Source: Oligoflexales bacterium (lineage in GTDB: Bacteria; Bdellovibrionota_B; Oligoflexia; Oligoflexales; Bog-1112). From it: a DNA stretch of 39,226 bases. Within the stretch, counting starts at the first letter, position 1. Each line of letters opens with the position of its first letter. A model generated the notes under the pieces. That model saw nothing but the letters and a program-made list of their open reading frames with translations. It did not search any database and had not been told where the DNA came from. This document shows positions 1-39,226 of this stretch, piece after piece. The position numbers and the translations under genes are program-made. The stretch spans positions 1 through 39,226 of the forward strand of contig JAGNWK010000019.1 of assembly GCA_017985985.1 (NCBI GenBank), read 5' to 3'.

Positions 1-1
1 C

Positions 2-805
2 ATCATAGGTACTTACCAAAGCACACTGACTAATTTTGGATATCTTCCAGAAGCCTGGGCAGACAACTGCAAAACAGAAAGACTCTTGGGAGTGTCCCTC
101 ACAGGTCAAATGGATTGCATAGCTGTAAGCCAGAGAGAAGTTCTAAACGAACTTAAGGAAGAGGCTCTCGTCACAAACAAAGAATACGCTAAAAAATTTG
201 AAATCAATCCCTCTACATGCATCACTTGTGTAAAACCATCTGGAAATGTAAGCCAGATGGTAGGCTGTTCAAGCGGCCTGCATGGGGCCTTTGCTGATTA
301 TTATATCCGGAGAATACGGATTGCCTATAACGATCCTTTGCTAAAGCTTGCAAAAGATCAAGATGTTCCGATGTTTCCCGAAGTTGGGCAATCTGTTGAA
401 AATGCAACGACTTGGGTTTTAGAATTTCCACAAAAGGCCCCAGAAACTTCCATATTACAAAGCAAGATGAGCGCTATAGAGCAGCTCGAGTATTGGAAAA
501 AAGTAAAACTTAGCTTTACCGAGCACAATCCAAGCGTCACCATTTATGTCAAAGATAATGAATGGGTCCGCGTAGCTGATTGGGTTTACCGAAATTGGGA
601 AATCATTGGAGGGCTTAGTTTTCTTCCTGCCTCGGATCATGTTTACCAGCTAGCACCCTATGAAAAAATATCTAAAGAGGAGTACGAGAAGCGCTTAAGT
701 GCATTATCGAACTTAGACCTCTCGCTGCTGTCGGAATATGAAATGTTTGACAACACGCAGCCGCAGGCAGAGTTGGCCTGCACTAGTGGTACTTGTGAAC
801 TATAA
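2..805 (+). CDS. nrdJ: Ribonucleotide reductase, class II (adenosylcobalamin-dependent), C-terminal portion; 5'-partial, continues upstream of the window
   Basis: The frame is open from position 2 (IIGTYQSTLTNFGYLPEAWADNCKTERLLGVSL...) with no upstream stop. 'TCVKPSGNVSQ' and the C-terminal Cys pairs (..CTSGTCEL) resemble the NrdJ C-terminus. The first in-frame Met, at 86, is not the true start. Confidence 0.7.
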   Translation: MIGTYQSTLTNFGYLPEAWADNCKTERLLGVSLTGQMDCIAVSQREVLNELKEEALVTNKEYAKKFEINPSTCITCVKPSGNVSQMVGCSSGLHGAFADYYIRRIRIAYNDPLLKLAKDQDVPMFPEVGQSVENATTWVLEFPQKAPETSILQSKMSAIEQLEYWKKVKLSFTEHNPSVTIYVKDNEWVRVADWVYRNWEIIGGLSFLPASDHVYQLAPYEKISKEEYEKRLSALSNLDLSLLSEYEMFDNTQPQAELACTSGTCEL

Positions 806-909
806 ATATTTCCAAATATGATAATTTTGTACCAATAAGGGTCACAAGGCAAACATGATATCATCATCTAGTCGGGGATCGGCATCTCAAAAAGATAGAG
901 GTTTATTCT

Positions 910-2235
910 ATGTTAGTTTTTGGGCTTGAATTTATCATATTGTTTGCTGCCATCTTGCTTGGGATTAGAAAAGGAGGGATGGCGTTAGGACTCATTGGGG
1001 GGCTTGGACTTGCTGTTTTTACATTTTGTTTTCGCGAAGTTCCATCCACACCTCCTATTGACGTCATGCTGATCATCCTTGCTGTAGTGAGTGCTTCAGC
1101 AACTTTACAAGTTGCTGGAGGTCTCGAATTTTTGGTACAAATCACAGAGCGAATCTTACGGACGCACCCTCAATATGTAACGATCCTAGCTCCTCTTTCA
1201 ACTTTTTTTCTTACCGTTTGCATGGGGACCGGTCATGCTGTTTATACGCTACTTCCAGTCATTGCAGATGTAGCTCTTAGGGCGGGGGTAAGACCGGAAA
1301 GACCTATGGCTATTTCAAGTGTTGCAGCACAAATGGGGATCACAGCTAGCCCGGTTGCAGCAGCTGTCACCACTTTTCTTGCTTTTGCAGCAAAGTCAGG
1401 TTTCGTCTTAACTCCATTTGACATCCTCAAGGTTACTTTCCCTGCGGGACTCATAGGAGTACTAGCAGCAGCGATCTGGAGTTTTCATCGAGGAAAAGAT
1501 CTCGATAAAGACGAAGAATTTCAAGAAAAACTAAAAGACCCTGAATTTAAAGAGTCTCTGCAGACAAGTGTGACAACCCTGGACCAAAACATTTCTTTTT
1601 CTGCAAAAATTTCGTTGTTGTTATTTTTCATAGGTGTTTTGACCATTATCATGCTTGGCCTATTCCCCCAATTCCTACCTCTAGCGAATGGCAAGACCCT
1701 CCCCATGACAACGGTTGTCCAAATCGTTATGTTAACTATCGGATCCTTTATCCTTTTTGCAAGTGGAGTCAAAGCCAAGGATATTGCGAATTCGAGTATT
1801 TTCAACGCTGGAATGGTTGCTCTCGTTTCCATTTTTGGTATTGCTTGGATGAGTGATACTTTTGTTAATGCTAATAAGGACTTTCTGATAGAAAAAATTG
1901 GTGAGATGGTTAAATTTGCCCCTTGGTCTTTTGGTATTGCTATGTTCTGCGTATCGGCTTTTGTTAAAAGTCAAGCAGCCACTCTTATCATCATGTTGCC
2001 TTTTGGGTTAGCTCTAGGTCTTCCCCTCTCCCTTCTCTTGGGTCTTTTACCTGCTAGTTACGCATACTTCTTTTTTGCTTTTTACCCAAGCGACCTCGCC
2101 GCGATTAACATGGATCGCACGGGCACAACCAAAATAGGAAGCTATCTCCTCAACCATAGCTTTATGGTCCCTGGACTCATCGGTGTAGGGGTGTCGACAA
2201 CAGTCGCTTATTTCATAGCAAAAGCACTTTACTAG
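910..2235 (+). CDS. dcuA: Anaerobic C4-dicarboxylate transporter, DcuA/DcuB family
   Basis: 441 aa polytopic membrane protein. The N-terminus MLVFGLEFIILFAAILLGIRKGGMALGLIGGLGLAV and the internal 'LQVAGGLEFLVQITERILRTHPQYVTILAPL' are collinear with E. coli DcuA. An ATG start is preceded by AGAGG. Confidence 0.8.
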   Translation: MLVFGLEFIILFAAILLGIRKGGMALGLIGGLGLAVFTFCFREVPSTPPIDVMLIILAVVSASATLQVAGGLEFLVQITERILRTHPQYVTILAPLSTFFLTVCMGTGHAVYTLLPVIADVALRAGVRPERPMAISSVAAQMGITASPVAAAVTTFLAFAAKSGFVLTPFDILKVTFPAGLIGVLAAAIWSFHRGKDLDKDEEFQEKLKDPEFKESLQTSVTTLDQNISFSAKISLLLFFIGVLTIIMLGLFPQFLPLANGKTLPMTTVVQIVMLTIGSFILFASGVKAKDIANSSIFNAGMVALVSIFGIAWMSDTFVNANKDFLIEKIGEMVKFAPWSFGIAMFCVSAFVKSQAATLIIMLPFGLALGLPLSLLLGLLPASYAYFFFAFYPSDLAAINMDRTGTTKIGSYLLNHSFMVPGLIGVGVSTTVAYFIAKALY

Positions 2236-2488
2236 ACGGAGCACCATCCGTATCTCATCCGATAACGAGGGGCTGGAAAAAGCTGAGCCAGACGATGAGG
2301 AACATACAGCAATGACGCTTGTCTTTAGCCTCCAAAACATGTATCTAAAGCACCGAGAAAAAGGTAACCAACCATCTCAAAGTCATATAGCAAGCACTTA
2401 AGGACTGAGCAACGTAGCGACGGATATAGGCAGCTAGAGGATTTGTGAGATAGTCCCTCATATAAAAAAAGACACTTAGGAGAAGAGT

Positions 2489-2938
2489 ATGGCAAAGAAA
2501 CTTTTACTTTTTATTATATTAGCAATGACTTCATCACTTTCCTATGCTGGTATTTTGTTACCAACTTTTTATGCAGACCCTACGACACGTATACGCTATG
2601 GAGAGCAACACTACCACTCGGATGATCCATCAGGAATTTTATGGCAACTGCGCTATTGGTCGCACAACCAACTGCACCCTTCAGCGCTTTCCCAAGCCTT
2701 AAATGATATTCTTTCTAATAGGGGTAAATTTTCTGGCACTGTGAACTTAGGGGCTCTTAAATATAATCTCTATCACTCATCCGCTGGCAAAGACGAAAAA
2801 ACAGCTACACTTTTCTTTATCCTGGAGCAGGAATTTACTCGTATCATTGGCATAGCTAGGCATGTCCAAGTTCAACCTCGTCAACCGCCAAAATATGAAA
2901 TAGTAGCTTGGGATGATCGATATCCCGTATATTATTAG
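2489..2938 (+). CDS. Hypothetical secreted protein
   Basis: 149 aa ORF with an N-terminal signal peptide (MAKKLLLFIILAMTSSLSYA). No recognisable domain. Confidence 0.5.
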   Translation: MAKKLLLFIILAMTSSLSYAGILLPTFYADPTTRIRYGEQHYHSDDPSGILWQLRYWSHNQLHPSALSQALNDILSNRGKFSGTVNLGALKYNLYHSSAGKDEKTATLFFILEQEFTRIIGIARHVQVQPRQPPKYEIVAWDDRYPVYY

Positions 2939-2973
2939 CCAATACCAGCTGTATAGAAATTACGCAAGCTAAC

Positions 2974-3351
2974 CTACTTTTCCTTTGGAGCTGTACTTAT
3001 CCTACAGATCGAGTAAATCGGACAAGATCCCACCAGGCCTGTCACAACAAAGATAGAACCTAAAAGAAACCAGTAGTTGCTTGGTCCCCAAAACGCCATA
3101 CTGGAAAGAAAAAGTCCCCCTAAAACTCTCACAACTCGATCTACTATGTGCACATTCTTTTTCATAAAAAACTCCCGAAATATCAATTTATTAAAATCTG
3201 AAAAAAATAGAAATTTCTTCCTGCTGGGAGGTTCACAAATACATCGATCTTCTTTTTTAATCTGGCTCATAACTTGATCGATGTGAGCGCCACAACCTTG
3301 CCAAGTTGTCTTGCCACAAGATCTGCACTTCACAGGACGGCACATACTCAC
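2974..3351 (-). CDS. DUF2892 (YgaP-like) small membrane protein, possibly with an N-terminal Cys-rich extension; start uncertain
   Basis: The C-terminal 55 aa (VDRVVRVLGGLFLSS..W..LLGSIFVVTGLVGSCPIYSICRI) fit the DUF2892 pattern (DR..R...G......W....G....TG..G.CP.Y). The N-terminal 50 aa has CxxC...C..C..CxC. The real start may be the internal Met (MKKNVHIV). Confidence 0.4.
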   Translation of the reverse strand: MSMCRPVKCRSCGKTTWQGCGAHIDQVMSQIKKEDRCICEPPSRKKFLFFSDFNKLIFREFFMKKNVHIVDRVVRVLGGLFLSSMAFWGPSNYWFLLGSIFVVTGLVGSCPIYSICRISTAPKEK

Positions 3352-3405
3352 TCCAATTATACTAAGAAACTATCCCACAAGTCATCTAGCACTCTTTTCG
3401 TCAGT

Positions 3406-4386
3406 CTAGAACTTTATATTCCAAATAAGTTGCACCTTGCCCTTATGAAATGCTTTGTCAAACTGCTCAGATTTAAAGTCTTCTGTGATAAGGCTACTTG
3501 AAATAAAGGCTATGCCTGCAGTCTGACCTTTTGTATAGGCCCAGTCTAATTCTGGTTCGATAGATAAATTAGCTCGCCATGTGTCGTCAAGTTTTGCTGC
3601 CGTATCAAACTTACTAAATTTAGTCATTTGAAGAATCATTGGAAATTCAAATTCTAACTCGCTAGGAAGTTTGAAATTCAATTTAGAGACAAGCTGAGTT
3701 TCAAATGTCTCTCTTGCAAACTTTTTATCGTTAAAAGTGTAACCACTATTTCGAGCAAAAAAGACTGCTGGCACAACTGAAAAAACACCCTTGACACTTT
3801 CTGAGAACATGGTTTCGAGAGTCAGATAGGTCCTTAAAGTCATAATCATACCTTGCTCATAGCGAGAGTAACTCGATTCCGTAGCTGAGTTTGTTGGTAG
3901 GTAAGAACGAACTTGAAGAGAAAGCTTCGACTTCTCATCTGTACTTTTCCAAAGTTCACTAAATTTTGCTTTTACATATCCATCATAAAGCCTTACATAA
4001 GGGACTTTAAATACACTTTTTTTCGTTTTGGGTTGATACAAGTTTGTAGAAAAAGTCTGGACATAAGAAACTTTAGTCCTGTTATAGAGTTGCAGGCCAT
4101 ATTCAACGCTGTTTTCCGTATGGGCTTCGCCAACGTCATAGCTAAATGTAGGGCGAGACTCCAAAGAGATAAATTTTTCTATTGTCCTTGTATTTAACTT
4201 GTCATCAGGACTAGAGTCATTATCGATATGGCGAGCCGTGCTCTTTTGCCGGTGTATTCTTGTAGCATCTGCATAAGCAAGATAAGGTGAGGTCATGAAA
4301 AAGGTCAAAAAACATGACAACAAAGAGACTATATCTAATTTTTTTTTCCAAACTAACGACAGCATAGATGACCCTTTGTATGGCAT
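3406..4386 (-). CDS. Hypothetical secreted or outer-membrane protein (possible beta-barrel)
   Basis: 326 aa with a signal peptide (MLSLVWKKKLDIVSLLSCFLTFF..AYA). It has alternating hydrophobic stretches and ends in ..VQLIWNIKF, the C-terminal Phe signature of OM beta-barrels. An alternative start is at 4365. Confidence 0.5.
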   Translation of the reverse strand: MPYKGSSMLSLVWKKKLDIVSLLSCFLTFFMTSPYLAYADATRIHRQKSTARHIDNDSSPDDKLNTRTIEKFISLESRPTFSYDVGEAHTENSVEYGLQLYNRTKVSYVQTFSTNLYQPKTKKSVFKVPYVRLYDGYVKAKFSELWKSTDEKSKLSLQVRSYLPTNSATESSYSRYEQGMIMTLRTYLTLETMFSESVKGVFSVVPAVFFARNSGYTFNDKKFARETFETQLVSKLNFKLPSELEFEFPMILQMTKFSKFDTAAKLDDTWRANLSIEPELDWAYTKGQTAGIAFISSSLITEDFKSEQFDKAFHKGKVQLIWNIKF

Positions 4387-4523
4387 GTTTTAAAAGGAGC
4401 TTATTATATGATAGCAAACTAAGGAGACTATTGGACAGTTTATAAGAGCCCGCGGGTTTTTTAAGATGAATTGACTGTCCTATTTTTAGGGATTTTTTTT
4501 GCCCTGATGTTAGGCGATCAGGG

Positions 4524-4678
4524 CAATGTCATTTGGTTAAGGTGGAATTCCTCACCTGCCTGTCTTGTTTTAACTCGATACCTCTCGACTTCGCTCGAGG
4601 TGACAGCGTTTTAACTGGTAGGGACGACGTCACCCCGAGCGAAGTCGAGGGGTATCGGAGCTTAACCGAATGACATTG
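4524..4678. mobile_element. MITE-like nested palindromic element (family 2), flanked by an 8-bp direct repeat GCGATCAG
   Basis: The outer inverted repeat is caatgtcattYggttaag. The inner inverted repeat is ctcgataccYctcgacttcgctcgRggtgac with a ~35 bp spacer. The element is immediately flanked by ggcgatcagg on both sides, which looks like a target-site duplication. Confidence 0.6.
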
Positions 4679-5323
4679 GCGATCAGTGGAGCTCATACGT
4701 AACCATCAATTACAATCTATAAATAGAGAAATAAAATGCGTGGAAAAAGTATTTTAAGTCTTTTTCTCCTATTTATTAGCCCTAACGCCTTCTCCAATAA
4801 AACAGTACAAAGACATCCGTCTTTAGCCCACGCTCCTTCCGCAACTCCGTAGATTGCACCAAGAAAGAGCTCAGAACGAATTGTTTTTATCCGTGACAGA
4901 AGAGATCGCTCTATTAGTTTACCACATCTACTCGCTGCGCTAGTTCAAAATGGCCAAATCATCTCTACAAGCGAACTATCGACTGTATATTTACTAAGTC
5001 AAGCACAGGTCCGACTCTATTTGCCACATTTTAGGTCTGAATTAGCCAGTCGTTTCTGAGATTGCCACAACTGCCATTCTTACCTCACCCAACCTTTACT
5101 ACTTTACCTGATTTGCCCCCAAAATAGCACCCTTGTGGGATTGGAGCTTAATTCCATTTCTATAAAACTTTATGCGAGAGACAAAATTATGCGGGAGACA
5201 AAACAATGACCATATCTTATGTCAAGGCAAGATTTCTAAAGCAACAGAAGCACTTTTTAAGATCTGTTGCTGTTAAAATCGACAATGGCATGAACTATTT
5301 AGCTAAGCGATCATTACCAATGA

Positions 5324-6961
5324 TTAGAGCTCATCACTGTGATCTACGCGTGAAGGAGTGGCATAGTCCTCTGGATTGATTTCTTGTTTCTTTCGTAAGA
5401 AGTTCTCCACAATATTTGTGTCAATGAAATCTGTTCTCACAAAACTTGAGAAATTAGAGGCGTCTACAGAGTTATCTTTGCCAGACATGAGATAACAAGA
5501 CGAAACAACTTGGATATCCTCTTCTCTCATGATTTTGAAATCGCTGACCAGAGCCCTTGTCCCTTTGCTGTCCGTTACGGTCAACATCATAATAGATCCA
5601 TTTAGAAGACGAAATTTTATCCCAAAAAAATGAACGTCGTCTTCTGAGTTTTGCCGTAGAAGGGTTTCTATAAATTTTACAAAATCAGATGTGCTCAACT
5701 CAACTTTACACATTCGATTGTGAAACGGCATCAATTTCTCTAGTGTCGAATATGTAAGATCCCCTGGCACGAGGTCGATACGCAAGGCCCCGGTTTTTAC
5801 AAAGCAGACTTTGCCAGACGCTTCCTCGCAAAAAGCCTGACTCACGAGGCGACCAAGATTCGTCTCACCACGAGGAGCTGAAGAGCGTCCCCAAAAAAAT
5901 CCTTTACTTCTAGTAATCCTTTTCGTGAAACGATCCTTAATTCTTTCGTTATATTGTTCAAATAAGTGAAGCAACTCTGGATCTTCCGGAACGATCTTTT
6001 TTTGCTGACCAGAGTGAGAGACCTGCAACAGTTGGACTTTTGTATCCAGGTCTGAGTCTTCTTCTGGATTAATGGGGATAAGTTTATAATCCAGACTGAT
6101 AAATTTTTTATTCTTAAAGATGAGATCAACACGACCAAGAACTTTTCCATGCTCCCAAGCTTGTAAAATTGCAGTGCTTGCGACAATGTAAGCTCGGTCA
6201 AGACGTGTATGGGTATGACCACCAATGATCACATCAATTTGACCGTGCATGCTTTTCGCAAGCTCAATATCTCCAAAACCATGAAGACCGTCTTCGTTAT
6301 TAAGATAGAACCCTAAATGAGTAAGGGCTATGATAAAATCAACTTGCTTTCGCAACTGGGGCACCAATTCCTCAGCAGTCAAGAAGACATCACGAAATTC
6401 AATATTTGGGATCAAGGTCATATTTCCAGTTTGTGTCGTTGTAAAACCTATGACTCCAATATGAAGGCCACCAAACCTTTTAATGATATAAGGCTTAACT
6501 AATAGTTTTTTTTCCTTCTTGAGATATGTATTAGCCGATAGGAATGGAAATTTGGCTAAAGCTTGTTGCTTAAAAATTTTATCCAAATCTCCATCGAACT
6601 CATGATTACCCAAGGTCATCGCATCATAACCTATTATATTCATGGATATAATATCTGGCTCTGCTCGAAAAAAACCAGACTCGGGTGCGCCTGTATTGAT
6701 ATCACCTGCGGAAAGAATAAGTAAATGGCCTCCCTCACGAGCGACCTCCTTACGAATTTCATCAACTAAACTTTTTTGAGCTGCAAAACCACAAGCACGA
6801 CTTCTTTGGTCTTTCTGATAATGACCATGAGTATCGTTGGTATGCAATATTGTAATACGCACGACACTATCAACTGCTGTTTGTATCGGATCAGCAGCAT
6901 AAATTACGACATCATGAAAACAGGTCATAAAGATAATGATTTTTAAAATACGACACAGCAT
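5324..6961 (-). CDS. Bifunctional metallophosphatase/5'-nucleotidase (UshA-like), secreted
   Basis: The metallophosphoesterase motifs are present (ILHTNDTHGH; GNHEFD; GGHTHT). A signal peptide follows an ATG at 6961; the ORF-track start at 6970 is GTG. Confidence 0.75.
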   Translation of the reverse strand: MLCRILKIIIFMTCFHDVVIYAADPIQTAVDSVVRITILHTNDTHGHYQKDQRSRACGFAAQKSLVDEIRKEVAREGGHLLILSAGDINTGAPESGFFRAEPDIISMNIIGYDAMTLGNHEFDGDLDKIFKQQALAKFPFLSANTYLKKEKKLLVKPYIIKRFGGLHIGVIGFTTTQTGNMTLIPNIEFRDVFLTAEELVPQLRKQVDFIIALTHLGFYLNNEDGLHGFGDIELAKSMHGQIDVIIGGHTHTRLDRAYIVASTAILQAWEHGKVLGRVDLIFKNKKFISLDYKLIPINPEEDSDLDTKVQLLQVSHSGQQKKIVPEDPELLHLFEQYNERIKDRFTKRITRSKGFFWGRSSAPRGETNLGRLVSQAFCEEASGKVCFVKTGALRIDLVPGDLTYSTLEKLMPFHNRMCKVELSTSDFVKFIETLLRQNSEDDVHFFGIKFRLLNGSIMMLTVTDSKGTRALVSDFKIMREEDIQVVSSCYLMSGKDNSVDASNFSSFVRTDFIDTNIVENFLRKKQEINPEDYATPSRVDHSDEL

Positions 6962-7193
6962 ATCAACCACCTATCAAACAGAAGATTGAAACAGCTACAA
7001 TCAAAGTAGTTGCAGTCTATCATCGATAGGTTCTATGGTCCAGGCAGTTCGCCCAAGATCTGAGCAAACTCAAAGAAAAAAAGTCCTGGGAAAATTTTAA
7101 GGAACCATCAGCGCTCAATTACTTTAATGTGTATTTAGCTAAAGATTGTTTTAAAATCTGTGGGAAGCAGGTCCCGGTAAACGATAAGAAGAT

Positions 7194-8018
7194 GTGAGCT
7201 ACGCTCACTGGAGGAGGCTGAGAGGACAAAGAACTCGGATAGACCTGCAGAAGATCATATGCTTTTTTTTCAAGAGACCTGCTATACAAACAAGCAAAAT
7301 ACAGAGTTGGGAAGACATCAAAGGTTTTGATGACGTTTGGACTTACAACCTGCAACCGAAAAATTTCTTCCCAATGCGGACGGTAGCTATCCGTACAGAC
7401 GATGGAGGGCTCATCGTCTACAATCCCGTAAGAAATCTGGGGCAAGACATTCATTCTGAGCTAGCGAAGATTGGTGATGTCCGCTGGGTGATTTCACCCA
7501 ACCATTACCACACTCTTGCTGCCGATGGGTGGCAACAGCTCTACCCCAAAGCCAAATTTTTTGCACACCTACAGGCTCATCCCCGTCTGAAAAAACAGAC
7601 CAAAGTTTCTTGGCTGGATATCGTTGATTTGATTCCCATTTTACCAAAAGGAGTGACTCTAAAAAAGCCAAGAGGCTTAAAAACAGGTGAAATCGGACTT
7701 TGTCTGGAGCGTCCAGATATAAAGATGTGGATATTTGGTGATCTATTCTTCAACATTCCTAAACTTCCTCCCGGACTTTTTGGCTTCATTCTCCGACTGG
7801 GGGGCACAGCTCCTGGACTCCATTCTTCCAGAGTCTTTCGTCTGATTGCTGTCTCTGATCGGCAGGACTTCCTCCAATGGCTGCAAGAAAACCTAGCCCA
7901 AGATCGCCCACAGTGCTTCGTTCCCACTCACGGTGAAATTCTCTTTCACCCAGCTCTGTCTCAACGACTTTATGACGTTGCTTCCGCTAATCTAAAAAGA
8001 AAGAAAAATATAAGCTAG
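7194..8018 (+). CDS. Hypothetical protein, possibly MBL-fold/DUF4336-like; start uncertain (alternative ATG at 7374)
   Basis: 274 aa ORF. The motifs ..VRWVISPNHYHTLAADGW.. and ..CFVPTHGEI.. are reminiscent of DUF4336 MBL-fold proteins. The overlapping minus-strand ORF 7119..7454 is judged spurious. Confidence 0.4.
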   Translation: MSYAHWRRLRGQRTRIDLQKIICFFFKRPAIQTSKIQSWEDIKGFDDVWTYNLQPKNFFPMRTVAIRTDDGGLIVYNPVRNLGQDIHSELAKIGDVRWVISPNHYHTLAADGWQQLYPKAKFFAHLQAHPRLKKQTKVSWLDIVDLIPILPKGVTLKKPRGLKTGEIGLCLERPDIKMWIFGDLFFNIPKLPPGLFGFILRLGGTAPGLHSSRVFRLIAVSDRQDFLQWLQENLAQDRPQCFVPTHGEILFHPALSQRLYDVASANLKRKKNIS

Positions 8019-8039
8019 CTTTCTACGATCAAATCCATT

Positions 8040-8381
8040 CTATTTTCTATGTTTCTTTTCTAGGAGTGAATTTATTTTTTTCGAAAAATCATCGAGACTA
8101 AATGGCTTTGCCAGAATTAAATCATTATAAATTTTCGAATCAAAAATTTGCCCTGTTATTCTCATAACGGGTTTACCAGAATCTTGAAGAAATCTTTCTA
8201 AGCGATCAGAGTCTGGCATCTGAACATCAGAAATAATAAAATCACACTCTTTCACATACATCTCTGCCTCTGACAATCTTTTTGCTTTAAAAACTATCAG
8301 ACTTAATCCTAAAGCCTCAACCTGATCTGAGATCAAATCTAAAATATCAGTTTCATCATCAATAATTAGCAATTTTTCCAC
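8040..8381 (-). CDS. Single-domain response regulator (CheY-like receiver)
   Basis: 113 aa (MEKLLIIDDETDILDLISDQVEALGL...DFIISDVQMPDSD) with an acidic pocket and a phospho-acceptor Asp context. GTG start. No output domain. Confidence 0.6.
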   Translation of the reverse strand: MEKLLIIDDETDILDLISDQVEALGLSLIVFKAKRLSEAEMYVKECDFIISDVQMPDSDRLERFLQDSGKPVMRITGQIFDSKIYNDLILAKPFSLDDFSKKINSLLEKKHRK

Positions 8382-8410
8382 ATTTTATCCTATTAAAAAT
8401 CTATTTCTGT

Positions 8411-8468
8411 TTTATAATTCTCGGCCGAAATCCTCAAAGGGGAGGATTTCGGCCGAGAATTATAAAAC
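8411..8468. terminator. Perfect 28-bp-arm inverted repeat (hairpin) between hemH and the receiver gene
   Basis: tgttttataattctcggccgaaatcctc / loop aaagg / gaggatttcggccgagaattataaaaca. The palindrome is perfect but no clear U-tract follows on either strand. It may be a terminator or attenuator for hemH, or a protein-binding site. Confidence 0.4.
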
Positions 8469-8473
8469 AGGCC

Positions 8474-9466
8474 TTACCAAGCAGCCTCTTGAATTTTCTG
8501 AGAACAGAACTCAACCCAAGAATCACTCATATTCAAACAGGGGATGAGGTGCAAATCTTCGCCTCCCAATTCAATCCAGTCTTCTCTGCCACGCATACCT
8601 ATTTCTTCGAGGGTTTCGAGACAGTCTGTAACAAACGACGGACAGGCGACAGCCAATCTTCGGATAGACTTTTGTTTTGCTAGGTCTTTTAATACAAGAT
8701 CCGTATAAGGCTTAATCCATGGCGTCACTCCTAGTCGAGACTGGAAGGACACGGTGTAATCTCGACCTGTCAGCCCTAAAGATTCCGCCACTTTCTTGGC
8801 TGTGATAAAGCACTGCATCTGATAGCAATAAGCCTCTCCCCCAAAGCCACACGTACGAAGAAGTTGGCGTTCGGGAATACCATGAAAGCTAAACAAGAGA
8901 TGGTCCCAAGGTCTGGCCAGCTTATTTTTCTCAAAAAGAATACCTTCTTTTAAAGCCTCTATAAAACCGGGCTCTTGATAGAAAGGTGGTACCACCTGTA
9001 CAGAGGGCATATCCATGCGCTTAGACAACTCTTTGAAAACATAGGCCATCGAAGAAGCAGTCGAAGCGGAAGCGTATTGTGGGTAGAGAGGAAAGAGAAT
9101 CAATCGCGAACAGCCCCGCAACTTTTCAAGAGCAGAAGACACACTGGGCTGCCCATATCTCATAGCAAGTTCAACCTGAAAGCCAGAATTTAGTTTTTTA
9201 CCCAAACTTTCCTGGAATTTTTTGCTATAAGCAATGAGTGGGGAGCCCTCTGACTCGAGCCAAATTTTTTTATACGCCTCTGCAGACTTTTTTGGTCGAA
9301 AAGGCAAAATGAAGAGATTCAATAGCAATTGTCGAGAAATCCAAGGGATATCTACAACTCGCGGATCGGAGAGAAACTCTCTCAAGTAAGTTCGGACATC
9401 TCGGACTTCGGTACTGCGGGGGGAGCCAATGTTGATGAGCAGGACCCCTATCTTTTTATGGTTCAC
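8474..9466 (-). CDS. hemH: Ferrochelatase
   Basis: 330 aa with an N-terminus MNHKKIGVLLINIGSPRSTEVRDVRTYLREFLSDPRVVDIPW typical of HemH. GTG start. Confidence 0.85.
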   Translation of the reverse strand: MNHKKIGVLLINIGSPRSTEVRDVRTYLREFLSDPRVVDIPWISRQLLLNLFILPFRPKKSAEAYKKIWLESEGSPLIAYSKKFQESLGKKLNSGFQVELAMRYGQPSVSSALEKLRGCSRLILFPLYPQYASASTASSMAYVFKELSKRMDMPSVQVVPPFYQEPGFIEALKEGILFEKNKLARPWDHLLFSFHGIPERQLLRTCGFGGEAYCYQMQCFITAKKVAESLGLTGRDYTVSFQSRLGVTPWIKPYTDLVLKDLAKQKSIRRLAVACPSFVTDCLETLEEIGMRGREDWIELGGEDLHLIPCLNMSDSWVEFCSQKIQEAAW

Positions 9467-9499
9467 TGAACAATCCCTCTTGCTGAGAATGGAACATAT

Positions 9500-10852
9500 A
9501 TGTGCACTTACTTTTTAAAACTGAAGATGGCAAAACTACAATTTGGTTTAAGCCTTCTCCTCGCCCTCCTATCTTTTTCAGGTTTTGCTAGAGAGAGGAC
9601 GAAGCTTCCGATTCGAAAGATTCTATCCACGACGGTTGATTCTTCGATCAACCCAGCGACTCTAAACTACCTTTCTACAAGTTTTGAACATGCACAAAAA
9701 CTTGGTTATGACCTCATCCTGATCAACTTGAATACCCCAGGAGGTCTCGTCTCTACGACCAAAGAGATCCTTGCCCTTATTGGTAACAGTAAAATTCCCA
9801 CCGCCATTTGGATTCATCCTGAAGGAGGCTCTGCAACAAGCGCAGGCGCCATTATCGCCAGCAGTGCTCACATATTAGCCATGTCTCCTGGTACAAATAT
9901 CGGAGCTGCTACCCCTGTACAACTAGGCAAAGATCTGGAAGACAAAGACCTGAGAAACAAAGCGATCAATGATCTAGTTTCCCTTGTGCAAAGTCTGTCC
10001 CAGTCCAGAGGCAGAAATCAAGAAGCCTTCGGCAATATGATAAAGGAAGCAGCCTCCTACCAATCTCAGAATGCTGTTGAACTCAAACTCGTCGATTTCA
10101 TCGCCAACACTCAGAATGAATTTGTTGAAAAACTTCAAGGTCGAGAGATATCGATCCAAGGTGAAACTTTTACACTTGAATGCCTGAACCCACAAGTTGA
10201 TGAACAAGCGATGGATCTCGGACAGAAACTGCTCAACATATTAGCAAGCCCAGACCTTACCTATATTCTGTTCATGCTGGGAGCAGCCCTTATCTACTTT
10301 GAGTTTCAAACGCCAGGAGGGTTTATAGCGGGTGGAGTGGGTAGCATCCTTCTCATCCTTTCAGGTATAGGGTTCCAAGTTCTTCCGCTCAACTTCGGTT
10401 CCTTAGCCCTCATCATCTTGGCATTTATCTTATTTATCCTAGAACTGTATATTACAAGTTATGGCGGACTTTCTCTCGTAGCCGTCTTATCTCTTTCTGT
10501 TGGTTCACTCTTTCTGTTCAGAACGGATAACGCTTATCTCGACATCAGCCTGCCACTTATTTTTGCAACTATCTCCTGCATAACTCTGGCAGCTCTTTCC
10601 CTAACCTTTTTAGTTTTTCGGGACTTGAAAAAAGACTCGAATAAAAAAAATTATTACTCTTTAGCAGGAAAGACAGCTACAATCCTTGCGACTCTACCCG
10701 AACTAGGGTCGAGCTCAGAGCCAGGCATCCACTGCTTTCAAGTCAAAGTTGCAGGAGAAATCTGGACAGCAAAGTCCCAGACAGCGCTCCAAATTGGTGA
10801 GACCTGTACGGTGACAGATGAAGATCGAATAAATATGTTCCTGTGGCTGTAG
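9500..10852 (+). CDS. NfeD-family membrane-bound serine protease (ClpP-like N-domain, TM region, C-terminal OB-fold)
   Basis: Signal peptide; ..ILINLNTPGGLVSTTKEI..SATSAGAIIASSAHILAMSPGTNIGAATP..; central multi-TM region; C-terminal beta domain. The gene lies immediately upstream of an SPFH gene, the classic NfeD-stomatin operon. Confidence 0.75.
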   Translation: MCTYFLKLKMAKLQFGLSLLLALLSFSGFARERTKLPIRKILSTTVDSSINPATLNYLSTSFEHAQKLGYDLILINLNTPGGLVSTTKEILALIGNSKIPTAIWIHPEGGSATSAGAIIASSAHILAMSPGTNIGAATPVQLGKDLEDKDLRNKAINDLVSLVQSLSQSRGRNQEAFGNMIKEAASYQSQNAVELKLVDFIANTQNEFVEKLQGREISIQGETFTLECLNPQVDEQAMDLGQKLLNILASPDLTYILFMLGAALIYFEFQTPGGFIAGGVGSILLILSGIGFQVLPLNFGSLALIILAFILFILELYITSYGGLSLVAVLSLSVGSLFLFRTDNAYLDISLPLIFATISCITLAALSLTFLVFRDLKKDSNKKNYYSLAGKTATILATLPELGSSSEPGIHCFQVKVAGEIWTAKSQTALQIGETCTVTDEDRINMFLWL

Positions 10853-10861
10853 TTTGACTTT

Positions 10862-10919
10862 CACCCCCACCATCAAACAAGGAGGGGGCGAAGGAAACCA
10901 GCTGCGCAGTTTGTCCCCC
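10862..10919. repeat. REP-like palindromic element (family 4; core GGAAACCAGCTGCGCAGTTTGTCCCC) in the NfeD-stomatin intergenic spacer
   Basis: The core shares the palindrome ..aaccagctgcgcagttt.. with copies at 27097, 30393, 31931, 33677 and 36201/36259. Confidence 0.55.
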
Positions 10920-10923
10920 TGAA

Positions 10924-11679
10924 ATGAATCTAAATGAGGTTTTTATGATGTTCTTCATGTTTTTTGTATCTCTGGCTGTGGTCGTTCTTTTCAACACAGT
11001 CAAAATACTAAACGAATACGAGCGAGCTGTTATTTTTCGGCTCGGTCGTTACACCGGGGTCCGAGGTCCTGGTCTTATCATACTCGTTCCTGGACTCGAG
11101 AAGATGAGAAGGGTAGATCTTCGAACAGTCACCCTAGACATCCCCTCTCAAGACATTATCACTCGCGATAACGTAACTCTAAAGGTCAATGGGGTGGTTT
11201 ACTTCAGAGTGGATAGACCCGAAAAATCTGTCATCTCTGTTGAGGACTATCTCAATGCAACTGGTCAGATCGCCCAGACAACCCTCCGTTCTGTTATCGG
11301 ACAATTCGAGCTTGATGAAATTCTATCTCAACGCGATAAGATTAACGCAAAGCTCCAACTTATCTTGGACGAACACACAGACCCTTGGGGGATCAAGGTC
11401 AGCGTTGTGGAAGTAAAAGCGATCGATCTTCCTATTGAAATGCAACGAGCCATGGCTAAACAAGCTGAAGCTGAAAGAAATAAGCGGGCAAAAGTGATCT
11501 CTGCAGAGGGCGAGCTGAATGCTGCCTATAAGCTTGCTGAGGCGGCCCAAATCTTAGGGACTCAAAAAAATGCTATTGTTCTTCGCTACCTAGACACCAT
11601 GAAAGAAATATCGACGGGAGAAGGGAAAACGACGACATTCTTCCCGCTACCCCTTGATTTCATCTCAAAATTAGGCTGA
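10924..11679 (+). CDS. SPFH/band-7 protein, stomatin-like (paraslipin)
   Basis: ..[76 protein letters not shown].. is a canonical stomatin/QmcA sequence. The better start is probably the ATG at 10945, which has a GAGG 5 nt upstream. Confidence 0.85.
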
Positions 11680-11811
11680 GAGGGCTGTCCAGGTCACACA
11701 TAAGCCTATGACTTACCTAGATAAATTAGATTAACTTTCTTTTCCTAAATATAATCCCCATAAGTTCCGAAGTTCTCCCTTAGAGATGTGTATAGAAAAA
11801 GAGAGAATTTC

Positions 11812-13362
11812 ATGCTTATGAGAAGGCTCAAGTTCATAGTCGCGCATATAGGCCGGTTTGTTCTGGTTCCGGCTGTTTTATCCTCTTTTTTGCTTTCCTG
11901 TAATGGAAAAAATTCGAGCGAGATCATCGATTCTATAGATGCAGCTCAAGTTCAACCGGATCAAAGCTCAAATAGCGATGACGCCTTTGCCAGCACAGAC
12001 CTTGCCAACGTCCAAGTTGTTAGCAAAGGATCTAGTATAAAAAACCTCCTGACTCTCCCTGACTGTGTTCCTGCCCAATATGGAAAAGTGATGTTTAGAA
12101 GTCTAGACTCTAAATTTCTCTATTGTCATAACCCCAAGCAGTGGGATGAAATCGACCTCAGAGGCAACGGAGGAGTTGCAGGGGCTGCAGGAACTCAAGG
12201 TAAGGCTGGTATTGACGGTATCCGGGGAGAAGACGGTCCAACCGGTCCTCAGGGCGATCAGGGAGCCAGGGGAGAGACAGGTGTCCCTGGTGTACAAGGG
12301 ATAAAAGGCACTCAAGGTCCTCAGGGAGAAAGGGGACCTGCAGGGGCTGTAGGGGCTGCTGGAGCAACAGGGCCTAAGGGAGATCAAGGTGTTCAGGGTC
12401 TTGAAGGACTTAAGGGTCCCGACGGTCCCCAAGGACCAGTTGGAGCAGCTGGAAACCTGGCTGGAGATAAGGGAGATGCAGGGAGTGCAGGCCCAGAGGG
12501 AGATCAGGGTATACCAGGCGTTGCCGGTGACAAAGGGGCAACCGGACCCAAGGGAGCAACCAGTACTGTAATTGGAGCTGTAGGGGATACAGGTCCGCAA
12601 GGTACACAAGGTTTGCCTGGAACTAGCGGTACAGAACGTGGCGACGTAGGGGCAATGGGTATCAAAGGCATTCAAGGCATTCAAGGCATTGCAGGCATTC
12701 AAGGCATTGCAGGCATTCAAGGCATTCAGGGCCTCAAAGGCTTTCAAGGGCCTCAAGGTCTGCAAGGGGTGAAAGGAGCAGAGGGTCCTACTGGTTCCCA
12801 AGGTGCAGTTGGAGACAAGGGATTGACAGGAGCTCAGGGAGGTAAGGGCCCTCAAGGGAGCCAGGGTGTAGTTGGTGACCAAGGTCCCCAAGGGGCAAAA
12901 GGAGCTACGGGTCTGTCAGGAAAATCTCTTCTTGTCAAAGACAGTTCGTCTTCTACCTTGTTGGGTGCATTCGTTTCCTATGGCAACCCATTTGACTCAG
13001 CAGATAGAGAGACCATCCTTGTTTACAATGATGCAGCTGATCTTGTTTTTCCCGTCAGTTCAAGTGGAAAACTTATCGATGTACCGAGCTCAACAAGCTT
13101 CATGTACTGGGAGAAAGACGGGTGCACTGGAGCTCCTTCCATTCAACTCCCTATGCCACTTGTCTTCGAGATAGCTTTCACAAGAGGCTCTGAAACTTAT
13201 AGGGTCGTTTCTCTCAATCGACCTTCTGTTCGGTCTTATACAAATGCATCCAACAGCTGTATCACTGTACCTAGCCAGCAGATCACCAACACCTATCTTG
13301 TCGAATCCACAAGTGACATCCCTAGCACGTACGCAGCACCACTCACCTACATCGTTGAATAG
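11812..13362 (+). CDS. Collagen-like triple-helix repeat lipoprotein with a non-collagenous C-terminal domain
   Basis: Signal peptide with lipobox (LLSC). There are about 250 aa of uninterrupted Gly-X-Y (GNGGVAGAAGTQGKAGIDGIRGEDGPTGPQGDQG...). A perfect 9-bp tandem repeat (ggcattcaa/ggcattgca) encodes GIQGIQGIAGIQGIAGIQGIQG at 12667-12732. A ~150 aa C-terminal globular part follows. The ORF-track start at 11788 is GTG; ATG 11812 is preferred. Confidence 0.75.
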   Translation: MLMRRLKFIVAHIGRFVLVPAVLSSFLLSCNGKNSSEIIDSIDAAQVQPDQSSNSDDAFASTDLANVQVVSKGSSIKNLLTLPDCVPAQYGKVMFRSLDSKFLYCHNPKQWDEIDLRGNGGVAGAAGTQGKAGIDGIRGEDGPTGPQGDQGARGETGVPGVQGIKGTQGPQGERGPAGAVGAAGATGPKGDQGVQGLEGLKGPDGPQGPVGAAGNLAGDKGDAGSAGPEGDQGIPGVAGDKGATGPKGATSTVIGAVGDTGPQGTQGLPGTSGTERGDVGAMGIKGIQGIQGIAGIQGIAGIQGIQGLKGFQGPQGLQGVKGAEGPTGSQGAVGDKGLTGAQGGKGPQGSQGVVGDQGPQGAKGATGLSGKSLLVKDSSSSTLLGAFVSYGNPFDSADRETILVYNDAADLVFPVSSSGKLIDVPSSTSFMYWEKDGCTGAPSIQLPMPLVFEIAFTRGSETYRVVSLNRPSVRSYTNASNSCITVPSQQITNTYLVESTSDIPSTYAAPLTYIVE

Positions 13363-13397
13363 CGCTATTATTATGCGCACAGCTGGTTCCCCTTTTC

Positions 13398-14612
13398 CTA
13401 AGGTTGATCGTAAACAAATGGAGAGGAGAAATAATGATTAGTCCTTGCGTAGGGATGCAGTGGGGGGGGAGGGGGAGGCAAAATCGCTGTATTCCCATAA
13501 AGAGACCCTGCAGTCGCTGCCGTTGATACAGGAGGAAGCTCAGCCTCGACATTTCGCTTGATAGCAAAAACTAAAATACCCATAGGCTTTGTTGCAGATA
13601 GTCGAATATAAAATCGTTCTTGGTCATGAGAAAGGTAACTTGTCCATGTTGAAGATGCCGCTTCGACAAACAGCTCCATGTAAGGATACAGTGCTGGCAC
13701 CATATCCCGATATTGGGCAAGGCTAGCTCTTGTGAGCTGCAAAGCCTGGTAGGTGGATAGATCACCTTTAACTGTGCTCATGGCATAGCGATGAGCATGA
13801 ATGGAGGTCATAGCAACCGCATCGTGAATTCTATGCCCAAAAAAATTGTACTTATCTAGATTAAGTAAATGAGCGTCGATGCGAAATGGGGATGTGGGCA
13901 GAAGAGGTTCATCGAGTACGAATCCCCCTACGCTTTTACGTTTTATACACCCTAGAAGAAGCCTGGGATTTACCAAAATCCTGACGTTTGTGGCTCTGTT
14001 AAAAATTCCCATTAAAAGCCCATCTAGAGCAGGCTTCTGATCTCGAGGCACACTGTCATAAAGCCAGGTCTCAGCGACACTCTGAGCTATGATTTTGTCA
14101 CCGGTCGACTTCAATGGACAAGACACCCTTGTTAGAAGCTGATAGACAGCTACACTAGTTCCTACAAGAATGGCACAGGCCGAGATAAAACTGACGATAA
14201 TGCCAAGATAAGTCGTAAACGAGGCTAGGTTTGTCTCCTGGTTAGTGGATATATTGGCATTAGAAGAGGGACTAGCTGCTGCCGTGACGTTTACTGATAC
14301 ACCGATGGGTGATGGTGATGGTGATGGTGATGGTGATGGTGATGGTGATGGTGATGGTGATGGTGATGGTGATGGTGATGGTGATGGTGATGGTGATGGT
14401 AAAACTTCTTCAGGTGTTTGTGCATGAGCTTCACCAAAATTTGAGAACCAGTGCAAGGACAACTGTGTAGCTACCTGCAAGGAAGAGAGTTCGCGAGAAA
14501 ACTGCGGAGTTGGTTTCTCCCAAGAAAGAAACGCTAAGCAGATGAGAAGAAAGAATAAAAAAATATTTCCTTTTGACATTTTTTTCGATGGACAGTTTTT
14601 TGCCTGCAACAT
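13398..14612 (-). CDS. Hypothetical membrane protein with an (SP)16 linker
   Basis: Signal peptide (MSKGNIFLFFLLICLAFLSW from ATG 14579), then (SP)16 encoded by (tcacca)n, a TM helix and a ~260 aa C-terminal domain of unknown function. A poly-Pro tail is encoded over a G8 tract at 13462-13469. Confidence 0.5.
   Translation of the reverse strand: MLQAKNCPSKKMSKGNIFLFFLLICLAFLSWEKPTPQFSRELSSLQVATQLSLHWFSNFGEAHAQTPEEVLPSPSPSPSPSPSPSPSPSPSPSPSPSPSPSPIGVSVNVTAAASPSSNANISTNQETNLASFTTYLGIIVSFISACAILVGTSVAVYQLLTRVSCPLKSTGDKIIAQSVAETWLYDSVPRDQKPALDGLLMGIFNRATNVRILVNPRLLLGCIKRKSVGGFVLDEPLLPTSPFRIDAHLLNLDKYNFFGHRIHDAVAMTSIHAHRYAMSTVKGDLSTYQALQLTRASLAQYRDMVPALYPYMELFVEAASSTWTSYLSHDQERFYIRLSATKPMGILVFAIKRNVEAELPPVSTAATAGSLYGNTAILPPPPPPLHPYARTNHYFSSPFVYDQP
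14308..14400. repeat. Hexanucleotide microsatellite (GGTGAT)~15.5, coding for the (SP)n linker of the 13398..14612 CDS
   Basis: Perfect tandem hexamer visible in the sequence. It preserves the reading frame. Confidence 0.9.
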
Positions 14613-14836
14613 AATCCCCTAACTTTTTTAGTGTAAGTCAAAATACAGAAAGACCTGTGCCGGACACCTGACTGCAATAACACGATTTTTTTAGGATCAC
14701 TAGTCTTGCCGACTGGCGATGCCCTAAGCCGAGCGTAGCGAGATTCATTTAATTTTTTAAAACTTCTGTGAAGATTAAACCACTCGTCGTATAACAAGGC
14801 CGCGAGTGGTTTAATCTTCAAATAATTTATTGAAAA

Positions 14837-16099
14837 GTGAATCTGGTTATGGTCAGTTTAAAATTCAGAGACATACCAAAGAATTACACGGAATCTTGGC
14901 GCAGACTGCTATTGAAGCTCTCCCCCCACCATGTAAAGGACCCTGACAATTTTGAGAGGAGTCTCCAGCACCTGCTCCGTAAAGAAAGTGAATCCATCAA
15001 AGATTTGCGAGCTACTTTTAATGAACGAAGAGAGACCATCTCCCCTAAGCTGCTCAGCACTCATAAAAAGATCTTCACGTACCTACTTGGATTTCATCTA
15101 CCCAATGCGACCAGGCTCCTAGGCACCTGGCAACGACTCGAAGAACGTTGGGACTTGAGCGCACTTCTGCCTCGTAAACCTAAGGCCAAGGCGTCCACAA
15201 ACTCGGAAGAAGTGCCTCCACCCCCTCGACTCCTGCTCTGGGACTTCGGAGCTGGAAGTGGAGCCATGTCTCAGCTGCTCTACTCCCTTCTAAAACCACA
15301 TTTTGAAGAAACTCGCGCTTATCTGTACGACAGCAATTCTCTCCTATTGGAAGCTGCCAAGGATTTTTTTGCCTTCTACAAAGAACTCGATAAACCAAAA
15401 CACCCGAAAGATACAGACCTCGAGCCACACCTTCGTATCTACCCACGCAAAGTGCCTCTGCAAGAGCTTAATACTCGTCCCTCAATATCTGACTCTGATC
15501 TGGTTATGGTCTGTTTAGGCTATATCTGGAATGAGCTCAGTTCAAACTCCAAGGCGAGGGGCAAGATCCTAGAATTTATTGTCGAACTACAAAGAGGGGG
15601 TAAGAAGGCCCTGATATTTCTCATAGAACCGGGCCGAGATTTCACTGCCAGAGCAGCCATGATGCTCAGGGATGAGCTCGTGGACATGGGCTTAAAGGTA
15701 CTTTATCCATGCCCTCATGATCAACCCTGCCCCATGCTCCTTCGTTCAAAGGACTGGTGCTATAGCGAATTCCCAAGCCAAGTTCTGCCTAAAGAAGCTC
15801 AGTTAGTCGACAAGCATGTATCTATGGAACGAAGCCTACTCGCCGCCTCCACCTATGTTTTTGCCACTGACGCCGCTTATAAACAGCTCGGCCCTAGCAA
15901 GTCTGCTAAAAAAGAAGTCATTGTGGGACGCCCCCTCCTAGATCAAGACACGAGATCCTACGAGGACCTCCTTTGCAGCCCAGAAGGGGAACTCCTGAAA
16001 AAAGAACCTCAGCTCCCTGAAAAAAGAGAAGAGGGCGCCCCCCGGAAAAAACCACCCTTCCTGCGAGGTGAGATGAGAACGTCAACGGACCTATCCTAA
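14837..16099 (+). CDS. Rsm22-family SAM-dependent methyltransferase (putative)
   Basis: LLWDFGAGSGAMS (a DxGxGxG SAM motif), ..LGYIWNELS.. and a conserved Cys cluster YPCPHDQPCPML, as in Rsm22-like proteins. GTG start; alternative ATG at 14849. Confidence 0.45.
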   Translation: MNLVMVSLKFRDIPKNYTESWRRLLLKLSPHHVKDPDNFERSLQHLLRKESESIKDLRATFNERRETISPKLLSTHKKIFTYLLGFHLPNATRLLGTWQRLEERWDLSALLPRKPKAKASTNSEEVPPPPRLLLWDFGAGSGAMSQLLYSLLKPHFEETRAYLYDSNSLLLEAAKDFFAFYKELDKPKHPKDTDLEPHLRIYPRKVPLQELNTRPSISDSDLVMVCLGYIWNELSSNSKARGKILEFIVELQRGGKKALIFLIEPGRDFTARAAMMLRDELVDMGLKVLYPCPHDQPCPMLLRSKDWCYSEFPSQVLPKEAQLVDKHVSMERSLLAASTYVFATDAAYKQLGPSKSAKKEVIVGRPLLDQDTRSYEDLLCSPEGELLKKEPQLPEKREEGAPRKKPPFLRGEMRTSTDLS

Positions 16100-16127
16100 A
16101 TTTTAACGATCCTCTAGCTCCAACCTG

Positions 16128-16245
16128 TCTAAGTATTGCGATTTCGTTATTGCGAGGAGCCGTAGGCGACAAAGCAATCTTCTTGCCTTTACCTGGAGAT
16201 TGCTTCGCTCATGACGAGCTTCTACGATGAATACTTAGACAGCTT
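16128..16245. mobile_element. MITE-like palindromic element (family 3)
   Basis: Outer inverted repeat ccaaSctgtctaagtatt; inner palindrome tcgttattgcgaggagccgtaggcgacaaagcaatct...agattgcttcgctcatgacga. A second, chimeric copy is at 32779-32896. Confidence 0.55.
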
Positions 16246-16292
16246 GGCTCAAGGCTAACGGGTTTTCACCGCTTTTCCATGAAGGCTATCTG

Positions 16293-16967
16293 ATGAAAAT
16301 TCTCATAGGTATAACAGGAGCTTCTGGATCCATTTACGCAGAGAGACTGCTCCAGGAGCTAGCACCGATCGAATCGGTAGAAAAAATTTATGTAGTAGCC
16401 ACAGAGAGTGGAGCCTCGGTTGCTAGGTTTGAATTAGCAGCTCAAAAAGTAAGTGAAGGCAAAAAAAAAGATCGCGAGACCAAGGCGCTATGCCTACTCA
16501 AGATCCTACAAAAAAAAATACCATCTGAACTGAGCCATAAAATCTTTGTTTTTCGCAACGATGACTTTTATGCCCCCCCTGCCAGTGGCAGCTCCGTCCC
16601 GTCCCATATGATCGTCGTCCCCTGCTCTATGGGTAGTCTGGCCCGCATCCGACATGGGCTATCTCAGAACCTTCTCGAACGATCTGCAGATGTCGTCCTT
16701 AAAGAAGGGAGACAACTCGTCATCTGCCCTCGAGAGAGCCCCTTCGGCATCATCCATCTCGAAAACATGCTAGGACTTGCCAAAATGGGCGCAAAAATCA
16801 TGCCACTTATGCCTGCTTTTTACCAAAAACCAAAAGATTTAAAGGAGTGTATCGACTTTATGGTTGGAAAGATTCTAGAGGGTTTAGGGCTTAAACACAG
16901 CCTCTATCCACCCTGGGCTATCGACCGTACCACAAAACGGGAAGTCCAGGATGGAGGGCTTGCATAG
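16293..16967 (+). CDS. ubiX: Flavin prenyltransferase UbiX
   Basis: MKILIGITGASGSIYAERLLQEL.. together with ..HMIVVPCSMGSLARIRHG.. and ..LVICPRESP.. are hallmark UbiX/Pad1 motifs. ATG start with GAAGG 7 nt upstream. Confidence 0.8.
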   Translation: MKILIGITGASGSIYAERLLQELAPIESVEKIYVVATESGASVARFELAAQKVSEGKKKDRETKALCLLKILQKKIPSELSHKIFVFRNDDFYAPPASGSSVPSHMIVVPCSMGSLARIRHGLSQNLLERSADVVLKEGRQLVICPRESPFGIIHLENMLGLAKMGAKIMPLMPAFYQKPKDLKECIDFMVGKILEGLGLKHSLYPPWAIDRTTKREVQDGGLA

Positions 16968-17064
16968 ACGCCGAGTTCTTATTGTTCCCAGCGTCTACAT
17001 TTTTTTCTTACAGGCATCGGATCAAAGAACGCAGGGAGAAGAAAACCGCTCCCTACGGGTTAAT

Positions 17065-17436
17065 TTATCGATTTCTTTGTGAGTTGAAAGATCGGGGCCC
17101 TCCGCCGCCAGATCCGCTTCCACCGCGGTTAGGACGGAATCCGCCCCCACGATTTCCACCACCACCACCACCAGCACCGCCACGGTCTGGTTTGTCGTTT
17201 GCTTCGTTGACTTTCACAGTTCTGCCATCAATAGCATGTCCATCCATTTCGGAGATGGCATTAAGGGCAGCGTCATCGTCACTAAAAGTCACAAAACCAA
17301 AGCCCCTGGAACGTCCAGTCTCGCGGTCTGTGATCACTTTGGCTTCTTCAATTTCACCAAATTTCTCAAATGAAGCCCTAAGCATCTCGTCATCTGTGCC
17401 CCAGCTAAGACCGCCAACAAAAAGTTTCTTTCCCAT
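17065..17436 (-). CDS. Glycine-rich RNA-binding protein (single RRM domain)
   Basis: RNP2 KLFVGGLSW and RNP1 RGFGFVTF are present. The C-terminal tail is GGAGGGGGGNRGGGFRPNRGGSGSGGGG. The overlapping plus-strand ORF 16982..17455 is an antisense low-complexity artefact. Confidence 0.85.
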   Translation of the reverse strand: MGKKLFVGGLSWGTDDEMLRASFEKFGEIEEAKVITDRETGRSRGFGFVTFSDDDAALNAISEMDGHAIDGRTVKVNEANDKPDRGGAGGGGGGNRGGGFRPNRGGSGSGGGGPRSFNSQRNR

Positions 17437-17957
17437 TTCTCAAAAAGCTCCGTAATCTGGCCCCCTGCAGGGTAATAACCCATAGCTCATCTTTCTCATT
17501 ACCCCATGTGGTATGGGGCATCGAGTAACTCGCCTAAATCAGGAAGCACTTAGTAAACTGCGTGATTCTCAGTTTAAAAACAAAAAAAAGCAGACGGGCG
17601 AGCAAAACAGAGCCCCACACACCCATCGCAACTGTTTGTTTCAAAGCCTATGAATCACATTAAACTCTCAACCTAGTATACATAGCATTGACCGGGGGTC
17701 GAAATCATCTGTTTTTTACATTTATCTCGAGACTTTTAAAAAACACAAAAAAAACAATCGCTTGTAAACTTTTTTTTGCTTCTGCCCATCTCACAACGGA
17801 AGTCGGCAAAGTTTTCTGGAAAGAAATTCACCAAAAAGAGTAGGGCCGCAGGGTGACGCTGTCTCCAAATTTGATAGCCCTGCAATTTTAGAGTTCATTC
17901 GATCCCATATTCTCGATATTCTCCAACCTGAGTAGCACAGCACTCTATGAGTCACCC

Positions 17958-18000
17958 ATGTCATTCGGTTAAAAATCGAGACTTCGCTCGTAGTGACGGG
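17958..18000. repeat. Partial family-2 palindromic element (outer inverted repeat plus one inner arm), flanked by ~27-bp imperfect direct repeats
   Basis: atgtcattcggttaaaaatcgagacttcgctcgtagtgac matches the 4524-4678 element. gagtagcacagcactctatgagtcaccc (17931-57) and gagtggcatagcactctatccgtccccc (18010-36) are direct repeats. Confidence 0.45.
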
Positions 18001-18091
18001 ACTCCAGATGAGTGGCATAGCACTCTATCCGTCCCCCATCCCGATGACGTCCAAATGGAAGACACGACTAACCATAGAAAGCCAGACTGAA

Positions 18092-19357
18092 ATGCGGAAG
18101 CTGATCAATAAAGGACCGGTGAACCTTGAAGACACTCAGATAGCCTACAGCCACCTTAACTCATGGGAACTGCGCAAGGCCTCTCTGCTTTTCCAAATCA
18201 TGGGAAACCCTCTCATCAGTCAATTGGGTCAAAAGTCACTTCTGCTAGCCTTAAGGCTTCATCTTCCTGTCAGCGGCCTCATAAAATTTGGATTTTTTTC
18301 GCACTTCTGCGGGGGAACTTCTTTAGAAGACTGCGAGTCACTCGTTGAAAAACTTCGACGGAAGGGGGTTGATGCTCTCCTTGACTTCGCTGGTGAGCAG
18401 AGTTCATCGGAACAGGAACGCGATCAGAGCTGTACAGAAGTACTGCGAGCCATAGATTCATCGCAAGATAGGGGACTGCGTTTCTCTGTCTTTAAGCCTA
18501 CAGCCATCATAGATCCCAAGCTCCTTGAAAAAGTATCAAACGCCCTGAAGGGACAAGGTATACAAATCGTCTCCAAATCCCACCTAGCTGATCTCAATTC
18601 CGGAGAAAGAAAAGACTGGGAGAGGGGAACCGAACGCTTCCGAAAACTCTGTCAGAAAGCCCACTCTGCCGGCATTCAAGTTCTGGTTGATGCGGAGGAA
18701 TCTTGGATTCAATACGCTGCCGATGCACTTGTCTGGGAGAATATGCTGAAATGGAACAAAGAGAGGCCTATCGTATTTCAAACCATTCAAATGTACCGAA
18801 CAGATCGCCTAGACTACCTCTACACCCTCAACAAAGAAGCCGAGTCCTTAAAAATCAGTGTAGGGATCAAGCTGGTCAGAGGCGCCTACATGGAGAAAGA
18901 GCGAGCGCGAGCCAAAGCTCAGTCCACCCCAGACCCCATTCATTCTCATAAAGACAAGACCGACCGAGACTACACTAGCGCCCTATCCTTTGTTCTGGAA
19001 CGTCTCGAGAACATCAGTCTTTTTGTAGGGACACACAACCAGTCGTCCATAGAACTGGCCCTAAACTTCCTAGCCAAACAAAAAAACCTGTCTCCAGCCC
19101 TTATCCAGCAAAATCTCTGCTTCTCCCAGCTCTTAGGTATGAGCGATCCGCTAACTTTCAATTTGGCCCATGGGGGCTATTATGTCAGCAAGTACGTTCC
19201 TTACGGACCAATCCGAGCGGCTATACCCTACCTTATCCGCAGGGCTCAGGAAAATTCGTCTGTCACGGGGCAAGTCAATAAAGATAGTGAAGCTATAAGA
19301 AAAGAAATCCAGAGCAGAAAAGAGCGGGGACTCCTGGAGGTAAGTCCCGTCAAATAA
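18092..19357 (+). CDS. Proline dehydrogenase (monofunctional PRODH)
   Basis: ..IKFGFFSHFCGGTSLEDCESLVEKLRRKGVDALLDFAGEQ.. and ..GIKLVRGAYMEKERARA.. are diagnostic of the PutA PRODH barrel. The chosen start is ATG 18092 (MRKLINKG..). The ORF-track start at 17993 lies inside a repeat element. Confidence 0.8.
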   Translation: MRKLINKGPVNLEDTQIAYSHLNSWELRKASLLFQIMGNPLISQLGQKSLLLALRLHLPVSGLIKFGFFSHFCGGTSLEDCESLVEKLRRKGVDALLDFAGEQSSSEQERDQSCTEVLRAIDSSQDRGLRFSVFKPTAIIDPKLLEKVSNALKGQGIQIVSKSHLADLNSGERKDWERGTERFRKLCQKAHSAGIQVLVDAEESWIQYAADALVWENMLKWNKERPIVFQTIQMYRTDRLDYLYTLNKEAESLKISVGIKLVRGAYMEKERARAKAQSTPDPIHSHKDKTDRDYTSALSFVLERLENISLFVGTHNQSSIELALNFLAKQKNLSPALIQQNLCFSQLLGMSDPLTFNLAHGGYYVSKYVPYGPIRAAIPYLIRRAQENSSVTGQVNKDSEAIRKEIQSRKERGLLEVSPVK

Positions 19358-19456
19358 ATGACAACCTAAAAAGATGGCCCATAACTTGCCACAAGTTCTC
19401 AAACCCATGTTATTATATCCTGAAAGAGCAAGAAGAAGAGAGTGAGGAGACTCAAG

Positions 19457-19675
19457 ATGAGACAGACTAAAGTGTTGAAATATTTTCTCATGTTGTCGCT
19501 CCTTCTGCCCCTGGCATCTTTCTCGAGCTCGTGCACGACGAAGCGAGATAACGCAATGGGCTCCGATCCGCTCAACGGTACAGAAGCCCAACTCTACGAA
19601 CAAGCCTTGATCCGCTGCCACAAAACGGGTGGCTCTCGTATCGTAAAAATACAGGGTAGACTCCGCTGCTTCTAG
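19457..19675 (+). CDS. Small putative lipoprotein (73 aa)
   Basis: An AGGAG sits 8 nt upstream of the ATG. Signal peptide MRQTKVLKYFLMLSLLLPLASFSSSC with a Cys at the predicted cleavage site. It is antisense to the spurious minus-strand ORF 19151..19684. Confidence 0.45.
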   Translation: MRQTKVLKYFLMLSLLLPLASFSSSCTTKRDNAMGSDPLNGTEAQLYEQALIRCHKTGGSRIVKIQGRLRCF

Positions 19676-19779
19676 TCTGTACAAAACTCCCTTAATAGAC
19701 TTACTGGCCTAACACCAATCTGTTCGACCAGGCTACGTCATCGTGTGCATTCCCAGATAAAGATCAGAAAGACAGATCC

Positions 19780-20988
19780 TTGAACATTCAACTTATTGCG
19801 ACTTGCCCAGAAGAGCTACAGCCTGTTCTTATTCAAGAGCTTCAAGAACTGGGAGCCGACCAGATCAGCCCACTCTACAAAGCGATCCTGTTTGAAGTAG
19901 ATGAGGCCAAGTATTACAAGGCCCACCTTGTTCTTTCGACCGCTAGCCGAATTCTAAAAGTTTTAAAGATTTTCAAAGCTCCTGTACCCGGCACCCTTTA
20001 TGGAATTGCTAGCAAAAAAATCCCCTGGGATGAAATTTTCTCTGTTAAACAGACCTTCCGAGTGGACGGCTCTACAGAAGACCGAGGGAACAGAGCTCTC
20101 AGTTCCAATGACATTAGTAAAAAAGTAAGGCAGGGGATTGAAGATTACTTTGCAAACAAAGTGGGAAACATACCAGCTGTCGACTTAAAAGAACCCGACC
20201 TCGTCTTCGTTGCTCATATGGCAAAGCAAAAAGTCTTTCTTAGCATCGAAAGCAGTGGCAAAAAATCGCTGCACAAGCGAGGCTACAGGACGACTAGCAG
20301 CCACGAAGCCCCTCTTAAAGAAACCCTTGCGGCAGCCATTCTTCGCTTGAGTGGCTACCGAGGGGACACCGTGCTCATGGACCCCATGTGCGGCAGTGGT
20401 ACGATTGTCATAGAAGCCTGCTTCCTCGCCCTGCAAAAGGCTTGCAACATCCACCGCAAAAAGGGCGAGTTTGGTTTTGAGCAGTTTGGAGACTTCAATT
20501 CAGCTCTGTGGAGAACCGTCCAAGATGAAGTCCGTCTGTTGAAACGATCCGAGATCGATCATCCCATCTACGCTTCCGACATCCAAGAAACCTACGTAAA
20601 CGAAAGCAGACAAACAGCCCTGAGAGCTCGGGTTGAAAAATATATTCAATTCTCTCGCCAATCTTTTTTTGATGTCCAGAAGCCAGCAGAAACGGGAATC
20701 ATCGTCTCCAATCTCCCGTATGGGGAACGTCTCAATCCAAGGGACTCCTCTGGACAGGAGGCAGATCTCGAGGACTTTTATAAAAAAGTAGGGGACCACC
20801 TAAAACAACAATTTACGGGCTGGAAGGCCTGCCTGCTCGTCCAGGATGAATCCCCCTGGGAAAGTATCGGGCTCAAGCCATCTAAGAAAATTAAAATTCT
20901 TAACGGATCTATCCCTTCTAAACTCCTTATCTTCGATCTCTATGCAGGGACTAAAAAACGAAGCCTAAAACAGGGGGAAGATTCCTAA
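19780..20988 (+). CDS. THUMP-domain class I SAM-dependent RNA methyltransferase (RlmL/RlmK N-half-like)
   Basis: N-terminal THUMP-like region; SAM motif ..MDPMCGSGTIVIEA..; catalytic NLPYGERL motif. TTG start. Confidence 0.7.
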   Translation: MNIQLIATCPEELQPVLIQELQELGADQISPLYKAILFEVDEAKYYKAHLVLSTASRILKVLKIFKAPVPGTLYGIASKKIPWDEIFSVKQTFRVDGSTEDRGNRALSSNDISKKVRQGIEDYFANKVGNIPAVDLKEPDLVFVAHMAKQKVFLSIESSGKKSLHKRGYRTTSSHEAPLKETLAAAILRLSGYRGDTVLMDPMCGSGTIVIEACFLALQKACNIHRKKGEFGFEQFGDFNSALWRTVQDEVRLLKRSEIDHPIYASDIQETYVNESRQTALRARVEKYIQFSRQSFFDVQKPAETGIIVSNLPYGERLNPRDSSGQEADLEDFYKKVGDHLKQQFTGWKACLLVQDESPWESIGLKPSKKIKILNGSIPSKLLIFDLYAGTKKRSLKQGEDS

Positions 20989-21038
20989 AGAGGGGGTAAA
21001 GCCCTCTTTAGAAACAGAAACTATTGGAGTTAGTTCCT

Positions 21039-21365
21039 ATGAAACAAAAATTAATAGTCTATCTTATCCTGCTATCTTTGACTTTTTCTTCAGTTGGCTT
21101 TAGCCAAACGTCCCCTGCAGTGACCTGCAATTGCCAAACCAGCGGCAGCTGCACGACCGCTGATATCGTACTGACATCCCTAGAGGTACTGCCCACTGTT
21201 ATTTTTGCACTGGTATCTTTCGCTACAGTGTTCACCACGGTCTACTACCGCAAAAAGTGCGGTAGCACTCAAGAACAACTGCTATCAGTTAGAAGTCGTG
21301 CCTTTTCTGTGGGCCACATTGTTGCAGCAGCTCCCCCTCCCATTTACTCTGCTGCACTGCAATAG
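21039..21365 (+). CDS. Small secreted/membrane protein with NCNC..SG.CT motif (paralog 1)
   Basis: GGAG 10 nt upstream. Signal peptide, then TCNCQTSGSCTT, a hydrophobic helix and YYRKKC. Paralogous to the next ORF. Confidence 0.5.
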   Translation: MKQKLIVYLILLSLTFSSVGFSQTSPAVTCNCQTSGSCTTADIVLTSLEVLPTVIFALVSFATVFTTVYYRKKCGSTQEQLLSVRSRAFSVGHIVAAAPPPIYSAALQ

Positions 21366-21427
21366 GCCAGGCAGGATGAGCCATTCTGAAGCTGGTATCC
21401 ATTTCTACTTTTTAAAAGAAGTGAACT

Positions 21428-21778
21428 ATGAAAAAAGTCCTCATCTATTTCCTCTTTCTGTCTCTGAGCTTTTCTCCCATCGCTCTGAGCCAGACAAACA
21501 GTACAGGTTCAGTAAACTGTAACTGCCCTGCAAGTGGTGAATGTACGATCACCCTCTATATACGAACAGGCACAGGAGCCTTACCTGCTGTCCTTGCTGG
21601 GACAGTGGCTCTTCTCACAACCATGAGTACCGCCCATTACCGCCATAAAAGCAAGAACCTCTTTAATGAATTGCAGGCTTTAATGAGCCACTCACAAGCT
21701 CCTCAGATGCAAGCAGGAGCTGCACACGCTGTTCAGATGCCATTGCCTAGCTCCCGCTTTCCTGGCTACGCCAACTGA
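21428..21778 (+). CDS. Small secreted/membrane protein with NCNC..SG.CT motif (paralog 2)
   Basis: MKKVLIYFLFLSLSFSPIALSQ signal peptide, then VNCNCPASGECTI, a hydrophobic helix and HYRHKSK. Same architecture as 21039..21365. Confidence 0.5.
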   Translation: MKKVLIYFLFLSLSFSPIALSQTNSTGSVNCNCPASGECTITLYIRTGTGALPAVLAGTVALLTTMSTAHYRHKSKNLFNELQALMSHSQAPQMQAGAAHAVQMPLPSSRFPGYAN

Positions 21779-22076
21779 TGCACTATAAAGCTCTGTGAAC
21801 TACAGCCATCCTAGAGAGTGGGAAGTGATTTTTTCAAAGTCTCCAAGTCTTGGCTGAGCTCTTCGAAGGGTAGTAGGATAGGGTTCACGCTGTTAGCTGC
21901 AGAGGATGTTTCCGCTTTTGGATCGGACACCATAAGAACTTCGATCTGATTAGGTAAAGTTATGGCTTTTGGAGGTAGGGAGTCTTCTTTTTTGCTTGGC
22001 TTGCACTAAAAAACACATATCGATAACATTCGATCCAATCAGAAAAAAAGGTAAAGATTTTCCAGTCAAACATTTT

Positions 22077-23624
22077 TTACTTATGTTTAATTTTTTGCCA
22101 GTAGGAATCAAACTGGAAAGAGGGGGAGTGATTGCCTCGATGACAGGTGAGGCAGACCTCTCGAGCAGCGAGGGATCCAGGAGCAGTATCCCTCTTGAGA
22201 GGATTTTTGACATGTTCCGCCCTGGCTCCATGACAGTTCTCACATTGAACCCCTTTGAATTGGGGGGTCAACTGCTCTGAAATAAAACCACCTCGACTTT
22301 GAAGACCCAAAACATGGCAGGAGACACAGTCGGAATCTTCATTTTTTTGCTTTTTTTGCAGAGTCTCATAAGCCTTTGCATGATGAGAGTCCTTCCAAAC
22401 GGCAGCCGCCTGAACATGACAGGAGGAACAGGCTTCTGCCCCTGCAAAAGGTGAGCTTTTCAGATCCTCTCGCTTCTTTAGTTGCTGCTTTTGAAAATCC
22501 TCTGCCGTTTCTTTTGTATAGGTCTCTAGTAGGGATTTAAGAGGAGAGACCTCTTCATAGTCTTGAGTCAACCACGTCACATAGATAAGGTTTGAATCTT
22601 TTTTTATGAACCCTTGGATGGGGACCGTTAAAAACTTCGATTCCTCTTTTTTTGTTACGCTCTCCTTTTGGAAAAGCCCGTTAAGAGTCGATGATTCTAA
22701 ACTGCTCTCCTCAGACTTCAAAATTGCTGCAAGGGAAAGGGCTTGGTTGCGACGAAGAGCCCCCCCCCGCAAGACACCCTTACCTTCCAAAGGGACCATA
22801 CGAATAGCTTTAGTGTTGAACGCCGACTCCTGACGAGAAAGTCGCACAAGAAGATCTTCATTCGTCTTCTCAGCATCCACAGCACGGTCTTCCGTTCGTT
22901 TGTCCCTTGAACTAGAGCTGATGATTTCGGCAAAAAGACCACTTTCATCAATCTTCGTCAAAACTTCATCCGGTCCTGAAAACAGGAGCACCGAAAAAGC
23001 ATCCCGGTGAGAAGCTAGTATGCTTTCCCAAGATTTTCTGAGTTCTGGGCCCCAGGTAAGGACTTGCGATTCTAGGCGCTCATCCCACACAAAACCGAGA
23101 ATAAGTGTCGTTCCCACCTGCCCCTTACTGAGAACGATCTGGGAAGAAAAATTTTTCAGGCCTAAAAAAGAAGAAGATTTTGATATTGCTGTTTTGACAT
23201 TACTGAGAACGAAGGGTCTGCGACTGGCAAGGAGGTCTGTATCCGGATGGGCAGAGAGTAGGGCAAGAAGTTCTTCCTTGTTCAGCAAAGCTGCATCTGG
23301 CTGCAGCGAGTCCAGTGCCTGAATGAGGTAGCGACTCTTGATCGGATTGCGATCCTGCCTATCGATTTGATCACCTAGGTCAAACAAGAAAAGAGAGGGT
23401 TCAGCAGCCCTCTCCCTTGCTACAAGAGTCGCTAGACGTCTCACCCCTCCCAGATCAGAACGGGGGTCACAGCCACAAGGGGCCAAGTCCCCTTGCAGGC
23501 TCCCATAAGCTAACCAAGGTGGATCAGTTGGCTCCCTATCTTTGCTAGCGGCAAAGTTAGGTCCAAACAAGATGAGCGAGATAACGAATAGAAAAAAATA
23601 TTCCCGCAAGCCCCCCCCTAACAT
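22077..23624 (-). CDS. Secreted multiheme c-type cytochrome (4 CxxCH) with a large N-terminal non-heme domain
   Basis: Signal peptide. The C-terminal ~130 aa contains CSSCH, CVSCH, CENCH and CLTCH. The N-terminal ~380 aa has no heme motif (..DLAPCGCDPRSDLGGVRRLATL..). A G8 tract follows the ATG directly (atg tta ggg ggg ggc) and a G9 tract lies internally at 22760-22768. Confidence 0.65.
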   Translation of the reverse strand: MLGGGLREYFFLFVISLILFGPNFAASKDREPTDPPWLAYGSLQGDLAPCGCDPRSDLGGVRRLATLVARERAAEPSLFLFDLGDQIDRQDRNPIKSRYLIQALDSLQPDAALLNKEELLALLSAHPDTDLLASRRPFVLSNVKTAISKSSSFLGLKNFSSQIVLSKGQVGTTLILGFVWDERLESQVLTWGPELRKSWESILASHRDAFSVLLFSGPDEVLTKIDESGLFAEIISSSSRDKRTEDRAVDAEKTNEDLLVRLSRQESAFNTKAIRMVPLEGKGVLRGGALRRNQALSLAAILKSEESSLESSTLNGLFQKESVTKKEESKFLTVPIQGFIKKDSNLIYVTWLTQDYEEVSPLKSLLETYTKETAEDFQKQQLKKREDLKSSPFAGAEACSSCHVQAAAVWKDSHHAKAYETLQKKQKNEDSDCVSCHVLGLQSRGGFISEQLTPQFKGVQCENCHGARAEHVKNPLKRDTAPGSLAAREVCLTCHRGNHSPSFQFDSYWQKIKHK

Positions 23625-24046
23625 CAGCTTCCTAGTGGAAATACCTGAGAAGTTCTCCCTAGTTCCTCCTTGCCTGAGACGTTCACCCTAGTTTTTGAAT
23701 AGCTAACCCGGACCCTTGACCCGCGACCAAGTCCATTGGGCAAGTTGGGCTTCTCCAAAGTCAGTTCGAGGCTGGCAATATCCGCATAGCGAATCAGCAG
23801 TTCGTCAGCAAAGTGGGCCAAGACCGATTCTATAAGATTGAACGAACGCCCCTCTAAGATTTCTTCTGCAGCATGCATGAGTTTGCCATAATCCAGAGTC
23901 GAAGAGATCTCATCACGAAGCAAGGCAAAATCTCGTTCCGTCAATTTTGCACGGATTGAGATCAAAACATCCTGACCAGTTTTTTTTTCTTCTGGAAAAA
24001 TACCCAGCCTCATAAAGACTGGGTAATCTAAAATTTCTAAAACCAT
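23624..24046 (-). CDS. folB: Dihydroneopterin aldolase
   Basis: MVLEILDYPVFMRLGIFPEEKKTGQDVLISIRAKL..DYGKL.. fits the FolB signature. Its stop overlaps the cytochrome start by 1 nt (ATGA). Confidence 0.7.
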   Translation of the reverse strand: MVLEILDYPVFMRLGIFPEEKKTGQDVLISIRAKLTERDFALLRDEISSTLDYGKLMHAAEEILEGRSFNLIESVLAHFADELLIRYADIASLELTLEKPNLPNGLGRGSRVRVSYSKTRVNVSGKEELGRTSQVFPLGS

Positions 24047-24070
24047 AGTGATAACTTCGACATTTAAAGG

Positions 24071-24970
24071 CTAGAACCCTCTTAGAGCTCTCAAGCGAGC
24101 ATCAAGACTAGGGTGAGTCGATAGCATCTGCAAAAATTTACTCTTAGAGGAAATTTGCAGAGCAGGCATACGCCCCTCATGCTTATCATTTTCAACAGCA
24201 GGATAGTCTCTTTTCAACGCCTCAAGAGCACGCACCATTTTGTCTTTGCCTCCAAACTGAGCACTCCCTTTGTCAGCGCGATACTCTCTCATGCGGGAAA
24301 AGTAGGCTGTCACCATCTGTGCCATCAGTCCAAAGACCATTTCCAATGCAAAAACGGTCATCATATAACCAAAGAACCCAAGACCGCTGCCACGCCCTTC
24401 GTTGTCTGAACGTAGATTCGAATCGATGAGATGAGCAATAATCCTCGCAAAGAACATAACGAAGGCGTTAAGAACCCCTTGCAAGAGAGTCATCGTCACC
24501 ATGTCACCATTGGCAATGTGAGCGACCTCGTGACCAAGGACACCTTCCACTTCTTCACGGCTCATCTTGTAAAGAAGGCCAGTTGAGACGGCCACGAGCG
24601 AATTGCTACGGGACGGCCCTGTAGCAAATGCATTTACATCTGCCGACTCATAAACACCGACCTCTGGCATCTTCTCAAGTTGAGCCTTACGAGCTAAGGT
24701 GTGAACTGTCTGGACGAGCCAAGCAAACTGACTCGAACTATCGACAAGCTGCACCCCATAAACCCTCTTTGCCATCCACTTGGAAATCCAAAGACTTATA
24801 AAAGCACCACCTGTGCCCCACAAAAGGCAGAAGATCATCAGAGAGCTGTAATCGATACCTGAGGCCGTAAGGTAGGGACGGACCCCAAGCAAGTTGGTGA
24901 TGAGCGACAACATGAGCATGATGCCGATATTCACGAGAGCAAAAAAGCTAATCCGCCTAAGCCAAGTCAT
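24071..24970 (-). CDS. htpX: M48 zinc metalloprotease HtpX
   Basis: HEVAHIANGD (HExxH) lies in the typical HtpX context with N-terminal TM helices. The preferred start is ATG 24970, with AGGAG 10 nt upstream. The ORF-track start at 25012 would add 14 aa. Confidence 0.8.
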   Translation of the reverse strand: MTWLRRISFFALVNIGIMLMLSLITNLLGVRPYLTASGIDYSSLMIFCLLWGTGGAFISLWISKWMAKRVYGVQLVDSSSQFAWLVQTVHTLARKAQLEKMPEVGVYESADVNAFATGPSRSNSLVAVSTGLLYKMSREEVEGVLGHEVAHIANGDMVTMTLLQGVLNAFVMFFARIIAHLIDSNLRSDNEGRGSGLGFFGYMMTVFALEMVFGLMAQMVTAYFSRMREYRADKGSAQFGGKDKMVRALEALKRDYPAVENDKHEGRMPALQISSKSKFLQMLSTHPSLDARLRALRGF

Positions 24971-25106
24971 GATTTTCTTATCTCCTAAAATAAAGCTGGA
25001 TAAGCCAGCCATAATGCAGAAACAGCCTGCATGTTATACTATAAGTCGCTATGAGGCAAAGTAAAGGGGCTAGCTTAAAATTCTTACAGGCAGGGCCTTC
25101 ATCTTA

Positions 25107-25227
25107 GGAACCATCCCACAAGTCGTATAGCAAGGCATTGGGGAGCAATCAGTGCAGTTTACTGGATGGTAAATGAGCAGCGCAGCGACGAAAATAACGC
25201 AGCTACACGACTTGTGGGATGGTTCCT
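25107..25227. mobile_element. MITE-like element family 1, copy A (~121 bp, 21-bp terminal inverted repeats)
   Basis: Terminal inverted repeats aggaaccatcccacaagtcgt ... acgacttgtgggatggttcct with an ~80 bp core. Its terminal ..cctag supplies the TAG stop of the adjacent CDS 25226..25726. Confidence 0.7.
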
Positions 25228-25726
25228 AGGCCGTCGACAGCATGCTTTTCAAAAGGAGCCGCTGATAGGTAGAGAGGGTCATAAGCCCTTCGTCCTCAAA
25301 AAGACTGGAGTGCACGCGAGGTCTGGTTAAAACCTGCTGTGGTTCGTAAATGTTTACAAGATCAAATGGCTGCCCCTTTCGCATAAAGACATCCTGATCC
25401 ACAATTTTTTCACTCTGCGAGACTAGCCAACCATGAGGCGATTGTTCAAAAAGCCAGCCGAGCGTATTTCTTGGCCTAAGATAAAAATACCTTCTCGAAA
25501 ACGCAAGCAGTCCAGACTCGTAAAAAAGAGGAGCTGAAGAGTGCTCTCGAGGAAGCTCTTTGAACTGAGTGTAGATGGAGTGTTTCAGCTTCAAAAAAAT
25601 CTTATCTCGCAGCTCTTCATCTATCAGCAGATTGTAGCGAACAGATAATGCCGACGACAAGGGATCACCTGATTTTGAATCTGGCCGCTTCTTCTCAATT
25701 ATAAAATGCCTAAGTCGCTCCAACAT
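25226..25726 (-). CDS. Hypothetical protein (166 aa)
   Basis: ORF with no recognisable domain. Its 3' end abuts or overlaps MITE copy A, so its C-terminus may have been altered by the insertion. Confidence 0.4.
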   Translation of the reverse strand: MLERLRHFIIEKKRPDSKSGDPLSSALSVRYNLLIDEELRDKIFLKLKHSIYTQFKELPREHSSAPLFYESGLLAFSRRYFYLRPRNTLGWLFEQSPHGWLVSQSEKIVDQDVFMRKGQPFDLVNIYEPQQVLTRPRVHSSLFEDEGLMTLSTYQRLLLKSMLSTA

Positions 25727-25792
25727 AAGAATCTTTCATCTTGACAGAGTCTTCGGTTATCCATTAACAATGTCTTCACTTGGGGCACATCA

Positions 25793-25869
25793 TGCGGGAG
25801 TAGCTCAGTTGGCTAGAGCGTCGCGTTGCCATCGCGAAGGTCGAGGGTTCGAGTCCCTTTTCCCGCTCC
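25793..25869 (+). tRNA. tRNA-Gly (anticodon GCC)
   Basis: Cloverleaf: acceptor GCGGGAG/ttCCCGC; D-arm GCTC-AGTTGGCTA-GAGC; anticodon stem TCGCG / loop TTGCCAT / CGCGA; T-arm GAGGG-TTCGAGT-CCCTT; discriminator T; CCA encoded. Near-identical to E. coli glyV. Confidence 0.9.
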
Positions 25870-26034
25870 AAATTTTTCAAATACACATCCCCACATAAGG
25901 TGCCATCTCATAAGTCGTCGTCAGTCAGAGCATCGAGAGCATACAGATGCAAGCAGATTGACCACTTATAAGATAGCGCCTTATTCTATTATACCACTGT
26001 CGAATCCTCGTTCGGCAAGATCAGGTAAAAACCA

Positions 26035-26718
26035 ATGACCAGTCTCTTAAAATTAGCGAGTTTTCCCATCGGAAATCTCGCCTGCAATTGCTCCGTTATT
26101 TATTCCAGTCAGACTCGAGAAGCGATCGCCATCGACCCCGGCAATGACGCCGACTCCTTTTTAAAAAAAATAAAAACCCTCGATGTTCAGGTTAAATATC
26201 TCCTACATACCCACGCCCACTTCGATCACATCGGCCACTCTGACATTGTGCGAACAAAGATTGGCGCCCCACTACACCTCCACAAGGATGATCTTTTCTT
26301 GTACAGAGCCCTCCGTGAGCAGGGCCTGTTCTTTGGGCAGCAGGTGGGAGAACCCGGAGAAGTCGATCACTACATAGAAGACGAAGAAGAATATAAGATT
26401 CAAGTCCAAAATCTAGAGATCAAAGATCAAGGACTTCAGACCATCCTCAAAACCATACACACCCCCGGACATACCCCCGGCTCTTGCAGCTTCTATACAG
26501 AACTTTTGGAAGACGGCCCCATGCTCTTCACAGGGGACACTCTTTTTTCTGGGACGATAGGCCGCACAGACCTACCGGGTGGAGACTTCCACCAGCTGAT
26601 ACATTCCATCCAAACCAGAATTCTTAAACTCCCTGAAGAAACCACCTGCATACCAGGCCATGGTGCCCAAACAACACTCTCCAATGAAAAGCGATACAAT
26701 CCTTTCCTCAAAAAATAG
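26035..26718 (+). CDS. MBL-fold hydrolase (glyoxalase II / GloB-like)
   Basis: HTHAHFDHIGH (HxHxDH) and the downstream motifs ..TPGHTPGS.. and ..FTGDTLF.. are typical of hydroxyacylglutathione-hydrolase-like MBL proteins. Confidence 0.75.
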   Translation: MTSLLKLASFPIGNLACNCSVIYSSQTREAIAIDPGNDADSFLKKIKTLDVQVKYLLHTHAHFDHIGHSDIVRTKIGAPLHLHKDDLFLYRALREQGLFFGQQVGEPGEVDHYIEDEEEYKIQVQNLEIKDQGLQTILKTIHTPGHTPGSCSFYTELLEDGPMLFTGDTLFSGTIGRTDLPGGDFHQLIHSIQTRILKLPEETTCIPGHGAQTTLSNEKRYNPFLKK

Positions 26719-26793
26719 TCCATCTCTACTGATGCTATAATAGCAACGAGTCATCACTTGAAAAATTCCAAGTTATAGCAAAAGAAGCAAAGA

Positions 26794-27081
26794 ATGGAAA
26801 ACAGCGTAGAAGGAAAAGAAAAAGGCAATTGTCGATGCCCACATCATAAAATGAAGGGTATTTTCATCGCTCTGGCAGGGTTAGCTTATTTGCTGGGGAA
26901 TCTCGAAATCATTTCCATGCACATGGCTCATAATATTTGGCCTATACTGATCATCCTTTTCGGATTGATGAAGTCCTTCGGTAACAATATTTGCAAATGC
27001 TGCACACCTAGCTCAGCTGGAGGAAAGTGCTGTGACTCCAATAACTGCTCCTGCTCCTGCAAGTGTTGCAAGAAAAGCTAA
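26794..27081 (+). CDS. Small Cys-rich membrane-associated protein (95 aa)
   Basis: N-terminal NCRCPHH, one hydrophobic helix, and a C-terminal tail with 11 Cys in 33 aa (CKCCTPSSAGGKCCDSNNCSCSCKCCKKS). Metallothionein-like or peptide-like, no firm family. Confidence 0.4.
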   Translation: MENSVEGKEKGNCRCPHHKMKGIFIALAGLAYLLGNLEIISMHMAHNIWPILIILFGLMKSFGNNICKCCTPSSAGGKCCDSNNCSCSCKCCKKS

Positions 27082-27096
27082 CATGTAGTTCCCCCC

Positions 27097-27122
27097 TGGG
27101 GAACCAGCTACGCAGTATCCCC
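27097..27122. repeat. REP-like palindromic element (family 4)
   Basis: ggggaaccagctacgcagtatcccc lies immediately after the stop of 26794..27081. Confidence 0.5.
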
Positions 27123-27287
27123 GACGCTGACTTTGCATCAGCCCTGCCATATAACCAATAGAATCTACCACTTACTGACTTTTTTAAAATCTATTTGATT
27201 TTATTACCAACATTAACTATAATATAACTATTAAAATGATTTTAAATAATATTCCATTGGAATCTTGTTTTTTGAAAAGGACAGATT

Positions 27288-34687: not shown

Positions 34688-36187
34688 ATGTCTGATCTTA
34701 TGAATAAGCTTATTTCCTTGTGCAAAAGAAGAGGTTTTATTTTTCAGAGCAGCGAAGTCTATGGTGGACTGAAGTCCTGCTACGACTACGGCCCTCTCGG
34801 TGTTGAGCTCAAGAAGAACATTGCTCAAGCCTGGTGGAAGAACATGGTCTATGAGCGAGACTCCATCTATGGGATGGACGCTTCGATCCTCATGCACAGC
34901 GATGTTTGGAAAGCTTCTGGCCACCTTGCTAATTTCAGCGATCCCCTTGTCGACTGCCTCACATGCCAAGAGAGATTCCGTGCTGATAAGGCTCCAAAAC
35001 ATGAGCCAGGACTGGATATAACCTACGGACTAAAGGAGAAGAAAAAAGGACAGGTCGGCCCCCAAGGCTACGTCTGTCCACGCTGTAGCTCCCCCTCTCT
35101 CAGTGACGAGAGACAGTTCCGTTTGATGTTCCGCAGTACAATAGGCCCGGTAGATCCTCTGAACGAGCTCGTCGACAAACACTATGGTCAACTCAGTTTA
35201 GCTGAGTTTAAATCTAAACTGAGCGAACTAGAGCTCTCAGCTAGCAGCGTTTACTTGAGACCTGAAACTGCTCAGGCTATGTTCGTCCAATTTCTTAATG
35301 TCCAGCAAAGCATGTCTGCTAAAGTTCCGTTCGGAATAGCTCAGTGTGGCAAAGCCTTCCGTAATGAAATCATCACCGAACATTTCATATTCCGGTCTTG
35401 TGAGTTCGAGCAGATGGAACTCGAATTCTTCTGTGAACCTGGAAGCCAAACGGAATGGATGGAATACTGGAAGCAAGAACGTATGAACTGGCATAAGATC
35501 TACGCTCGTCATCCAGAAAACTACAGACTCCGAGCCCACGACAAGGGGGAACTGGCCCACTACTCCGATGGTTGCTTCGACGTTGAATATAAGTACCCCT
35601 GGGGATGGGATGAACTCGAGGGCATTGCGTCTCGAACTGATTTTGATCTATCGAGTCACAGCAAGAAGTCCGGAGCCAAGCTCAGCTACTTCGACCCCCA
35701 AAAAACAGACCCAGCAACTGGCAAAACTGGGTGGAGGTATACACCTTATGTGATTGAACCCTCTCTTGGACTCACACGTTCTGTGCTCTGCTTCCTCCTC
35801 GACGCTTACTGCGAAGAAGGGAAACCAGCAAAGGAAGGAGAGGAAGGAGGAGACAAAACCAGAATCGTACTCAAACTCCATCCTCAACTCGCTCCTTACA
35901 AAGCAGCTGTGCTGCCTCTTGTCAAAAAAGATGGTCAGCCAGAATTTGCTAAAGACCTCGTCTCCCAGTTTAGGAAGAAGGGAATCCCGGTGAGTTATGA
36001 CGAGAATAATTCTATTGGAAAGCGCTATGCACGACACGATGAAATTGGTACCCCGTTCTGTATAACGATCGATCAGAAAACCATCGAAGATGGATCTGTG
36101 ACCCTAAGAGATCGTGATAGCACCCTACAAGAGCGTCTCCCTGCGGGAGCTGCCTTGGAGCGTGTGCTTGAACGCCTCAACACCTAG
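34688..36187 (+). CDS. glyQS: Glycine--tRNA ligase, alpha2 (class II, eukaryote/archaeal-like) type
   Basis: ..LCKRRGFIFQSSEVYGGLKSCYDYGPLGVELKKNIAQAWW.. is the canonical N-terminus of dimeric GlyRS. Class II motifs and a C-terminal anticodon-binding domain are present. The preferred start is ATG 34688; the ORF-track start at 34670 is TTG. Confidence 0.85.
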   Translation: MSDLMNKLISLCKRRGFIFQSSEVYGGLKSCYDYGPLGVELKKNIAQAWWKNMVYERDSIYGMDASILMHSDVWKASGHLANFSDPLVDCLTCQERFRADKAPKHEPGLDITYGLKEKKKGQVGPQGYVCPRCSSPSLSDERQFRLMFRSTIGPVDPLNELVDKHYGQLSLAEFKSKLSELELSASSVYLRPETAQAMFVQFLNVQQSMSAKVPFGIAQCGKAFRNEIITEHFIFRSCEFEQMELEFFCEPGSQTEWMEYWKQERMNWHKIYARHPENYRLRAHDKGELAHYSDGCFDVEYKYPWGWDELEGIASRTDFDLSSHSKKSGAKLSYFDPQKTDPATGKTGWRYTPYVIEPSLGLTRSVLCFLLDAYCEEGKPAKEGEEGGDKTRIVLKLHPQLAPYKAAVLPLVKKDGQPEFAKDLVSQFRKKGIPVSYDENNSIGKRYARHDEIGTPFCITIDQKTIEDGSVTLRDRDSTLQERLPAGAALERVLERLNT

Positions 36188-36200
36188 CCGCCCCCACCTA

Positions 36201-36311
36201 CCTAGCAAGGAGTGGTTTGGGGAAACTGCGCAGCTGGTTCCCCAAGAAAACGCCTGTTCTAGCAAGGAGGGGTTTGGGGAAACTGCGCAGCTGGTTCCCC
36301 AAGAGAACCCC
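36201..36311. repeat. Two tandem REP-like palindromic elements (family 4) downstream of glyQS
   Basis: ctagcaaggagtggtttggGGAAACTGCGCAGCTGGTTCCccaagaaaacg occurs twice in tandem (36201-36252 and 36259-36311). The core is a perfect palindrome around CAGCTG. Confidence 0.7.
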
Positions 36312-36343
36312 TAACCGCAAGAGCCGCAGAAGAAAGAAAAGAA

Positions 36344-37729
36344 GTGAGTTCGAACGATTTTAAAACATTGAATTTAAGTGCCCCACTACTGTCTAGTCTC
36401 GACGATTTGGGTTATGTCCGCATGACCCCCATTCAAGAGCAGTGCCTTCCCCACGTCCTGGGGAAAAGAGATCTCATCGCTCAAGCTAAAACAGGCAGCG
36501 GCAAAACAGCGGCTTTTGCACTCGGTCTCTTGAATCAAATAGATGTGACACGAGATAAAATTCAAGGTTTAGTCCTCTGCCCAACCAGAGAACTCGCAGA
36601 TCAGGTCGGCAATGAAATCCGTCGTCTTGCTAAGTTTATACCGAACGTCAAGGTCCTCACCCTCTGTGGGGGAAGACCCCTACGTCCACAGGCAGCTTCT
36701 CTTGATTATGGAGCTCACATCATCGTGGGCACACCAGGAAGAATCGATGACCACCTCGGTAAAGAGACGATCAACTTCGATGATCTCAAAATCCTTGTCC
36801 TAGACGAAGCTGATAGAATGCTTGACATGGGTTTCTATGAGATCATCTCATCGATCATCCAAGCTTTGCCGAAGAGAAGACAAACGCTACTATTCTCTGC
36901 CACCTACCCTGATACTATCAAACAAATGAGTGCGGACTTCCAAGATAAACCCATAGAAGTGAAGTTGGCATCTCATCATAGCGCTGACAATATCAAGCAA
37001 GGCTACTTTGTCGTAAAAAACGAAGAGGACAGACTCCTATGCGTGAAAACCATACTGTCTCAGCACGAGTTCAACTCATCGATCGTTTTTTGCACCACAA
37101 AAGTACAGTGTGATGACCTTGTCCACGAACTGCAGGATATAGGCTTACAGGCTCTAGCCATCCATGGAGATCTCGAGCAAAGAGACAGGGAGGAAGTGCT
37201 CGTCCTCTTTGCTAATAAAACCTGCACCATTCTCGTCGCGACTGACGTAGCCTCCCGCGGTTTGGATATCAAGGATGTTGAGCTTGTGCTGAACTACCAG
37301 CTCGCCAGAAGTCCTGAAATCTATGTCCACCGTATTGGACGAACGGGTCGAGCGGACAGCAAAGGGCAAGCCTTCAGCTTAGTGACCAACTATGAACAGC
37401 GACGAATTGCTGAGATCGAAGCCTATCAAAAAGCACCGATCCCCTGTGAAGAATTGGGCAAATTGCCAAAAATAAAAACCACGGGCAAGTCCAAGATGGC
37501 GACTCTTAAGATTGCCGGTGGTCGTAAAAATAAGATCTCTAAAGGGGATATACTAGGCGCCCTCACTAGCAGCGGTTCGACGATCACGGGCAGTGACGTC
37601 GGAAAGATCGATATCTTCGACTTTCACTCTTATGTCGCCATGGAGGAACAATTCTGCACCAAGGCTCTTCAGATTTTAAACGACAAACCCATCAAAGGGC
37701 GTTCGTTCAAAGTCAAAAGGGTTTTCTGA
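36344..37729 (+). CDS. dbpA: ATP-dependent DEAD-box RNA helicase, DbpA type
   Basis: Q-motif, AKTGSGKT (Walker A), PTRELA, DEAD (VLDEADRM), SAT and HRIGRTGR are all present. A C-terminal DbpA RNA-binding domain is present (..GDILGALTSSGSTITGSDVGKIDIFDFHSYVAMEEQF..). GTG start. Confidence 0.85.
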   Translation: MSSNDFKTLNLSAPLLSSLDDLGYVRMTPIQEQCLPHVLGKRDLIAQAKTGSGKTAAFALGLLNQIDVTRDKIQGLVLCPTRELADQVGNEIRRLAKFIPNVKVLTLCGGRPLRPQAASLDYGAHIIVGTPGRIDDHLGKETINFDDLKILVLDEADRMLDMGFYEIISSIIQALPKRRQTLLFSATYPDTIKQMSADFQDKPIEVKLASHHSADNIKQGYFVVKNEEDRLLCVKTILSQHEFNSSIVFCTTKVQCDDLVHELQDIGLQALAIHGDLEQRDREEVLVLFANKTCTILVATDVASRGLDIKDVELVLNYQLARSPEIYVHRIGRTGRADSKGQAFSLVTNYEQRRIAEIEAYQKAPIPCEELGKLPKIKTTGKSKMATLKIAGGRKNKISKGDILGALTSSGSTITGSDVGKIDIFDFHSYVAMEEQFCTKALQILNDKPIKGRSFKVKRVF

Positions 37730-37804
37730 TAGGTGTGAGCGCCATCCCTTTCTCACCGCCAATATCACTGAGGAATGGGCCGCCCCTATTTGTTTGTTCA
37801 TTTA

Positions 37805-38048
37805 AACTCGAGACCCATTCGACTTCGTCCGCCTATGGTGGACTTCGCTCAGGGTGACAGGGCTTTAAGTAATAGCGACAAAAGTCACCCCGAATGAAGT
37901 CGAGGGGTATCGACCCTTAACTGAATGACATCACTCCCCCAGCTCTTTTAGGTGACAGGGCTTTAAGTAATAGCACAAACGTCACCCCGAGCGAAGTCGA
38001 GGGGTATCGATCCTTAACTGAATGACATCACTCCCCCAGCTCTTTTAT
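37805..38048. mobile_element. Family-2 palindromic element with a tandemly duplicated ~95-bp right half
   Basis: ggtgacagggctttaagtaatagcRacaaaMgtcaccccgaRYgaagtcgaggggtatcgaYccttaactgaatgacatcactcccccagctctttta occurs twice in tandem, preceded by a left arm with cgacttcg..ggacttcgctcagggtgac. It lies between dbpA and the prohibitin gene. Confidence 0.6.
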
Positions 38049-38052
38049 CTGC

Positions 38053-38937
38053 CTAACGAACTTTGAGATCACCGATAGGAAGAAGAATATTCGCTGCGCC
38101 GCCAGAACTTCCTCCACCACCGACAACGAGTGGTGATATCCCGTTCCACTTCTCCACAATTTGCAGCTGCACAAGACCTGGACTATCTTGTAAAGCTTTA
38201 CCGCGGACACGTATGGCTTCTGCTTCTCCGTTCGCACGAATGATAGCTGTACTTGCTTCGATCTCAGCTTTTTGCTGAATAAACTTAGCTTTTGCAGCTT
38301 CTTGTTCTTGAACCATTTTAGCTTCGATGGCAGCTTCCAATTCTTTAGAGAGAGTGACGTTTTGAATCACGATATCTTCGATGACTATCAAGTCACCCAC
38401 CTTGTTTCTGGCTGCTGCTAAAGCTTTGATTTTAACGTCTTCACGTCTCTTCACGATGTGCTCAGCACTTTGCAGCGCTCCCACCTCTTTGAGAGCCTCA
38501 CTGACCCGGGGTGCAATCAAACTGTCAAAAGGATCCCCTGCATAGTCTTGGAAGATCCTCACAATCATACTTTCAGGGAAGCGATAAAGAACTTTGAGTT
38601 CAATGTTGATTTGCTGCAAATCAGATGAATAGCAGTCCTCTCGCATAGACTGCGTCTGCTGCCGCACAGAAATCGGCAAGACACTTGTGATCATCGGAGT
38701 TTTAAAGCCCAGACCTTCAGGTGCAAAAATAGGAGAAACTTTCCCCATCGTCACCAAAACCCCACGATGCCCTGGAGGGATGACAAAATAGCCGCCAAAA
38801 ATCAAGAAGGTTCCAGCGAGAAGCAGTATCAAGCCTCCTACCACTGTTTTATTAACTTTGAGATTATTTAAAAACTGATCAAATTCGTCCAAAACATACT
38901 CCTCATTCGTTTCAAAAAATGGATCAAAAAAGAACAT
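38053..38937 (-). CDS. SPFH/band-7 protein, prohibitin/HflC-like
   Basis: N-terminal TM helix (TVVGGLILLLAGTFLIFGGYFVIPPGHRGVLVTMGKV), a PHB domain, and a C-terminal coiled-coil rich in A/E/K (..LSKELEAAIEAKMVQEQEAAKAKFIQQKAEIEAS..). Confidence 0.75.
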   Translation of the reverse strand: MFFFDPFFETNEEYVLDEFDQFLNNLKVNKTVVGGLILLLAGTFLIFGGYFVIPPGHRGVLVTMGKVSPIFAPEGLGFKTPMITSVLPISVRQQTQSMREDCYSSDLQQINIELKVLYRFPESMIVRIFQDYAGDPFDSLIAPRVSEALKEVGALQSAEHIVKRREDVKIKALAAARNKVGDLIVIEDIVIQNVTLSKELEAAIEAKMVQEQEAAKAKFIQQKAEIEASTAIIRANGEAEAIRVRGKALQDSPGLVQLQIVEKWNGISPLVVGGGGSSGGAANILLPIGDLKVR

Positions 38938-39226
38938 CCGTAGAATAACACTTTATCAAGAGTTTTAACACCAGGCTTATGGGACTGTTTATAACTAAGA
39001 ATATCCTTAGTTATTTCAGCATGTTGTTCATATCCTTTGGCGTTGTTGCACAAAGAAATTGTTGAATGACAAGGGATTCGAGCTGTCTAGATCCTATGTA
39101 ACTTTATAACTCTGAGGCATTCCTAGCTGGGTCATCTTGTTGAGGATGGATGAACGAATCCTGGCTTCTGTTACCTGACGAGAGAATTCCCGAGATTTTA
39201 ATTTGTCCCCGAGAATTTGTTTCTGT

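Follow-up and report, generated by a model that had tools for sequence, protein, structure and literature searches.

A palindromic repeat in an Oligoflexales genome: a head-to-head dimer of a REP-type hairpin within lineage-specific outer repeats, with a putative target-site duplication

REP sequences of bacteria have been described in several arrangements. In the BIMEs of enterobacteria, REPs in alternating orientation are mixed with other short conserved modules. REPINs carry GTAG heads, are tied to a flanked RAYT gene (a Y1 transposase) and are found mainly in Proteobacteria. The REPIN/RAYT system, as reportedly set out by Bertels and Rainey in 2011, brings two inverted REPs and a short spacer together in a long hairpin, which is said to be the replicating unit. 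A separate superfamily, the CGTC-tagged REPs (Di Nocera, De Gregorio & Rocco 2013, BMC Genomics 14:522; PMC3733652), includes dRS3 of Neisseria and RPE-4 and RPE-6 of Rickettsia and is described as hairpins with an unpaired CGTC or TGTC head, A-T as the first pair of the stem and a short tail, occurring in five phyla, dispersed, mostly intergenic and chiefly arranged as head-to-head dimers with a conserved spacer of 20-100 bp. The published families have perfect stems of 8-9 bp, loops of 4-5 nt and a CCA tail, their intragenic copies encode VIPAKAGI, VIPWLDHGI or VIAGLDPAIH, and no mobilising transposase is known for them (PMC3733652). QMITE2 of Coxiella burnetii (Wachter et al. 2018, BMC Genomics 19:247; PMC5896051) is an element of 150-190 bp with TIRs of about 17-25 nt and variable direct repeats of 7-11 nt; it contains a REP palindrome of GTAG type, lies in intergenic regions or 3'-UTRs, is an insertion hotspot for IS1111 and has around 60-80 mapped copies with variable direct repeats, and no cognate transposase was identified for it. 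Short versions of QMITE2 are bare REPs without TIRs or direct repeats (PMC5896051).

Here we describe a palindromic unit of 157 bp in a 39,226-nt stretch of Oligoflexales DNA (contig JAGNWK010000019.1, positions 1 to 39,226; hereafter the window). A preliminary description made from the letters of the window had called it a nested palindromic MITE with a target-site duplication. At its core two REP-type DNA hairpins stand head to head, enclosed by outer repeats specific to the lineage; as hairpins of the class that makes up the arms occur in about 13 phyla, we prefer to describe the element as a head-to-head dimer of REPs carrying such outer repeats. Judged by architecture, QMITE2 is its closest precedent: by the published description, size, TIRs, flanking direct repeats, intergenic position and REP content are all alike, as is the existence of truncated versions. 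It differs from QMITE2 in that its REP, with a (C/T)GTC head, comes as an inverted dimer, that direct repeats were seen at one copy only and that no IS insertion was seen. With REPINs the unit shares the inverted pair of REPs, the short spacer and the long hairpin, but its heads are (C/T)GTC, and no Y1 transposase domain was found in the open reading frames of the window or as a recurrent neighbour in the loci listed from other genomes. The mosaic of REPs and short modules is also reminiscent of BIMEs, from which it differs in the sequence class of its REP.

Architecture of the unit and its relatives in the window

The window comes from a MAG of Oligoflexia/Bdellovibrionota-like character in which mosaic intergenic repeats abound, and the GlyRS encoded in the window is 66-69% identical to proteins of MAGs named Oligoflexales, Oligoflexus, Bdellovibrionota and 'Deltaproteobacteria'. 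Eukaryote-like proteins (collagen-like, LRR/internalin-like, an OTU protease and an RRM protein) are also encoded in the window. The unit has a minus-strand gene on either side. The stop codon of the first, a 5'-nucleotidase gene, lies 646 nt upstream of it, and the start codon of the second, which encodes a 319-aa protein of unknown function, 157-313 nt downstream. It extends from 4522 to 4678 (155-157 bp by choice of boundary) and is non-coding, its coding capacity being confined to palindrome-generated reading frames of at most 55 aa. Coordinates of its parts, its flanks and its relatives are collected in Table 1.

Table 1. Features of the palindromic unit, its flanks and related repeats, in window coordinates
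Feature	Position	Strand	Basis or remark
Flank hairpin TTGCCCTGAT/ATCAGGGCAA, perfect 10-bp stem, 8-nt loop	4499-4526		Inverted-repeat search
Left direct repeat GCGATCAG, putative target-site duplication	4514-4521		Direct-repeat search; 9 nt including G4513
Left outer inverted repeat CAATGTCATTTGGTTAAG	4524-4541	+	Inverted-repeat search; lineage-specific module
Left-arm-only segment, 33 nt	4542-4574		Unique within window by short-word BLAST
Left-arm REP-type hairpin: head TGTC, stem ACCTC/GAGGT, apex GAGCGAAGTCGA, tail ATCG	4575-4606	-	Covariance model, 40.4 bits, E 3.6e-10
Inner inverted repeat, 34 nt, 88%	4576-4609 / 4624-4657		
Spacer between the two hairpin heads, 24 nt (head-to-head dimer)	4605-4628		Read from sequence; unique within window by short-word BLAST
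Right-arm REP-type hairpin: head CGTC, stem ACCCC/GGGGT, apex GAGCGAAGTCGA, tail ATCG	4627-4658	+	Covariance model, 38.7 bits, E 1.2e-9
Right outer inverted repeat CTTAACCGAATGACATTG (minus-strand reading CAATGTCATTCGGTTAAG)	4661-4678	-	3 nt from hairpin tail
Right direct repeat GCGATCAG	4679-4686		Direct-repeat search
Tail-to-tail dimer, sister of the one at 32792-32870	16144-16215		
Imperfect direct repeat around half copy, 28 nt	17930-17957 / 18010-18037		23/28 by manual count
Half copy: outer module and hairpin with 8-9-nt deletion	17956-17999	+	Keeps 3-nt junction; upstream of proline dehydrogenase
Solo outer-repeat module, 1 mismatch, abuts a different mosaic repeat	32728-32745	+	Motif search
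Tail-to-tail dimer of same hairpin class, CGTC heads, stem ATTGC/GCAAT	32792-32870		Covariance model
Second dimer copy, rearranged, head-to-head	37796-38047		Short-word BLAST, covariance model
Its left outer repeat, degenerate, gttcatttaaac	37796-37807		
Its left-arm hairpin, long loop	37810-37858	-	
Tandem duplication, 97 bp, 2.0 copies, 94% matches	37853-38047		
Its right-arm hairpin with outer repeat, doubled	37882-37933 and 37979-38030		

The nesting of two palindromes noted in the preliminary description is borne out by an outer inverted repeat of 18 nt with a single mismatch, whose terminal sequence is AATGTCATTYGGTTAAG, by the longer inner repeat and by the folding potential of the unit, which reaches -50.7 kcal/mol as single-stranded DNA (z = -9.5 against shuffles) and -87.2 kcal/mol as minus-strand RNA (z = -10.3). 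The inner inverted repeat is not private to any MITE family.

The outer repeats have some likeness to an integron attC site: they hold GTTAAG, similar to the core (GTTRRRY), and CTTAAC, similar to the inverse core (RYYYAAC), and the unit is an imperfect palindrome of attC-like size. The order 5'-GTTAAG...CTTAAC-3' is, however, the reverse of that in attC (5'-RYYYAAC...GTTRRRY-3'), and neither an integrase, in the reading frames of at least 100 aa scanned, nor a cassette array was found in the window. For an intrinsic terminator the unit would want a T-run, which it lacks past the hairpin on either strand, and the terminator scan scored no site for the element's own hairpin. We therefore consider either identity, attC-like recombination site or terminator, extremely improbable. 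Other candidates were tried and set aside: a hammerhead or other small ribozyme (no catalytic cores, no Rfam match), a CRISPR-like array (wrong period and repeat structure) and a tRNA- or rRNA-derived motif (no resemblance by inspection).

Relatives of the unit are present elsewhere in the window, as the preliminary description had reported, and the tally in these 39 kb is one full copy, one rearranged copy and two partial ones. The outer-repeat motif has six matches in the window against 0.09 expected; its boundary, (A)ATGTCATT, is identical in all six, and in four of them the outer module is accompanied by the hairpin at a fixed spacing of 3 nt. The right arm of the unit, both right-arm copies at 37.8-38.0 kb and the half copy show this junction. 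By short-word BLAST against the window the copies have only two modules in common, the 17-18-nt outer module AATGTCATTCGGTTAAG and a 29-30-nt module, TCGATACCYCTCGACTTCGCTCGRGGTGAC. The full copy and the copy at 37.8 kb are both head-to-head dimers with related spacers of 24-25 nt, about 70% alike by manual alignment. At 37.8 kb the right arm is present twice because of a tandem duplication, which the preliminary description had rightly recognised but measured at 95 bp instead of 97, and inspection of the ends of this copy found no flanking direct repeat. The solo outer motif likewise exists, though 10 nt to the left of the 32738-32755 first given for it. The half copy, once placed inside the 5' region of the proline dehydrogenase gene, overlaps only GTG 17993 of the maximal reading frame; the start called on a public contig is ATG 18008, so that the half copy lies just upstream of the coding sequence and not within it. 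Most likely the other copies have decayed or been rearranged since, giving the half copy, the solo end and the tandem duplication.

Hairpins of the same class occur in the window in a further arrangement, the tail-to-tail dimers of the ATTGC type, of which a third lies at the end of public contig L113. A covariance model finds five hairpins in the window at E < 0.01, namely the two arms of the unit and those at 37882-37913, 37979-38010 and 32839-32870, and also picks up weaker hairpins with long loops. Among the heads of the window's eight hairpins, CGTC occurs five times and TGTC, AGTC and CGTT once each. At least three other short repeat families are also present in the window.

The flanking direct repeat and the arrival of the unit

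On balance, and with modest confidence, we read the unit as a head-to-head dimer of a pan-bacterial REP hairpin which in this lineage is packaged with outer repeats and probably owes its place to a single insertion by a transposase that makes staggered cuts and was supplied in trans. In this lineage each hairpin is joined, 3 nt past its tail, to the module AATGTCATTCGGTTAAG, and the two modules form the outer inverted repeat; a DDE-type transposase supplied in trans would have acted on these outer repeats, and staggered-cut insertion into the present intergenic site would have duplicated GCGATCAG. The anatomy and folding potential of the unit, its flanking duplicate, its multi-copy and mosaic character and the place of its arms in a pan-bacterial hairpin class evolving as a Watson-Crick DNA palindrome are observed; the transposition mechanism and the trans-acting enzyme are inferred, and likewise any effect on neighbouring genes. 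The 157-bp unit is a non-coding palindromic repeat and probably a small non-autonomous mobile element, of an ordinary kind.

The preliminary description had GCGATCAG directly flanking the element on both sides; the right copy does abut the outer repeat, but the left one is separated from it by 2 nt (GG). The repeat can be extended to 9 nt as GGCGATCAG, at 4513-4521 and 4678-4686. As a background, we moved an interval of 140-170 nt through the window one position at a time and counted the placements with an exact direct repeat of 8 nt or more at matching small offsets; random placements of this kind qualified at a frequency of 7.6e-4, a figure for this window, and most of those that did fall within tandem-repeat genes. 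At such a background the flanking repeat is unlikely to be due to chance. The preliminary assignment to a MITE with target-site duplication fits in so far as the unit is small, has no coding capacity, ends in inverted repeats and has a direct repeat of 8-9 bp on its flanks, but the duplication is found at one copy only: among the copies within the window, the one at 4524-4678 alone has it together with both ends.

It also should be considered that the left direct repeat does not stand free. It falls in a flank hairpin that takes in the left GCGATCAG and borrows 5 nt from the element, namely GG and the three bases with which the outer repeat opens. This flank hairpin was scored as terminator-like on the plus strand, and no plus-strand gene lies upstream of it. 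In the reconstructed empty site, ...CCTGATGTTAGGCGATCAGTGGAGCTCATACG..., the flank hairpin would already be there in a weaker form (CTGAT/ATCAG plus CC/GG), which means that a palindrome was either the landing site of the element or was lengthened by it through coincidence. The preliminary description had itself named an alternative origin, in which the flanking octamers are part of a longer palindrome that was there before and no other copy shows direct repeats. This holds in part, the left GCGATCAG lying in a perfect 10-bp hairpin and the other copies in the window having no direct repeats. GCGATCAG is moreover over-represented in the window, with 7 occurrences against 0.88 expected.

These last observations speak for a rival reading, a REP cluster of the BIME or REPIN kind, a mosaic of hairpins and accessory modules not made by a transposase, in which the unit spread by a single-strand mechanism (HUH/Y1-type or other) or by local recombination and slippage, and the pair of GCGATCAG is a coincidence or a preferred context. 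We regard this, the main rival, as possible but less likely. Both arms belong in full to the hairpin class, and the window is full of recombining modules, as seen in the solo module, in the half copy between its 28-nt repeats and in the 97-bp duplication. Against this, an exact repeat of 8-9 nt stands at both ends, with a background of about 8e-4, and the outer 18-nt repeats have no role in such a cluster. Head-to-head dimers with conserved spacers are typical of the CGTC REPs, for which no transposase is known (PMC3733652), while QMITE2 demonstrates that REP units can bear both TIRs and direct repeats (PMC5896051).

Returning to insertion by a transposase, the single copy with a duplicate, the 2-nt gap on the left, the flank hairpin, the enrichment of GCGATCAG and the lack of a transposase in the window can all be counted against it. 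Scanning of the window's reading frames of at least 100 aa with Pfam or NCBIfam found no transposase or integrase domains, in agreement with the preliminary description, which had also seen no transposase here. Classical REP and REPIN mobility by HUH/Y1 enzymes is not known to produce a target duplication, and so the two halves of our explanation, REP hairpin and duplicated target, rest on different mechanisms.

Additional contigs and genomes were used to look for the unit and for its empty site. Public contigs of the same organism from three sequencing runs (L113, L114 and L123) each contain the element, running into it as far as 4564 on the left (L113 and L114) and as far as 4649 on the right, and precisely the hairpin dimer is left unassembled. 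Such breaks fit a core that is multi-copy in the genome. Other public contigs end in the window on other repeats, at 16118, 32842 and 36243, and a further end lies at 22104. The gene on the left flank has three relatives in 5.8 billion proteins (100%, 58% and 52% identical), of which the distant ones are not syntenic, and a search for the empty site by way of these homologues found none. A metagenome scan for the outer repeat together with the hairpin tail returned a single chance match (L119), which has no hairpin.

The arm hairpin across bacterial phyla

The arms of the unit reach far beyond this genome. An exact 21-mer core of the hairpin, CTCGACTTCGCTCGRGGTGAC, was scanned through one genome per species (596 Gb) and found at more than 112 loci in about 13 bacterial phyla among the matches listed, where simple arithmetic with uniform composition would lead one to expect about 0.5. 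Carriers among the matches listed are Kiritimatiellae and other Verrucomicrobiota, Planctomycetota, Bacteroidota, Ignavibacteria, Calditrichia, Clostridia, Chloroflexota, Myxococcota, Acidobacteriota, Gemmatimonadota, Armatimonadota, Spirochaetota and Alpha- and Gammaproteobacteria. The flanks of these loci are unrelated, and similarity ends within a few bases of the motif. The stem shows a compensatory change, in which the base ahead of the motif varies in step with the R inside it (agaccC occurs with ...CGGGG and agaccT with ...CGAGG), to give a 5-bp stem ACCYC/GRGGT.

As a guard against circularity, the same loci were searched with the apex alone (GA[GC]CG.AG[TC][CG]GA), using the reversed sequence as a control. 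This returned 81 further sites against 4 in the control. Bases flanking the apex were complementary at five of five positions in 41 of the 81 sites and at four of five in another 16, and the stems were varied (ATTTC, ATTCC, ATGTC, ACATC, ATCCC, AGTTC, GTACC and others). The GTC head and a CT(C/A) tail were conserved at these sites, with the base before GTC mostly C or T. In an alignment of 79 distinct sites, covariation of the named structure exceeded that in 500 of 500 shuffles and in every slid control; within the apex, covariation between positions 3 and 10 is seen in 4 of the 79 sequences, and the first stem pair is A-T in 40 of 48 paired cells. The architecture of the class is a (C/T)GTC head, a 5-bp stem that opens with A-T, the apex GAGCGAAGTCGA of 12 conserved nt and a short tail. 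The covariance model, made from the sites of the class, also finds hairpins of the form CGTCATCCTGAGCRAAGCGAAGGATC in a related species.

G-T pairs make up about 1.4% of paired cells in the hairpin alignment, and pairing this close to pure Watson-Crick indicates a DNA palindrome and not a selected RNA helix. This bears directly on the idea of a functional RNA, in which an intercistronic or 5'-untranslated hairpin would stabilise the 5'-nucleotidase mRNA, block read-through or give rise to a small RNA. If transcribed, the unit would be predicted to form a hairpin of about -87 kcal/mol in the interval ahead of the 319-aa gene; such a fold is very stable, the element does lie between two genes of the same (minus) strand, and REPs and QMITEs are reported to affect mRNA and to yield sRNAs (PMC5896051; PMC12306157). 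However, besides the scarcity of G-U pairs and the missing T-run and terminator site noted above, no Rfam family matches, and copies lie in both orientations to genes. In a crude count of gene context, 31 of 45 sites were intergenic (10 convergent, 17 co-directional and 4 divergent), and within the co-directional spacers the hairpin was oriented 10 to 7 by strand. We consider a functional RNA improbable. The promoter scan gave no convincing promoter within the element. For Rfam, the whole window had no match at gathering score, and E-value scans of both dimer copies and of the L048 array gave nothing or spurious long-hairpin (plant miRNA) matches.

Several properties of the class were sought in the loci from other genomes and in databases. 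The outer-repeat module is absent from the 112 loci listed from other genomes, and no protein family recurs near the motif in these 112 loci. Viral contigs carrying the core amount to 1 in 2.9 million, and BLAST of the element and of the hairpin consensus against plasmids and phages gave nothing, or marginal matches with E of about 1-9. A spread over about 13 phyla among the matches listed, no linked gene and near-absence from viral contigs together make up the pattern of this hairpin class. A search of 8 million published papers by sequence strings of the element gave no relevant match, and the literature on the GCGAAGC mini-hairpin held nothing relevant.

How, then, does the class relate to the CGTC-tagged REPs? 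The hairpins of the window have (C/T)GTC heads, a stem opening with A-T and a short unpaired tail, as CGTC-tagged REPs do, and the two dimers with outer repeats are head-to-head with related spacers and have no linked transposase that we could see. Unlike the published families, they have no more than five covarying Watson-Crick pairs, beyond which comes the 12-nt apex, itself conserved and capable of two additional pairs at most; in place of CCA the tail reads ATCG in the window and CT(C/A) elsewhere among the phyla, and none of the three peptides encoded by intragenic CGTC copies corresponds to the GAGCGAAGTCGA apex. Because head and dimers are shared while stem, loop and tail are different and there is no peptide match, we treat the class as a variant of the CGTC-tagged REP superfamily, although it could be identical with the published family CGTC-2. 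Tentatively, the arm hairpin, (C/T)GTC-A-NNN-C-GAGCGAAGTCGA-G-N'N'N'-T-CTC, with head, tail and non-palindromic apex fixed and the stem free to covary, may be a pan-bacterial class of DNA palindrome that has gone undescribed, a suggestion that we would rate as less than even.

Meaning of the element and of its hairpin class

As a repeat in one MAG, the element is of an ordinary kind; it may perturb the expression of neighbouring genes, and it breaks assemblies. The part of interest is the hairpin class with its conserved apex, whose loop, head and tail are conserved over about 13 phyla among the matches listed while the stem covaries. Should the class indeed be undescribed, its pattern would mean that some conserved machinery of the cell, or a trans-acting enzyme not yet recognised, reads it, and the recurrent break beside the head, as in tandem arrays of half-hairpins and in the 97-bp duplication, which starts at GGTGAC, would be a footprint of propagation. 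What is gained is a sharply defined REP variant that can be searched for easily, with a covariance model at hand, and a lineage in which this variant comes packaged with terminal repeats and a putative target duplication. Taken together, the variant and the lineage that packages it provide a handle on how such REPs spread and on which protein reads the apex GAGCGAAGTCGA.

Recurrent duplication beside the hairpin head

Several unrelated genomes (hairpin-core loci L015, L074, L087, L077, L038 and L016) carry tandem arrays of CTCGRGGTGAC, the hairpin's 3' stem plus head, in which the repeats are separated by 10-14 nt. The 97-bp duplication in the second dimer copy of the window, with units at 37853 and 37951, begins at GGTGAC, the same point as these arrays, and this shared start suggests that breakage or strand switching recurs at a site adjoining the hairpin head. 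A 95-nt unit is present in 4.3 tandem copies in a Christensenella MAG (L048, 1-414), where each unit pairs two different hairpins of the class head-to-head, one of the ACCTC type and one of the ATTTC long-loop type.

Other repeats of the window and their effect on assembly

Hairpins of the same class, with an ATTGC/GCAAT stem that differs from those of the studied element, are arranged as tail-to-tail dimers at no fewer than three loci in this organism, each dimer being preceded by the module CTCCAACCTGTCTARGTATT. The half copy just 5' of the proline dehydrogenase start is flanked by a 28-nt imperfect direct repeat (17930-17957 and 18010-18037, 23/28 identical), which has CTCCAACCTG in common with a mosaic found at 16118 and 32767.

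Two additional families were located (see table). The 125-bp MITE-like elements have 22-bp terminal inverted repeats, TAGGAACCATCCCACAAGTCGT, carry GCRATCAG in their interior and are bounded by TA...TA, which may represent a TA duplication. Within the third family, the copy at 36198-36312 is a 57-bp tandem duplication and the one at 30423-30454 includes a degenerate hairpin of the class.

Public short-read contigs from the same organism end at window positions 4564, 4649, 16118, 22104, 32842 and 36243. All five ends inspected (each of these except 22104) lie on the repeat families of the window, and the repeats therefore fragment assemblies of this genome.

Repeat families and selected genes (window coordinates unless stated)
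Feature	Position
ATTGC/GCAAT-stem hairpins, CGTC heads	16144-16215; 32792-32870; 7560-7622 of L113 (public contig, same organism)
125-bp palindromic MITE-like family	25105-25229; 28268-28392
Fragments of the 125-bp family	2423-2460; 3364-3399; 32878-32915
Third family, centred on GGGAACCAGCTGCGCAG	10892-10925; 27098-27121; 30396-30499; 33676-33699; 36198-36312
Collagen triple-helix repeat protein	11788-13362
Gene with (GGTGAT)n tract	13398-14612
RRM_1 protein	17065-17436
OTU-like protease	27288-28253
LRR/internalin-like protein	28399-30384

Composition and gene content

The studied element is located in the first 10,000 nt, where G+C is 40-42%, whereas 12000-39226 is at 46-50%. An ORF at 22077-23624, adjoining the window's second 5'-nucleotidase-type gene, gives matches to multihaem cytochrome c models as well as to one for a UshA-like (seleno)protein, an unusual combination. 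The five genes tabulated encode eukaryote-like or repetitive proteins, a set that is suggestive of a host-associated lifestyle.

Follow-up and report, generated by a model that had tools for sequence, protein, structure and literature searches.

Two short repeats of one family, F3, lie in a 39,226-nt stretch of a metagenome-assembled Oligoflexales genome (the whole of this stretch is called the window): a complete copy upstream of a UbiX-like gene (copy 1), and a copy at 32.8 kb (copy 2) that was suspected to end in the terminus of a second family, F1. This raises the question of whether the two families have really been joined, how such a join could arise, and whether it speaks for elements that are still moving. 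A preliminary description, made from the window alone, had called both copies MITEs and had taken the joined one as a sign of recombination or nested insertion between families, with the elements actively reshaping intergenic regions.

The window is a complete contig. It carries housekeeping genes (ferrochelatase, proline dehydrogenase, a class II tRNA synthetase and a DEAD-box helicase) together with genes for eukaryote-like proteins (collagen repeats, an OTU protease, a leucine-rich-repeat protein and an RRM protein), and there is no transposase among the proteins encoded in the window. A single tRNA-Gly was the sole Rfam or ARAGORN match in the window; apart from it, Rfam covariance models gave no match at gathering score in the window and nothing relevant at E ≤ 5 around either F3 element. 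Promoter and terminator scans found no consensus within F3 copy 1 or the 32.8-kb copy, and the six-frame ORFs that cross the two elements are spurious readings with 0 Pfam matches. The features discussed below are collected in Table 1.

Table 1. Repeat elements, their parts and selected genes in the window, with positions counted from its first letter.
Feature	Position	Strand	Remarks
Diverged F1 copy with internal deletion	2369-2458	+	
Solo F1 left end	3361-3390	+	
5'-nucleotidase-like protein gene	5324-6970		
F3 copy 1, complete two-ended element, 128 nt	16120-16247	+	Defined by terminal repeats and alignment to the 32.8-kb copy
F3 copy 1, left terminal inverted repeat, CCAACCTGTCTAAGTATT	16120-16137	+	
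F3 copy 1, core hairpin	16146-16215	+	Long arm GTTATTGCGAG-GAGCCGTAGG-CGACAAAGCAATC, loop, shortened right arm
F3 copy 1, right terminal inverted repeat, reverse complement CCAAGCTGTCTAAGTATT	16230-16247	-	17/18 against left repeat
Full F1 copy (reference)	25105-25228	+	Element 25107-25226; terminal inverted repeats of 27-28 nt; TA at 25105-6 and 25227-8
Full F1 copy (reference)	28268-28391	+	91% identical to the 25-kb copy; TA at 28268-9 and 28390-1
Truncated F4 repeat	32720-32768	-	Ends inside GTCACCCC...GGGGT hairpin, exactly at F3 start
Chimera: F3 left end, core and right subterminal region fused to F1 right end, 147 nt	32769-32915	+	
Chimera, F3 left terminal inverted repeat, CCAACCTGTCTAGGTATT	32769-32786	+	
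Chimera, core hairpin	32794-32868	+	Long arm 32794-32827 (apex GCC-GCA-GGC), loop 32828-32842, short arm 32843-32868
Chimera, F3 right subterminal segment, GAGATTCTGCGAT	32869-32881	+	
Chimera, F1-derived right end, ATAACGCAGCTAGACGACTTTTTGGATGGCTTCCTA	32880-32915	+	32/36 against F1 right ends
Gene KA436_04635 (MBP6217854.1)	32919-33650		Stop codon 32919-32921

Copy 1 lies between an Rsm22-like methyltransferase gene, which ends at 16099, and a gene for a UbiX-like flavoprotein (PF02441), which starts at 16293, so that the element is indeed upstream of ubiX as first described, at a distance of 45 nt. The outer inverted repeat reported for it is also present, in the form of 18-nt terminal repeats that agree at 17 of 18 positions. 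The pattern CCAASCTGTCTARGTATT matched the window three times (at both ends of copy 1, on opposite strands, and at the left end of the 32.8-kb copy), against 0.13 matches expected. These repeats put the element at 16120-16247, rather than at 16128-16245 as initially delimited, and the dinucleotide CT borders it on both sides (16118-16119 and 16248-16249). As single-stranded DNA, copy 1 folds at -26 kcal/mol (z = -4.7). It is not the complete palindrome it had been taken for: its right core arm is short by 8-9 nt that copy 2 has kept (CTCATGAC versus CTTCGCTCGCAATGAC), and its subterminal segments are not complementary. The core string that had been quoted for it is that of copy 2; in copy 1 the core reads TATTGCGAG...GCGACAAAGCAATCT.

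Two separate alignments establish the composition of the 32.8-kb copy. In a window-versus-window blastn, 32767-32881 aligned to 16118-16228 with 81.5% identity over 119 columns and three indels (E = 1.7e-24), the homology running from CTCCAACC (16118 and 32767) to CGAT (16228 and 32881). To the right, 32880-32915 aligned to the right ends of both full F1 copies (25194-25228 and 28357-28391) at 32 of 36 positions with one 1-nt gap (E = 5.9e-5), a score matched by 0 of 5000 shuffles; a resemblance to F1 below chance, which would have spoken against a fusion, is therefore not what we see. The last 45 nt of this copy resemble the F3 right end at chance level (p = 0.14), and pattern search and blastn in the window found neither an F3 right repeat nor an F1 left repeat nearby. 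The similarity between the F3 and F1 termini themselves is not significant (p = 0.05-0.17); a reading in which the termini are homologous and this copy is an intermediate form was rejected as unsupported. The 32.8-kb copy is a genuine F3/F1 chimera. The fusion first described is therefore real, with different limits: the element spans 32769-32915 and not 32779-32920, a start that falls inside the F3 left repeat, and its F1-like part is 32880-32915 rather than 32897-32920 with about 24 of 28 matches. The hybrid junction (CTGCGATAACGCAGC) occurs once in the window by window-versus-window blastn. As single-stranded DNA the chimera folds at -37.8 kcal/mol (z = -6.5), and it adjoins the stop codon of KA436_04635.

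The second parent, F1, has the terminal repeat GGAACCATCCCACAAGTCG, for which we found no match in plasmids, viral contigs or JGI metagenomes. TA at both ends likens F1 to IS630/Tc1-derived MITEs, and from its flanks it looks like a TA-duplicating cut-and-paste element.

Repeats break assemblies at these loci, and we considered whether the chimera could be an artefact of the metagenome-assembled genome (MAG). Logan contigs from at least four independent sequencing runs, retrieved by exact-protein look-ups, were 99.6-100% identical to the window; Logan assemblies are built with k = 31. On the left, contigs L058-L060 extend over the flank, the F4 fragment, and the F3 left repeat and left core arm of the chimera, and end at 32835. 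Two more, from two independent runs (L183 and L184), start at 32843 and 32842 and follow the window base for base through the right core arm, the F3 subterminal segment, the F3/F1 junction and the F1 end into KA436_04635. Between them, 6-7 bases are bridged by the MAG contig only; the six at 32836-32841, which link the two halves of the chimera between two repeated 30-mers, have no other backing. This particular left half could have been mis-joined with this particular right half. The F3-core/F1 junction itself could not be a mis-join: it lies at 32880, inside both L183 and L184 and identical to the window, and the chimera shares no exact match longer than about 12 nt with either parent there, which is too little to cause a mis-join of k-mers. 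We consider an artefactual chimera extremely improbable.

The ends of the Logan contigs carry information of their own. L001 and L002, from two runs, both start at 16118, the first base of F3 homology, and further contigs end in F2 and F4 repeats (30434, 36243 and 4649). If these assemblies break where k-mers are repeated, as we infer, the breaks at 16118, 32835 and 32842/3 imply that k-mers of the F3 core are present in several copies in the genome, and the unbroken contigs elsewhere imply that the right 75 nt of the chimera and most of F3 copy 1 are unique at 31-mer resolution.

F3 is accordingly a multi-copy repeat of about 128-140 bp: in addition to the two copies in the window, at least one lies on another contig of the MAG and two on a 36.6-kb NCBI contig. 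The latter are read as peptide in an 84-aa ORF (P0121), which was the sole match when the 83-aa ORF across the chimera was used as a protein query; its reading path passes through the right end of one F3 copy, continues directly into a second, complete one whose right arm is duplicated, and closes with an F3-type right end. The copy in the same MAG sits within a protein-coding gene, KA436_08115 (P0122), which encodes a 908-aa rifampin-phosphotransferase-like enzyme with an in-frame EPTCLHTLISSLRGAVGDEAILPLHGDCFANARNDEVLPKYLDRLE immediately N-terminal of the PEP-utilising mobile domain. F3 contributes 46 residues to this protein, and comparison with PDB 5FBS leaves about 52 extra residues between aligned blocks. 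When 1.84 billion representative proteins were scanned in full with P0121, a TsaB/YeaZ-like protein (P0126) was found as well; it contains an F3-like peptide and is longer by about 87 residues near the N-terminus.

Right-end peptides of F3 type (NEYFDRL, INTSTAWLE and KYLDRLE) are present in the P0121 and P0122 copies. Since all F3 copies seen other than the chimera carry F3-type right ends, we regard the two-ended element as canonical and the F1-ended one as the exception. The flanks, taken from one DNA copy and two peptide-derived copies, are CT...CT in copy 1, AG...AG in the back-translated P0122 copy and compatible with CT in P0121, and F3 may make a 2-nt target duplication (CT/AG). In 185,579 species genomes, among which the source species is not included, the F3 terminal repeat had 51 single matches in unrelated taxa, the chance level for a 17-mer, and a scan of JGI metagenomes gave no match to the junction between F3 repeat and core.

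F3 shares several features with MITEs: copy 1 and the chimera are 128 and 147 nt long, neither contains a transposase ORF, copy 1 has terminal inverted repeats, and copies are multiple and dispersed. The ends of the chimera do not match, one being of F3 and the other of F1. An autonomous IS or transposase with matching ends was found neither in the window nor in plasmids, viral contigs or JGI metagenome contigs. F3 would spread non-autonomously, an enzyme encoded at another site in the genome mobilising it in trans, and would land mostly between genes and occasionally in frame within them. We infer that F1 as well as F3 is mobilised in trans, now or in the past.

How were the two elements joined? 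In the chimera, F3 breaks off at about position 109 of its 128 and F1 takes over at about position 88 of its 120. F3 homology stops at 32881 and F1 homology begins at 32880, an overlap of 2 nt (AT). A transposition junction always involves an element terminus, and this join, being internal in both families, was not made by a transposase. For the same reason simple nested insertion, one of the two origins first suggested, is ruled out on its own; deletion or illegitimate recombination is required, possibly after a nested or adjacent insertion. Recombination through the hairpin units that F1 and F3 have in common (see below) was likewise rejected, as the F3 doublet survives intact in the chimera and the join falls beyond the units.

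At the join, the sequence CGATGAA(A)TA is common to both parents (ACGATGAATAC in F3 copy 1, GCGATGAAATAG in the 28-kb F1 copy), and the chimera reads CTGCGAT on one side of it and AACGCAGC on the other. These sequences are compatible with a microhomology-mediated deletion or a template switch in which a few extra bases were lost. The predicted microhomology product is CGATGAAATAACG and the chimera has CGATAACG, so that a further 5-nt loss or another crossover point must be assumed. The flanks differ by family, with TA on both sides of F1 copies, CT on both sides of F3 copy 1, and CT on the left (32767-32768) and F1-type TA on the right (32914-32915) of the chimera, which suggests that each end of the chimera has retained the flank of its own original insertion.

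Together these observations make a deletion or an illegitimate recombination between adjacent or nested F1 and F3 copies the likely origin of the chimera. Copies of the two families would have come to lie side by side or one within the other in a spacer rich in repeats, the truncated F4 repeat among them; in its present state, about 200 of the 243 bases of this spacer (32676-32918) are pieces of the three families F4, F3 and F1. The inner ends, comprising the F3 right terminus and the first ~88 nt of F1, would then have been lost, possibly when replication slipped, or switched template between hairpins, at CGAT(GAA)ATA, the short motif that the two families share. The end product would be a single-copy element with one F3 end and one F1 end, probably immobile. 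Solo and internally deleted F1 remnants elsewhere in the window indicate that decay of this kind is common in this genome.

The claim that these elements are actively reshaping intergenic regions is not borne out. The two F3 copies have diverged to the identity given above, with three indels; the chimera has unmatched ends and mixed flanks, and 31-mers show its right half to be single-copy; the window encodes no transposase; and the contigs from the independent runs, near-identical to it, show no presence/absence variation. The evidence points to repeat events that are old rather than ongoing. An alternative is that the unit with an F3 left end and an F1 right end is a functional mobile hybrid subfamily, which a single transposase recognising both termini moves as a unit. 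In its favour, F1 and F3 are both short hairpin elements of one genome with interiors that resemble the cosmopolitan unit described below, and both carry the CGATGAA motif beside the right terminus. Set against this are the lack of significant likeness between F3 and F1 termini, the CT and TA flanks with no matching duplication, the single occurrence of the junction in the window and the F3-type right ends of all other F3 copies seen; Logan contigs also pass from the right half of the chimera into unique sequence, with no other copy having those 31-mers. We judge a mobile hybrid to be very unlikely. The best overall explanation, in which we have fairly good confidence, is that F3 is a non-autonomous hairpin repeat and the chimera a relic of a past F3/F1 rearrangement, not of current activity.

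The interior of F3 has a different distribution from its ends. F3 is two-layered: lineage-specific outer arms with the 18-nt terminal repeat enclose an inner asymmetric hairpin made of a cosmopolitan unit, GTCATTGCGAG-(GAG plus a GC-GNA-GC mini-hairpin)-CGACGAAGCAATC, with a covarying apex. This inner core is not lineage-specific and is a module found across phyla. When the chimera was compared by blastn with 72,556 plasmids, the core alone matched, in a Novosphingobium resinovorum megaplasmid (35 places), Methylosinus, Methylocystis and the cyanobacterium Aulosira. The form GTCATTGCGAG-N6-20-CGACGAAGCAATC was present in more than 120 IMG/VR viral contigs among the matches listed, and the unit also occurs in a Helicobacter canis prophage. 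In the window, the interior of F1 (25175-25192) agrees with the unit at 17 of 18 positions, F4 units (ACCCC, ACCTC) fit the hairpin template, and 12 of the 20 GCGNAGC heptamers fall in F1, F2 and F3 repeats; the strict F4 unit had 2 matches in the viral-contig scan.

Among the matches listed, 46 of 95 IMG/VR units had an inverted partner (71-133 nt, most 79-88 nt) and the rest were singlets; no conserved flanks or target duplications surrounded the doublets among these matches. The right arm of the doublets is shorter than the left, leaving two 3-nt bulges (GAG and CGA) in the long arm. The F3 core is built likewise: both F3 cores, in copy 1 and in the chimera, are doublets, and that of the chimera has the same asymmetric form as the cosmopolitan ones. 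The variable segment of the unit folds into a mini-hairpin at the apex, most commonly GC-GNA-GC, whose stems measure 1-7 bp and differ in sequence; anchored apical stems averaged 2.52 bp, compared to 1.43 ± 0.08 in shuffles. In F3 the apices are GCC-GCA-GGC and GCC-GTA-GGC, and the short arm carries GCGAAGC. Units built to this template but with different complementary outer stems (ATCCT, ATTCC, ATTCT and others) numbered 23 in viral loci versus 2 in total in shuffles. Near the unit in 120 viral loci, among the matches listed, there was no transposase or RAYT/Y1 gene, the neighbours being portal, connector and tail genes, and the orientation of the unit relative to flanking genes was unbiased (13 versus 14 for singlets, 20 versus 14 for doublets). 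Literature searches with sequence strings of the hairpin unit found no paper on it, and primers at most.

These observations allow a more speculative reading, possible though not one we favour, in which the true unit is a horizontally spreading structured DNA (or RNA) module, nearly identical in at least four bacterial phyla and many phage genomes, with F1, F3 and F4 as vehicles that have formed around it. The module would take the form GTC-(5-nt stem)-GAG-(GC-GNA-GC apex of variable length)-CGA-(complementary stem), with stems ATTGC, ATCCT, ATTCC, ATTCT and, in F4, ACCCC. An enzyme or host factor may then recognise the module itself and not the outer repeats.

The same features bear on the mode of spread, for which the main rival is a REPIN-like mechanism: F3, and perhaps F1, F2 and F4, would be not cut-and-paste MITEs but single-stranded DNA hairpins copied by an HUH/Y1 enzyme of RAYT or IS200 type, or else structural motifs selected by the host as mRNA stabilisers, processing sites or protein-binding sites. 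The terminal repeats would then be no more than the base of a long hairpin, and the chimera a product of hairpin-mediated template switching. Singlets and inverted doublets that are separated by a short variable spacer and form long hairpins are the architecture of REP/REPIN sequences (PMC3116915, PMC3337134), and the two bulges in the long arm make its strands unequal, as is usual for hairpins that are recognised as single-stranded DNA. At the apex is GCGNAGC, a DNA mini-hairpin of extraordinary stability (PMC13037366, PMC3201870) and the heptamer concentrated in the F1, F2 and F3 repeats, and both the bare flanks of doublets elsewhere and the unbiased orientation of the unit fit such a mechanism. 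However, REPIN-RAYT systems are described as lineage-specific and vertically inherited (bioRxiv 10.1101/2022.05.22.493013), whereas this unit is nearly identical across phyla, occurring in Oligoflexales, Alphaproteobacteria, Cyanobacteria, a Helicobacter prophage and viral contigs. No RAYT or Y1 gene is present in the window, and none was seen near the units in the 120 viral loci listed; the long terminal repeats of F1, with TA on both sides, are a cut-and-paste signature; neither an Rfam family nor a promoter or terminator consensus was matched by the elements; and the F3 doublet, unlike REPINs, is wrapped in extra arms with a terminal repeat of its own. We consider a REPIN-like origin rather unlikely.

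In this genome, then, many intergenic spacers are filled by short hairpin repeats belonging to four or more families, and it is exactly at the boundaries of these repeats that short-read assemblies break up. The presence of F3 in frame within protein-coding genes is a Rickettsia-like phenomenon in a different, probably host-associated, lineage, and the base-resolved F3/F1 join illustrates how decay by internal deletion or recombination yields one-ended chimeras that should no longer move. The cosmopolitan hairpin module, characterised here descriptively, is a more interesting lead than the F3 family: should the inner hairpin prove to be one coherent class not yet described, it becomes testable what carries it across phyla or selects for it there.

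Among known systems, enterobacterial BIMEs and the small dispersed repeats nested in MITE-like elements of Nostocales are mosaics of a palindromic unit and other motifs. F3 resembles them as an intergenic mosaic with nested or combined modules of different families; sequences and hosts differ, and here the join of two families bounded by terminal repeats is seen at base resolution. The extraordinarily stable DNA mini-hairpin d(GCGNAGC) (PMC13037366), with its d(GNA) loops (PMC3201870), corresponds to the apex of this unit, which is GC-GNA-GC or a longer form with covariation; the literature on it deals with a physical motif and not with a dispersed genomic repeat family.

The closest parallels to F3 itself come from two kinds of bacterial repeat. 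MITEs such as the Correia/NEMIS elements of Neisseria, the QMITEs of Coxiella and those of cyanobacteria (reviewed in PMC10969869) are, like F3 and F1 with their 120-130 bp, small non-coding, mostly intergenic, hairpin-forming sequences with terminal inverted repeats and multiple diverged copies. In contrast to them, F3 has no partner IS that we found, its putative duplication is 2 nt at most, and its interior is a hairpin module common to unrelated phyla instead of a deleted transposon. Rickettsia palindromic elements (RPEs), palindromes of ~140-150 bp, lie in frame within unrelated protein genes (PMC10969869). F3 matches this behaviour in P0122 and, as an F3-like peptide, in P0126; the likeness is one of behaviour. 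The host of F3 belongs to another lineage, the Oligoflexales (Bdellovibrionota), and both copies in the window are intergenic. F3 is thus a MITE-like mosaic repeat with RPE-like in-frame insertions, an element of a kind already known, and its chimera with F1 is an instance of ordinary repeat decay.

The core of F3, a palindromic intergenic repeat of ~128 nt, is a small hairpin unit that extends well beyond the source organism, occurring on alphaproteobacterial and cyanobacterial plasmids, in a Helicobacter prophage and on viral contigs (n>120). This cosmopolitan unit consists of the arms GTCATTGCGAG and CGACGAAGCAATC around GAG and a GC-GNA-GC apex, and is arranged either as singlets or as bulged inverted doublets. 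Its apical stem shows covariation. The unit matched no Rfam family, and a literature search by its sequence found no paper.

Among the IMG/VR viral loci that carry the unit (L061-L180), the template GTC-stem-GAG...CGA-complementary stem was also found with other stems, including ATCCT, ATTCC and ATTCT, 23 times compared to 2 in total in shuffled sequences. The template further accommodates F4, a hairpin repeat family of the window with ACCCC and ACCTC stems. Because the template recurs with other stems and F4 conforms to it, sequence comparison suggests that hairpin units built on this pattern form a superfamily whose stems covary. F4 is tandemly duplicated at 37853-38047, downstream of the DEAD-box helicase gene, with a period of ~98 nt and 95% identity.

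Features of the window and related loci
Feature	Window position	Related loci
F3 core hairpins	32794-32868, 16146-16215	L054-L056, L061-L180
F4 repeats fitting the template	4575-4695, 37841-38047, 32720-32768	
F2 copies	10873-10925, 27097-27122, 30396-30499, 31918-31988, 33677-33711, 36198-36312	
Eukaryote-like: collagen triple-helix repeat protein	11788-13362	
Eukaryote-like: RRM RNA-binding protein	17065-17436	
Eukaryote-like: OTU cysteine protease	27288-28253	
Eukaryote-like: leucine-rich-repeat protein	28399-30384	

The cosmopolitan unit matches the interior of F1, a repeat with 27-28-nt terminal inverted repeats, at 17 of 18 positions (GAGCAGCGCAGCGACGAA; window 25175-25192 and 28339-28358). 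The apex of F2 hairpins is GCGCAGC, and 12 of the 20 GCGNAGC heptamers in the window lie inside F1, F2 and F3 repeats. F2 (GGGGAAACTGCGCAGCTGGTTCCCC) is a further hairpin family present at many gene boundaries in the window. At 36202-36312 it forms a 57-nt tandem pair, and the gene at 30505-31941 is bracketed by inverted F2 copies, 30402-30472 and 31918-31988, spaced 1.4 kb apart. A diverged F1 copy with an internal deletion (2369-2458) and a solo F1 left end (3361-3390) enclose a 900-bp segment with two small genes, at 2489-2938 and 2974-3351, the latter YgaP-like.

The F3, F2 and F4 families break up short-read assemblies of the source organism: Logan contigs from independent sequencing runs have ends that coincide with these repeats, at 16118, 32835, 32842/3, 30434, 36243 and 4649.

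An inverted repeat at 8407-8470, unrelated to F1-F4, separates a response-regulator-like ORF from the ferrochelatase gene; its 29-nt arms match perfectly and flank a 6-nt loop. A long (GGTGAT)n hexanucleotide repeat occupies 14296-14412 within the minus-strand ORF 13398-14612. As the window encodes eukaryote-like proteins, a host-associated lifestyle is suggested for the source organism.

F3 also occurs within protein-coding sequence. An 84-aa ORF on a 36,598-nt NCBI contig (P0121) runs through two F3 copies that directly abut each other; as read from the peptide, the right core arm of the second copy is tandemly duplicated. P0126, a TsaB/YeaZ-like protein of 316 aa, carries ~87 extra residues near its N-terminus, including the F3-like peptide SLRGAVGDEAISPLNGDCFAVLAMTAFCHEDLDGL. 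On another contig of the MAG to which the window belongs, the rifampin-phosphotransferase-like enzyme P0122 (KA436_08115, MBP6218535.1) contains an in-frame F3 insertion of 46 residues (~755-801) directly preceding the PEP-utilising mobile domain, and has about 52 extra residues compared to PDB entry 5FBS. This in-frame insertion resembles the Rickettsia palindromic elements.

Follow-up and report, generated by a model that had tools for sequence, protein, structure and literature searches.

ORFs A and B, two adjacent small genes on a contig of an uncultured Oligoflexales bacterium, are true paralogues and real genes selected at the protein level. They are a genuine pair of native, anciently duplicated genes encoding lineage-restricted (ORFan) mini-proteins. 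We tentatively propose, with somewhat less than even confidence, that the products are lineage-specific type I inner-membrane mini-proteins in which a periplasmic stub carrying cysteines spaced CxCx5C would bridge dimers, through disulphides or a metal, and which would serve as a membrane module of accessory or regulatory kind. The architecture of this proposal is well supported, whereas its function is something that we infer. Below, the window refers to the whole stretch of DNA analysed (39,226 nt, 39 kb); the features discussed are collected in the table.

Features of the ORF A/ORF B region (positions in the window)
Feature	Positions	Strand	Description	Basis
Hairpin	20987..21009	+	stem 8 bp AAAGAGGG / CCCTCTTT, loop 7 nt	read from sequence
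GGAG Shine-Dalgarno-like element	21026..21029	+	9 nt 5' of the ORF A ATG	
ORF A	21039..21365	+	108 aa, small exported membrane protein (P0001)	ORF list, paralogy to ORF B, coding signature
ORF A predicted signal peptide, Sec-type	21039..21104	+	residues 1-22; MKQK n-region, 15-residue h-region, VGFS↓Q	
ORF A Cys motif V-T-C-N-C-Q-T-S-G-S-C-T	21120..21155	+	residues 28-39; C30, C32, C38	A/B alignment, ectodomain z 5.6
ORF A predicted helix and basic stop-transfer cluster	21189..21257	+	LPTVIFALVSFATVFTTVYY-RKK; residues 51-73; Thr/Ser-rich, hydrophobic	
ORF A predicted cytoplasmic tail	21258..21362	+	residues 74-108; contains C74, ends PPPIYSAALQ; low pLDDT	
ORF B	21428..21778	+	116 aa, ORF A paralogue (P0002)	
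ORF B predicted signal peptide, Sec-type	21428..21490	+	residues 1-21; MKK, h-region, IALS↓Q	
ORF B Cys motif V-N-C-N-C-P-A-S-G-E-C-T	21512..21547	+	residues 29-40; C31, C33, C39	A/B alignment
ORF B predicted helix and basic cluster	21581..21649	+	LPAVLAGTVALLTTMSTAHY-RHK; residues 52-74; weakly hydrophobic, aligned with ORF A helix	
ORF B predicted cytoplasmic tail	21641..21775	+	residues 72-116; sequence unrelated to ORF A tail	

A tandem pair of paralogues selected at the protein level

The original prediction described two adjacent ORFs, and both are present at precisely the coordinates given there, on the same strand and separated by 62 nt. ORF B corresponds to MBP6217843.1 (locus tag KA436_04575), annotated as 'hypothetical protein' in an Oligoflexales bacterium MAG. 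Both ORFs are intact on contigs of three independent sequencing runs (Logan), and independent gene calls on Logan contigs also give a 108-aa ORF A. These contigs are at least 99.9% identical and are thus uninformative on evolution. Runs whose samples contain the organism include SRR25018341, SRR21875704 and SRR11088458. For ORF A, the position of the GGAG element favours a start at ATG 21039 rather than at the upstream TTG 21024. Codon-usage score, GC and GC3 of the two genes fall inside the range of the 31 other window ORFs analysed, and the 39-kb window holds no further copy of either.

By BLASTP, the two proteins are 34% identical over 88 aa (E 2e-17). When ORF B was shuffled within its regions, the observed score was reached in none of 2000 shuffles (z = 12.4), and the similarity is therefore not a mere effect of signal-peptide and transmembrane (TM) composition. 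The original prediction is borne out in its tandem paralogous pair and in the parts it listed, from the signal peptide and the Cys motif to the hydrophobic helix and the basic cluster. Taken separately, the ectodomains (shuffle z 5.6), the TM plus juxtamembrane regions (shuffle z 8.4) and the N-terminal hydrophobic segments (z 5.7, 0 of 5000 shuffles) are each similar between A and B, whereas the tails are not (alignment z -1.2). The three cysteines, the S-G pair and the L-P and Y-R-x-K boundaries were retained, while tail similarity was wholly lost.

The divergence is old and its pattern is that of coding sequence. Identical residues share the same codon in only 14 of 35 positions and use different codons in the other 21; pS is saturated (0.73-0.85) against a pN of 0.38. 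Even among the invariant motif codons (C-N-C, S-G and C-T), five of seven differ synonymously between A and B. Nucleotide identity at first, second and third codon positions is 52, 66 and 42%, respectively. That these frames are chance ORFs or a non-coding duplicated segment, and not genes, is hardly credible. Such an origin would fit the failure to find homologues and the fact that ORF A has neither NCBI accession nor name in the collection, but it is opposed by the protein-level similarity, with codon-position identity highest at the second and lowest at the third position. Moreover, both frames are still open after synonymous saturation, codon usage is native, the signal-peptide/TM/positive-inside grammar is intact in both copies, and no Rfam family matches the region.

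Upstream, an rlmL-like gene ends only 50 nt before ORF A, and the hairpin listed in the table overlaps its stop codon and has no U-tract. Scanning of positions 20700-22300 returned no intrinsic terminator and, on the + strand, no sigma-70-like promoter, so that co-transcription of ORF A with rlmL is possible. Likewise, ORFs A and B may belong to one operon, given their 62-nt spacing and the lack of a detected terminator. Downstream, the folding of the convergent spacer (298 nt) does not surpass that of its shuffles (z 0.82).

Cysteine motif and predicted membrane topology

Both proteins carry the motif V-[T/N]-C-N-C-[Q/P]-[T/A]-S-G-[S/E]-C-T, with cysteines spaced C-x-C-x5-C. The wording first given to it needs correction: N-C-N-C is true of B only, and [V/T]-C of A only. 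Nor does the four-Cys mini-domain that had been claimed hold, because only three cysteines are conserved. The fourth of ORF A, C74 (in RKKCGS), comes after the hydrophobic helix, in the part predicted to be cytoplasmic, and B has a Ser in its place. All three motif cysteines were kept despite saturated synonymous divergence, in a comparison limited to A versus B since no homologues are detectable. Neither protein has a lipobox ([LVI][ASTVI][GAS]C) directly after the h-region; the first Cys comes 8-9 residues past the predicted cleavage site, and the preceding A-V-T / S-V-N do not match a lipobox either.

Ser, Thr and Cys abound in the motif region (TCNCQTSGSCTT / NCNCPASGECTIT), and two tandem genes of precursor size could evoke a RiPP precursor pair, for example a two-component lanthipeptide-like one, of which this stretch would be the core peptide. 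We give almost no credit to this reading. The window (about 33 ORFs) contains no LanB/LanC/LanM, radical-SAM, YcaO, peptidase-ABC exporter or immunity gene, about 70-75 residues, including the helix and the basic cluster, come after the supposed core, and the N-terminus is a classical Sec signal and not a RiPP leader. On the same grounds, namely the lack in the window of lanthipeptide, radical-SAM, YcaO, peptidase-transporter or similar genes and the length of sequence after the motif, the peptide-precursor pair of the original prediction finds no support.

Cleavage of the signal peptides was predicted by the -3/-1 rule (Gly at -3 and Ser at -1 in A, Ala at -3 and Ser at -1 in B) and topology was judged from sequence features. 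On these features, both proteins fit the class of Sec-exported bitopic (type I) small membrane proteins, which is defined by structure and not by homology, and the RKK/RHKSK residues after the second hydrophobic segment agree with the positive-inside rule. The maximal 19-residue Kyte-Doolittle mean of this segment is 2.12 in A and 1.52, a borderline value, in B. Thus, of the single-pass anchor claimed earlier, the hydrophobic helix is present, while its role as an anchor is a prediction, all the more so for B. AF2, run on the two-sequence alignment, returned helices only (3-16 and 41-88, with coil at 17-40), in a model of low confidence (pLDDT 49.7), too poor for a fold search.

According to the proposed scheme, A and B would be exported by Sec and the signal peptide probably cut behind S22 in A and S21 in B. 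This would leave a mature chain of 86 (A) or 95 (B) residues, bitopic and of type I, in the inner membrane. Its periplasmic part, of some 20-28 residues, would bear the invariant C-x-C-x5-C. A single Thr/Ser-rich membrane helix would then start at the conserved Leu-Pro and be followed by the Y-R-x-K stop-transfer cluster and by a divergent cytoplasmic tail of 35-45 residues.

Alternatively, the signal sequence could be an uncleaved anchor, and each protein a two-helix hairpin, N-in and C-in, exposing the three-Cys motif in a short periplasmic loop. We consider this topology rather unlikely. In its favour, residue order in the N-terminal segment was kept (z 5.7) while the tails diverged wholly, and cleaved signal peptides as a rule preserve hydrophobicity only; positive charge at both ends (MKQK / YYRKK) also suits an N-in, C-in arrangement. 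On the other hand, each protein has a canonical site for signal peptidase I (G-F-S↓Q in A; A-L-S↓Q in B, where a Pro at -5 would break the helix), and the S-Q-T junction is conserved between them. An h-region of 15-16 residues is short for a stable TM helix, and the leftover N-terminal similarity may reflect common ancestry.

The order of parts from LPTV/LPAV through the hydrophobic helix to the basic cluster (YYRKK/HYRHK) also recalls tripartite sorting signals (PEP-CTERM/exosortase, GlyGly-CTERM/rhombosortase, LPXTG), which share with A and B a short L-P-x-V motif, a hydrophobic helix and a basic cluster. As substrates of such a sortase-like system, the proteins would be cut to display the Cys peptide. 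This is extremely improbable: sorting signals occupy the extreme C-terminus, whereas 35-45 residues extend here beyond the basic cluster, and the displayed 'cargo' would be of only about 28 residues. Furthermore, no NCBIfam or Pfam sorting-domain model matches, and the 39-kb window has no exosortase, rhombosortase or sortase gene, hence no cognate enzyme nearby.

Absence of detectable relatives and genomic setting

A profile of A and B searched against 1.84 billion representative proteins retrieved nothing beyond A and B themselves, and word-indexed searches of 5.8e9 proteins gave self-matches only; these protein searches listed matches at E <= 0.001 only, in a lineage that is poorly sampled. 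ORF A has no match in Pfam or NCBIfam. For ORF B there is noise only, with DUF1263 at E 0.053 (14 bits, cut-off 27) and the FtsL model at E 0.078 (12.9 bits, cut-off 42.45). PHROGs and PADLOC gave nothing at E <= 1 for either protein, and the A+B profile had 0 matches at E <= 10 among 177,635 distinct PDB sequences. The earlier statement that no family could be named thus stands against Pfam, NCBIfam, PHROGs, PADLOC, PDB sequences and the profile and word-indexed searches.

At the DNA level, peptide-pattern scans of metagenome and viral contigs brought up no A/B relative. A degenerate DNA pattern was also applied, in which C-N-C-x2-S-G-x-C-T is followed after 25-35 aa by Y-R-x-K, each collection being scanned for a single codon form of the leading Cys, out of the two that exist. 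It selected 5 + 4 loci in the metagenome and genome collections, all of them chance matches with in-frame stops or frameshifts.

The rlmL-like gene has no close relative among GTDB species representatives, and the best homologues of the cytochrome on the other side are at most 41% identical. At five loci of these cytochrome homologues (L004-L008) there is no rlmL, no A/B-like ORF and no synteny, and their six-frame ORFs, scanned by HMM and regex, yielded noise only. Thin sampling of the Oligoflexales lineage may therefore explain the orphan status of the pair, since the closest homologues of a neighbour are only about 41% identical and not syntenic. A functional link of A and B to this convergent UshA-like/multihaem cytochrome (PCGC motif) was also considered, and rejected because the genes lie on opposite strands and its homologues have no A/B neighbours.

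The setting of the pair is one of chromosomal housekeeping genes, without prophage, and the 39-kb window shows no modifying enzymes, sortases or mobile-element genes near A and B. The sole PF02441 flavoprotein of the window (16293-16967) is UbiX. Proteins of the M13 procoat type, likewise shorter than 120 aa, are reminiscent of A and B in having a signal peptide, some 20 residues exposed, a single TM helix and a basic C-terminal segment; the tails of A and B are however far longer, and A and B have three cysteines. A relation to filamentous-phage coat proteins was discarded in view of the lack of significant similarity to M13 gp8, of any PHROG match and of any viral-contig relative, together with the housekeeping context.

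Possible roles and likeness to known membrane proteins

The lack of detectable relatives leaves the function of A and B to be guessed. We suppose that the type I chains oligomerise, as favoured by the odd number of periplasmic thiols and by the weakly hydrophobic, polar helices. They could pair A-B, or each with itself, via inter-chain disulphides or via a thiophilic metal shared by 3 + 3 cysteines. Such a dimer would be a small accessory or regulatory subunit through which a larger partner in the membrane is coupled to the redox or metal state of the periplasm, and the two dissimilar tails would provide different cytoplasmic contacts for each copy. Clustering of the conserved TM residues on a single face of the helix is not significant (P 0.11-0.21) and thus gives no positive sign of a packing interface.

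The small bitopic regulators of membrane sensor kinases of the MgrB type, in enterobacteria, offer an analogy: MgrB crosses the inner membrane once, is very small, and has a periplasmic segment of about 20 residues and critical conserved cysteines, of which C28 and C39 are required for PhoQ inhibition, and its activity is tied to the periplasmic redox state (PMC8404706). It differs from A and B by its size (47 aa), its N-in/C-out orientation without cleaved signal peptide, its two cysteines and essentially no cytoplasmic tail. As no sequence similarity links them (no Pfam or NCBIfam match), the likeness is one of analogy only.

In several known proteins, C-x-C elements together with an extra Cys build Cu(I)-thiolate sites, as in Cox11 (CFCF plus a third Cys), which one TM helix tethers to the membrane facing the periplasm or intermembrane space, and in CopY/Ace1 (CxCx4-5CxC). 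Cox11/CtaG and CopY/Ace1 resemble A and B in their C-x-C with a nearby Cys, in the three thiolates of each chain and in the metal site that a dimer of A and B would form. Yet Cox11 possesses an Ig-like domain of about 130 residues and an N-terminal anchor, and CopY and Ace1 bind DNA in the cytoplasm. Homology between A/B and Cu(I) proteins was not detected, and the window has no copper or cytochrome-oxidase assembly context.

Instead of disulphides, the thiolates (three per chain, six per dimer) could form a membrane-tethered periplasmic metal site binding a thiophilic metal such as Cu(I), Zn(II) or Hg(II), an explanation that we consider unlikely. The survival through saturated divergence of a three-Cys motif with a C-x-C element is in its favour. 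Nevertheless, the 39-kb window is devoid of metal-homeostasis genes (P-type ATPase, CusF/CopZ-type protein, MerR/CsoR-type regulator, mer genes), no His or Met accompanies the cysteines, periplasmic cysteines are normally oxidised by DsbA, and the sequence resembles no metal-binding family. The roles envisaged for such a site are those of chaperone, sensor or sequestration site.

In eukaryotes, the immunoreceptor signalling subunits DAP12, DAP10, CD3-zeta and FcR-gamma combine a signal peptide and a Cys-bearing ectodomain of 10-30 residues, which makes disulphide-linked dimers, with a TM helix of polar character, basic residues and a short tail bearing Tyr-based motifs; the DAP12 ectodomain carries a C-x-C. 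The order of parts is identical to that of A and B and represents convergent architecture at most: these subunits carry an intramembrane Asp and ITAM/YxxM motifs absent from A and B, whose host is bacterial. Alignment of A and B with DAP10 and DAP12 gave scores inside or close to the shuffle distributions (z 0.6-3.5), the best z, 3.5, coming from one of six comparisons and with an unrestricted shuffle.

More speculatively, A and B could found a new family of heterodimeric 'cysteine-knuckle' membrane adaptors, with a shared six-thiolate disulphide or metal centre in the periplasm and tails relaying the redox or metal state there, or host contact, to partners in the cytoplasm. In a bacterium, they would thus embody the principle of the disulphide-linked adaptors DAP12 and CD3-zeta; we regard this as improbable. 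One of the two tails (A) has a PPxY, and the bacterium also carries eukaryote-like OTU, LRR, RRM and collagen genes.

Even less probable is that A and B are host-directed, eukaryote-like type I proteins mimicking small single-pass adaptors and working on or inside a eukaryotic host or prey cell. Several products of the window do look eukaryotic (proteins with collagen repeats, RRM or LRR, an OTU protease, and a membrane protein with (SP)n repeats), the end of the ORF A tail, PPPIY, matches PPxY, and the architecture resembles that of DAP10/DAP12/CD3-zeta. Oligoflexales have, moreover, been linked to algal and cnidarian hosts (PMC10701089, PMC12865303). But the Sec signal and stop-transfer helix would hold the proteins back in the inner membrane of the bacterium itself, none of the adjacent genes belongs to a secretion system, and similarity to DAP10/DAP12 is not significant. 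PPxY is absent from ORF B, and a four-residue motif within a 35-residue tail is weak evidence. The surface ligand and the metal site evoked in the original prediction are both possible.

Altogether, the core of the earlier observation, a tandem paralogous pair, is confirmed, the observation as a whole holds for the most part, and its interpretation is partly supported. What we describe is an ordinary ORFan pair, like the great many small membrane ORFs that are confined to a single lineage. The negative results are themselves useful: A and B are neither a RiPP nor a sorting-signal, phage or defence element, and their orphan status withstands exhaustive searching. If they function as proposed, this type of protein, with its signal peptide and Cys3 stub, would join the few small bacterial membrane proteins with known action, and it could indicate a redox- or metal-sensing accessory subunit in the barely studied, algae- and cnidarian-associated Oligoflexales.

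Two diverged copies of one small coding sequence

The original prediction placed a tandem pair of paralogous mini-proteins at 21039-21778, and these bounds indeed enclose two ORFs, A and B, on the same strand and 62 nt apart. Up to the predicted signal-peptide cleavage the proteins read MKQKLIVYLILLSLTFSSVGFS in A and MKKVLIYFLFLSLSFSPIALS in B, continued by QTSPAVTCNCQTSGSCTTADIVLTSLEVLPTVIFALVSFATVFTTVYYRKKCGSTQEQLLSVRSRAFSVGHIVAAAPPPIYSAALQ and QTNSTGSVNCNCPASGECTITLYIRTGTGALPAVLAGTVALLTTMSTAHYRHKSKNLFNELQALMSHSQAPQMQAGAAHAVQMPLPSSRFPGYAN respectively. A GGAG lies 9 nt 5' of the ORF A ATG, and products of 108 and 116 aa are also called independently on other assemblies. The source of both is an uncultured Oligoflexales MAG, in which ORF B is MBP6217843.1 (KA436_04575, 'hypothetical protein'). 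In the protein collection, ORF B and the downstream cytochrome gene (KA436_04580) are listed with NCBI identifiers; ORF A appears there with neither accession nor name, and may be unannotated in the GenBank record.

The paralogy is borne out by BLASTP (34% identity over 88 residues, E 2e-17). Since signal peptides and TM helices look alike by composition alone, B was shuffled within each of its own regions; the A-B score of 148 lies 12.4 sd above these shuffles and was attained in none of the 2000. Similarity is individually significant for the N-terminal hydrophobic segment (z 5.7), the ectodomain (z 5.6) and the helix with its juxtamembrane region (z 8.4), and absent between the tails (z -1.2). 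Judged from these comparisons, the resemblance is real.

At the codon level, only 14 of the 35 identical residues use the same codon, synonymous differences are saturated (0.73-0.85 as a proportion) against a non-synonymous proportion of 0.38, and nucleotide identity at codon positions 1, 2 and 3 is 52%, 66% and 42%. This pattern is what purifying selection leaves on two protein-coding sequences maintained long after an old duplication. It disfavours spurious ORFs and rules out both a chance origin and the duplication of a non-coding segment. Rfam has no family in the A-B region. Codon usage, GC and GC3 are within the range of other window genes, which points to a native pair, not a recently acquired one.

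Coordinates of the two ORFs and of other features in the window
Feature	Position	Strand	Remark
ORF A	21039-21365	+	108 aa
ORF B	21428-21778	+	116 aa
THUMP/RlmL-type methyltransferase gene	19780-20988	+	upstream of A, gap 50 nt
Hairpin, AAAGAGGG-GGTAAAG-CCCTCTTT	20987-21009	+	8-bp stem; overlaps rlmL stop codon; no U-tract
UshA-like/multihaem cytochrome gene	22077-23624	-	convergent, downstream of B
Second UshA-type 5'-nucleotidase (Metallophos + 5_nucleotid_C)	5324-6970	-	ordinary feature
NfeD-SPFH/Band 7 gene pair	9500-11679	+	ordinary feature
Second SPFH gene	38053-38937	-	ordinary feature
tRNA gene, one	25794-25867	+	ordinary feature
Eukaryote-like proteins	11788-13362, 17065-17436, 27288-28253, 28399-30384, 13398-14612	+, -, +, -, -	clustered
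HEFLH protein	32919-33650	-	243 aa, signal peptide
Cys-rich protein	33728-34459	-	243 aa, secreted-looking

Anatomy and putative role of the pair

A and B open with a basic n-region and a 15-16-residue hydrophobic core, followed by a putative signal-peptidase I site (G-F-S↓Q for A and A-L-S↓Q for B). The common motif, V-[TN]-C-N-C-[QP]-[TA]-S-G-[SE]-C-T, sits in the next 20-28 residues, which are rich in Ser and Thr. A four-Cys mini-domain had been described, but the cysteines were miscounted: the shared motif has three (C-x-C-x5-C), and the fourth of A, C74, which lies beyond the basic cluster and is predicted to be cytoplasmic, is Ser in B. Next come a conserved Leu-Pro, a Thr/Ser-rich hydrophobic helix (Kyte-Doolittle 19-residue mean 2.12 for A but only 1.52, a borderline value, for B), Y-R-x-K, and tails of 35-45 residues that are unrelated between A and B. 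An AlphaFold2 model from the two-sequence alignment, of low confidence (pLDDT 49.7), has helices at 3-16 and 41-88 and coil at 17-40.

According to the positive-inside rule, the motif would be periplasmic and the tail cytoplasmic, with or without N-terminal cleavage; the cleavage, and hence a type I rather than a hairpin topology, we infer. A well-supported and probable reading is that A and B are Sec-exported, inner-membrane-anchored mini-proteins showing a three-thiol stub to the periplasm. In a variant of the same picture, the N-terminal segment would stay uncleaved in a two-helix hairpin, which we consider unlikely although the good conservation of this segment speaks for it; another variant, a thiophilic-metal site, is slightly less probable still.

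Oligomerisation of these anchored proteins would most simply account for the odd periplasmic Cys count, the weakly hydrophobic, hydroxyl-rich helices, the presence of two diverged copies that are probably transcribed together, and their fully diverged cytoplasmic tails. As a sign of a packing interface, clustering of conserved TM residues on a single side of the helix was looked for but did not reach significance. A-B or homo-dimers, disulphide-linked or, less likely, metal-bridged, would assist or regulate a larger membrane machine as one of its subunits. This dimeric redox/metal-adaptor function, deduced from anatomy, is proposed tentatively. Its nearest bacterial precedent is MgrB, in which both periplasmic cysteines are essential to inhibit PhoQ and link activity to the periplasmic redox state (PMC8404706). 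An attractive analogy is also offered by eukaryotic DAP12-like adaptors, of which A and B might be host-directed mimics: the order of parts is the same, the stub carries C-x-C and the tail of A a PPxY, but sequence comparison gives no support and such a mimic would be without a delivery route.

Search for relatives and genomic setting

Pfam, NCBIfam, PHROGs and PADLOC gave nothing beyond noise for A and B, PDB chains no match even at E 10, and word-indexed searches of 5.8e9 proteins the queries alone; the initial statement that no family could be named holds. The profile search proposed for motif homologues, run exhaustively with HMMER over 1.84e9 cluster representatives, recovered only A and B. 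Peptide-pattern scans of JGI metagenome and IMG/VR contigs found no A/B-like match, and degenerate DNA scans (motif plus Y-R-x-K) of metagenome and GTDB genome collections gave nine loci, about the number expected by chance, all broken by stops or frameshifts. The window has no third copy. An important caveat to all these searches is the poor sampling of the lineage: the best homologues of the cytochrome neighbour are only ~41% identical, and among 185,579 species representatives nothing closely related to the rlmL-like neighbour turned up. At such distances a membrane protein of 110 aa that evolves fast would probably have orthologues too diverged to be detected.

None of the neighbouring genes hints at function. 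Proline dehydrogenase, an RRM protein and UbiX lie farther upstream, folB and htpX come after the cytochrome gene, and the hairpin at the rlmL stop was not called by a consensus terminator scan. The product of the cytochrome gene is a fusion of UshA-like and multihaem c554-type cytochrome parts, and scores 148 bits, short of the cut-off of 275, with NF041198 'UshA_like_PCGU (seleno)protein'. Its P-C-G-C apparently has Cys where, going by the family name, selenocysteine can occur. Its ~37 near-full-length homologues (25-41% identical) have varied neighbourhoods, and five homologous loci in other organisms display neither shared synteny nor A/B-like ORFs. The 39-kb window contains no RiPP-modifying or sortase-like enzyme and no metal-homeostasis, phage or defence genes. 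The peptide-precursor pair initially envisaged, as RiPP precursors, is therefore disfavoured, as are sorting-signal substrates.

Elsewhere in the window, the clustered eukaryote-like proteins include collagen triple-helix repeats, an RRM_1 RNA-binding protein, an OTU-like cysteine protease, a leucine-rich-repeat protein and a membrane protein with signal peptide, (SP)n repeats, TM and a terminal poly-Pro stretch. They suggest a host- or prey-associated lifestyle, consistent with published work tying Oligoflexales to algal and cnidarian (anemone) hosts, but have no direct bearing on the A-B pair. The HEFLH (HExxH) protein, with weak reprolysin-like metallopeptidase matches (E 0.02-0.05), may be an orphan zinc protease. 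The Cys-rich protein has a stretch GGNCLCPCSCAS followed by a sub-threshold Intein_splicing/Hint-like match (E 0.036), and no curated-family match. Logan contigs of this locus from three independent runs, at least 99.9% identical between shared ends, terminate together at 16118 (L001 and L002) and 22104 (L001 and L003), suggesting recurrent assembly-graph branch points from strain variation or repeats.

Standing of the pair

The predicted feature is real, a nameable family was rightly denied, and only the cysteines were miscounted. As neither relatives nor a conserved neighbourhood were found, there is nothing here to surprise a specialist or to open a long-standing question. A and B are genuine genes under selection, lineage-restricted duplicates coding for a small Cys-motif membrane protein; they make up a new sequence family, but one of a very common kind, the ORFan small membrane proteins of a sparsely sampled lineage.

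Follow-up and report, generated by a model that had tools for sequence, protein, structure and literature searches.

Phase variation is defined by reversible changes in repeat length that occur at a high rate (PMC11868660). In Campylobacter, the tracts concerned are mostly G9 to G10, with switching rates of 1e-4 to 1.6e-3 per division, and C. jejuni lacks functional mismatch repair (PMC8355987). In repair-proficient free-living bacteria, the indel rate climbs with run length, and a contingency role has been proposed for such runs but is mostly unproven (PMC5854121). A literature search for phase variation in Oligoflexales returned nothing.

Our window, the entire 39,226-nt contig of an Oligoflexales MAG, carries three poly-G tracts of 8 to 9 nt in the genes of a multiheme cytochrome and a lipoprotein. 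The initial annotation read these tracts as contingency loci. We consider it probable, although far from settled, that they are incidental synonymous G runs over conserved Gly-Gly sites, mutable and held in frame by selection.

Location and coding context of the tracts

The features discussed below are as follows:

22077..23624, minus strand: cytochrome gene, encoding an exported UshA/5'-nucleotidase-like domain fused to a tetraheme cytochrome c554-like domain
23624..24046, minus strand: folB (dihydroneopterin aldolase), whose TGA stop shares 1 nt with the cytochrome ATG (TGATG)
23611..23618, minus (coding) strand, a C run on the plus strand: G8 tract, forming codons 3 to 5 (GGG GGG GGc) if the start is ATG 23624-23622, or lying within the 14-nt folB-to-TTG spacer if the start is TTG 23609-23607
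23607..23609, minus strand: in-frame TTG, an alternative start 1 nt past the G8 tract that gives a 510-aa product (MREYFFLF...)
22760..22768, minus (coding) strand: internal G9 tract of the cytochrome gene (cGG GGG GGG Gct), encoding R286-G287-G288-A289
30505..31899, minus strand: lipoprotein gene, 464 aa from its most likely start (GTG), with lipobox LIAC, in a small divergent family of unknown function
30651..30659, minus (coding) strand: G9 tract of the lipoprotein gene (tGG GGG GGG Gct), encoding W-G-G-A, codons 414 to 417 of 464
13462..13469, minus strand: C8 on the coding strand (G8 on the plus strand), within the part of ORF 13398..14612 that encodes PPPPPP, close to its 3' end

The positions and strand originally given for the three poly-G tracts were exact, but the count of three long G/C runs overlooked the C8 run. 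Both ORFs hosting poly-G (22077..23624 and 30505..31941, each on the minus strand) are intact, and the cytochrome gene is the last of a putative M48-folB-cytochrome operon. The lipoprotein gene had been drawn from 31941; this is indeed an intact ORF with a lipobox, but its start is most likely GTG 31899, which yields the 464-aa product MKSLLVSISFLLIAC with the lipobox. The signal peptide and a lipobox of the form [LVI][ASTVI][GAS]C are present as MKSLLVSISFLLIA-C, and every sequence in the family alignment (A3) has this Cys. The GC content of ~47% cited earlier falls within the local range of 45 to 48% but does not hold throughout the contig (45.4% overall). Each poly-G tract gains extra G's from its neighbors, with CGG or TGG before and GCT or GGC after. 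No Rfam family was found over the tracts (the sole Rfam match on the contig is one tRNA), and neither mutS nor mutL was found on the 39,226 nt, which represent one contig of the MAG. Another perfect SSR on the contig, (TCACCA)x15.5, lies in a surface-type protein.

All three poly-G tracts fall in signal-peptide or lipobox proteins, which would favor contingency loci. However, about 20 of the 34 ORFs on the contig have an N-terminal hydrophobic segment, so exported status has no discriminating value here.

Frequency of long G runs

Four G/C runs of at least 8 nt were observed on the contig and were tested against Markov and codon-resampling nulls. Order-0/1 Markov models predicted 0.54 to 0.55 such runs per contig (P ~0.003), while models of order 3 to 5, which were partly trained on the tracts themselves, predicted 1.6 to 1.7 (P ~0.1). 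When every protein was held fixed and synonymous codons were resampled, 1.18 G+C runs were expected [P(≥4) = 0.02]. For sense-strand G runs of at least 8 nt, two runs of this codon-constrained null gave 0.39 [P(≥3) = 0.0085] and 0.42 (P = 0.003) expected, compared to three observed. The ratio of observed to expected sense-strand G runs rose with length, from 1.1 at G5 through 1.6 at G6, 2.8 at G7, and 7 at G8 to 12 at G9. The C8 run, by comparison, is statistically ordinary (0.81 expected versus 1 observed). We conclude that the excess of long runs is real but modest (P ~0.003 to 0.02) and is confined to sense-strand G; these P values are post hoc, from a single 39-kb window chosen for carrying the feature, which weakens the excess as an argument for selected switches. 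The tracts had been called unexpected against a chance expectation of ~0.1. That figure is too low (~0.5 from composition, 0.42 for codon-constrained sense-strand G, and ~0.7 per 39 kb in relatives), and although the count does exceed the expectation from composition, codon usage, and relatives, it does so only modestly.

Related loci carry ~0.7 G/C runs of at least 8 nt per 39 kb, so that the density on this contig is ~6 times theirs. The contig thus ranks high, but a few related loci (e.g., L005 and L049) are similarly dense. Related loci also fell below their own i.i.d. expectation, with 7 runs observed versus 10.4 expected in 384 kb and 16 versus 40 in 914 kb, and long G/C runs are reportedly removed from genomes by selection (PMC5574713). 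Given this depletion, three such runs within 39 kb, each of them in a gene for an exported protein, are unexpected under pure drift.

Of the Gly codons, 23% are GGG, and the three GGG-GGG pairs among ~51 Gly-Gly dipeptides equal the 0.23-squared expectation, which leaves no codon-pair drive. CGG, on the other hand, is rare for Arg on the contig (9%), and therefore the combination CGG-GGG-GGG-GCT is a priori unlikely (~0.5%). A genome-wide tolerance of homopolymers was considered separately and rejected because A and T runs of at least 8 nt, like the C run, match the protein-constrained null. Other homopolymers on the contig include G6 to G7 runs at 34253-34259 and 16573-16579 and A8 to A9 or T9 runs at 16461-16469, 16510-16518, and 23980-23988.

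Start of the cytochrome gene

Whether the G8 tract directly follows a start codon, as originally described, depends on the gene call. It does if translation begins at ATG 23624-23622, as in a second gene call (515 aa; P0080) and in gene calls on Logan contigs, but the NCBI annotation of the MAG (KA436_04580) places the start past the tract, at TTG 23609-23607 (510 aa; P0001). A gene that begins at the TTG would leave the G8 outside the coding sequence, in the spacer after folB, where it might act as a Shine-Dalgarno (SD)-like element and where a change in tract length would be nearly silent or would only tune translation. We regard this as a serious possibility, although we lean against it. 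In its favor, besides the NCBI call, the TTG-start N terminus (MREYFFLFVISLILFG...) is a normal signal peptide, and the n-regions of homologues are similarly short. A GGGGGG stretch is also able to pair with the anti-SD sequence through G-U wobble and could do so here. Against it, the tract lies only 1 to 3 nt from the TTG, compared to 6 to 9 nt for the SD-like AGG/AAGG motifs of the contig (a weak pattern), whereas the ATG has an AGG 6 nt upstream and fits this pattern better. ATG is generally preferred to TTG, and a TGATG stop/start overlap is a common coupling arrangement, which together would point to the ATG. No RNA structure was predicted around the G8 and the ribosome binding site (z = 0.64).

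The same TTG bears on the proposal that a single-base change at the G8 would switch the gene on or off. Placement at codons 3 to 5 of an ATG-started ORF would suit such a switch. Since the in-frame TTG 1 nt past the tract would still yield the complete protein (510 aa), signal peptide included, however, a slip at the G8 need not silence the cytochrome gene, and the proposal is weakened accordingly. The G8 falls in the unconserved n-region of the signal peptide in the family alignment. If the tract does switch, the G8 may toggle translation between the ATG as a strong start and the TTG as a weak one, as a volume control rather than an on/off switch.

Conserved residues under the G9 tracts

The cytochrome protein has four CxxCH heme motifs and matches Pfam Cytochrome_C554 (E = 1e-15); a PDB profile search returned c554 matches and, weakly, 5'-nucleotidase. 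Its match to NCBIfam NF041198 (UshA_like_PCGU; 147.9 bits, E = 3.7e-43) is under the 275-bit equivalog cutoff. Like the UshA-like (seleno)protein PCGU family that this model describes, the protein combines a UshA/5'-nucleotidase-like N terminus bearing P-C-G-(U/C) with a C-terminal multiheme c554-like region; unlike the family, it has Cys in place of selenocysteine (PCGC) and a score under the cutoff. The PCGC motif (APCGCDP) lies in the UshA-like domain, and C50, G51, and C52 are invariant in the family alignment (A1). Judged by sequence, the protein is a relative of the NF041198 family and not a certified member. Related cytochromes are widespread (Oligoflexales, SAR324, and Motiliproteus), and this broad conservation, together with the stop/start overlap with folB, sets the cytochrome gene apart from typical strain-variable surface genes. 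The nearest orthologues are ~33 to 43% identical, none of the GTDB species representatives is closer than 36 to 39%, and six cytochrome peptide patterns found no relative in JGI metagenomes.

The internal G9 encodes the R-G-G of GxGVLRGG, which is among the most conserved motifs of the family (in 27 aligned sequences, G283 is invariant and L285 and R286 are conserved in ≥90%) and which ends the UshA-like domain directly before a variable linker. About 20 orthologues retain LRGG, but encode it as CGN-GGN-GGN with a longest G run of at most 5. Distant orthologues have their own G8 runs elsewhere in the gene; at L039, AGG GGG GGG covers the R-G-G of a GDLRG motif. The Gly-rich family is prone to making G8 runs, since the orthologous genes contain 5 in ~104 kb compared to 18 in ~1.19 Mb of flanking sequence.

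A slip of ±1 at the internal G9 leads to a stop within 16 to 19 codons and a 301- to 304-aa product without all four heme motifs. The G9 of the lipoprotein gene lies upstream of the family-conserved R418 and T444-H445-D446, and a ±1 slip there gives a product without R418 and THD. A slip at either G9 would thus remove conserved, probably essential parts of the protein. Truncation ahead of conserved cores at both G9s favors contingency loci.

A different use of the internal G9 would be RNA-level slippage or programmed frameshifting that produces an isoform of the N-terminal domain alone, without the heme domain, in the manner of dnaX tau/gamma. The position of the tract at the boundary between domain and linker and the early stops in both shifted frames would suit such an isoform. 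However, in transcriptome-wide data, RNA polymerase slippage insertions were confined to A/T runs, with G and C runs "not prone to slippage" (PMC5574713), and because the orthologues carry no G run at this site, the family as a whole would not share the isoform. We consider this explanation very unlikely.

Tract length in independent assemblies

Tract lengths in the MAG were compared to those in Logan assemblies of four later SRA runs, SRR25018404, SRR25018406, SRR21875703, and SRR21875704, of which three contained the cytochrome tracts and two the lipoprotein tract. The G8 had the same length in the MAG, in L001 (a contig present in three samples), in L002, and in L003; the internal cytochrome G9 had the same length in the MAG and L001; and the lipoprotein G9 had the same length in the MAG, in L085 (three samples), and in L084, a one-SNP variant. 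Exact-protein lookups with folB, the M48 peptidase, and the 239-aa upstream gene, which are unbiased toward any tract length, recovered no contigs other than 100%-identical ones and one with a single SNP, again with the same tract lengths. No frameshifted near-identical product of either gene was found among 5.8 billion clustered proteins. Contig ends at the tracts could signal assembly-graph bubbles from length heterogeneity, but no Logan contig ended there; the break in L001 is at a 36-nt exact dispersed repeat, and those in L084 and L085 are inside a REP-like element. All of these assemblies are consensus sequences in which minority length variants are invisible, and the comparison therefore has low power for heterogeneity.

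The same comparison bears on whether the tracts are real. Poly-G artefacts of two-color chemistry and homopolymer miscalls are known in such data, and one related locus (L024) begins with C49 at a contig end. We nevertheless reject sequencing or assembly artefact as extremely unlikely, because the tracts were reproduced base for base in the independently assembled contigs and the frames stay intact: each of the three tracts is internal, and the long ORF that contains it reads through conserved motifs without a shift.

Interpretation

That the tracts are true contingency loci—in which slipped-strand mispairing at poly-G reversibly and under selection switches the cytochrome and the lipoprotein on or off, or up or down, in a subpopulation—is possible but, in our view, rather unlikely. 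At 8, 9, and 9 nt, they fall within the length at which G/C repeats are associated with SSR phase-variable loci (~7 to 8 or more) and match hypermutable Campylobacter tract lengths (PMC8355987). A one-unit change would alter expression at both G9s; the G8 is followed by the in-frame TTG, which would blunt its switch. The excess specific to sense-strand G, the elevated density relative to related loci, and the hexanucleotide SSR on the same contig are also in keeping with contingency loci, as is the finding of mutagenic 9-mer tracts in the lipoprotein genes of repair-proficient free-living Vibrio (PMC5854121). Reversible, high-frequency length variation, however, was not seen at the consensus level (at low power), despite the SNP divergence of one contig, and one of the two targets is widely conserved and lies directly 3' of folB. 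Both patterns named in the initial annotation as arguing against switching were found: consensus tract lengths were the same in the MAG and the assemblies of all four runs, although with the low power given above, and the Arg-Gly-Gly under the internal G9 is encoded by mixed GGN codons in orthologues, although these are at best ~33 to 43% identical, so that this comparison too has low power. What stands of its reading is the hypermutable length range, the excess, and the damage expected from slips at the G9s; the invariant lengths, the conserved residues, and the back-up TTG count against it. It is unlikely, we believe, that an Oligoflexales lineage, possibly host associated, uses poly-G contingency loci on a UshA-like tetraheme cytochrome and a lineage-restricted lipoprotein.

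Under the reading that we favor, incidental synonymous runs, the GGG-GGG pairs would be synonymous versions of Gly-Gly codons specific to this lineage, in two genes that are intact and encode exported proteins. Long G runs would arise where conserved Arg/Trp-Gly-Gly-Ala motifs permit them and, like any G8 to G9 run, should then act as local hot spots of replication slippage, while purifying selection would keep them at the in-frame length rather than maintain them as evolved on/off switches. We infer both the proneness to slippage and the absence of selection for tract state. Counting against this reading are the sense-strand G excess (3 versus 0.42) and its growth with length, the placement of tracts where a ±1 slip loses conserved sequence, and the improbable CGG-GGG-GGG-GCT codon choice, along with the blindness of consensus assemblies to minority lengths.

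If the tracts do switch, SSR phase variation would reach an uncultured, environmental, predator-related lineage and an extracytoplasmic redox protein, and contingency loci would be detectable in MAGs. On present evidence, the locus mainly urges caution, as conserved Arg/Trp-Gly-Gly motifs can yield G8 to G9 through synonymous codon choice alone, and homopolymers that stay in frame in a consensus assembly are not in themselves a demonstration of phase variation.

Comparison with known systems

The tracts resemble the poly-G/C loci of C. jejuni, and likewise tracts in Neisseria, Haemophilus, and Helicobacter, in being intragenic coding-strand homopolymers, one of them at the very start of an ORF, in genes whose products are exported or lie at the surface, where a change of ±1 shifts the frame and where tracts are more numerous than expected by chance. 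They differ in that consensus length is invariant among independent assemblies, the G8 has a back-up start, and the residues under the internal cytochrome G9 are conserved in the family. The target also differs, being a conserved redox protein 3' of folB rather than a glycosyltransferase, restriction-modification gene, or adhesin. To our knowledge, phase variation of a redox protein would be unusual, in contrast to that of surface glycan and adhesin genes. In Vibrio, mutability was measured in mutation-accumulation lines, whereas here we only infer it. With the 9C run in tcpC of Vibrio cholerae (PMC5854121), the tracts share the form of isolated 8- to 9-nt runs in ordinary genes, lipoprotein genes included.

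Poly-G tracts and the genes that carry them

A scan of all homopolymers confirmed the three poly-G tracts described in the initial annotation and added a fourth run that was absent from its list:

22760-22768, plus strand, C run of 9 nt (G9 on the minus strand), within the cytochrome gene
23611-23618, plus strand, C run of 8 nt (G8 on the minus strand), at the 5' end of the cytochrome gene
30651-30659, plus strand, C run of 9 nt (G9 on the minus strand), within the lipoprotein gene
13462-13469, plus strand, G8, the additional run; C8 in a poly-Pro run of the minus-strand ORF 13398..14612

All tract-bearing ORFs, 22077..23624, 30505..31941, and 13398..14612, each on the minus strand, are intact. 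The window is one whole contig (39,226 bp) of an NCBI MAG labelled Oligoflexales bacterium, with locus tags KA436_04580 for the cytochrome and KA436_04625 for the lipoprotein. The cytochrome ORF 22077..23624 encodes 515 aa with four CxxCH motifs. At the C-terminal end lies a tetraheme cytochrome c554-like domain (Pfam, E = 1e-15; PDB 1bvb, E = 5e-18). The N-terminal domain, ~350 aa long and conserved, shows a weak relationship to 5'-nucleotidases in PDB profile matches. The full-length protein matched NCBIfam NF041198, "UshA-like (seleno)protein PCGU" (E = 4e-43, under the cutoff); a family-invariant motif reads P-C-G-C here, where some NF041198 members have selenocysteine. The "multiheme cytochrome" is an exported protein in which a UshA/5'-nucleotidase-like domain precedes a tetraheme c554-like one in a single fusion. 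Homologues with 25 to 43% identity occur in Oligoflexales, SAR324, Motiliproteus, and others. Upstream of the gene, on the same strand, are genes for an M48 peptidase and for FolB; the folB TGA stop overlaps the cytochrome ATG (TGATG).

Chance expectation of long G runs

Run counts were compared with four null models, including Markov, codon-resampling, and empirical (relatives) models; GC content of the whole contig is 45.4%. Four G/C runs of ≥8 nt were observed, versus 0.54 to 0.55 under order 0/1 Markov simulation (P ~0.003) and 1.6 to 1.7 under order 3 to 5 models, which partly learn from the tracts themselves (P ~0.1). When all 34 protein sequences were held fixed and synonymous codons were resampled at the frequencies seen on the contig (GGG for 23% of Gly, CGG for 9% of Arg), 1.18 runs were expected [P(≥4) = 0.02]. 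Split by base, the long-run excess was limited to sense-strand G.

Sense-strand runs in the window under the protein-constrained null
G, ≥8 nt: observed 3, expected 0.42, P = 0.003
G, ≥9 nt: observed 2, expected 0.16, P = 0.014
C, ≥8 nt: observed 1, expected 0.81, not significant
A, ≥8 nt: observed 7, expected 5.4, not significant
T, ≥8 nt: observed 1, expected 3.7, not significant

The poly-G excess is therefore modest and G specific, with post hoc significance; the chance expectation of ~0.1 first put forward was 4 to 5 times too low under these models, and the C8 at 13462-13469 is statistically ordinary. Run density in the window is ~6 times that of relatives, since these carry only ~0.7 runs of ≥8 nt per 39 kb (80 related loci, 1.3 Mb), below their own i.i.d. 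expectation; a few related loci, such as L005 and L049, are as dense as the window or denser. L049 (JAOUFO010000111.1; 6.1 kb, 61% GC) has five G8 to G10 runs on a single strand within 498-5268, two of them in the orthologous cytochrome gene, a density far above that of the window. True poly-G loci in that genome may account for this, or errors in its assembly.

Sequence context of the tracts

The internal G9 at 22760-22768 (minus strand, ...TTG CGG GGG GGG GCT CTT...) encodes R286-G287-G288-A289 as CGG GGG GGG GCT, inside a GxGVLRGG motif that ends the conserved N-terminal domain and is immediately followed by a variable linker. An alignment of 27 sequences has an invariant G283, and L285 and R286 recur in ≥90% of them. 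About 20 Oligoflexales-type orthologues also have L-R-G-G, with CGN GGN GGN as its codons and no G run longer than 5, the mixture of glycine codons that the initial annotation had itself named as evidence against its proposal. A computed slip of ±1 in this tract gives a product of 301 to 304 aa without any haem motif.

The G8 follows ATG TTA within the unconserved signal-peptide n-region (minus strand 23624-23607, ...AGGAAGCTG ATG TTA GGGGGGGG C TTG CGG...). From the ATG, a ±1 slip is computed to leave only a 22- or 37-aa peptide. However, an in-frame TTG starts 1 nt past the tract and would permit a full protein with signal peptide at any G8 length, whether translation starts at ATG or TTG, so that the G8 would be a partial switch at most. 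NCBI annotates the TTG (510 aa), which would place the G8 outside the coding sequence; in a second gene call the ORF begins at the ATG (515 aa). The Shine-Dalgarno-like motifs of the contig are weak, AGG or AAGG placed 6 to 9 nt before the start codon. An AGG precedes the ATG by 6 nt; in front of the TTG there is nothing but the G tract, at 1 to 3 nt. The ATG is the probable start and the TTG a plausible but less likely one, a question that cuts across the other readings of the tracts.

The lipoprotein (464 aa; N terminus MKSLLVSISFLLIA-C) matched nothing besides its own gene in a word-indexed search, and a full HMMER scan placed it in a small divergent family (best identity 41%, mostly 17 to 23%) most conserved at the C terminus. 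Its G9 encodes W-G-G-A (TGG GGG GGG GCT) at codons 414 to 417 of 464. Downstream of it come R418, nearly invariant in the family, and the invariant T444-H445-D446, so a slip would remove conserved core sequence and not just an expendable end. The gene is flanked by a 71-nt inverted repeat (30402-30472 and 31918-31988; 87% complementary), whose arms are two opposed copies of a dispersed REP-like hairpin (GGGGAAAC...TGCGCAGCTGGTTCCCC) with an identical 25-nt insert in both; no recombinase gene was found on the contig.

The disruptive position of all three tracts, the rare CGG codon, and the G-specific excess are not fully accounted for by drift and lend some weight to contingency loci, in which slipped-strand length changes switch a gene on or off. 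Export of the tract-bearing genes says little, since ~20 of the 34 ORFs appear exported or membrane bound. Slippage at the RNA level is highly improbable, as RNA polymerase slippage insertions occur in A/T runs only (PMC5574713).

Tract length across assemblies

Logan contigs were retrieved with exact neighboring proteins rather than tract-bearing ones, which avoids bias to one tract length. L001 (SRR25018404, seen in three samples), L002 (SRR25018406), and L003 (SRR21875703) were 100% identical to the window; all three have the G8, and L001 has the internal cytochrome G9. At the lipoprotein locus, L085 (SRR25018404, seen in three samples) was identical with its G9, and L084 (SRR21875704) retained the G9 with one SNP in 2,402 nt. 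At this site, window 31272, the minus-strand T of the window is replaced by C in L084, which alters the lipoprotein sequence. Apart from this SNP, the organism is clonal in the MAG and in two distinct series of SRA accessions. The proposed length variation was thus not seen at the consensus level in contigs from four SRA runs. Near-identical truncated or frameshifted products of either gene were absent from 5.8 billion protein clusters. None of the Logan contigs examined breaks at a tract; they end in dispersed repeats, an exact repeat of 36 nt for L001 and a REP-like element for L084 and L085. Intact frames and reproduction by independent reassembly exclude a sequencing or assembly artefact. 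A related locus, L024 (JAPPIL010000163.1), begins with a 49-nt poly-C run (positions 1-49); poly-C/G at a contig end is a typical mark of the two-colour-chemistry poly-G read artefact, whereas the window tracts are internal and in frame.

Distant orthologues carry five runs of ≥8 nt inside the gene, at other positions and at ~3 times flank density; in the related locus L039, AGG GGG GGG covers R-G-G of a GDLRG motif. This recurrence fits synonymous drift seeding G runs at conserved Arg/Gly-Gly motifs. The best-supported reading, which we consider more likely than not, is that the tracts are incidental, lineage-specific synonymous G runs at conserved Gly-Gly sites, intrinsically prone to slippage but presumably held in frame by purifying selection. 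Given the same consensus tract length in the MAG and Logan contigs and the lack of frameshifted products, contingency loci appear rather unlikely.

Other repeats and secreted proteins

The ORF with the C8/poly-Pro tract, a signal-peptide protein, also contains a perfect hexanucleotide repeat, (GGTGAT)x15.5 (14308-14400, 100% identity), read on the coding strand as in-frame (TCACCA)n encoding (Ser-Pro)n; as a site where slippage might change the length, it is a better candidate than the poly-G tracts. Further repeats include:

25105-25229 and 28267-28392, ~125-nt palindromic MITE/REP-like element with 27- to 28-nt terminal inverted repeats; partial copies near 2423-2460, 3364-3399, and 32878-32915
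36198-36312, tandem duplicate of a 57-nt REP-like hairpin, between a class II aminoacyl-tRNA synthetase gene (34670..36187) and a DbpA-like helicase gene; single copies at 10892-10915, 27097-27122, 33676-33706, and 30396-30424, downstream of several other genes
37853-38047, two tandem copies of a 97-bp unit (94% identity); third diverged copy (63 to 75%) 33 kb off at 4599-4695

A 36-nt stretch, where L001 ends, is identical in both copies of the ~125-nt element, and the 57-nt hairpin may be a terminator or REP family. A eukaryote-like secreted cluster comprises an OTU-like cysteine protease with signal peptide, a 661-aa leucine-rich-repeat protein, and a collagen triple-helix repeat protein [27288-28253 (+), 28399-30384 (-), and 11788-13362 (+)], which hints at a host-associated lifestyle of this Oligoflexales lineage.

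Comparison with known systems

Phase variation is high, reversible switching, historically detectable at ~1e-5 or more (PMC11868660); tracts in C. jejuni, which lacks mismatch repair, switch at 1e-4 to 1.6e-3 per division (PMC8355987). We found no link between Oligoflexales and phase variation in the literature, and the window tracts, if contingency loci, would add this order to the organisms with poly-G systems. Among known systems, the tracts come closest to the poly-G/C contingency loci of Campylobacter, Neisseria, Haemophilus, and Helicobacter, which they resemble in length and placement; length variation, the defining feature of such loci, was looked for at the consensus level and not seen. 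Homopolymer indel rates increase with run length in other bacteria, and the isolated mutagenic mononucleotide runs of repair-proficient, free-living bacteria are at present the better match (PMC5854121).

Follow-up and report, generated by a model that had tools for sequence, protein, structure and literature searches.

The stretch of DNA analysed here (39,226 nucleotides from an Oligoflexales bacterium, making up a whole NCBI contig, hereafter the window) contains two tandem units of 54 nt each (36202-36255 and 36259-36312), which are 94% identical and lie between the gene for glycine-tRNA ligase (ORF 34670-36187) and that for a DbpA-type DEAD-box helicase. Each unit holds an intact, forward-strand copy of a short palindromic element. 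The first copy (36205-36252), which starts 18 nt 3' of the glycine-tRNA ligase stop codon, is composed of the motif GCAAGGAGT, a spacer, the hairpin GGGGAAACTGCGCAGCTGGTTCCCC and the tail AAGAAAAC (65.4 bits, E = 2.4e-12). The second (36262-36309) contains the motif GCAAGGAGG, a spacer, the same hairpin and the tail AAGAGAAC (69.5 bits, E = 3.4e-13); it folds as single-stranded DNA with -15.6 kcal/mol (z = -4.7), and the helicase ORF begins ~35 nt downstream of it. The exact 25-mer of the hairpin is found at 36219-36243 and 36276-36300, both on the plus strand, and variants of it are located at 27098-27122 and 33676-33700 on the minus strand. The scores and E-values given here come from a covariance model that was trained solely on copies outside the window and then run on it.

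Further copies, in varying states of preservation, are distributed along the window. At 33667-33713 (minus strand; 48.3 bits, E = 9e-9), in the spacer of two minus-strand genes, the 5' motif reads GTAAGGAGG, the outer stem (AGAGAA/TTCCCT) has decayed and stem folding is lost. The copy at 30403-30473 (plus strand; E = 1.3e-3) bears an insert of 27 nt in its hairpin top, between AAAC(C) and TGCGCAG, and is accompanied by a partial tandem duplicate of the 3' half (ACAGCCGGTTCCCCAGAAAAC; 30477-30499, plus strand), a duplication that is also present in other genomes. A second insert-bearing copy, inverted relative to the first (31917-31987, minus strand), matches the model weakly (E = 0.45); it covers the last codons and the stop of ORF 31956-32675 (minus strand) and lies just upstream of a lipoprotein-like gene. 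The copy at 27089-27136 (minus strand; E = 1.2e-3), which starts 16 nt beyond the stop of a LiaF-like ORF, lacks the GCAAGGAGG flank and has the core GGGGATACTGCGTAGCTGGTTCCCC at 27098-27122. A member of a second subfamily (GCAAGGAAGAGAGTTCGCGAGAAAACTGCGGAGTTGGTTTCTCCCAAGAAAG; 14477-14528, plus strand; 38.7 bits, E = 1e-6) is situated in a divergent spacer, whilst the spacer of a convergent gene pair retains a 3' half only (CGCACAGCTGGTTCCCC; 13376-13392, plus strand). Finally, a rearranged copy occupies the spacer from NfeD to SPFH/Band_7 (10877-10928; E = 0.09), with the 5' motif ACAAGGAGG on the plus strand and the asymmetric hairpin top (10896-10912; E = 2e-3) in minus orientation, flipped between its arms. 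Near 10924, the Band_7 gene is annotated in the database with a start 21 nt further downstream, and there GAGG stands a few bases before the ATG. A marginal match at 23626-23673 (minus strand; E = 0.027) resembles an ordinary ribosome-binding region and is not regarded as a copy.

In total, 10 copies, full or partial, are spread over 9 intergenic sites of the window, although none would be expected by chance: when up to 3 mismatches are allowed, the 25-mer is present four times (0 in 100 shuffles) and its 17-mer right half eight times (0.09 expected). Each copy is either intergenic or reaches no further than the last codons of an ORF, with a stop codon 6-25 nt away, and several have decayed stems that no longer fold. 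The initial annotation had described these repeats as REP-like, and this label is a fair one, since they are short imperfect palindromes of high copy number that are extragenic, near stop codons and present in both orientations. Every site that it listed (10893, 13375, which is a 3' half only, 27097, 30393, 31931, 33677 and 36201/36259) is real, although the second-subfamily site at 14477-14528 had escaped it.

The same annotation pointed to an inverted pair of insert-bearing copies bracketing one gene. The pair exists (arms 30402-30472 and 31918-31988, 71 nt, 87% complementary) and it does bracket the lipoprotein-like ORF, but its units face inward, the opposite of the transposon-like doublets found elsewhere; it is the sole inverted pair of the window, which contains no outward-facing doublet. 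A transposase identity for the enclosed gene was considered and rejected, as it has no Pfam match and a lipoprotein-like signal (LLIAC), and as the flanking units point inward. The 27-nt insert is the same in both copies and is placed exactly between AAAC and TGCGCAG, and therefore this variant has been copied; the pair (30403-30473 and 31917-31987) is best interpreted as two members of a single insert-bearing subfamily. The view that these spacers are plastic and may serve as recombination sites is supported by the whole-unit tandem duplication at 36202-36312, the duplicated 3' half at 30477-30499, the flipped core at 10877-10919, the half copies and the shared insert, and also by related contigs, on which many tandem half duplications occur. 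In metagenome copies these duplications involve either the 5' half (the flanking motif and left arm) or the 3' half from GCGCAG. Half copies, duplications and a flipped top are the kinds of change that one would expect of a hairpin at which replication stalls or recombination takes place.

Alignment of ~200 copies from all sources defines a conserved span of ~48 nt, which starts sharply at GCAAGG and ends after AAGAAA. The order of its parts, and hence its direction, is fixed: a short spacer separates GCAAGGAGG from an imperfect hairpin, and an A-rich tail follows. Within this unit the hairpin occupies 25-31 nt; this size and the copy number are those of REP elements, which are palindromes of 20-40 nt with tens to hundreds of copies per genome. 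Its top, GGAAAC-TGCGCAGC-TGGTTCC, is invariant and can be written G-G-A-A-A-C-T-G-C-[GCA]-G-C-T-G-G-T-T-C-C, with fixed A.G and T.T mismatches and a GCA triloop. The 9-nt motif GCAAGGAGG (the handle) lies 0-5 nt from the foot of the hairpin, and up to 28 nt from it in Clostridia. When copies were chosen by their core alone, the handle was found on one side in 146 of 148 copies of the genome JACPKR01, 19 of 20 of CANJLI01, 11 of 16 of CANIBL01 and two of three from Clostridia, and in the same four genome groups no mirrored handle was detected on the opposite side of the core. The hairpin top and the 5' handle are invariant in hosts whose proteins are 44-62% identical, and also across phyla. The handle is, in addition, a perfect Shine-Dalgarno (SD)-like sequence that corresponds to the canonical SD consensus.

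The remainder of the stem varies in sequence while its pairing is preserved. In the outer stems, of which 57 are distinct, there are 1,675 Watson-Crick pairs and 13 mismatches. Over 12 pairs in 68 distinct copies, 92.5% of positions are paired as against 77.4 +/- 0.8% in shuffles, double-change cells number 125 as against 38.8, and slid controls of the structure reach 34-61% pairing. The inner pair 15-21 is encountered in all four Watson-Crick forms (G-C, C-G, A-T and T-A). Because the stems co-vary in this way, the hairpin has to form.

The motif is not confined to the window, a possibility that the initial annotation had raised: more than 111 stretches on contigs of other genomes contain the exact 21-mer core. 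Among the matches listed, nearly all belong to three metagenome-assembled genomes (MAGs) labelled 'Deltaproteobacteria bacterium', namely JACPKR01 from groundwater and CANIBL01 and CANJLI01 (isolates RE-9nov16-152 and RH-23may17-178), and two Clostridia MAGs also carry it. A joint pattern search for handle and core recovered 44 metagenome contigs, whilst viral contigs gave 0 matches to the 21-mer. The carriers, with well over a hundred copies, are related uncultured freshwater and groundwater bacteria together with some gut Clostridia; JACPKR01 has at least 140 copies within the ~665 kb examined. Proteins related to the glycine-tRNA ligase of the window bear the labels Oligoflexales, Oligoflexus sp., Bdellovibrionota and Deltaproteobacteria. 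Between the window and JACPKR01, orthologous proteins share only 44-62% identity, and the element is absent from ~43 kb of relatives with 70% glycine-tRNA ligase identity; the family is therefore either ancient or has spread horizontally, and it is patchily distributed. In the window's own organism, short-read contigs end inside this and other repeats, the pattern expected if these repeats are multi-copy in that genome. Look-ups with exact proteins, used in search of strain polymorphism, returned same-organism contigs that are identical or that end inside repeats; synteny with the 70%-identity relatives is lost.

Outer stems vary from genome to genome and from subfamily to subfamily, and inside one genome they are far more alike. 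The dominant stem is TTGGGGAA/TTCCCCAA in the window, GTGGAA/TTCCAC in CANJLI01 and CTGGGGAA/TTCCCCAG in CANIBL01, and the JACPKR01 type, TTGGAGGA/TCCTCCAA, is common to 107 of the 225 unique copies from all loci examined; 26 JACPKR01 copies are identical over 52 nt. The second subfamily (GCAAGGAAGRGAGTTTGAGRGAAAAC...) is found in the window, JACPKR01, CANJLI01 and one metagenome contig. Of 130 JACPKR01 copies, 59 sit in a fixed mosaic with two other repeat modules, one of which is also found alone, and 71 are solo; this mosaic is a BIME/NIME-like organisation.

In CANJLI01, CANIBL01 and Clostridia the units also form outward-facing doublets, 330-490 bp apart, whilst the window and JACPKR01 carry mostly singlets. 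The two units of a doublet are the ends of a giant palindrome (fold -244 kcal/mol, z = -36), the interior of which consists of two imperfect hairpin modules of ~170 nt that differ compensatorily between subtypes. In one species, ~480-bp palindromic doublets have A-rich microsatellites on their flanks: of the 12 microsatellites in 94 kb of CANJLI01, 11 lie no more than 8 nt from the 3' side of a hairpin, with the variable units AAAAG, AAG, AAAGT and AAAAACT. No microsatellite was found in CANIBL01 or JACPKR01, and the only two of the window are more than 100 nt from any core. One alternative takes the ~170-nt CANJLI01 module to be part of a longer structured RNA that would end in the hairpin and A-rich tail. 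The element would then be either the 3' part of a retroelement of the SINE-like kind, which is copied via RNA with priming in the tail that is liable to slip, or a guide-RNA-like scaffold from which an RNA would read outward. Such an origin would account for the microsatellites adjoining the hairpin's 3' side, for the terminal module being the commonest solo form and for the compensatory differences between the internal modules, but in either version we give it a very slim chance: the 5' boundary of solo units is fixed at GCAAGG and not randomly truncated, the doublets form perfect palindromes in head-to-head arrangement, the other three genomes lack such microsatellites, and a non-systematic look at multi-copy ORFs revealed no reverse transcriptase, TnpB or IscB.

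With respect to flanking genes the elements are oriented at random (<E< 40, >E> 28, >E< 33 and <E> 21), and with respect to local GC skew they divide 64 to 49 (p = 0.19), so that no polarity linked to transcription or to replication can be seen. Spacers of divergent gene pairs, which bear promoters, hold slightly fewer copies than expected (17% of the total), and some copies reside inside operons (rpsG-fusA and NfeD-Band_7). The proposal of the initial annotation that the repeats act as terminators fails on several counts. Rho-independent terminators reused as a gene-end module would explain stable GC-rich hairpins 6-25 nt after stop codons; however, the tails are A-rich or C-rich (AAGAAAAC and AAACCCCTCC) with no T-run after intact copies on either strand, a terminator scan of 26500-39226 called no intact copy, copies are located inside operons such as rpsG-fusA and in divergent spacers, and several window copies no longer fold, which makes this explanation highly improbable. 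Integron attC sites were likewise ruled out because the arm sequences, GGGGAAAC and GGTTCCCC, do not fit RYYYAAC and GTTRRRY; the copies are also dispersed and in both orientations.

Taken together, the formed hairpin, the invariant top and one-sided handle, the genome-specific stems and the intergenic placement in either orientation lead us to rank first a REP/REPIN-like reading, in which the family is a short, directional, non-autonomous interspersed element that is mobilised or maintained in trans and read as a folded single strand; on balance we consider this somewhat probable. According to this model, a conserved trans-acting protein would recognise the folded strand through the hairpin top and 5' handle, much as HUH/Y1 enzymes (RAYT and the TnpA of IS200/IS605) recognise REPs and IS ends. 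The same protein would copy or maintain the element, master copies being amplified within each genome, and the resulting units could be used singly, in tandem, in repeat mosaics or as the ends of the ~330-490-bp palindromic doublets. Hairpin-induced slippage and local recombination may then generate half copies, flips, tandem duplications and, in one species, microsatellites, whilst any effects on flanking mRNAs (3' protection or processing) would be secondary.

The main rival to the REP/REPIN-like reading, which we regard as possible though unlikely, is an RNA-level host element: a hairpin that protects or processes 3' ends, or one that binds the 30S subunit or SD sequences via GCAAGGAGG(T)G or its anti-SD-like complement CACCTCCTTGC and acts as a stabiliser of the STAB-SD type or as a decoy. 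The conservation of the flank across phyla would then follow from its complementarity to the universal 3' end of 16S rRNA. The 9-mer fits the SD consensus and is invariant in Bdellovibrionota-like and Clostridia copies. Also in favour of this rival, copies lie within about 6-35 nt of stop codons and so inside transcripts, some are located within the operons rpsG-fusA and NfeD-Band_7, the stems co-vary, and in every case the left arm is rich in purines (GGAGG-like), with a CCTCC-like right arm. Set against this is the random orientation, relative to flanking genes, of an element whose own direction is fixed, with the consequence that half of the transcripts would contain the SD-like form and half the anti-SD-like form. 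Moreover, stem mismatches of the G.T and A.C kinds are balanced (6 vs 4), so that no strand is favoured, 17% of copies are in divergent spacers and Rfam provides no match. The distance from the motif to start codons is unconstrained, for the most part more than 30 nt beyond the element, with no conserved start codon; for this reason the SD-like handle is not the ribosome-binding site of a downstream gene. The STAB-SD of Bacillus cryIIIA is a single, orientation-dependent mRNA stabiliser in a 5' UTR, with a perfect SD-like sequence that does not serve translation start. The present family resembles it in possessing a perfect SD-like sequence unused for translation start, and differs in that the motif is part of a dispersed repeat that is randomly oriented relative to genes.

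A mobilising protein was sought in 1.29 Mb of sequence, to which JACPKR01 contributed ~665 kb (in 85 blocks of 8 kb) and the other genomes smaller portions. No RAYT/Y1 or IS200-like ORF was identified there: regular expressions for HUH...Y motifs applied to 4,598 ORFs returned no RAYT (PF01797-type), nor did tblastn with an approximate E. coli YafM query, the one weak match to which (locus L110) is not an ORF. The same 1.29 Mb yielded no high-identity multi-copy ORFs as transposase candidates. Among the ORFs within longer pairs of outward-facing units, those that can be recognised by eye look like ordinary cellular genes (aldehyde-dehydrogenase-like, protein-kinase-like, Lgt-like and others). 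No target-site duplication was apparent and no direct repeat flanks solo units; the flanks of doublets are inverted microsatellites, not direct repeats, and ends like terminal inverted repeats (TIRs) exist in the doublet form only. 'Empty' copies of the JACPKR01 mosaic were also tried as a source of target-site duplications and were set aside because the flanking modules are themselves independent repeats. No pair of filled and empty sites was found; the one orthologous site examined, the rpsG-fusA spacer, is filled in both CANIBL01 and CANJLI01. There, the 41-nt terminal module is 100% identical between the two species, whereas visual inspection of the alignment puts the interior at roughly 70% and the flanking coding DNA at roughly 90% identity.

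A further alternative is that the family is a DNA-structural site of the host, a cruciform or hairpin bound by a chromosome-organising or topology protein, as gyrase and IHF are bound by REP/BIME elements, and kept by host selection instead of mobility. The dispersed, intergenic copies, the core that is invariant in distant hosts, the orthologous copy kept in two species with a fully conserved terminal module and the lack of any transposase in the 1.29 Mb searched are all compatible with such a site. We nevertheless judge it decidedly improbable: the distribution is patchy, with the element missing at 70% glycine-tRNA ligase identity yet present in Clostridia, and the subfamilies, recurring insert variants, mosaics and doublets constitute the population structure of amplifying elements. 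It also counts against this alternative that we know of no candidate binding protein.

The kind of sequence is already known, as it belongs with the interspersed palindromes of the REP/BIME/REPIN/MITE type. At gathering thresholds, Rfam (release 15) recognised nothing but tRNAs in the window and in 14 related loci; under permissive settings, the element and the doublets of CANJLI01 and Clostridia produced matches at chance level only. The family is absent from Rfam, and a full-text literature search found no paper describing it. Like the REP/BIME elements of Enterobacteria, it is extragenic, lies near gene 3' ends in both orientations, occurs singly, in tandem or in mosaics and has hundreds of copies; it also shares with them fixed mismatches within an imperfect palindrome and, at the foot of the hairpin, a single-stranded 5' flank that is conserved. 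Pseudomonas REPINs are REP doublets with a short spacer; the doublets described here, at 330-490 bp and with structured inner modules of ~170 nt, are much longer and were seen only in CANJLI01, CANIBL01 and Clostridia. TnpA-REP binds the folded single-stranded DNA of a REP, which comprises a conserved 5' tetranucleotide, GTAG, and an imperfect hairpin with mismatches (PMC3479197). In the present family the 5' flank is instead the 9-mer GCAAGGAGG and no GTAG is present, so that the architecture, but not the sequence, is analogous to that of a REP. A further difference is that REP sequences are lineage-specific, whereas this hairpin top is identical across phyla, and no RAYT accompanies it in the sequence searched. 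Similarities to the REPIN-RAYT system of Pseudomonas (Bertels & Rainey, PMC3116915, PMC3337134) extend to inverted doublets, to singlets that look like remnants, to master sequences and subfamilies within genomes and to long persistence across diverged hosts.

The family is comparable, too, with MITEs and mosaic repeats (Correia/NEMIS and NIME/dRS3 of Neisseria, ERIC, BOX and RUP), which are likewise non-coding, intergenic and organised as modular mosaics, and with which it has in common the terminal inverted repeats of its doublets, insertion into operons and a possible influence on mRNA. Unlike MITEs, it shows no duplication of a target site, the sequence searched yielded no related IS that has these ends, and its conserved part is a structure-constrained hairpin with co-varying stems instead of a plain TIR sequence. 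The subterminal hairpins of IS200/IS605 and their non-autonomous derivatives (PATEs) provide another parallel, as they combine an imperfect hairpin with an adjoining guide-like flank that is recognised on one strand. The left- and right-end hairpins of those elements are, however, on the same strand, whereas the doublet ends here are inverted, no tnpA or tnpB was found in the sequence searched, and there is no orientation bias with GC skew. The departures from known families are therefore the 9-nt SD-like handle, the cross-phylum top, the long structured doublets, the microsatellite ends (in one species) and the absence of a visible RAYT.

Some observations sit uneasily with the REP/REPIN-like reading. 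Transposition through lagging-strand single-stranded DNA, of the IS200/IS605 kind, predicts a GC-skew bias, and none is seen. The perfect SD-like handle is left as a coincidence, and gene conversion could also produce uniformity within a genome. A bolder proposal, which we consider quite unlikely, is that GCAAGGAGG and the hairpin form a single-strand recognition system that spans phyla and is not of the RAYT type. Its invariant top would be read by a conserved protein, or, through the SD-like handle, by the ribosome or the 3' end of 16S rRNA, and larger structured palindromes would carry the module as their terminal 'address', with ends that can seed A-rich microsatellites. The reverse strand of the element (GGAACC..TGCG..CACCTCCTT) may resemble the 3' end of 16S rRNA (helix 45 and anti-SD); this is treated as a lead and not as evidence, because the structural roles of the two differ.

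Few repeats persist in bacterial genomes; elements of the REP/REPIN type do so and, to our knowledge, only those linked to a RAYT have a known engine. The present family, whose hosts include uncultured Oligoflexia-like bacteria, looks like new REP-type selfish or domesticated DNA. Since its handle and irregular top are invariant whilst the rest of the stem is free to vary, it offers a precise ligand with which to find the protein that reads it. In practice, these elements break short-read assemblies of the organisms that carry them, and they indicate which spacers are liable to be duplicated or inverted or to gain microsatellites.

In the 'Deltaproteobacteria' MAG CANJLI01, one of the genomes carrying the ~48-nt hairpin unit, doublets composed of two outward-facing units in inverted orientation form perfect palindromes of about 480 bp with a hairpin unit at each end (stretches L017, L030, L035, L063, L067, L069, L070, L092, L094, L102 and L109; e.g. 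L070:5161-5727). The interior of these elements consists of two imperfect hairpin modules of ~170 nt each, whose subtypes differ in a compensatory manner, and a search of Rfam with the doublet returned no match. One doublet is located in the rpsG-fusA spacer. At both doublet ends, the 3' side of the hairpin is adjoined by A-rich microsatellites, built of 3-7-nt units repeated up to 23 times (e.g. L069:301-370; L109:707-761 and 1267-1291; L102:267-295 and 798-826). Of the 12 CANJLI01 microsatellites in the 94 kb scanned, 11 are no further than 8 nt from a hairpin. None were found in the loci examined from two further 'Deltaproteobacteria' MAGs, CANIBL01 and JACPKR01, and the only two in the window are each separated from the nearest core, the hairpin-top sequence, by over 100 nt.

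In JACPKR01, 59 of 130 copies are surrounded by a fixed mosaic of ~150 nt, in the order GTAATGCGTAAGCCACTTGGG, hairpin unit, CTTGGGGGAGCGACGGTTCCCTCGCCCCCCCAAACCCCCCTCTCCC (e.g. L006:2700-2850 and L020:6880-7030), the C-rich module of which also occurs alone at 14 sites. The gut Clostridia MAGs JAZTXD01 and JAFTTS01 share the identical 21-nt hairpin top, with GCAAGGAGG 27-28 nt upstream (L058:269-690 and ~7617; L037:2440-2520), whilst their stems are longer than, and different from, those of other copies (GAGGGG...CCCCTC). One of these occurrences is an outward-facing doublet of 378 bp, and all of them are found in spacers separating ordinary cellular genes (ThiI, a PolyA_pol-family nucleotidyltransferase, ComEC and fucose isomerase).

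A further family of interspersed palindromic repeats, the second in the window, has the core GTCACCCCGAGCGAAGTCGAGGGGTATCG and is present at 4575-4695, 17980-18018, 32720-32769 and 37841-38047. It forms a local inverted repeat at 4576-4657 and, at 37841-38047, a tandem pair of ~97-nt units. The organism's short-read contigs L118-L121 apparently contain just one unit of this pair, reflecting either a difference in copy number or assembly collapse. A third repeat is a MITE-like element of ~125 nt, with fuller copies at 25105-25229 and 28267-28392 and partial copies at 2406-2460, 3364-3399 and 32878-32915. Its terminal inverted repeats of 27-28 nt (TAGGAACCATCCCACAAGTCGTATAGC) show 96% complementarity and are separated by 70 nt. 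The two fuller copies, nearly identical and separated by 3.2 kb, bracket the region from tRNA-Gly to the OTU protease; the element was not found within the sequence examined from other genomes. Unrelated to any of these three repeats is an inverted repeat at 8407-8470 (CTGTTTTATAATTCTCGGCCGAAATCCTC / GAGGATTTCGGCCGAGAATTATAAAACAG), whose 29-nt arms match perfectly across a spacer of 6 nt; it separates the ferrochelatase gene from a response-regulator-like ORF.

The region 11788-13362 encodes a protein with collagen triple-helix (GXY) repeats, Pfam PF01391, and short-read contigs end inside these repeats. The adjacent gene contains 15 tandem GGTGAT units (14296-14412); read on the minus strand, these would give its product a His-rich stretch at the N-terminus, following a likely start at 14426. 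Two adjoining eukaryote-like proteins are encoded at 27288-28253 and 28399-30384; an OTU-like cysteine protease domain is present in one and leucine-rich repeats in the other. This pairing hints that the Oligoflexia-like organism lives in association with a host or as a predator.
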